From an uncultured Nitrososphaerota archaeon (GTDB lineage: Archaea > Thermoproteota > EX4484-205 > JAAOZO01): a stretch of DNA of 16,585 nt. Made by a program: the position numbers and the translations under genes. A model generated the notes under the pieces. The model worked only from the letters and a program-made list of their open reading frames with translations. It did no database searches and was not told the origin of the DNA. Positions 1 through 16,585 of this stretch are shown one piece after another; within the stretch, counting starts at the first letter, position 1, and every line of letters begins with the position of its first letter. The stretch lies in the NCBI GenBank assembly GCA_964408285.1, contig CAYOYV010000012.1, positions 1 to 16,585 of the forward strand, in the 5' to 3' direction.

Positions 1-2
1 GC

Positions 3-350
3 GCGGACTTCCAGACCTTGGCGAGGAAATCCTCCCTTGAAAGAATAGGCCTGCCTGTGGGGCAAATGACTCAGTTCATCGAATCAGCAGGAGAACTGAT
101 CAAGAGATACGACCCCCTTTACAATGTCCAACGCTTTCGATCCATACCGCTTCTGCTGCTGAATGGAGAACTTGACGACCTGATACCCTTAGCGTGTGCC
201 CAGTCGCTCTATGAAGCTTTGAAGCCACAGTACCAAGCCACTCCCGAGAAGCTAAAAATGAAAGTCTATCCGGGAGTTGGACACCAATACACGCATGAGA
301 TGGAAGATGACGCAGTCGACTGGCTAAAGCGATATCTCCTTCTGCGATGA
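3..350 (+). CDS. Alpha/beta hydrolase (esterase/S9-like), C-terminal part; 5' end lies outside the window
   Basis: The frame is open from the window edge. PLLLLNGELDDLIP (catalytic Asp strand) and YPGVGH (catalytic His) are typical of alpha/beta hydrolase C-termini. The nucleophile motif is not in the window. Confidence 0.8.
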   Translation, partial: ADFQTLARKSSLERIGLPVGQMTQFIESAGELIKRYDPLYNVQRFRSIPLLLLNGELDDLIPLACAQSLYEALKPQYQATPEKLKMKVYPGVGHQYTHEMEDDAVDWLKRYLLLR

Positions 351-428
351 ACGGATCTCAACCGTCAGATCGCGCATTGAAAAGAGTCATGGAGTCTAGG
401 AACACATGTCCTGGTCGCGCGCGATAAC

Positions 429-1226
429 TTAGAACGCATTCAATATTTCTCGGAAATCCTCTTGGCTCAATCTCCAGCCCACGGCACCGACGTTTTCTTC
501 AACGTGTTCTAACCTGGAGGCCTTTGGAATAGGGACCACCGGCTCGATACAGATGAGCCAATTGAGTGCTACTTGAATCGCAGTCTTGCCATATTTCATG
601 CCGATTTTTTTGACCAGTTCGTGTTCGGATATGGCTCCCTTGTCTATTGGCGTGTATGCCATGTACATCATTCCCTCCTTCTGTGCGTAGGGTATCATCT
701 CCGAGTAGTCCTTCCTTTGCATTAGGCTGAATCTGTTCTGAATGGCTGCGATGTCAGCACTTCTGAGACAGTCCCTGGCTTCCTCTATTCCTTCAACGTC
801 AAAGTTACTCAAACCAATATGCTTGACCTTTCCTGTCTTGACAAGCTCCTCCATGGCGCGCATGGTCTCACAAACTGGAACTCCGCTCGCCGGCCAGTGA
901 AGCAGGTACAGGTCTATATATGTCCCGAGTCTCTCAGAGCTTGCCAGAGCGGCCTTTAAGACATCATCACGGTGAGCGTGGGTCGGGGAGACCTTAGTCA
1001 CTATGAACAGCCCGTCCCTCTTGAATGCCTTTATTGCCCTTCCCACGATTTCCTCGCTGTATCCATTTGCATAAGACTCCGCTGTGTCTATCAGTCTTGC
1101 GCCGATCTCAATACCCCTCCGAAGTGCTGCAACAGAAGTTTCTTCAGACGCTCTATCGATCCCATAGGTTCCGAGACCAAGGCTAGGCACGCTGACTCCC
1201 AATTTCGCGAAGAATTTAGTATCCAC
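429..1226 (-). CDS. Aldo/keto reductase
   Basis: AKR motifs LGLGTY, IDTAESY, FIVTKV, IDLYLLHWP, IGLSNF, AYTP and PIPKAS. The likely start is GTG at 1226 (MDTKFFAKLG), not the ORF-track ATG at 1253, because a TATA-like CTTATGAA overlaps 1253. Confidence 0.93.
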   Translation of the reverse strand: MDTKFFAKLGVSVPSLGLGTYGIDRASEETSVAALRRGIEIGARLIDTAESYANGYSEEIVGRAIKAFKRDGLFIVTKVSPTHAHRDDVLKAALASSERLGTYIDLYLLHWPASGVPVCETMRAMEELVKTGKVKHIGLSNFDVEGIEEARDCLRSADIAAIQNRFSLMQRKDYSEMIPYAQKEGMMYMAYTPIDKGAISEHELVKKIGMKYGKTAIQVALNWLICIEPVVPIPKASRLEHVEENVGAVGWRLSQEDFREILNAF

Positions 1227-1304
1227 GAATCTGAATATTACGAAGGGATTCATAAGTATTGAATCCGATGGAAGGCAAATTCGCGCGCGCGACCTATAAT
1301 CGGA

Positions 1305-1610
1305 TCAGATGCGCTCGATCTTGAAGACAGCGGGCCTCAGCCCATCGGGGCAACAGCCTATGCATACCGCTGGTTCTTCGTACCAGTCAAGAAAGTCTCC
1401 CTTGGACGCAAGCGTAACAGCATATGGGAATATCGCATCCCAAGCGTAGGGACAAAACCCTTCGGGCATCTTGAGTCCTTCCTCGACATTGACAACTTGG
1501 TCATCCTTGAAGACAGGGCAAGGGCCACTGTAGGTCGCCTTCACTGGCGGTTCTCGAAAGACCTCCTCGGGTTTGAATCTCTTGAGAACTGTGATCCTTA
1601 GCCTACTCAT
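1305..1610 (-). CDS. TIGR04076-family Cys-rich small protein
   Basis: Pattern ITV...GPCP.F..G/DQ...P.GFCP.AW..I.P...CCPDGLRP.VFKIERI. ATG at 1610 lies 5 nt after a GAGGTGA SD (1616-1622). Confidence 0.82.
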   Translation of the reverse strand: MSRLRITVLKRFKPEEVFREPPVKATYSGPCPVFKDDQVVNVEEGLKMPEGFCPYAWDAIFPYAVTLASKGDFLDWYEEPAVCIGCCPDGLRPAVFKIERI

Positions 1611-1649
1611 TCGCTTCACCTCTAGACAAGCTCAGAATAGGAGTTGTTG

Positions 1650-1657
1650 TTATTAAA
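1650..1657 (-). promoter_or_regulatory. Putative archaeal TATA box (TTTAATAA) for the TIGR04076 gene
   Basis: Consensus-like TATA ~40 nt upstream of the ATG, followed by the SD. Confidence 0.55.
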
Positions 1658-1697
1658 CCCTGATTAAACTGGATCGTGGGTCCTCTCTCCAACGTGC

Positions 1698-4091
1698 CTA
1701 GAGACTCACTCTAATCCTTGTCCTGCGTTCGGGTGTTATCCCCTCAAGAGTCAAGCTGCCCTGCCCATAACTCCACTTAGCTCCTGTGACTCTTTTCGGT
1801 TTCACCACATTCATCAGTTTCACATTCCACGTCTTCTTCGACGGTCCTAACGTTACCTCTAAGTTCCCTTTGCTCTTTGTGAAGGAGATCGAGCATGCCT
1901 CTCCGTCGAAAGAGTATCTGAAGGTCCCCCGGTTCTTGGGGTAGATCATAGCAGTGATTTCTCTGAAGGGTTTCTCGCCGACATATTGCACGGGCTCAGT
2001 GATGGGGATTATCGCATCTTCTCGTATCCAGAGCGGGATGCTCGAGAGGGACACCTTCTGCCTAATCCAAACTCTCCCGCTCAACTCTTTCCTAGGTCTC
2101 CAGAAATCTGCCCACCAACCGCCAGGAAGATAATATGAAACCTCTCCCCCCTCACTTAACACGGGGATGACCATAAGGCCTTTGCCGAGCATGTACTGGC
2201 TGTCTATTCTCCAAGTTGTCGGGTCATTCTGGAACTCCAAGACCATTGGCCTCACCATTGGAACACAATCGTCGCAGGACCGGACAGCCAAAGAGCACAA
2301 ATAGGGAATTAGGGAATATCTGAGCTCGTCAAACTTCTTGAATATCTTGAGGGCTTCTTCTCCGTACTCCCAAGGCTCTCTGGGCGGCGATCCATGGGCG
2401 CGCGAAAGGGGACCCAGCAGCCCCCACTGTGCCCATCTGACATATAGTTCGGGGGTAGGTCTATCTCCTTGGAAGCCCCCAATGTCGTGGCTCCAGAAAG
2501 GTACTCCTGACATTGAGTAACTTAACACACCCCATAGCGTGGCTGCCATGTGCTTGTAAGTGGAGTGAGAATCCCCTGCCCACTGGGCCGGGTAAGCTTG
2601 TATCCCCGCGTACCCTGGCCTGCCCCACACTAGACCTTCGCCATAGAAATCCCTGACAGCTTCGAATACCGTGGACGAATATTCCACCGCATATGCGTTG
2701 TGCGCCTCAAGGCCGGTACGGCCATCATAGAAGGCTGCTTCCTCTGGTATGGCCTCCCCCATGTCGGCTTTGAAGACCCTCACTCCCTCTTCCATGCGTC
2801 TCTTGAGTATGGCCTTATACCACTCTCTAGCCTGCGGGTGGGTGAAGTCAACTATTCCACAAGAGCTATGTACAAAATCAACTATATCGACGGCTTCTCC
2901 ATTCTTTTTCTTCAGGAGATATCCCCTTTCAACGGCCTCCCTGTAGAGTTCTGTCTCCTTGGGAATGTAGGGCTGCATCCAAAGGGAAACCTTGAAGCCC
3001 ATGTCAGAAAGCTCTTTGAGCATTTCTCTTGGATTCGGAAAGGCGTCAGTATTCCATTCTAAGTCGCAATAGTGATGCGGCCTTAACCATGAGGGATCTA
3101 TGTGAATGACATCACATGGGATTCTTCTCCGCCTTAGCTCACGAGCTACGTTCATTACCTGCTCTCTCGACTTATACTCTGCCCTTGATTGCCAGAAACC
3201 GAAACTCCAGAGTGGTGGAAGCCTAGGTCTGCCGGTGATACCCATATATGTGGAGATTACTTCCTTGAGGCTAGATCCAAGTATCACAATGTACTCCAGT
3301 TTCGGAGACCACGCTTCAAAAGACAGGCTTGTCGAGGAATACCCCGAGCCCACCTCAAAAACGATCTTCCCACCAAAGTTGACGAATACTCCATAGTTAC
3401 GCGTAGAGGCGTAGAAGGGGATGCACTTGTAGGATCTATCACCTCCTGTCAATGTGGCGTCGCTATTCCATAACAGGATTGCCTGCCCCCTTTTGTCCAG
3501 TGGCGTGAACTTCTCGCCAAAGCCATAGATTGCCTCGTCGGGCTCAAGGCCAAAGCTCTCCACCAGATGTAAATCCTCTCCGACCTTCTTGAATGAAAGC
3601 GGAAAGACAGGAAAGTATGTTCGCTTAAGACCCTCGCCATATTCTTCGAGGAGCACTCTATCGTTCTTGTCTAGGAACCTTAGGTTCCAGGGTTCTGAAT
3701 GAACTTCCACCCTAGCTCTCTCAGAGTCAAGGATTAGCGACCCGTTTCGCTTCTCGAGTTTCACTTTCCTCGTCTCATAATTCATCGGACGATCCTCGTT
3801 AATCCTCACTAGGACAGCATTTTCACATATGAACGAGAGTTCCACGCGTAAAAAAGGACCACCGCTTGTTGTACTCGCCTTAAGTCTAAGGCTTCGTCCA
3901 TTGAAGTCCGATGACTCGATTCTACTAGGCCTGTAGTAGCTCCATCTGGTCACGTCGAATATTGGCTCAATGTCCCTCTTGTGAAGATACCTATCAAGGT
4001 AGTACTCAAACTCATTCAGTGACTTGAACGGACGTGGGGGTTTCCAGGACGTTTCTTCATCCATGTCTGTTTTCAGGCGGTTTGTTCTCAC
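1698..4091 (-). CDS. Glycoside hydrolase family 31, YicI-like alpha-xylosidase/alpha-glucosidase
   Basis: YGFGE, SYKCIPFY, PPLWSFGFW, IPCDVIHID, nucleophile motif FKADMGE, acid/base WAGD, WSHDIGGF and PELYVRWAQWG. The start is GTG 4091 or ATG 4064. Substrate is inferred. Confidence 0.92.
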   Translation of the reverse strand: MRTNRLKTDMDEETSWKPPRPFKSLNEFEYYLDRYLHKRDIEPIFDVTRWSYYRPSRIESSDFNGRSLRLKASTTSGGPFLRVELSFICENAVLVRINEDRPMNYETRKVKLEKRNGSLILDSERARVEVHSEPWNLRFLDKNDRVLLEEYGEGLKRTYFPVFPLSFKKVGEDLHLVESFGLEPDEAIYGFGEKFTPLDKRGQAILLWNSDATLTGGDRSYKCIPFYASTRNYGVFVNFGGKIVFEVGSGYSSTSLSFEAWSPKLEYIVILGSSLKEVISTYMGITGRPRLPPLWSFGFWQSRAEYKSREQVMNVARELRRRRIPCDVIHIDPSWLRPHHYCDLEWNTDAFPNPREMLKELSDMGFKVSLWMQPYIPKETELYREAVERGYLLKKKNGEAVDIVDFVHSSCGIVDFTHPQAREWYKAILKRRMEEGVRVFKADMGEAIPEEAAFYDGRTGLEAHNAYAVEYSSTVFEAVRDFYGEGLVWGRPGYAGIQAYPAQWAGDSHSTYKHMAATLWGVLSYSMSGVPFWSHDIGGFQGDRPTPELYVRWAQWGLLGPLSRAHGSPPREPWEYGEEALKIFKKFDELRYSLIPYLCSLAVRSCDDCVPMVRPMVLEFQNDPTTWRIDSQYMLGKGLMVIPVLSEGGEVSYYLPGGWWADFWRPRKELSGRVWIRQKVSLSSIPLWIREDAIIPITEPVQYVGEKPFREITAMIYPKNRGTFRYSFDGEACSISFTKSKGNLEVTLGPSKKTWNVKLMNVVKPKRVTGAKWSYGQGSLTLEGITPERRTRIRVSL

Positions 4092-4254
4092 TCACCGTCA
4101 AAAACTTTTGCTGGGTACTTCAAGAGAGAACCGCGTTCTCTATCTGGTTTGGATCACAAAAAGTATCCGATTCCCATTGAGGCAGTGTATATAGTCATCG
4201 CAATGTGGAATATGGGGGTCGCCTTGAGACCGGCCACGCGCGGGAGCACGCGAC

Positions 4255-4264
4255 AAAGTATAAG
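4255..4264 (+). promoter_or_regulatory. Putative BRE/TATA (AAAGTATAAG) for the ABC operon
   Basis: ~30 nt upstream of ATG 4293 and immediately preceded by CG-rich tracts (4237-4253). Confidence 0.5.
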
Positions 4265-4292
4265 AATTCTAGATAATCATGGCTGGCAATTC

Positions 4293-5300
4293 ATGAAAGC
4301 AAGCTCCCCTGCCCTTGAGGCTTCGGACTTGGTAAAGGTCTACAACAAGGCCGGCGCCAAGGACAAGGCCTTAGGTGTGCTTCTGCGAAGGGAAATCCCG
4401 AAGGAGGTGAAGGCATTAGATGGGGTTAGCCTTAGGGTTGAGTGGGGAGAGATCTTTGGCATTTTAGGGCCTAATGGGGCTGGCAAGACAACGCTAATCA
4501 AGATACTCACCACTGTGCTGGAACAAGCATCAGGCAAAGCTAGGGTTGCTGGCTTCGACACGATCGAGCAAAGTCTCGAGGTCAGGACGAGGATAGGCGT
4601 GTTGCCTGAGGAATCAGAGAGGGGATTCTATTGGAGGATGTCTGTCTGGGACAATTTGTACTTCTACGCGGTGATATATGGAATAACAAATCCGGAACGG
4701 AGGGTTCAGCAACTCATAGATATGTTCGAGCTGGAGGAACATGCTAACAAATGGTTCCAGAAGCTGTCAAAAGGCGAGAAGCAAAGGGTGGCCATTGCCA
4801 GGGCCTTGATTTCGGACGCCCCGATACTCATATTCGATGAACCGACTTCTGGCTTGGACGTTAAGACCTCGAAGGCCATGAGAACTTGGTTGAAGGAGAG
4901 GTTCGGCTCGGCAGAAAGAACGATTCTCGTGAGCTCGCATGACATGCTTCTAATCGAGGAGGTGTGTGAAAGGGTAGCGATCATGCACAAGGGCAGGATT
5001 CTGAACGTCGGTTCTCCATCTGAGATCAAATCATTAATATCAAAGAGCGAGAGAGCGAGATTTGCCGTAGAAGTGGAGCCGATGACTGACGAACTGAAGA
5101 AGAGCATCGCTGATATTGGTTGGGCTGTCAAGGAAGACTCCGGGAAGCTGATCGCCACCGCACCAGACGCAAATCCTCCTTACGATCAGATTCAGCGTAT
5201 CGTCACAATCGCATCCCAAGGAGGTCGCCTCAAGTCATTTCAGCGATTAGAGCCATCCCTTGAAGAGACGTTCATAGCCTTGACCGAAGGTGGTGCCTGA
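4293..5300 (+). CDS. ABC-2 type exporter, ATP-binding subunit
   Basis: Walker A GPNGAGKT, signature variant LSKGE, Walker B ILIFDEP, H-loop SSH and a C-terminal PSLEETF motif. The start is taken as ATG 4293 because the ORF-track extension crosses the promoter. Confidence 0.93.
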   Translation: MKASSPALEASDLVKVYNKAGAKDKALGVLLRREIPKEVKALDGVSLRVEWGEIFGILGPNGAGKTTLIKILTTVLEQASGKARVAGFDTIEQSLEVRTRIGVLPEESERGFYWRMSVWDNLYFYAVIYGITNPERRVQQLIDMFELEEHANKWFQKLSKGEKQRVAIARALISDAPILIFDEPTSGLDVKTSKAMRTWLKERFGSAERTILVSSHDMLLIEEVCERVAIMHKGRILNVGSPSEIKSLISKSERARFAVEVEPMTDELKKSIADIGWAVKEDSGKLIATAPDANPPYDQIQRIVTIASQGGRLKSFQRLEPSLEETFIALTEGGA

Positions 5301-6094
5301 TGGTGAGCCTTCGAAGCATCTATGCATTCATCTGGTTGGACCTAAAGGATTGGCTGAGCTACAGATACGAGGTATTCTTCTGGTTCCTCAACATAATAGT
5401 AGGTGCGGTCACATACGCGTACGTCGGCAGCAACATGTCTTTGACTCAATCTTTCGCCCTGTTACCCTATGGTGGCAACTTTCTTGCATTTCTTTTGGTG
5501 GGAATGGCTTTCAACGATTTCATAGTGGCTTCGCTCAACGCTCCGAGGAATGTACTGAATCCCTGGGATCTGGAGTGGAAACTCATGATGCCCTGCTCGC
5601 TACTGGATGCCATAATTGGAAGCATTTGGTTCAGGTACATGATCTCAACAATACAATTAGTGATATACTTCCTATTCGGGCTGGCATTCGGTGTCAGCTA
5701 TGATGTCAATCTTTTTGCCGCCGTTCTAGTCATGCTTTTTGGCATGGCAGCAATGTGGGGGTTTGGATTGCTGAGCGCAAGCATTCAGATAATAACAAAG
5801 AGATGGGACCCCGTTGTCTGGCTCTTCACGACAATGGGCTGGCTTCTTAGCGGAGTCTGGTTCCCAGTTCAGTTCCTTCCGGACCCATTGAGGAGCCTCT
5901 CGGCAATCATGCCCCAGACATACATCTTGGATATGCTCAGGCGTTCATTGCTGACAGCGGCGTCAATAGTCGATATATTGCCATCCCTGACGAGCTTGTT
6001 ATTGTTGGCGTTCGTAATAGATTCAATAGGAGTTCTGGCTATCAGATGGGGCCTCAGGGTTGCTAAGAGGCAAGGAACTGTGGGTTACTACTAA
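5300..6094 (+). CDS. ABC-2 type exporter, permease
   Basis: About six hydrophobic segments and an LLSGVWFPV..LP motif. It is translationally coupled to the ATPase by a TGATG overlap. Confidence 0.9.
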   Translation: MVSLRSIYAFIWLDLKDWLSYRYEVFFWFLNIIVGAVTYAYVGSNMSLTQSFALLPYGGNFLAFLLVGMAFNDFIVASLNAPRNVLNPWDLEWKLMMPCSLLDAIIGSIWFRYMISTIQLVIYFLFGLAFGVSYDVNLFAAVLVMLFGMAAMWGFGLLSASIQIITKRWDPVVWLFTTMGWLLSGVWFPVQFLPDPLRSLSAIMPQTYILDMLRRSLLTAASIVDILPSLTSLLLLAFVIDSIGVLAIRWGLRVAKRQGTVGYY

Positions 6095-6325
6095 GACCTA
6101 GCGGGCGTGGCTATGCTATACGTGCATTTCTCATAAGATTGTTCATGAATAAGGCTTTTGAGAACACTAAGCAATATAACGCTGAATATTGCGAAGGGCA
6201 ACCGTTTCAGACCGGGTAACTTGCAGCAAGTGCCGGAGAGAGATTCTGAAATCGGAGTCCGGTTTTCTTGATGGAAAATGCCTTTGTTCCCATTGCTTGA
6301 GGGTCGTTGCGGACTCTTATTCTGA

Positions 6326-6769
6326 GTGAAACGTGTTCTTAGGTTGCGCTCTAGCCTGTTTCTTTTCCTCCTTGTTCAGTCTGTTCAGAGGGCTGGTTCT
6401 CCTCGTGACTCCTATGGGCCTTATGGCCACAGCAGAATCCGGGACATTGCGTCAGTATTAGGAGTGTGTTCGTTCCTTGGTCTACTTTCATTGGCCCTAA
6501 GCGCGGTGTTTCTTATTTCTGGAATAAAGATGCGAAATGCGAGTGATGTGAGAGGCAGGGATTATGGCCTCTTGGCTGCCAGACTGGATTACGTGCTGAT
6601 GGTGCTCTATCCCATTCTTTCGATACTAATTGCAGCCGGCGGTTATATACCGGGGAACAACCTTCCCCTATTCTACATGATTCTGGTGACCCCAGAGGCC
6701 CTCTGTAATTGTATCCTGATGTTGATTTTGCCTACTTTATCATCAGTGGAATTCGTCAAAAACAAGTAG
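6326..6769 (+). CDS. Hypothetical membrane protein (possible signal peptide plus ~3 TM helices)
   Basis: 147-aa ORF with a basic/hydrophobic N-terminus and hydrophobic stretches. No family recognised and the start is uncertain. Confidence 0.55.
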   Translation: MKRVLRLRSSLFLFLLVQSVQRAGSPRDSYGPYGHSRIRDIASVLGVCSFLGLLSLALSAVFLISGIKMRNASDVRGRDYGLLAARLDYVLMVLYPILSILIAAGGYIPGNNLPLFYMILVTPEALCNCILMLILPTLSSVEFVKNK

Positions 6770-6776
6770 CCTTTCT

Positions 6777-6810
6777 CGTGTGTAGACACGGTGGTGCGAA
6801 GACTACACCA
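6777..6810. terminator. Two short hairpins between convergent genes (possible termination signal)
   Basis: CGTGT-gtag-ACACG (6777-6790) and TGGTG-N9-CACCA (6792-6810). Confidence 0.25.
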
Positions 6811-6872
6811 TTAGGAGTTGGTTAGTTCGCGTGAGCACTGGAGATCGGAGCCGCTTCGTCTAGGAAGATCAA

Positions 6873-7223
6873 CTAATGGGCCCGTCCGCATGTGTGACAA
6901 TACCAAATTCGCAGCTCTGGGTGGTAGGTCAAGGCATCACCACAAAAAAAGCAATGAAAAGGATCACTCATATCGGATTTCGGAGAAACATTCGGCGAAT
7001 CTTTCGTCTTTGCAGAGCGAGGGCGCTTGAGTAGCCGCTCGATAGCCTCAGACAAGATAGCTAGCGTCAGACTCGCGACACCCACATAGGATCCCAAACT
7101 GGTGATCAAACCCATGCCCGGAACATCGTGCCATCCGAAGACAGACTCAAGAGTGATGGGTATTAAGACCGCTAGCAAACCCACGACCGTGAGCTTCAAA
7201 AGGTAGGAACTAATCCTATTCAA
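6873..7223 (-). CDS. Small two-TM membrane protein with a C-terminal zinc ribbon
   Basis: Two hydrophobic helices, then CFFC-x14-CHTC. The TTG start has TTTTTTAA (7252-7259) ~28 nt upstream, suggesting a leaderless transcript. Confidence 0.72.
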   Translation of the reverse strand: MNRISSYLLKLTVVGLLAVLIPITLESVFGWHDVPGMGLITSLGSYVGVASLTLAILSEAIERLLKRPRSAKTKDSPNVSPKSDMSDPFHCFFCGDALTYHPELRIWYCHTCGRAH

Positions 7224-7346
7224 AACGGCTGAGAATTCGTGGGTTCAAGAGTTAAAAAACCTTTGCGATGCGTTCCTGCGGCTTACTCGCGCACCGCACG
7301 AGAAAACCAGAAGAAACGACTTGATCTAATATTCGGAATCGTCGTC
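7216..7346. repeat. Copy A of a ~131-bp direct repeat with imperfect internal palindrome
   Basis: Hand alignment to 8768-8898 gives about 108 identities in 134 columns (~80%). Confidence 0.9.
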
Positions 7347-7354
7347 GTGGAGGT

Positions 7355-8716
7355 TCAAGCGAGCACAAGATATAAGCCGAGAGTTCTTCCTGAGTACAAT
7401 AACGTTGCTCTTAGCGTTGGCGGGGGCGTTTTGCTATCTGAAATCAAATAGATCTCTCTATTCGTCTTAAGCAAATATGGTAGGGGGCCCCCTACCATCC
7501 TAGAGTCAAACAGGTACTCAATCCAATATCTCCACTCAAATCTAGGGCTAACGACTGCACTGCCTGAAGGAATGAAGCGAGACATAGCTGAGAGGTCTTG
7601 GTATTGCAAAGGATTAAGCCTAGGTCCTATCCTGACGAATGTCGGCAATGATTGGAAGAAAAACACAAAGCCCAACAGTACTACCGAAACGACCATTTGC
7701 CACGCTGTTCTTTCGAAGAGGCTCAAAGCGTTTCCTGCAATGACGAATCCGGGAACGAAAACAACTAAGTTAAACCTCATTGCCCATTGAGGAGGCAACA
7801 TTGGAAAGGACAAACAGAGCAATGTGATTGAACTCGCAAATAATAACACGGAGTTCTCCCAGTGCCCCTTCTTGTTGTTTGTGTGAGTAAGGACGAAACC
7901 CAATGCGACTAACAGGTAGGATAGACTCCTTACGCCGATTCTGTCCTCAACATCGAAGAAAGGATGGAATTCCAGTGATTTGATAAACTGTTCAACGAAG
8001 ACGATTCCCTTTCCTATGTCAATCGTATATCCTTTTGACGAGAGGTAAAGTATAGTGCCAAGACCGAAGATTCCTGCCAAGAAGAGCAAGGAGAATCTAA
8101 GAAAGCCGGGATTCCTATTCCGAGATAACGAGGCGATTATTACTTCGGTTAACAGGAACAGAAGGGCCACACCAGTATCCAATATGTGAGTCAAGCCAGT
8201 GAGGAAAAAGGACAGAACGAAAAATACTCTCGATTCCAAACCGTGATCTCCTGTTAGAATTCTATACGAAAAGTAGATGAAAGAGAGCAGAAATGGGATA
8301 CCGATTGCGTTCTTGAGGAACTCGCCACTCATGGATATTAGACCAGGTGATAATGATGCAAAGAGACTTCCTGTCGCCGAAGCCGTGCGACTGTTTGTCA
8401 TCTTCTTTATGAGGAAATAGGCTGGGAAGACAGTTGTAGAGCATAATAGGGCCGTCCCCAATTTCACGGAGAACGTGACATCTTTGAAAATAAGTGTCAA
8501 GAGCGAAAAGAAGTAGAATGAGAAAGGTGGGTCAGGATATCTCATTCCCCAAGTCCTCAGAATGCTATCTACCTGAATGAGGTAATAGGGACCATCAATT
8601 CCATACACCAATGGAATACGGAATAGGGCCTGAGAATACGAGAGGAGTGTAATCAGGAAAAGAATACCGGCAAGCAAGATATCGGCACCCAGACGCTGTA
8701 GGAGTTTGGCCTGCAT
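7355..8716 (-). CDS. Polytopic membrane protein, GT-C-like (PMT/AglB-like) glycosyltransferase candidate
   Basis: An acidic loop motif GIDGPYY follows TM1, then YPDPP, LTH and about 11-12 TM segments, ending in a short soluble C-terminal domain. TATA CTTTAAAT is at 8746-8753. Confidence 0.65.
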   Translation of the reverse strand: MQAKLLQRLGADILLAGILFLITLLSYSQALFRIPLVYGIDGPYYLIQVDSILRTWGMRYPDPPFSFYFFSLLTLIFKDVTFSVKLGTALLCSTTVFPAYFLIKKMTNSRTASATGSLFASLSPGLISMSGEFLKNAIGIPFLLSFIYFSYRILTGDHGLESRVFFVLSFFLTGLTHILDTGVALLFLLTEVIIASLSRNRNPGFLRFSLLFLAGIFGLGTILYLSSKGYTIDIGKGIVFVEQFIKSLEFHPFFDVEDRIGVRSLSYLLVALGFVLTHTNNKKGHWENSVLLFASSITLLCLSFPMLPPQWAMRFNLVVFVPGFVIAGNALSLFERTAWQMVVSVVLLGFVFFFQSLPTFVRIGPRLNPLQYQDLSAMSRFIPSGSAVVSPRFEWRYWIEYLFDSRMVGGPLPYLLKTNREIYLISDSKTPPPTLRATLLYSGRTLGLYLVLA

Positions 8717-8745
8717 TCTCTTCCCTCTATCATCTCTGGTTTCAG

Positions 8746-8753
8746 ATTTAAAG
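8746..8753 (-). promoter_or_regulatory. Putative TATA box (CTTTAAAT) for the GT-C-like gene
   Basis: ~30 nt upstream of ATG 8716, with a (CG)4 tract 6 nt further upstream. Confidence 0.55.
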
Positions 8754-8767
8754 ACTGCACGCGCGCG

Positions 8768-8898
8768 CTATTCAAAAACGCTGAGTATTCGTAGGTTCAG
8801 GGGCAAAAACCTTGGCGGTGCATTCCTGTGGCTTAGTCGCGGACCGGTCGACGAGAAGCCAGAAGAAACAACTTCATCCAATATTCAGAATCGTTGTC
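8768..8898. repeat. Copy B of the ~131-bp direct repeat
   Basis: Shares CTATTCAAAA, GGCTTA, CCAGAAGAAAC, AATATTC and GAATCGT blocks with 7216-7346, in the same order and orientation. Confidence 0.9.
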
Positions 8899-8988
8899 AG
8901 CGGAAGCGGGCGAATCTGCTGTCACTCACCGAGATGTAGATCGGTCATCGCACCCTTATCAATCGTACAGCTCCGAAGGGCTTGAGGA

Positions 8989-9558
8989 ATGACGGAGGCG
9001 AAGGGGCTGGAATGCATTTGGGTCGCGAACACGATATTGGCCATTATCTTCTTCGTCCTTGGCCTTGTGCTTTTCTCGGGCGTTGCGCGTTCAATCGTGG
9101 GAGAGTGGCTTGCGGGCGTATTTCTGCTTGCTGGTTTTGTTCTATTGCTCTTGGGTAGAGAGGGATTTCTCATGGACTTCACTGATCCGAGTGTGAGGAG
9201 GTTCTCGATTTCGTGGGGAATTTATGGAGTTCTCTTCTCCTCAATCTGCATTTTTGCCATCATTGGAGGTAACATGACTGGGATGCCAGCACTTTTTTTC
9301 TTCCTTGTTGCTGTGGTAATGGCAGTTTCGGCCAATCTACTGATTCAAAGGAGAAAGCTTGGGTGGTTGTTGTCGCTTCTGGCTGCCGCGTTTTGGATGC
9401 TGGCCGGAGCCAGTACCGTTGTATACTCCTTCTTGGAGTCCACCAAGACTCCTGGATTCGAGATCGCGGCTGTCATTTCATTTGCCCTCTTGTTCTTGCC
9501 TGGTGTACTCATTTGTTACTATCTCACAAGACCTAACATCAGAAAGCAATTCGAATAG
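8989..9558 (+). CDS. Hypothetical membrane protein (~6 TM)
   Basis: Hydrophobic 189-aa ORF ending YYLTRPNIRKQF, a C-terminal pattern common in small archaeal membrane proteins. Confidence 0.75.
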   Translation: MTEAKGLECIWVANTILAIIFFVLGLVLFSGVARSIVGEWLAGVFLLAGFVLLLLGREGFLMDFTDPSVRRFSISWGIYGVLFSSICIFAIIGGNMTGMPALFFFLVAVVMAVSANLLIQRRKLGWLLSLLAAAFWMLAGASTVVYSFLESTKTPGFEIAAVISFALLFLPGVLICYYLTRPNIRKQFE

Positions 9559-9871
9559 AGCATCTGAGGTATTGGATGGCTCTCGCGCGACAAGTACAGC
9601 GATATTGTTTTTTGTCCTTACTCGTATCTCAGAAGCGCGTGCGCCTTCTTATGATTGGAACCGTAAAATCCTATAGGTTCCTGTCGCAATGCTTTCCTGA
9701 TAAAATAGGGAGGAGCGCGGAGGAGCATTTGGGTAGATCCCAGAAGCGGCTATGCTGATTCCGGAGGAGCGAGGTGCATTTCCGCCAAGGAACAAAGAAT
9801 CCTCACGGGAATTCGCCGCGGTATCCTCTTTGAAGTGTGAGAACGCGCGCGTTCAGGATTTCGTGCGCTAT

Positions 9872-10114
9872 TCATGCCGTCTGCGCTGTCGGAGGTGGCG
9901 TCGGCTGCGCTGATCCGATCGGCCTTTCTGGGATAACAAGCCACGCGATTATGTAGAACAGTATGCCAGCGCCACCGGCCAAGGTGAATATGATCAAGAC
10001 GAGCCTTATGATTGTCGGGTCAACGTTAATGTGCTCCCCTATGCCGCCACAGACCCCTCCGAGCATCCTATTCGTCGTGGATCTGTAGAGCCTCTTCCCT
10101 TCAGTAGAAGCCAT
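9872..10114 (-). CDS. pspC: PspC-domain protein
   Basis: KRLYRS...RMLGGVCGGIGE...DPT.IR...YIIAW.VIP is the PspC signature. TATA CTTAAAAT is at 10139-10146. Confidence 0.93.
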   Translation of the reverse strand: MASTEGKRLYRSTTNRMLGGVCGGIGEHINVDPTIIRLVLIIFTLAGGAGILFYIIAWLVIPERPIGSAQPTPPPTAQTA

Positions 10115-10256
10115 TTGTTCCAGCCTTTCGATGCCGGGATTTTAAGGATTTAGGACGCACTGTTAGTGCACGCAGTTGGATGTCTTCACGTTATCGCACG
10201 GTGAAGGATAGGTGATTGGAAGGCATATATCCCTTCAAGGATTCGCACTCGCAATC

Positions 10257-11633
10257 ATGAGCTCCTCTGCGGACAAGAGACGGGAGTCTTCCTGGGCAAG
10301 CCGGCTAGCTTACTCCGTAGGAGCGATCCCTTCTGCCTTGCCCTATAGCGCCATCGCCTCGTACTTTCTTTTTTACTACGAGCTGACTTTGGGCCTTAAC
10401 GTTCAATACTTCACCCTGCTTTGGGTGATTTATTCAATCTGGAATGCGATAAACGATCCACTTGCCGGTTACATAATGGACAGGACTAGGACTAGATGGG
10501 GGAGAAGGACTCCTCACATTCTGTTCTGGGCAATACCCTGCGGACTGCTCTTCTTCCTGATATGGTTCGTTCCCTTCAAGGATCCATTCCAGATATTCAT
10601 GTACGGCCTGTTGGTCATATGTCTCTACGATGCGGCATGGACGTTCGCCCTGGGAGCGTGGAACGCGCTCTACGCCGAAATGTATGAAACGACCGGAGAA
10701 AGGGCAAACGTCGTCATGGTGAAGGATGCCATAGCGTTTCTGTCGTCAGCTGTGGGAATGATGATCCCGCCCGTGCTCGCAGCGACCTTCGGATGGCCAG
10801 GTATGGGAGCGATAATAGGAATCACGATACCGATAACGCTGTTCATATCTCTCCTCGGCACAAAGGAGAAAGCCGAATACAGCATCGAGGAGCCGCTAGG
10901 GTTAGTTTCCGCCATCAAGAGCACTTTCGAAAATAAGCCCTTCCTGTACTCAGCTTTTCTCCTCATTATGACGGAGTACGCTTTTGGGACATTGACCATG
11001 ATTCTGCCGATATATGGCAGGTTTGTCTTGGGCCTGAAAGTGGAAGAGACTGGCTTTACGATGATAGGCGTTGTCATCGCAGTGTTACTGGGATTGCCGT
11101 TCTGGAGCTATATGTACAAGAGACTCGGGGAGAAAACAACCTTTCTCCTCACAACTGGGGTCTTCGCGGTTGGGCTCATCCCGATCTTCGTTGCCTCCGA
11201 CATGACCCAGCTGGTGTTGCTATCAATTGTGCCGGGCTTCGGCGTTTCAGGGACGTTGATGTCTGAGCCTGTCTTGAGCATTGTTATAGACTACGATGAG
11301 ACCGTGACGGGTAAGAGGCGCGAGGCAATGTACAGCGGCATCCTCACTTTCATATCTAGGCTGACCTTGGTGCTAACTGGCCTAACTCAACTCGTGGTTC
11401 AAACGACCACCGGCTTCATACCGGATGTGAATGCGGTCCAGCCAGCGGGTGCATTGATAGGTCTCAAATTGACCATCTCGCTTTTTCCGTGCCTAGCCCT
11501 GCTCCTAGGGCTGCTCGTTTTCACGCGATTCCCTTTGACGAAACAGGAAGTTTCGAAGATGAGGGCCAAGCTAGAAGAGATTCATATCGAGAAAAGGAGG
11601 AAGCTCGAGGAGACTTCTCGCCAAACCACGTGA
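10257..11633 (+). CDS. MFS transporter, glycoside-pentoside-hexuronide (MelB/GPH) family
   Basis: WNAINDPLAGYIMDRTRTRWGRR, ER in the loop after TM4, and IDYDE..TGKRREAMY motifs, with about 12 TM. The likely start is ATG 10257 (TATA-like CATATAT at 10224-10230). Confidence 0.92.
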   Translation: MSSSADKRRESSWASRLAYSVGAIPSALPYSAIASYFLFYYELTLGLNVQYFTLLWVIYSIWNAINDPLAGYIMDRTRTRWGRRTPHILFWAIPCGLLFFLIWFVPFKDPFQIFMYGLLVICLYDAAWTFALGAWNALYAEMYETTGERANVVMVKDAIAFLSSAVGMMIPPVLAATFGWPGMGAIIGITIPITLFISLLGTKEKAEYSIEEPLGLVSAIKSTFENKPFLYSAFLLIMTEYAFGTLTMILPIYGRFVLGLKVEETGFTMIGVVIAVLLGLPFWSYMYKRLGEKTTFLLTTGVFAVGLIPIFVASDMTQLVLLSIVPGFGVSGTLMSEPVLSIVIDYDETVTGKRREAMYSGILTFISRLTLVLTGLTQLVVQTTTGFIPDVNAVQPAGALIGLKLTISLFPCLALLLGLLVFTRFPLTKQEVSKMRAKLEEIHIEKRRKLEETSRQTT

Positions 11634-11752
11634 AACCTTTATCATATGGAGATGGATAAGCCCCAAGAGCGCGTACGATATCCGACAATCTATAAACAAT
11701 TTGCCTCAGCATTCACCGTTAGGAGAGGAATAATAGCTATACTACAGTCTTT

Positions 11753-12571
11753 TCATCTCGCTGCCTTTCCAAGTTGGTAGTGGAAAATACCTGACGCTTT
11801 AGCCAACGGCGGAATGTGGCGCATCCATTGATGACCCAAGCGCGGCTCCGGACGGTCGAAGTAGAACCACTCATCCAACAGGCGGATGCCGTTGGCCCAG
11901 CCTTCCAGATCTTTGCCGTGTTTCAATCCCCAGTGAAAGCGGGCCCCGATTTTGGAGAAGGCGAGTTTGAGGTTGCTCGTCCAGACCATGAACGGGTTCA
12001 CGGCATCGCAGACCAACTCGGAGCCAGGGAAACGTTCCTTCAACGTCAACACCAACGATTTGACCTGTGCTTCTTCAAAGTATTGCAAAACCCCCTCGGC
12101 CAGAAAGAGAAAAGCAGACTGACGATGGGCACTTACAGTGTTCAGCCAAGTGTTATCGAGTACAGAACAGGCCAAGAGATGATAGCGCGCCCCTTCGTCC
12201 CCTATGAGCTTTCGGCGCAGTTCGATGACATCCGGCAAGTCAAGGTCATACCATTCCGCCTTGCCGTTATCCACGCGCTCAAAACGAGTATCTAGGCCGC
12301 ATCCGATGTGGACAACGACCCCCTCCGGGTATTTTGCTAGAAAATCCCGTGCATGGCGGTCTAATTCTCTTGTACGCAGGACAATGGATACTTGGTCATC
12401 CTCTCCGAACTTGAACCTCGAGAAATCATAGTCTATCCGCTTTACCAACGCAACGGCTTTCTCGTCTCTGATCAGAGCATCGGGGCGCTGTGATTCAGTG
12501 GCTCTAAGGTAAATCGTCGTGAGCAAAGTTTCAGACACACCACTTAGTGCTTGAGAACTGATATCTGGCAC
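11753..12571 (-). CDS. Class I SAM-dependent methyltransferase, leucine-carboxyl-MTase/TcmP-like family
   Basis: GVSETLL..IY.RA.E, VVHIGCGLDTRFER, WYDLDLPDVIELRR and FLAEGVL.Y. The likely start is GTG 12571 (the ORF track extends to 12640). Confidence 0.9.
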   Translation of the reverse strand: MPDISSQALSGVSETLLTTIYLRATESQRPDALIRDEKAVALVKRIDYDFSRFKFGEDDQVSIVLRTRELDRHARDFLAKYPEGVVVHIGCGLDTRFERVDNGKAEWYDLDLPDVIELRRKLIGDEGARYHLLACSVLDNTWLNTVSAHRQSAFLFLAEGVLQYFEEAQVKSLVLTLKERFPGSELVCDAVNPFMVWTSNLKLAFSKIGARFHWGLKHGKDLEGWANGIRLLDEWFYFDRPEPRLGHQWMRHIPPLAKASGIFHYQLGKAAR

Positions 12572-12825
12572 GTTTATGATCCTTGAGATCAAAAGCGGAG
12601 CTTCCTTAAATCGATATCTTTCAGCTTTACTTTGTGTCAAATCGCCTCGATTCTTCAGTGGTTCGACCGATTGCGAAGATCATATATCGCGCGGCTTCCA
12701 AACGGGATTTCACTCTTCCTGCCTAGTGGGCCCCCCGTGCTTTTCAGAGTCCAGGCGGGAGTCTTGCGGAATTTAGCTTGGCACTAGTGTCTACCGCGAC
12801 GCCGTGTCTCAATTAGGAGATAATG

Positions 12826-12833
12826 TTTTAAAC
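12826..12833 (+). promoter_or_regulatory. Putative TATA box (TTTTAAAC) of the proBA operon
   Basis: Consensus-like TATA ~45 nt upstream of ATG 12879. Confidence 0.55.
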
Positions 12834-12878
12834 GAATGTTCATGCAGTCCGGTTCAAGTGGCTCGGTAGTTGGGTAGA

Positions 12879-13754
12879 ATGGGCACGGTAATAGTCAAGG
12901 TTGGCACAAAGGTTCTCACAAATTCCCGGGGCTGGATAAGTCCGAGCGGAATAAAGCGCATAGTTCAGCAAGTAGCCGAGAACCGGCGAAGTGCCTCCTC
13001 GTTCATAATCGTCACGTCTGGCGCCATTGCTAGCGGGCTCTCTAAGCTTGCGATAAACGCTTCTCCAGAAGATCTTTCGCTCACGATGAAGCAGGTTTGC
13101 GCGGCAATAGGGCAACCTTCCTTGATGCATCTATACAATCGTTACTTGAGCAAATGTGGGATAGAGGTCGCTCAGATCCTCCTGACAGAGGAGGATTTGG
13201 CGAACAAGCACCGATACAGGAATTTCTGGAGAACTCTTACTGCTCTTCTTAAGAAAGGAGTCATCCCCATAATAAACGAAAATGATGCCATATCTATCAA
13301 GGAGCTCGTCCCAGTTAACCCCCGTGTACCAGACTCCGTAAGATTCGGAGATAACGATAGACTCTCCGCGATAATCGCGTCTAGAGTAGGAGCGGACCTG
13401 CTCGTCATACTGACCGACGTCGACGGATTCATGATGCCAACACCAGACGGGGGTCTCAAACTGGTCAACGAGATGAAGAGGATCAATAAGAATACACTAT
13501 CCTATGCAGGTGGTTCGAGTAGGTTGGGATTAGGAGGAATGCTCTCAAAACTTCAGGCAGCCAGAATAGCATCGCGTTCCGGTGTTACAACTGTGATAGC
13601 AAATGGACACCGACGAGACATATTGACAAGAATAATGCGAGGGGAGCGAGTTGGCACCCTAATCAAGCCCGCACCAGGCAAAAGCCAAAAGAAACCTGAG
13701 AGGATAGTGGTTGATAGTTTAAGCCATGACGCTAGTAGAAGAAGAGGTCCTTGA
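12879..13754 (+). CDS. proB: Glutamate 5-kinase, without a PUA domain
   Basis: IVKVGT, VTSGAI, AAIGQ, AQILLT, PIINEND, FGDND.LSA, LTDVDG and GGM.SKL.AA motifs. Confidence 0.95.
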   Translation: MGTVIVKVGTKVLTNSRGWISPSGIKRIVQQVAENRRSASSFIIVTSGAIASGLSKLAINASPEDLSLTMKQVCAAIGQPSLMHLYNRYLSKCGIEVAQILLTEEDLANKHRYRNFWRTLTALLKKGVIPIINENDAISIKELVPVNPRVPDSVRFGDNDRLSAIIASRVGADLLVILTDVDGFMMPTPDGGLKLVNEMKRINKNTLSYAGGSSRLGLGGMLSKLQAARIASRSGVTTVIANGHRRDILTRIMRGERVGTLIKPAPGKSQKKPERIVVDSLSHDASRRRGP

Positions 13755-14982
13755 GAAAGCCAAGGCGGCCAAGGGGGCCTCCCTGAAACTTGGAGTCTCC
13801 CCCTCAACTGCGAGGAACGAGGCTCTCAGGGCCATAACAGAGGCCCTACTCCTCAACATGGATCTAATACTCACTGAGAACCAGAAAGATGTCGCCGAAC
13901 TGAAGAAGAAGGATCCCAATTCGCCGATTATTGACAGGTTACTACTGAACCGGAAGAGAATCGAAGAAACGGTCGATGGATTGCGAGAAGTCATACAACT
14001 ACCTGATGCTTTGGGCGAGATAGTGGCTGGTTGGACGACAAGGCATGGTTTGGAAATCAGGAAGGTCCGTGTCCCCTTAGGAGTAATAGCAGTGATATAT
14101 GAAGCTAGGCCGAACGTAACGATTGACATTGTAGGCTTGGCAATAAAGTCCGGCAACGCTGTCATCTTGAGAGGCGGTTCCGAAGCGATTAATTCCAACA
14201 AGGCTTTGGTTCGAGTGATAAAGGAAGCCATAAGGGGATTGATTCCCGAAGGGGCCATTCAACTCATTGAGAATACTGATAGGACGCTCGTGAACAGGTT
14301 GCTCGAGTTGTATGATTACGTGGATGTAGTCATACCCCGGGGAAGCGCCCAACTAATCAAGTTCGTCAGGGAGAACTCACGCATCCCAATAATAGAGACG
14401 GGCGCCGGGAACGTGCACATATTCGTTAACCATGATGCTGACCTCGACATGGCAACAAGGATAATCATCAACGCCAAAGTGCAGAGGCCATCCGTCTGCA
14501 ATGCGGTCAGGAAGGTCCTCGTCCATGGAAGTATCGCTCAGACCTATTTGCCTGAGTTGGTGAATGCACTTAGGAAATATCACGTCATAGTCAAGGGATG
14601 CGAAGCATGCAGAAAGATAGAACCTACGATTATGGAGGCAGCGGAAGCAGATTGGTATGAGGAATACATGGACCTCACATTGGCAGTAAAGATCGTCCCC
14701 TCTGTAGCTGAGGCGATTGATCACATAAACAAGTATGGGACCCACCATTCTGATGCAATAATAACATCCAACATCGACGACGCAAATCTCTTTGCCTCGC
14801 TGGTTGACTCATCAACGGTATATGTAAATGCCTCCACGAGATTCACTGATGGCAACCAGTTCGGCTTTGGTGCTGAGGTCGGCATAAGCACCCAGAAGCT
14901 CCATGCCAGGGGCCCAATGGGATTGAAGGAACTCACGACAACAAAGTATGTGGTGTTCGGAAATGGCCAAGTTAGGGAGTAG
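13726..14982 (+). CDS. proA: Gamma-glutamyl phosphate reductase
   Basis: VPLGVI..IYEARPNVT, KSGNA.ILRGGSEA, IPRG, catalytic SVCNA, HSDAI, NASTRFTDG and STQKLHARGP. Confidence 0.97.
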   Translation: MTLVEEEVLEKAKAAKGASLKLGVSPSTARNEALRAITEALLLNMDLILTENQKDVAELKKKDPNSPIIDRLLLNRKRIEETVDGLREVIQLPDALGEIVAGWTTRHGLEIRKVRVPLGVIAVIYEARPNVTIDIVGLAIKSGNAVILRGGSEAINSNKALVRVIKEAIRGLIPEGAIQLIENTDRTLVNRLLELYDYVDVVIPRGSAQLIKFVRENSRIPIIETGAGNVHIFVNHDADLDMATRIIINAKVQRPSVCNAVRKVLVHGSIAQTYLPELVNALRKYHVIVKGCEACRKIEPTIMEAAEADWYEEYMDLTLAVKIVPSVAEAIDHINKYGTHHSDAIITSNIDDANLFASLVDSSTVYVNASTRFTDGNQFGFGAEVGISTQKLHARGPMGLKELTTTKYVVFGNGQVRE

Positions 14983-15002
14983 GCCTTTGTTCGGGCCGGA
15001 CG

Positions 15003-15854
15003 ATGGGTCGGATATTGAATGAATCAGAATTTCTAAATGAAGCAATCAGTAAATCAAGAAAGTGGGTGGCTGGAAGAACCAGAGAAGAAGCACTAGAAGC
15101 GGTTTCTGAGCTGAATAGAGGCGGCATCATAGCGACGGTTAGTTTCCTTGGAGAAGATCTGAAGGATTTACCTCGAATTCAGAGCCATCTCTCAGAATAC
15201 AGGTCACTAATACAGAGCATTTCTGCGAGCAATCTCAAGGCCAACATATCGGTGAAACCATCTACCATGGGCATTTCCCTGCGGCCGAGCCTATTCCTAC
15301 AAAATCTTGAGCACTTGCTCAAGGACCTTTCGAAGAGCGCATCGATTGAACTCGTAGTGGATTCGGAGGGACAAAGTTTGGTTTCTAGTGCTTACGACGA
15401 GGCGGTGAAACTCCTGAGGTTAGGCTATGAATTCAGAGTAACAGTCGCATGTAGATTCTACCCCGTCATAAAGGCCAAATTGGAGGAAATCGTAGATTCA
15501 GGGGGTAGGATTAGGATCACAAGGGGGGCCTATGAGGGAGGAGCAGGACTGCCATTTGTTAACTTCATTGAAGATATTCTCGAGCTACAACGAAGGACTA
15601 GGGATCCGATTTTGGCAACGAATAGTGTGCGAGTGATCAACTCACTCGAAGAACACGGCGTTTTGGAGGGATTCAGCGGATTTGAGACTCTATTGGGTAA
15701 GCATGTTGAGCTTGAACGTTACCTGAAGAGCAGGCGCTTGAGGACCTTGAGGTACATCCCTTACGGGGATAGCTGGATCGATTACTGTGCTAGGAGGGAG
15801 AAGTGGTTCTCCGAGAACGCCGGTGAGTTGAAGTCCATATTACTTCGAAGATGA
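15003..15854 (+). CDS. Divergent monofunctional proline dehydrogenase-fold protein
   Basis: WVAG.T.EEAL, FLGE, ISVK, DSE, R.TRGAY, ATNS and YIPYG..W..Y..RR are collinear with ProDH (PutB-type) motifs, several of them degenerate. Confidence 0.8.
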   Translation: MGRILNESEFLNEAISKSRKWVAGRTREEALEAVSELNRGGIIATVSFLGEDLKDLPRIQSHLSEYRSLIQSISASNLKANISVKPSTMGISLRPSLFLQNLEHLLKDLSKSASIELVVDSEGQSLVSSAYDEAVKLLRLGYEFRVTVACRFYPVIKAKLEEIVDSGGRIRITRGAYEGGAGLPFVNFIEDILELQRRTRDPILATNSVRVINSLEEHGVLEGFSGFETLLGKHVELERYLKSRRLRTLRYIPYGDSWIDYCARREKWFSENAGELKSILLRR

Positions 15855-15905
15855 GAATAGCGGACTCCCAAGCGAGAAGCTGGACTAAGTCAACCTAGCG
15901 CGATA

Positions 15906-16583
15906 TTAGATCGTTTTGTTGGCTTTTCGCCCGACAAAGAGGACGACCTTGGAATAATACCCCATACCTTCTTTCTGAATGTCCTTTCCGAATCTTTGCC
16001 AGACCGTCTCAAGGGGCTGAGCACTGATACCATAAATCTTTGGTACATTATCACAGACGGATCTAATCTCCTCCTTTGCCTGTTCTGGAGTGAGTTTCAT
16101 TCCAGTGTAGTACGCCTTTCTTTTCACCAGCTCTAACCCTGCTTTCTTGAGCATACTCTCGTATTCGCCTCCGCTCAGATATGTAGCATTGCAGACGTAG
16201 GAAAAAACCGCCACTTCCAGTCTCTGAGCTTCCGTTTCCATCTCTTCAGGGGGCATTACGGCAAAGCAGAAGTATCCGCCTGGCTTCAAGATTCTGCTCG
16301 CTTCAACGAAGGCCTTATTGACGCCTCCTTTTCCCCTCGTCATGTAGATCTCGTCCAATCCCGTGAAATTCGCTACCACATGAAACTCTCCTTCTGAAAA
16401 GCTCATATCTGTCGCGTCCATCTCAATGATCTCTATCTGGCCCTCAAGTCTCTGATTCTCAACGTTCGTCTTAGCTATTAGGACGTAGTATCGGGAGACA
16501 TCAATTCCTACGATCGTGAGGCTGCTCTCCCGCCTTGCGAGTTCTATCGCGAAATGTCCATCGCCCGTTGCAAGATCAAGAAT
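15906..16583 (-). CDS. Class I SAM-dependent methyltransferase (UbiE-like fold); 5' end lies outside the window
   Basis: The frame is open to the window edge. My translation gives ILDLATGDG (motif I), VGID, MDATDMSF..GEF and RILKPGG. Confidence 0.88.
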   Translation of the reverse strand: MLDLATGDGHFAIELARRESSLTIVGIDVSRYYVLIAKTNVENQRLEGQIEIIEMDATDMSFSEGEFHVVANFTGLDEIYMTRGKGGVNKAFVEASRILKPGGYFCFAVMPPEEMETEAQRLEVAVFSYVCNATYLSGGEYESMLKKAGLELVKRKAYYTGMKLTPEQAKEEIRSVCDNVPKIYGISAQPLETVWQRFGKDIQKEGMGYYSKVVLFVGRKANKTI

Positions 16584-16585
16584 TC

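Follow-up and report, generated by a model that had tools for sequence, protein, structure and literature searches.

Layouts close to that of the locus described here are known from prokaryotes under several headings. Genomic islets or 'microdiversity' loci (Touzain et al. 2010, PMC2884548) are, in the part of that survey drawn on here, segments defined by their presence or absence among strains, and the repeats that flank them are mostly shorter than 30 bp. Putative mobile promoters (Nijveen, Matus-Garcia and van Passel 2012, PMC3575422) are pairs of non-coding stretches, at least 50 nt long and at least 80% identical, that lie upstream of unrelated genes in one genome. Similar upstream sequences before unrelated genes are common in prokaryotes, with more than 4000 families (PMC3575422). 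Integrative elements bounded by attL and attR, and the cassettes of integrons, are also close in layout to the locus described here.

The locus belongs to an uncultured Nitrososphaerota archaeon, and it holds a glycosyltransferase gene bracketed by a direct repeat of 131 bp. It was analysed within a window, by which we mean the whole stretch of 16,585 nt on contig CAYOYV010000012.1. We favour the explanation that one old insertion duplicated its target and so gave rise to the repeat, in an arrangement that is now fixed and not part of a working mobile cassette; our confidence in this explanation is evenly balanced.

Organization of the locus

The features of the locus are the following.

6873..7223, minus strand: P0001, whose 116-aa product is a membrane protein with the zinc ribbon at its C-terminus; both promoter and start codon of the gene fall within copy A
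7216..7346, no strand assigned: repeat copy A, intergenic from the GT-C stop to the zinc-ribbon gene; includes that gene's TATA box, TTG start and first 8 coding bases
7252-7259, minus strand: TATA box of the zinc-ribbon gene, TTAAAAAA, at -36..-29 relative to the TTG start at 7223 (7221-7223), inside copy A
7347..8767, minus strand: bracketed unit Y, 1,421 bp, in which the GT-C ORF is preceded by 51 nt that hold its own TATA box and (CG)4 and is followed by 8 nt
7355..8716, minus strand: predicted GT-C-fold glycosyltransferase gene (P0002), 453 aa, PMT_2 / GT39-like (Pfam, AlphaFold, Foldseek)
8746-8753, minus strand: TATA box of the GT-C gene, CTTTAAAT, at -37..-30 of the ATG, outside the repeat
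8760-8767, no strand assigned: (CG)4 tract, CGCGCGCG, at the junction between unit Y and copy B
8768..8898, no strand assigned: repeat copy B, upstream of the GT-C promoter, with a degraded TATA equivalent and a start-like CTATTCAA that is kept
8802-8809: the degraded TATA equivalent in copy B, GGCAAAAA, about 90 nt from the GT-C ATG
8989..9558, plus strand: divergently transcribed gene (P0003) whose 189-aa product is a membrane protein; it would flank the presumed empty site on the side opposite P0001

Between the end of copy A (7346) and the GT-C stop codon (7355-7357) lie 8 nt. On the minus strand, copy A has a T-rich tract (7300-7317), situated behind that stop. Copy A overlaps the start codon of the gene that it precedes, and copy B ends 52 nt upstream of the GT-C ATG. 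Across the genome, TATA-like hexamers peak at -40..-26 of the start codons (843 upstream regions), and both the TATA box in copy A and that of the GT-C gene itself fall within this peak. The genome-wide position points to mostly leaderless or short-leader transcripts and may help in annotating the lineage. Copy B is probably a relic.

P0001 has no Pfam match; weak zinc-ribbon relatives occur in 12 of 40 related genomes (for example, a 146-aa protein in L022), without synteny, and a metagenome scan with P0001 gave one same-species contig (L027) and two unrelated loci. Homologues of P0003 were found neither in the 40 relatives nor in 25 other genomes of the class. As for synteny by way of other neighbours, the MFS gene has orthologues of 78% and 75% identity in a sister genus, without shared neighbours, and the ABC-2 permease has relatives there of only 26-31%.

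The GT-C glycosyltransferase

P0002 matches the Pfam profile PF13231 (PMT_2) with 40.9 bits (cut-off 26.1; E 3.1e-10). The AlphaFold model has a mean pLDDT of 89.0 and a pTM of 0.88, and all 27 Foldseek matches to it at E<=0.001 are GT-C enzymes (STT3, AglB, PglB, ALG12, DPY19, ArnT, ALG9), with E down to 1.2e-7 and TM scores, normalised to the query, of 0.55-0.66. Two aspartates, D41 (in YGIDG) and D62, recur without exception in the 19 homologues aligned, and D41 is presumably the conserved acidic residue in the first extracytoplasmic loop that serves as the GT-C motif. On profile, fold and first-loop aspartate taken together, P0002 is a predicted member of the GT-C superfamily, and as such it would take its sugar from a lipid-phosphate-linked donor. 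It resembles STT3/AglB/PglB, ArnT, PMT, ALG and DPY19 in its PMT_2 match, superposable model and invariant first-loop aspartate, but differs from solved GT-C enzymes in its length of 453 aa, the lack of a large soluble domain and an identity of 10-15% in structural alignments. A search of PDB sequences with P0002 gave no match at E<=1.

Homologues of P0002 are patchy in distribution. At E<=1e-5 they occur in 4 of 40 other genomes and in none of 5 of the same family, the best (52% identity) coming from another family. The genome itself encodes a paralogue of 39% identity. The 39 database matches include none between 51% and 100% identity, and the database homologues bear PF13231 and/or PF10131; no relative was found in viral_contigs. 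The flanks of the GT-C homologue loci in three other genomes (G012, G006, G030) and of the paralogue locus lack comparable repeats. Compared with the repeat itself, these flanks show no significant similarity, the lowest values being 8/300 and 12/300 shuffles over 10 tests. The N-terminal membrane helices of P0001 and of the GT-C protein look alike at first sight, but this lead was abandoned: the GT-C family has this helix as its own, and past the repeat the DNA is dissimilar.

Composition of the bracketed unit

The GC content of unit Y is 45.1% compared with 49.4% for the genome, at the 0.5th percentile of 1258 genome windows, and its trinucleotide distance lies at the 96th percentile. At third codon positions the GT-C gene has 50% GC, compared with 50-64% in eight other genes of the window, among which the amino-acid kinase gene (50.2%) is the only one equally low. 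Genes for membrane proteins used in comparison are also low in GC (paralogue 47.8%, ABC-2 permease 47.9%), so part of the low GC of the GT-C gene is due to membrane-protein bias. With this bias accounting for part of its low GC, the composition of unit Y is foreign to the genome.

Tracts of (CG)4 such as the one at the junction with copy B number 81 in the genome and are strongly enriched in intergenic DNA: 44 of the 81 fall outside long ORFs, in DNA that makes up 9% of the genome. The enrichment of (CG)4+ tracts could find wider use in annotating the lineage.

Sequence of the repeat pair

In a MAFFT alignment, copies A and B are identical in 106 of 133 columns (79.7%), and they differ by 23 mismatches (14 transitions, 9 transversions) and two 2-nt indels. 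In the blastn search of the genome, the pair aligns at 81.3% identity over 134 columns with an E-value of 8.5e-28. A repeat search in the window resolves the pair into three in-register blocks, D1-D3, with a spacing of 1550-1552. The edges of the repeat are sharp, as the DNA just beyond them aligns no better than shuffled sequence (144/300 and 283/300 shuffles reach the observed local alignment score). The differences between the copies are scattered evenly along the 133 columns, and the longest identical run is 11 nt compared with 16.2 expected, a longest run of 11 nt or less occurring in 9.8% of shuffles. The repeat thus has no conserved core. A repeat search detected no pair of terminal inverted repeats, either for the repeat or for unit Y.

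The initial annotation had seen here direct repeats of about 80% identity that enclose one GT-C-like gene with its own TATA box, the first of them ending 8 nt from the stop codon of that gene and holding the TATA box and TTG start of the next, the second keeping CTATTCAA but having lost the TATA and abutting (CG)4. Alignment, profile match and coordinates bear out each part of this description.

The annotation had also proposed a BLASTN search for the repeat in the genome and in related genomes, which yields exactly two copies in the 1.82-Mb genome and, in 40 relatives, nothing but one 22-nt match at chance level. An empty site turned up in none of these relatives, all of which are too distant to reveal one. 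A 28-nt degenerate pattern of the repeat has no match in genome_contigs or viral_contigs. With two copies rather than many, the repeat does not qualify as a dispersed intergenic repeat of the MITE or REP-like kind. A second small direct repeat in the genome (C2:194361-194475 / 195876-195986) was also considered and is not another such cassette; it is part of what remains, in three copies, of a small-gene module that was duplicated.

The locus in independent samples

The same structure is recovered from independent sequencing runs. Contigs from run X2 cover 6661-7538 and 7509-8969 without a difference, and contigs from run X5 cover 6318-7431 and 8544-8969 with one difference each. An assembly artefact is ruled out as the origin of the repeat, since both copies are joined to their unique flanks within contigs from independent runs, at 0-1 differences. 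The metagenome contig L027, which matches the window at 99.55% over 8,634 nt, also carries both copies. Within this match, the window and L027 agree throughout a 3.8-kb block (5166-8969), and they show 16 and 23 differences in its flanks.

The filled arrangement is the one seen in the window, in L027 and in the contigs of X2 and X5, where contigs may hide rare variants. In the contigs of four runs, no junction joins one copy to the other, and the borders of the repeat show no loose ends. The X2 and X5 contigs break at 8969/8971, where position 8970 has a G/A polymorphism, and these breaks are uninformative on an empty site; runs X8 and X9 leave parts of the locus uncovered and say nothing on it either.

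Origin of the repeat pair

Based on these observations, the locus could have arisen in the following way. A self-contained unit of 1.42 kb (7347-8767) would have entered the intergenic region between the divergent zinc-ribbon and 189-aa genes, and the insertion would have left 131 bp of that region on both sides of the insert, including the zinc-ribbon TATA box, the TTG start and the first 8 coding bases. Copy A would still provide the zinc-ribbon gene with its promoter and start, and it would now also supply the T-rich tract behind the glycosyltransferase stop. Copy B would be the leftover, which lost its TATA and drifted. The two copies would later have diverged to about 80% identity while the arrangement became fixed in the population. 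Acquisition of the GT-C gene is supported by its foreign composition and its patchy homologues. The compactness of the unit, a promoter and an ORF set within a duplicated part of the intergenic DNA of its neighbours, also speaks for it. We infer that the direction of the event was insertion and not loss elsewhere, that the duplication arose together with the insertion in one event, and that copy B has no function. The initial annotation had the gene gained by recombination at the repeat; the gain is supported, and the repeat as a recombination element is not, given only two copies and identical runs of at most 11 nt.

Some observations sit less easily with the duplication of a target. A length of 131 bp is unusually long for such a duplication. 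Part of the low GC of the inserted gene goes back to membrane-protein bias. The divergence of about 20% between the copies implies that a long time has passed since the event, yet the composition of the insert is still extreme, and this combination fits at least as well with a copy B that arrived already diverged from a donor. The full length of copy B, with only two 2-nt indels, could also reflect some constraint.

The last point touches on an unlikely alternative, namely that both copies are kept as a cis-regulatory module, either as a promoter-upstream region that co-regulates the zinc-ribbon and glycosyltransferase genes or with copy B as the native upstream context of the 8989 gene. Both copies do lie upstream of minus-strand genes, and, by the coordinates, the duplication lets both divergent neighbours retain their original upstream DNA. 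The frequency with which unrelated prokaryotic genes share upstream sequence (PMC3575422) also speaks for a module. The copies, however, share no conserved block, the longest run of 11 nt being shorter than the 16 expected from random scatter. The distances from copy to gene are not the same for A, which overlaps a start codon, and B, at 52 nt from the ATG; the TATA in copy B is degraded, and the GT-C gene has a TATA box of its own in the canonical place. The rest of the genome holds neither a further copy nor a motif shared with the repeat.

We give nearly the same low probability to a Campbell-type or homology-assisted integration, in which a small circle or fragment from a related organism brought in the glycosyltransferase gene along with a diverged version of the 131-nt region and recombined there. 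The difference of about 20% would then have existed from the start, and the event may have been fairly recent. Such an integration would account for direct repeats with sharp edges and for an insert composition still at the 0.5th percentile despite the divergence of the copies, and the difference-free block shared with L027 is compatible with a segment that spread recently. Homology-assisted illegitimate integration is documented in bacteria, in the part of the survey drawn on here (PMC2884548), which provides a precedent. What is needed, however, is a donor with the gene beside a homologous region, and none was found among the 40 relatives, in genome_contigs or in viral_contigs, the nearest protein homologue being just 51-52% identical. 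Neither does the repeat show a chimeric pattern, that is, a switch from identical to diverged sequence, as its differences are even. Furthermore, recombination at 80% identity with identical runs of 11 nt or less is inefficient, which counts against an integration of this kind.

The favoured insertion could in principle be one instance of a wider process, a recombinase-independent uptake, by this archaeal lineage, of single 'promoter plus ORF' units into divergent intergenic regions, with a target duplication of about 130 bp that regenerates the promoter and start of the neighbour, possible entry at (CG)n tracts and the duplicated region as a potential exit route. We consider such a process very unlikely.

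Still less probable is an active excisable cassette, in which part of the population would lose and regain the 1.55-kb unit by recombination between the copies, with surface glycosylation varying as a result. The geometry of the direct repeats would let the unit be deleted cleanly, with one functional copy of the promoter left behind, glycosyltransferase genes are a typical cargo of variable regions, and rare variants are compatible with the contig data. Against this stand the filled form in both L027 and the window, the absence from the contigs of all four runs of a joint between the copies or of loose ends at their borders, and an identity of about 80% with identical runs of at most 11 nt. 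The element has no other cargo and no other copy. A Pfam scan of 16 window ORFs gives no match to a recombinase family, in agreement with the initial annotation, and the genome-wide search for the PF00589 integrase found none in the 93.7%-complete genome (the control was positive in 14 of 14 genomes). The suggestions that the unit excises today and that it gives variable surface glycosylation are thus not supported: no excision junction joins the DNA across the unit in the contigs (where rare variants may be hidden), every independent sample examined carries the filled form, and there is no sign of glycosylation varying within the population.

Least credible is an origin by duplication of a small gene that encodes a structured RNA or a peptide: for the minus strand RNAalifold does draw a central hairpin common to both copies, in which one pair is compensatory and pairing survives two one-sided changes (the stem CUCG/CGAG of copy A becomes GUCG/CGAC in copy B, by eye and with a 2-nt indel placed differently from the RNAalifold input), but only 1 of 30 predicted pairs is compensatory in what are two sequences only, the fold z-scores (-0.11, -0.88, +0.49, -0.18) are no better than shuffles on either strand, Rfam gives no match at E<=1, there is no tRNA, stops interrupt 9 of 12 frame-and-copy readings, the open frames (+2 and -1 in copy A, +1 in copy B) do not correspond so that none is open in both copies, the 2-nt indels shift the frame, and the other genomes searched hold no homologue.

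If the insertion of a single unit with duplication of its target is the true origin, the locus would be a clean and well-delimited case of the gain of an envelope glycosyltransferase in an uncultured sediment archaeon. The borders of the insert would be visible to the base, and the promoter of the neighbour would have been rescued by the duplication. Its use would be that of a worked case of gene gain with no recognisable mobile element; it opens no new mechanism.

Comparison with known systems

The locus is like the genomic islets or 'microdiversity' loci, as these are presented in the part of Touzain et al. (2010, PMC2884548) drawn on here, in having a foreign-looking membrane-protein gene, direct repeats, an intergenic position and no known mobile element. 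It is unlike them in that the repeats are 131 nt long and about 80% identical, the host is an archaeon and no strain free of the segment has been seen.

It is like putative mobile promoters (PMC3575422) in that two similar non-coding stretches lie upstream of unrelated genes, here for a PMT_2 protein and a zinc-ribbon protein, and in that the copies are not tied to a known mobile element or Rfam family. The blastn identity of 81.3% lies within the range used for such promoters. In the -150..-50 filter of that study, the window for copy A (7273-7373) overlaps the GT-C ORF (from 7355), which places the pair outside the filter, and the portion of the repeat common to both -150..-50 windows is 42 nt. 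The locus differs further from putative mobile promoters because its copies are 1.55 kb apart and bracket one gene, and because copy B lacks a TATA and precedes a gene that has its own promoter.

With integrative elements bounded by attL and attR and with integron cassettes, the locus shares a single-gene unit between direct repeats that recombination could in principle remove. It is unlike the former in lacking a recombinase (window ORFs against Pfam, genome against PF00589), a tRNA target and an identical core, the longest shared run being 11 nt. It is unlike integron cassettes in that the gene has its own TATA box at -37..-30, the repeat folds no better than shuffles, there is no attC-like structure, and no integrase was found. 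Finally, the repeat holds the promoter and start codon of the neighbouring gene, and it is thus target DNA and not the end of an element.

The repeat pair and the gene it brackets

Two direct repeats, copy A (7216–7346) and copy B (8768–8898), enclose a single gene. The initial annotation had described this arrangement, and the repeats prove real by repeat search, MAFFT and blastn alike. Three in-register repeat blocks with spacings of 1550–1552 span the two intervals in the repeat search. In the MAFFT alignment, 106 of 133 columns are identical and the copies differ by 23 mismatches (14 transitions and 9 transversions) and two 2-nt indels; blastn against the whole genome gives 81.3% identity over 134 columns (E 8.5e-28) and exactly two copies. 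The ends are sharp, as the DNA immediately beyond the repeat aligns like shuffled sequence (observed score reached by 144/300 and 283/300 shuffles).

Genes at the locus
7355–8716, minus strand: GT-C glycosyltransferase ORF (predicted), 453 aa
6873–7223, minus strand: downstream gene, membrane protein with a C-terminal zinc ribbon, 116 aa
8989–9558, plus strand: membrane protein on the other side of the locus, 189 aa

The protein encoded between the repeats, annotated initially as GT-C-like, is predicted from sequence and modelled structure to be a GT-C glycosyltransferase. It matches Pfam PMT_2 with 40.9 bits (cut-off 26.1), and its AlphaFold model is confident (pLDDT 89). All 27 Foldseek matches of the model at E<=0.001 are GT-C enzymes (STT3/AglB/PglB, ALG12, DPY19, ArnT and ALG9), and the first-loop aspartate, D41, is unchanged in 19 of 19 homologues.

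An assembly artefact as the source of the repeat is ruled out, since contigs of two independent public runs bridge each copy into unique flanks: 6661–7538 and 7509–8969 in run X2 (0 differences), and 6318–7431 and 8544–8969 in run X5 (1 difference each). Both copies are also present in L027, a JGI metagenome contig of the same species that is 99.55% identical over 8,634 nt. Genuine assembly artefacts, which occur elsewhere, look different: exact 55-nt repeats, 155 nt apart, lie at window positions 16531–16585 and at 16686–16740 of genome contig C12, and many contigs overlap by 55 nt at their ends. An assembly graph with k=55 left these marks; they are not biology.

Promoter geometry and the probable roles of the two copies

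Upstream of 843 predicted start codons in this genome, TATA-like hexamers form a sharp peak at -40..-26 (75, 95 and 76 in its three 5-nt bins, versus ~10–15 per bin elsewhere). This implies that transcripts of this archaeon are mostly leaderless or have a very short leader. The zinc-ribbon gene has its TATA at -36..-29, within copy A (TTAAAAAA at 7252–7259, TTTTTTAA on the minus strand). Copy A also holds the TTG start of that gene (7223) and ends 8 nt from the GT-C stop codon, behind which it provides a T-rich tract. The GT-C gene has its own TATA, CTTTAAAT at 8746–8753 (-37..-30), outside the repeat. In copy B the counterpart of the TATA is degraded to GGCAAAAA and lies ~90 nt from the GT-C ATG; the start-like CTATTCAA is retained, and the copy adjoins the CG tract CGCGCGCG (8760–8767). 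The initial annotation had already noted the TATA and TTG start in copy A, its 8-nt distance from the stop codon, the GT-C gene's own TATA, and in copy B the lost TATA, the retained start-like sequence and the adjoining CG tract. Judged by these TATA positions, copy A is predicted to be a working intergenic region, with the zinc-ribbon promoter and start and the T-rich tract, and copy B has no evident role.

Tracts of (CG)4 or longer lie at 416–423, 1282–1291, 8760–8767 and 9844–9851 of the window. Across the genome they are strongly intergenic, with 44 of 81 in the 9% of sequence that no ORF of 100 aa or more covers (binomial P 5e-25), and CGCGCG occurs 361 times versus 206 expected. Tracts beside a gene 3' end lie close to it (median 32 nt, 17/40 within 20 nt). 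Two inverted CG-tract palindromes, GGTCGCGCGCGA and TCGCGCGCGCGACC (413–424 and 1281–1294), flank an aldo/keto reductase gene (429–1253, minus strand). Another region, 190400–196500 of genome contig C2 (L042:1472–7432), contains a duplicated gene for a 119-aa retropepsin-like aspartyl protease (84–87% DNA identity), a 67–115-nt element in three copies, the last two of which enclose a PIN-domain gene, and seven (CG)4 tracts within 9 kb.

Evidence for a probable gene gain

The GT-C gene was probably gained. The bracketed unit (7347–8767) has a GC content of 45.1% versus 49.4% for the genome, at the 0.5th percentile of 1258 equal-length windows, and its trinucleotide distance is at the 96th percentile. 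The low GC is partly membrane-protein bias; the gene's own paralogue, at 47.8%, is less extreme, and so are the window's other membrane genes (47.9–51.4%). Homologues are patchy: at E<=1e-5, 4 of 40 other genomes have one, and the closest, with 52% identity, belongs to another family; the 5 same-family genomes have none. A large protein collection gave 39 matches, with an identity gap between 51% and 100%. The homologue loci show no shared synteny and no comparable flanking repeats. In their sources the homologues are assigned to Bathyarchaeia or Thermoproteota. The host, an uncultured sediment archaeon of the Thermoproteota, has a genome of 1.82 Mb (46 contigs, 93.7% complete), and the runs are labelled sediment. 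The paralogue (C6:41837–43141; L012:1432–2823), 39% identical, adjoins ribosomal protein genes, and the five same-family genomes lack a match to either paralogue. Orthologues of another window gene, an MFS_2 sugar transporter (10212–11633), occur in two sister-genus genomes at 78% and 75% identity, and in neither are window neighbours found beside them.

Origin of the structure

The simplest account, with about an even chance of being correct, is that a minimal promoter-plus-ORF unit was inserted once, long ago, into the intergenic DNA that separates the divergently transcribed zinc-ribbon and 8989–9558 genes, and that the event duplicated 131 bp of target. The zinc-ribbon gene would have stayed intact because the duplicated piece carries its promoter, its start codon and the first 8 bases of its coding sequence, and the other copy would then have decayed.

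It is unlikely that both copies have been retained for use, whether as a regulatory module or to give the 8989–9558 gene its upstream context. The differences between the copies are evenly distributed, and identical stretches reach at most 11 nt, versus 16 under random scatter; thus a conserved core of the att-site or operator kind is absent. Integration via a diverged homologous region on donor DNA, with copies unlike from the start, is helped by the still-extreme composition of the insert and is nevertheless rather improbable. The repeat, checked by blastn as had been proposed, was not found in 40 relatives; a 28-nt repeat pattern had no match in genome_contigs or viral_contigs. Neither the repeat nor the neighbour genes are shared by the family's other genera, and no homologue of the 189-aa protein turned up in 40 relatives or in 25 other class genomes.

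An active excisable cassette is very unlikely, and nothing says that the unit is mobile now. Excision between the copies had been proposed. Contigs of four runs over 5000–11000, which hide rare variants and may miss a low-frequency deletion, contain no joint between copies A and B and no loose ends at the repeat borders. The sole joint and loose ends lie at 5808, 6117–6165, 6391 and 8570–8615. The filled form, with the gene between both copies, is present in the window and in L027, and the X2 and X5 contigs that bridge the copies show it too. Window and L027 differ at 39 positions in 4698–13181: 16 in 4698–5165, all inside an ABC ATPase gene, 0 in 5166–8969 and 23 in 8970–13181. Thus the block 5166–8969, with the whole repeat structure, is uniform in these samples; the uneven pattern suggests tracts of recombination or a block that has spread recently. 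Variants at 5033–5165 are common to all four runs, so the window has the rarer form. At 6129–6164, ~36 nt are common to contigs of X2, X5 and X9 with unrelated sequence on either side, and one X2 contig jumps 188 nt from 6165 to 6354. The stretch at 6129–6165 is not repeated in the genome; 6129–6165 / 6354–6391, behind the ABC transporter operon, may be a junction that varies among strains.

No integrase (PF00589) matched in the 93.7%-complete genome, and 14 of 14 control genomes, four archaea among them, were positive; a Xer-type recombinase may lie in the unassembled part or be too divergent for PF00589. Of the initial proposal that the gene was gained by recombination at the repeat, the gain is favoured by foreign composition and patchy homologues, and the recombination element, with no core and no integrase, is not.

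There is no evidence that the repeat is a gene or element in itself, and a small RNA or peptide gene is most improbable: of the 12 combinations of frame and copy, 9 are interrupted by stop codons, none of the frames stays open across both copies and the two 2-nt indels cause frameshifts, Rfam gave nothing at E<=1 and a tRNA search none, folding energies on both strands equal those of shuffles (z-scores -0.11, -0.88, +0.49 and -0.18), and 1 of 30 pairs in the consensus fold is compensatory.

Comparison with known systems

An integrase-type island or integron cassette does not fit, as no recombinase, identical core or tRNA was found and the gene brings a promoter of its own. The structure is similar to small variable segments between direct repeats in bacteria (PMC2884548). 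Putative mobile promoters are defined by an identity of 80% or more over 50 nt or more between regions upstream of unrelated genes (PMC3575422); the repeat resembles them, yet would fail their positional filter. Therefore, the locus adds one more case, from a poorly studied archaeal lineage, to a type of event already known.

Follow-up and report, generated by a model that had tools for sequence, protein, structure and literature searches.

A ProDH-fold gene in the third slot of an archaeal proBA operon as a candidate flavin-dependent P5C reductase

The third gene of a proline operon in an uncultured sediment archaeon may encode a flavin-dependent P5C reductase that has taken the place of ProC by non-orthologous displacement, a reading drawn from sequence to which we give an even chance. 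In the window (the whole stretch of DNA that was analysed, 16,585 nt), proB and proA are followed head to tail, all on the + strand, by a gene for a 283-aa protein with the ProDH fold. This protein keeps the proline/P5C carboxylate clamp and the arginine at flavin N5, its gene is strictly linked to proBA, and no proC accompanies it. Textbooks present proline synthesis from glutamate as a pathway of three enzymes, the last of which, ProC, is regarded as near-universal, and to our knowledge the ProDH fold is known only for proline breakdown. The features of the locus are as follows.

12826..12832, + strand: candidate archaeal TATA box (TTTTAAA), read from the sequence, 38-47 nt 5′ of the proB start codons
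12879..13754, + strand: proB, glutamate 5-kinase, lacking a PUA domain; ATG at 12879, alternative TTG at 12870
13726..14982, + strand: proA, glutamate-5-semialdehyde dehydrogenase; 29-nt overlap with proB
15003..15854, + strand: ProDH-fold gene, 283 aa, candidate flavin-dependent P5C reductase; 20 nt 3′ of proA
15906..16585, - strand: class I SAM-dependent methyltransferase, convergent (ORF within 15906-16583), continuing past the window edge; matches Methyltransf_25 and Methyltransf_11 (E 1e-14 to 1e-15)

The two upstream genes are over cut-off for their families, co-directional and coupled as in a proBA(C) operon, with the ProDH-like gene in the third slot. ProB matches TIGR01027 with 265.4 bits (cut-off 186) over profile positions 2-264 of 363, and Pfam AA_kinase with an E of 4e-39; ProA scores 578 bits with NF001221 (cut-off 289) and 491 bits with TIGR00407. 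A preliminary description of this DNA had reported the 29-nt overlap between proB and proA, the 20-nt gap before the third gene and an unrelated convergent gene closing the unit. The ORF coordinates agree with the spacing, and the convergent gene is indeed unrelated, a methyltransferase that marks the end of the operon and lies outside it. In the other lineage of the clade to which the ProDH-like protein belongs, the convergent neighbor is a DUF72 gene and not a methyltransferase, so this neighbor is not conserved, and no conserved partner or donor gene was found beside the operon across the clade loci. The order proB, proA, ProDH-like gene is not an assembly artefact: two metagenome contigs (L023 and L024) have the same arrangement at 100% identity, and the gene junctions are bridged without indels by contigs from three other sequencing runs.

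The third gene is genuinely homologous to ProDH despite family scores that stay below cut-off (23.7 bits against 27 for Pfam Pro_dh, PF01619, over profile positions 2-104 only, and 64.8 bits against 500 for NF045947). A phmmer search of the PDB matched 2ekg over residues 16-270 (E 2.6e-11). The AlphaFold2 model (pLDDT 95.4, pTM 0.92) is a (beta/alpha)8 ProDH barrel, and Foldseek with this model matched 4h6q, 2g37 and 2ekg (E 1e-15, TM scores 0.81-0.82; 0.81 to 4h6q and 0.82 to 2g37); the 48 top fold matches among those listed are all ProDH or PutA. The ProC models (TIGR00112; Rossmann F420_oxidored and P5CR_dimer) did not match the protein, which matched ProDH models only. It could be an analogue of ProC and is not a member of the ProC family.

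The substrate side of the active site is intact. The window's protein has the motifs LGE, ISVK (K85), D120xE122 and Y261..R264R265, and nine residues (K85, D120, E122, R171, L230, Y251, Y261, R264 and R265) are invariant in all 84 aligned sequences. In E. coli PutA, the substrate residues are given as Asp370, Leu513, Tyr540, Arg555 and Arg556, with Arg431 and Glu559 on the flavin side (PMC3718742). By alignment, the invariant residues correspond to the PutA substrate-binding residues and to Arg431, the flavin N5 arginine, which the clade retains as R171. At the level of sequence the protein keeps the proline carboxylate clamp and the other substrate residues.

The flavin side has changed, and the altered motifs of the window's protein (VACRF, RITRGAY, ATNS and GFETL) had all been read correctly in the preliminary description. 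Its view of an altered flavin side was right in spirit, since H207N, D208S/N/A, Q228E and E268W are clade-wide, but not every change that it listed is. Replacement of the Gln of "LQxYL" by Ala or Pro (Q149A in the window) is shared only by the window and L025, its nearest relative, and Lys174 is Arg in three of the seven proBA-linked proteins and Lys in the other four (Arg in the window, Lys in L025). It had missed the change of RRxxE to RRxxW (W268), where the Glu is replaced by Trp-Phe; Cys262 is also clade-specific. Position 207 is Asn in 7/7 linked proteins versus His in 74/75 canonical ones, and position 268 is Trp in 7/7 versus Glu in 62/75. Glu559 of PutA is described as a conserved flavin binder (PMC3718742), as is, in TtProDH, the strictly conserved His227, along with the flavin-binding Lys187 and a Thr that binds the FMN phosphate (PMC5335563). 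The set formed by Arg431, Glu559, His227 and Lys187 is therefore not fully kept in the clade. On the other hand, R171, G175, A205 and T206 are invariant across nine clade proteins, and A176 and Y177 occur in all except L028.

The clade is small, unnamed and fast-evolving, with long branches (stems 0.87 and 1.25). In its metagenome loci, proA lies directly upstream on the same strand in 9/9 (seven distinct sequences, 29-100% identity), and proB is present in all six loci with enough flank. The gap between proA and the ProDH-like gene is 2-3 nt in L026 and L028-L030. Canonical ProDH loci show no such linkage: of those with 1300 nt or more of flank upstream, 0/48 have proA or proB there. Conserved synteny with proBA, which the preliminary description had named as a check, is thus found throughout the clade, although the locus counts are not independent events because the clade was seen only in two deeply separated lineages within a single family-level group. 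The seven proBA-linked proteins form a single branch in a tree of 66 rows (SH-aLRT 98), and comparison of L028 with L029 indicates purifying selection (dN/dS 0.26, dS 0.46). Outside the window's genome, no clade-type gene was found among its 40 nearest relatives and a 401-genome sample of the phylum that covers the family and order. Canonical ProDH occurs in G026 and 25 other genomes of the phylum. A peptide-pattern scan of genome contigs returned seven bacterial ProDHs, all of them distant (21-23% identity), and no member of the clade; the pattern would miss sequences of the L028-L030 type. Searching for longer proteins with the clade profile yielded a single canonical PutA and no fusion that would name an electron donor, which is weak evidence. 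Cluster look-up of clade members returned neither names nor accessions, and our literature search found no description of a proBA-linked ProDH-like gene or of a flavin-dependent P5C reductase.

The absence of proC from the window, reported in the preliminary description, is borne out and extends to the rest of the window's genome, which is 93.7% complete (~6% incomplete): TIGR00112 and PF14748 gave no match, and tblastn with the ProC of five relatives gave a best E of 0.2. NpdG, the best PF03807 match in this genome, was considered as a hidden ProC and rejected, as it scores 157.7 bits for NpdG, over its cut-off. Among the relatives, proC is over cut-off in 21 of the 24 that carry proA, and none of the 21 has the ProDH-like gene; the three proA-bearing relatives without proC are 70-88% complete. 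The co-occurrence that the preliminary description proposed to examine is therefore complementary in the set covered, namely the window's genome and its GTDB relatives; the metagenome loci L026 and L028-L031 (L030 and L031 on contigs of 1.47 and 1.38 Mb) lie outside this set. In two of the proC-bearing relatives, G032 and G039, the order is proB-proA-proC on one strand, with proC in the slot held here by the ProDH-like gene. The operon can also be lost as a whole. Where L030 has tRNA-Leu, proB, proA and the ProDH-like gene, G004 has tRNA-Leu(CAG) and only a 3′ remnant that bears the clade motif, between flanks that are 60-78% identical. G004 belongs to a sister genus, and this site is the scar left by deletion of the complete operon; neither proA nor proC was found in that genus.

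Missing proC alone does not mean a missing proline route, because in the related family f5 proC was found in 0/61 genomes. ProDH is present in 22/57 f5 genomes and missing in 35/57, which implies that an unrecognised non-ProDH route to proline exists in the phylum. The weak TIGR00112 matches in f5 were rejected as ProC, being a HIBADH-family protein and prephenate dehydrogenase. In the window's genome, an OCD/mu-crystallin homologue (209 bits) and ArgC make an ornithine route to proline possible, and the 93.7% completeness leaves room for an unassembled proC. Proline could thus be made by another route (that proC, OCD acting on ArgC-derived ornithine, or an unrecognised proC-less pathway), with the ProDH-like protein as an accessory that removes excess proline or P5C or serves in a redox cycle or in salvage. 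We consider this unlikely, though a serious contender. It would leave proBA without a sink for its product, and the tight coupling in 9/9 loci would go unexplained. The OCD homologue is not a specific substitute for ProC because this low-scoring paralogue is found alongside proC in many relatives. In f5, the route to proline probably begins elsewhere than at proBA, since proA is missing from both of the f5 genomes that were checked, and no homologue of the f5 HIBADH-like gene, the source of the weak proC match, was found in the window's genome. Of the genome checks suggested in the preliminary description, those for proC and for P5C dehydrogenase over cut-off found neither, whereas the check for ornithine cyclodeaminase did find a homologue. 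Its idea of a ProC replacement accordingly gains from the proBA synteny and the absence of proC, while the argument from a gap in the pathway is weakened by OCD with ArgC and by f5.

Two further readings turn on what the protein does with its conserved site. The reactions of ProA and ProB are chemically reversible, and a catabolic operon would oxidise proline to P5C/GSA by the ProDH-like protein and then run ProA and ProB backwards, from GSA through glutamyl phosphate to glutamate and ATP, as substrate-level phosphorylation. Retention of every proline-binding residue fits this, as does the lack of any P5C dehydrogenase over cut-off for the usual route in the window's genome. Glutamyl phosphate is labile, however, and searches of this genome found neither a high-potential acceptor system (COX1, cytochrome bd, MenA) nor the proline transporter PutP. 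With 66-71% identity to the ProA of proC-carrying relatives, and a position within that group in the tree, the window's ProA is an ordinary orthologue, and complementarity with proC is the pattern expected from a biosynthetic swap. We regard the catabolic operon as improbable. Flavin binding itself could also have been lost, because the clade has replaced two described conserved flavin binders (H207N, E268W) and the window also has Q149A and K174R. The protein would then be a cofactor-less pseudoenzyme, a subunit that binds proline/P5C and serves to regulate or scaffold ProB-ProA, in keeping with the long branches and with a window ProB that has no PUA domain. Against this, R171, the GAY motif and the Thr of the FMN phosphate are retained across relatives of 30% identity, which argues that the flavin site is kept. 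The dN/dS of 0.26 also speaks against a pseudoenzyme, and the pathway would still be without its last enzyme. A pseudoenzyme therefore seems to us very improbable.

If the protein is instead a P5C reductase, proB, proA and the ProDH-like gene would form one proline-biosynthesis operon, in which ProB and ProA make glutamate 5-semialdehyde that cyclises to P5C, and the ProDH-fold barrel flavoenzyme would reduce P5C to proline in place of the missing ProC. The flavin would be kept, and the changes of His to Asn, Asp to Ser, Glu to Trp and Gln to Glu would alter how its phosphate/ribityl handle is bound. NAD(P)H or F420H2 may act as a diffusible hydride donor of low potential that reduces the flavin at the same site in a ping-pong, MTHFR-like cycle; hydride transfer from the reduced flavin to C5 of P5C would then run the ProDH reaction in microscopic reverse. 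The window's genome encodes NpdG and CofD, which makes a low-potential hydride carrier plausible; CofH was not found there. That searches of this genome found none of the usual oxidative partners (P5C dehydrogenase over cut-off, COX1, cytochrome bd, MenA, PutP) also speaks for this reading.

A fuller picture, which we place a little short of an even chance, would make the ProDH-fold barrel the cell's only P5C reductase and the first member of the ProDH family to work reductively in biosynthesis, a third way of finishing proline after ProC and ornithine cyclodeaminase. The altered handle may accept FMN or F420 in place of FAD, with hydride from F420H2 or NAD(P)H, and synthesis without ProC may be common in the phylum, as the f5 genomes suggest. 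If true, changes around the cofactor can reverse the direction in which a flavoenzyme works, and the clade offers a natural variant for the enzymology of flavin binding and potential tuning in ProDH. It would also mend a recurrent call of "incomplete proline pathway" in the metabolic reconstruction of uncultured archaea; since the clade is unnamed, current pipelines would call its members catabolic ProDH or hypothetical.

Among known systems, monofunctional ProDH (Thermus thermophilus 2G37/2EKG and Deinococcus radiodurans 4H6Q; PF01619) has the same barrel and N-terminal helices at 21-24% identity and shares the substrate clamp (Lys, Arg-Arg, Tyr, Asp, Leu) and the flavin N5 Arg. It differs in context, as the gene described here always follows proBA and is not found with P5C dehydrogenase or a proline transporter, and in the physiological direction, for which we propose the opposite. 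With ProC (TIGR00112; PF03807 and PF14748), the proposed reaction and place in the pathway are the same and presence across relatives is complementary, but the ProC fold, a Rossmann domain with a dimerisation domain, is unrelated to the flavin-binding barrel, and in ProC the hydride passes straight from NAD(P)H, where a bound flavin would mediate here. MTHFR/MetF is an FAD-binding barrel of the same structural superfamily as the ProDH domain of PutA and runs in the reductive direction, NAD(P)H first reducing the flavin and the flavin in turn an iminium carbon, both at one site in ping-pong fashion. By analogy it may serve as a mechanistic model for a reductive ProDH-fold enzyme; no sequence match between MTHFR and the ProDH-like protein was detectable in any search. 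The closest proposal concerns haloarchaea without proABC, for which PutA/ProDH was put forward for proline synthesis from a complementary phyletic profile (reference 27 in PMC3402447). There, canonical putA and P5C dehydrogenase would replace the whole of proABC, an idea doubted in the Natrinema paper that cites it (PMC3402447). In the operon described here, by comparison, a divergent clade with a remodelled flavin site would replace proC only, from within the proBA operon itself.

The operon lies in the window, bases 1-16,585 of contig C12 (50,868 bp), which belongs to a genome of 1.82 Mb in 46 contigs, 93.7% complete and 2.6% contaminated. The layout of the preliminary description, proBA followed by a ProDH-fold gene and ended by a convergent unrelated gene (a methyltransferase), was confirmed, as were, on the sequence, the 29-nt overlap of proB with proA and the 20-nt spacing between proA and the ProDH-fold gene.

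12870/12879-13754, + strand: proB (TIGR01027, 265 bits, cut-off 186)
13726-14982, + strand: proA (NF001221, 578 bits, cut-off 289)
15003-15854, + strand: ProDH-like gene encoding P0003 (283 aa, divergent ProDH homologue)
15906-16583, extending beyond the window, - strand: class I SAM methyltransferase, convergent to the operon

The PUA domain is missing from the window ProB. An assembly artefact was rejected because two metagenome contigs (L023 and L024) have the identical arrangement at 100% identity and the junctions between the genes are spanned, with zero indels, on contigs of three further sequencing runs (X4 record 16 covers 12700-15735, X2 record 6 covers 14363-15899 and X3 record 12 covers 14286-15127). 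Metagenomes of sediments, freshwater and other, contain the window DNA, and eight non-source runs contain at least half of the sampled words. Upstream of the operon are an MFS_2 (GPH-type sugar) transporter (10212-11633, +) and an LCM-family methyltransferase (11753-12640, -), neither of which is kept beside it in the other clade lineage. Elsewhere in the window, a Cys-rich ORF of 104 aa (1305-1619, -) without a Pfam match at E <= 1e-5 has an aldo/keto reductase (429-1253) on one side and a GH31 glycosidase (1698-4091) on the other.

P0003 is a genuine, very divergent ProDH homologue. It scores 23.7 bits against Pfam Pro_dh, over profile positions 1-104 only, and 64.8 bits against NCBIfam ProDh_Thermus, reaching neither the gathering score of 27 nor the cut-off of 500. 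In phmmer searches of the PDB, its residues 16-270 align to Thermus thermophilus ProDH 2ekg (E 2.6e-11), and Deinococcus ProDH 4h6q matches at E 3.7e-11. An AlphaFold2 model with an 84-sequence alignment as input has a mean pLDDT of 95.4 and a pTM of 0.92, and all 48 Foldseek matches listed are ProDH or PutA structures, with TM scores of 0.81-0.82 for 4h6q, 2g37 and 2ekg. A HMMER scan of 1.84 billion representatives returned 1340 matches at E <= 0.001 and three at <= 1e-30, P0003 among these three, and a word-indexed search across 5.8 billion proteins yielded a single close relative (60% identity to P0003).

From a metagenome scan that confirmed 141 relatives we kept 80 loci, nine of which (L023-L031) belong to the clade of P0003. 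These nine represent seven distinct sequences, since L023 and L024 are identical to the window, as L031 is to L030. In a tree of 66 rows made by a quick method (the seven sequences linked to proA, the 240-360-aa members of P0020-P0074 and five named ProDHs; P0075-P0165 were left out), P0003, L025 (59% identical) and the five proteins of L026-L030 (29-33%) form one branch (SH-aLRT 98), which P0020 and P0021 join at SH-aLRT 99. The clade has long stems (0.87 and 1.25 changes per column), and its clusters hold 1-3 members each and are named in no source in the cluster look-ups. Despite the long stems, the ProDH-like gene is under purifying selection: the pair L028/L029 has a dN/dS of 0.26 (dS 0.46), compared with 0.16 for ProA and 0.06 for ProB of the same pair.

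Conserved synteny with proBA was borne out. In tblastn searches with the window ProB and ProA, proA lies directly upstream on the same strand in 9/9 clade loci, and proB was found in all six with sufficient flank; in L026 and L028-L030 the gap between proA and the third gene is 2-3 nt and proB overlaps proA by 4 nt. The other 71 metagenome loci encode canonical ProDHs of at most 30% identity, and neither proA nor proB was found beside any of the 48 with at least 1300 nt of upstream flank; the sole match to the ProA query (L057) is an aldehyde dehydrogenase of 23% identity, encoded on the other strand. The nine clade loci represent two deep lineages rather than nine independent events. Between these lineages no other neighbours are conserved, and the convergent gene differs: the window has a methyltransferase there, L026-L030 a DUF72 gene. 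ORFs called upstream of proB in L026 (7428-7832), L030 (7570-7854) and the 5' part of L029 (7636-8694) are read-throughs of tRNA-Leu(CAG) and not genes; the peptide '...GVAKPGQR.EAQALVPKGFVGSNPTS...' recurs, and the tRNA likewise makes the N-terminus of the L029 proB call too long.

The absence of proC, first noticed for the window, extends to the whole 93.7%-complete genome: neither TIGR00112 nor PF14748, which match 14/14 and 12/14 reference genomes, finds a match, and tblastn with the ProC proteins of five relatives reached a best E of only 0.2. The best PF03807 match is the NADPH-dependent F420 reductase NpdG (157.7 bits, cut-off 149.8) and not ProC. The expected complementarity was likewise seen, since 24 of 40 relatives have proA (E <= 1e-20), 21 of these have proC over the cut-off and the ProDH-like gene is absent from all 24. 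The three without proC (G001, G022 and G023) are 88, 70 and 77% complete. Two relatives (G032 and G039) have the order proB-proA-proC on one strand, and in three (G006, G007 and G009) a convergent proC adjoins proA. The window's genome is therefore the one good-quality proA genome without proC, and in it the ProDH-like gene fills the slot held by proC in some relatives. Its ProA is an ordinary orthologue, 66-71% identical to, and nested among, those of relatives in families f1 and f4; the closest ProA homologues that bear a name carry the labels Thermoproteota, Brockarchaeota and Nitrososphaeria archaea, and the linked state requires two changes on the ProA tree.

A deletion scar was found in G004, a 57%-complete genome of another genus (g3) of the window's family. 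Locus L004 (G004:C1:39247-42390; scar at about 1504-1694) has the order Orc1/Cdc6, tRNA-Ser, tRNA-Leu(CAG), a short 3' remnant and two DUF72 genes. The remnant of ~29 codons matches P0003 residues about 245-272, carries the clade-specific RRDPWF.EN and is detected by tblastn (E 1e-7 in a search of the locus, 5.9e-5 in one of the whole genome). At the exactly syntenic position L030 (7633-10810) has tRNA-Leu(CAG)-proB-proA followed by the ProDH-like gene, and its flanking proteins share 78%, 60% and 66% identity with their counterparts in L004. The second g3 genome (G002, 91% complete) shares this junction but keeps no recognisable trace of the gene, and argC was not found in it. Since proA and proC are absent from both g3 genomes and G004 keeps the remnant, the three genes must have been lost together in a lineage also without proC, which fits a single functional unit that would previously have done the job of ProC. 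The scar also places the L026-L031 lineage close to the window's family.

The preliminary description held that the substrate-side motifs of ProDH are kept, and an alignment of 84 rows (the seven linked proteins, P0020, P0021 and 75 canonical ProDHs) agrees. Invariant in 84/84 are E51, K85, G90, D120, E122, R171, L230, G232, Y251, P253, G255, R264 and R265, and Y261 is nearly so (0.99 of canonical, 7/7 linked). By alignment, this set includes the equivalents of the substrate binders of E. coli PutA given in PMC3718742 (Asp370, Leu513, Tyr540, Arg555 and Arg556) and of Arg431, which contacts FAD. The flavin-side changes stood in part: position 207 is Asn in 7/7 linked proteins (His in 74/75 canonical), 208 is Ser, Asn or Ala in 7/7 (Asp in 0.99) and 228 is Glu in 7/7 (Gln in 64/75), but the Gln of LQxYL is missing only in the window (Ala) and L025 (Pro) among linked proteins, and K174R is not clade-wide (four Lys, three Arg; Arg in the window, Lys in L025). 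Position 268 is Trp in 7/7, with Phe269 next (Glu in 62/75 canonical), and aligns with PutA Glu559, named as key to FAD binding in PMC3718742; Cys262, His234 and Arg250 are new residues invariant in the linked proteins. By chain numbering, N207, S208 and R174 correspond to His227, Asp228 and Lys187 of TtProDH. According to PMC5335563, the FMN phosphate is held by Thr226 and His227 and the AMP phosphate by Lys187, which Asp228 stabilises; the paper calls His227 and Lys187 strictly conserved across the ProDH family. Among 19 ProDH homologues fetched from the same phylum, A(T/S)HD and RRxxE occur in all and EFQ in 17. From this residue pattern, the substrate side is intact and the handle for the flavin ribityl phosphate and the ADP part is remodelled.

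Proline could instead be made from ornithine, as the window's genome encodes both ArgC and an OCD/mu-crystallin homologue. The latter (best model ala_DH_arch, 208 bits against 409) is of the low-scoring paralogue type (about 210-220 bits, PF02423) found alongside proC in many relatives. Of the two OCD paralogue types found in relatives (scores of about 355 and about 215 bits), only the lower-scoring one occurs in the window's genome; in G008:C3:7813-9789 and G021:C34:136463-138433 the matches are split in two stretches within 674-683-aa frames, possibly fused or interrupted forms. A proC may also lie in the missing 6% of the genome. A proline supply by neither ProC nor P0003 finds support in family f5, where proC was found in none of 61 genomes (27 genera; 52 genomes of high quality). 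G026 and G036 are examples, the f5 loci are L120-L138 and L153, and many of the genomes are closed and 99% complete. Weak f5 proC matches are a HIBADH-family enzyme, with no homologue in the window's genome, and prephenate dehydrogenase. Since proA and OCD were also absent from the two f5 genomes checked and canonical-type ProDH is patchy (22/57), the phylum holds at least one further proline route invisible to the models used. The f5 ProDHs match the putative proDH arCOG06322, which PMC12254950 and PMC8397731 list with rocA for ammonia-oxidising archaea.

A catabolic operon, with ProDH and reversed ProA and ProB yielding ATP, is chemically possible but disfavoured by the complementarity with proC and by the missing acceptors and transporter, as haem-copper oxidase, cytochrome bd, MenA and PutP were not found in the window's genome. 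P5C dehydrogenase over the cut-off was not found there either; one general aldehyde dehydrogenase reaches 304 bits against 648. The retention of R171 and of the GAY and AT motifs, together with purifying selection, speaks against a regulatory pseudoenzyme that has no cofactor.

We place P0003 in a ProDH-fold subfamily with a probable biosynthetic role, and give about even chances to its being the P5C reductase. The observations beneath this reading are the fold, the intact substrate clamp, the proBA linkage and the missing proC, from which a mechanism may be proposed. ProB and ProA would supply GSA, cyclising to P5C, which the barrel would bind as ProDH binds proline; reduced flavin would then pass hydride to C5 of P5C, running the half-reaction of ProDH backwards. 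The operon has no linked partner gene, so a diffusible low-potential hydride donor is proposed to re-reduce the flavin. Speculatively, a change of cofactor to FMN or F420 may lie behind the loss, throughout the clade, of two acidic residues and of the His at the phosphate handle. The window's genome encodes CofD (299 bits, over the cut-off) and NpdG, and CofH was not found in it. An NpdG-type NADPH:F420 reductase adjoins an MtnA/eIF-2B-like gene at G000:C28:5498-5800 (L005 1153-1824, -), and in L026 (about 14013-15854) and L030 (13957-15750) these two genes recur, again paired, 4-5 kb downstream of the operon. The P5C/proline couple lies near -120 mV, PutA-bound FAD near -75 mV, and NAD(P)H and F420H2 near -320 to -340 mV; these potentials strongly favour net P5C reduction and disfavour the oxidation of proline by NAD(P)+ or F420-type carriers, and the reductive direction would be the feasible one in a cell without quinone-linked acceptors. 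Methylenetetrahydrofolate reductase, of the barrel superfamily common with ProDH, passes electrons from NAD(P)H to flavin to an iminium carbon by a ping-pong mechanism and is the model for this chemistry. The proposal of a ProC replacement is supported as far as comparative genomics goes, with corrections in detail.

Our literature search, which covered sources other than subscription journals and supplements, brought up no account of the clade and none of a flavin-dependent P5C reductase. Although built on the scaffold of the ProDH family, P0003 falls short of both curated cut-offs and is missing two residues that the literature gives as conserved flavin binders, and we would not count it functionally as a ProDH. 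To ProC it would be an analogue, not a homologue. In a Natrinema paper (PMC3402447), an earlier suggestion that putA complements missing proABC in some haloarchaea is mentioned and doubted for the authors' own strain; as given there, that suggestion concerns a canonical putA for the whole route, whereas here a remodelled clade is wired into proBA.
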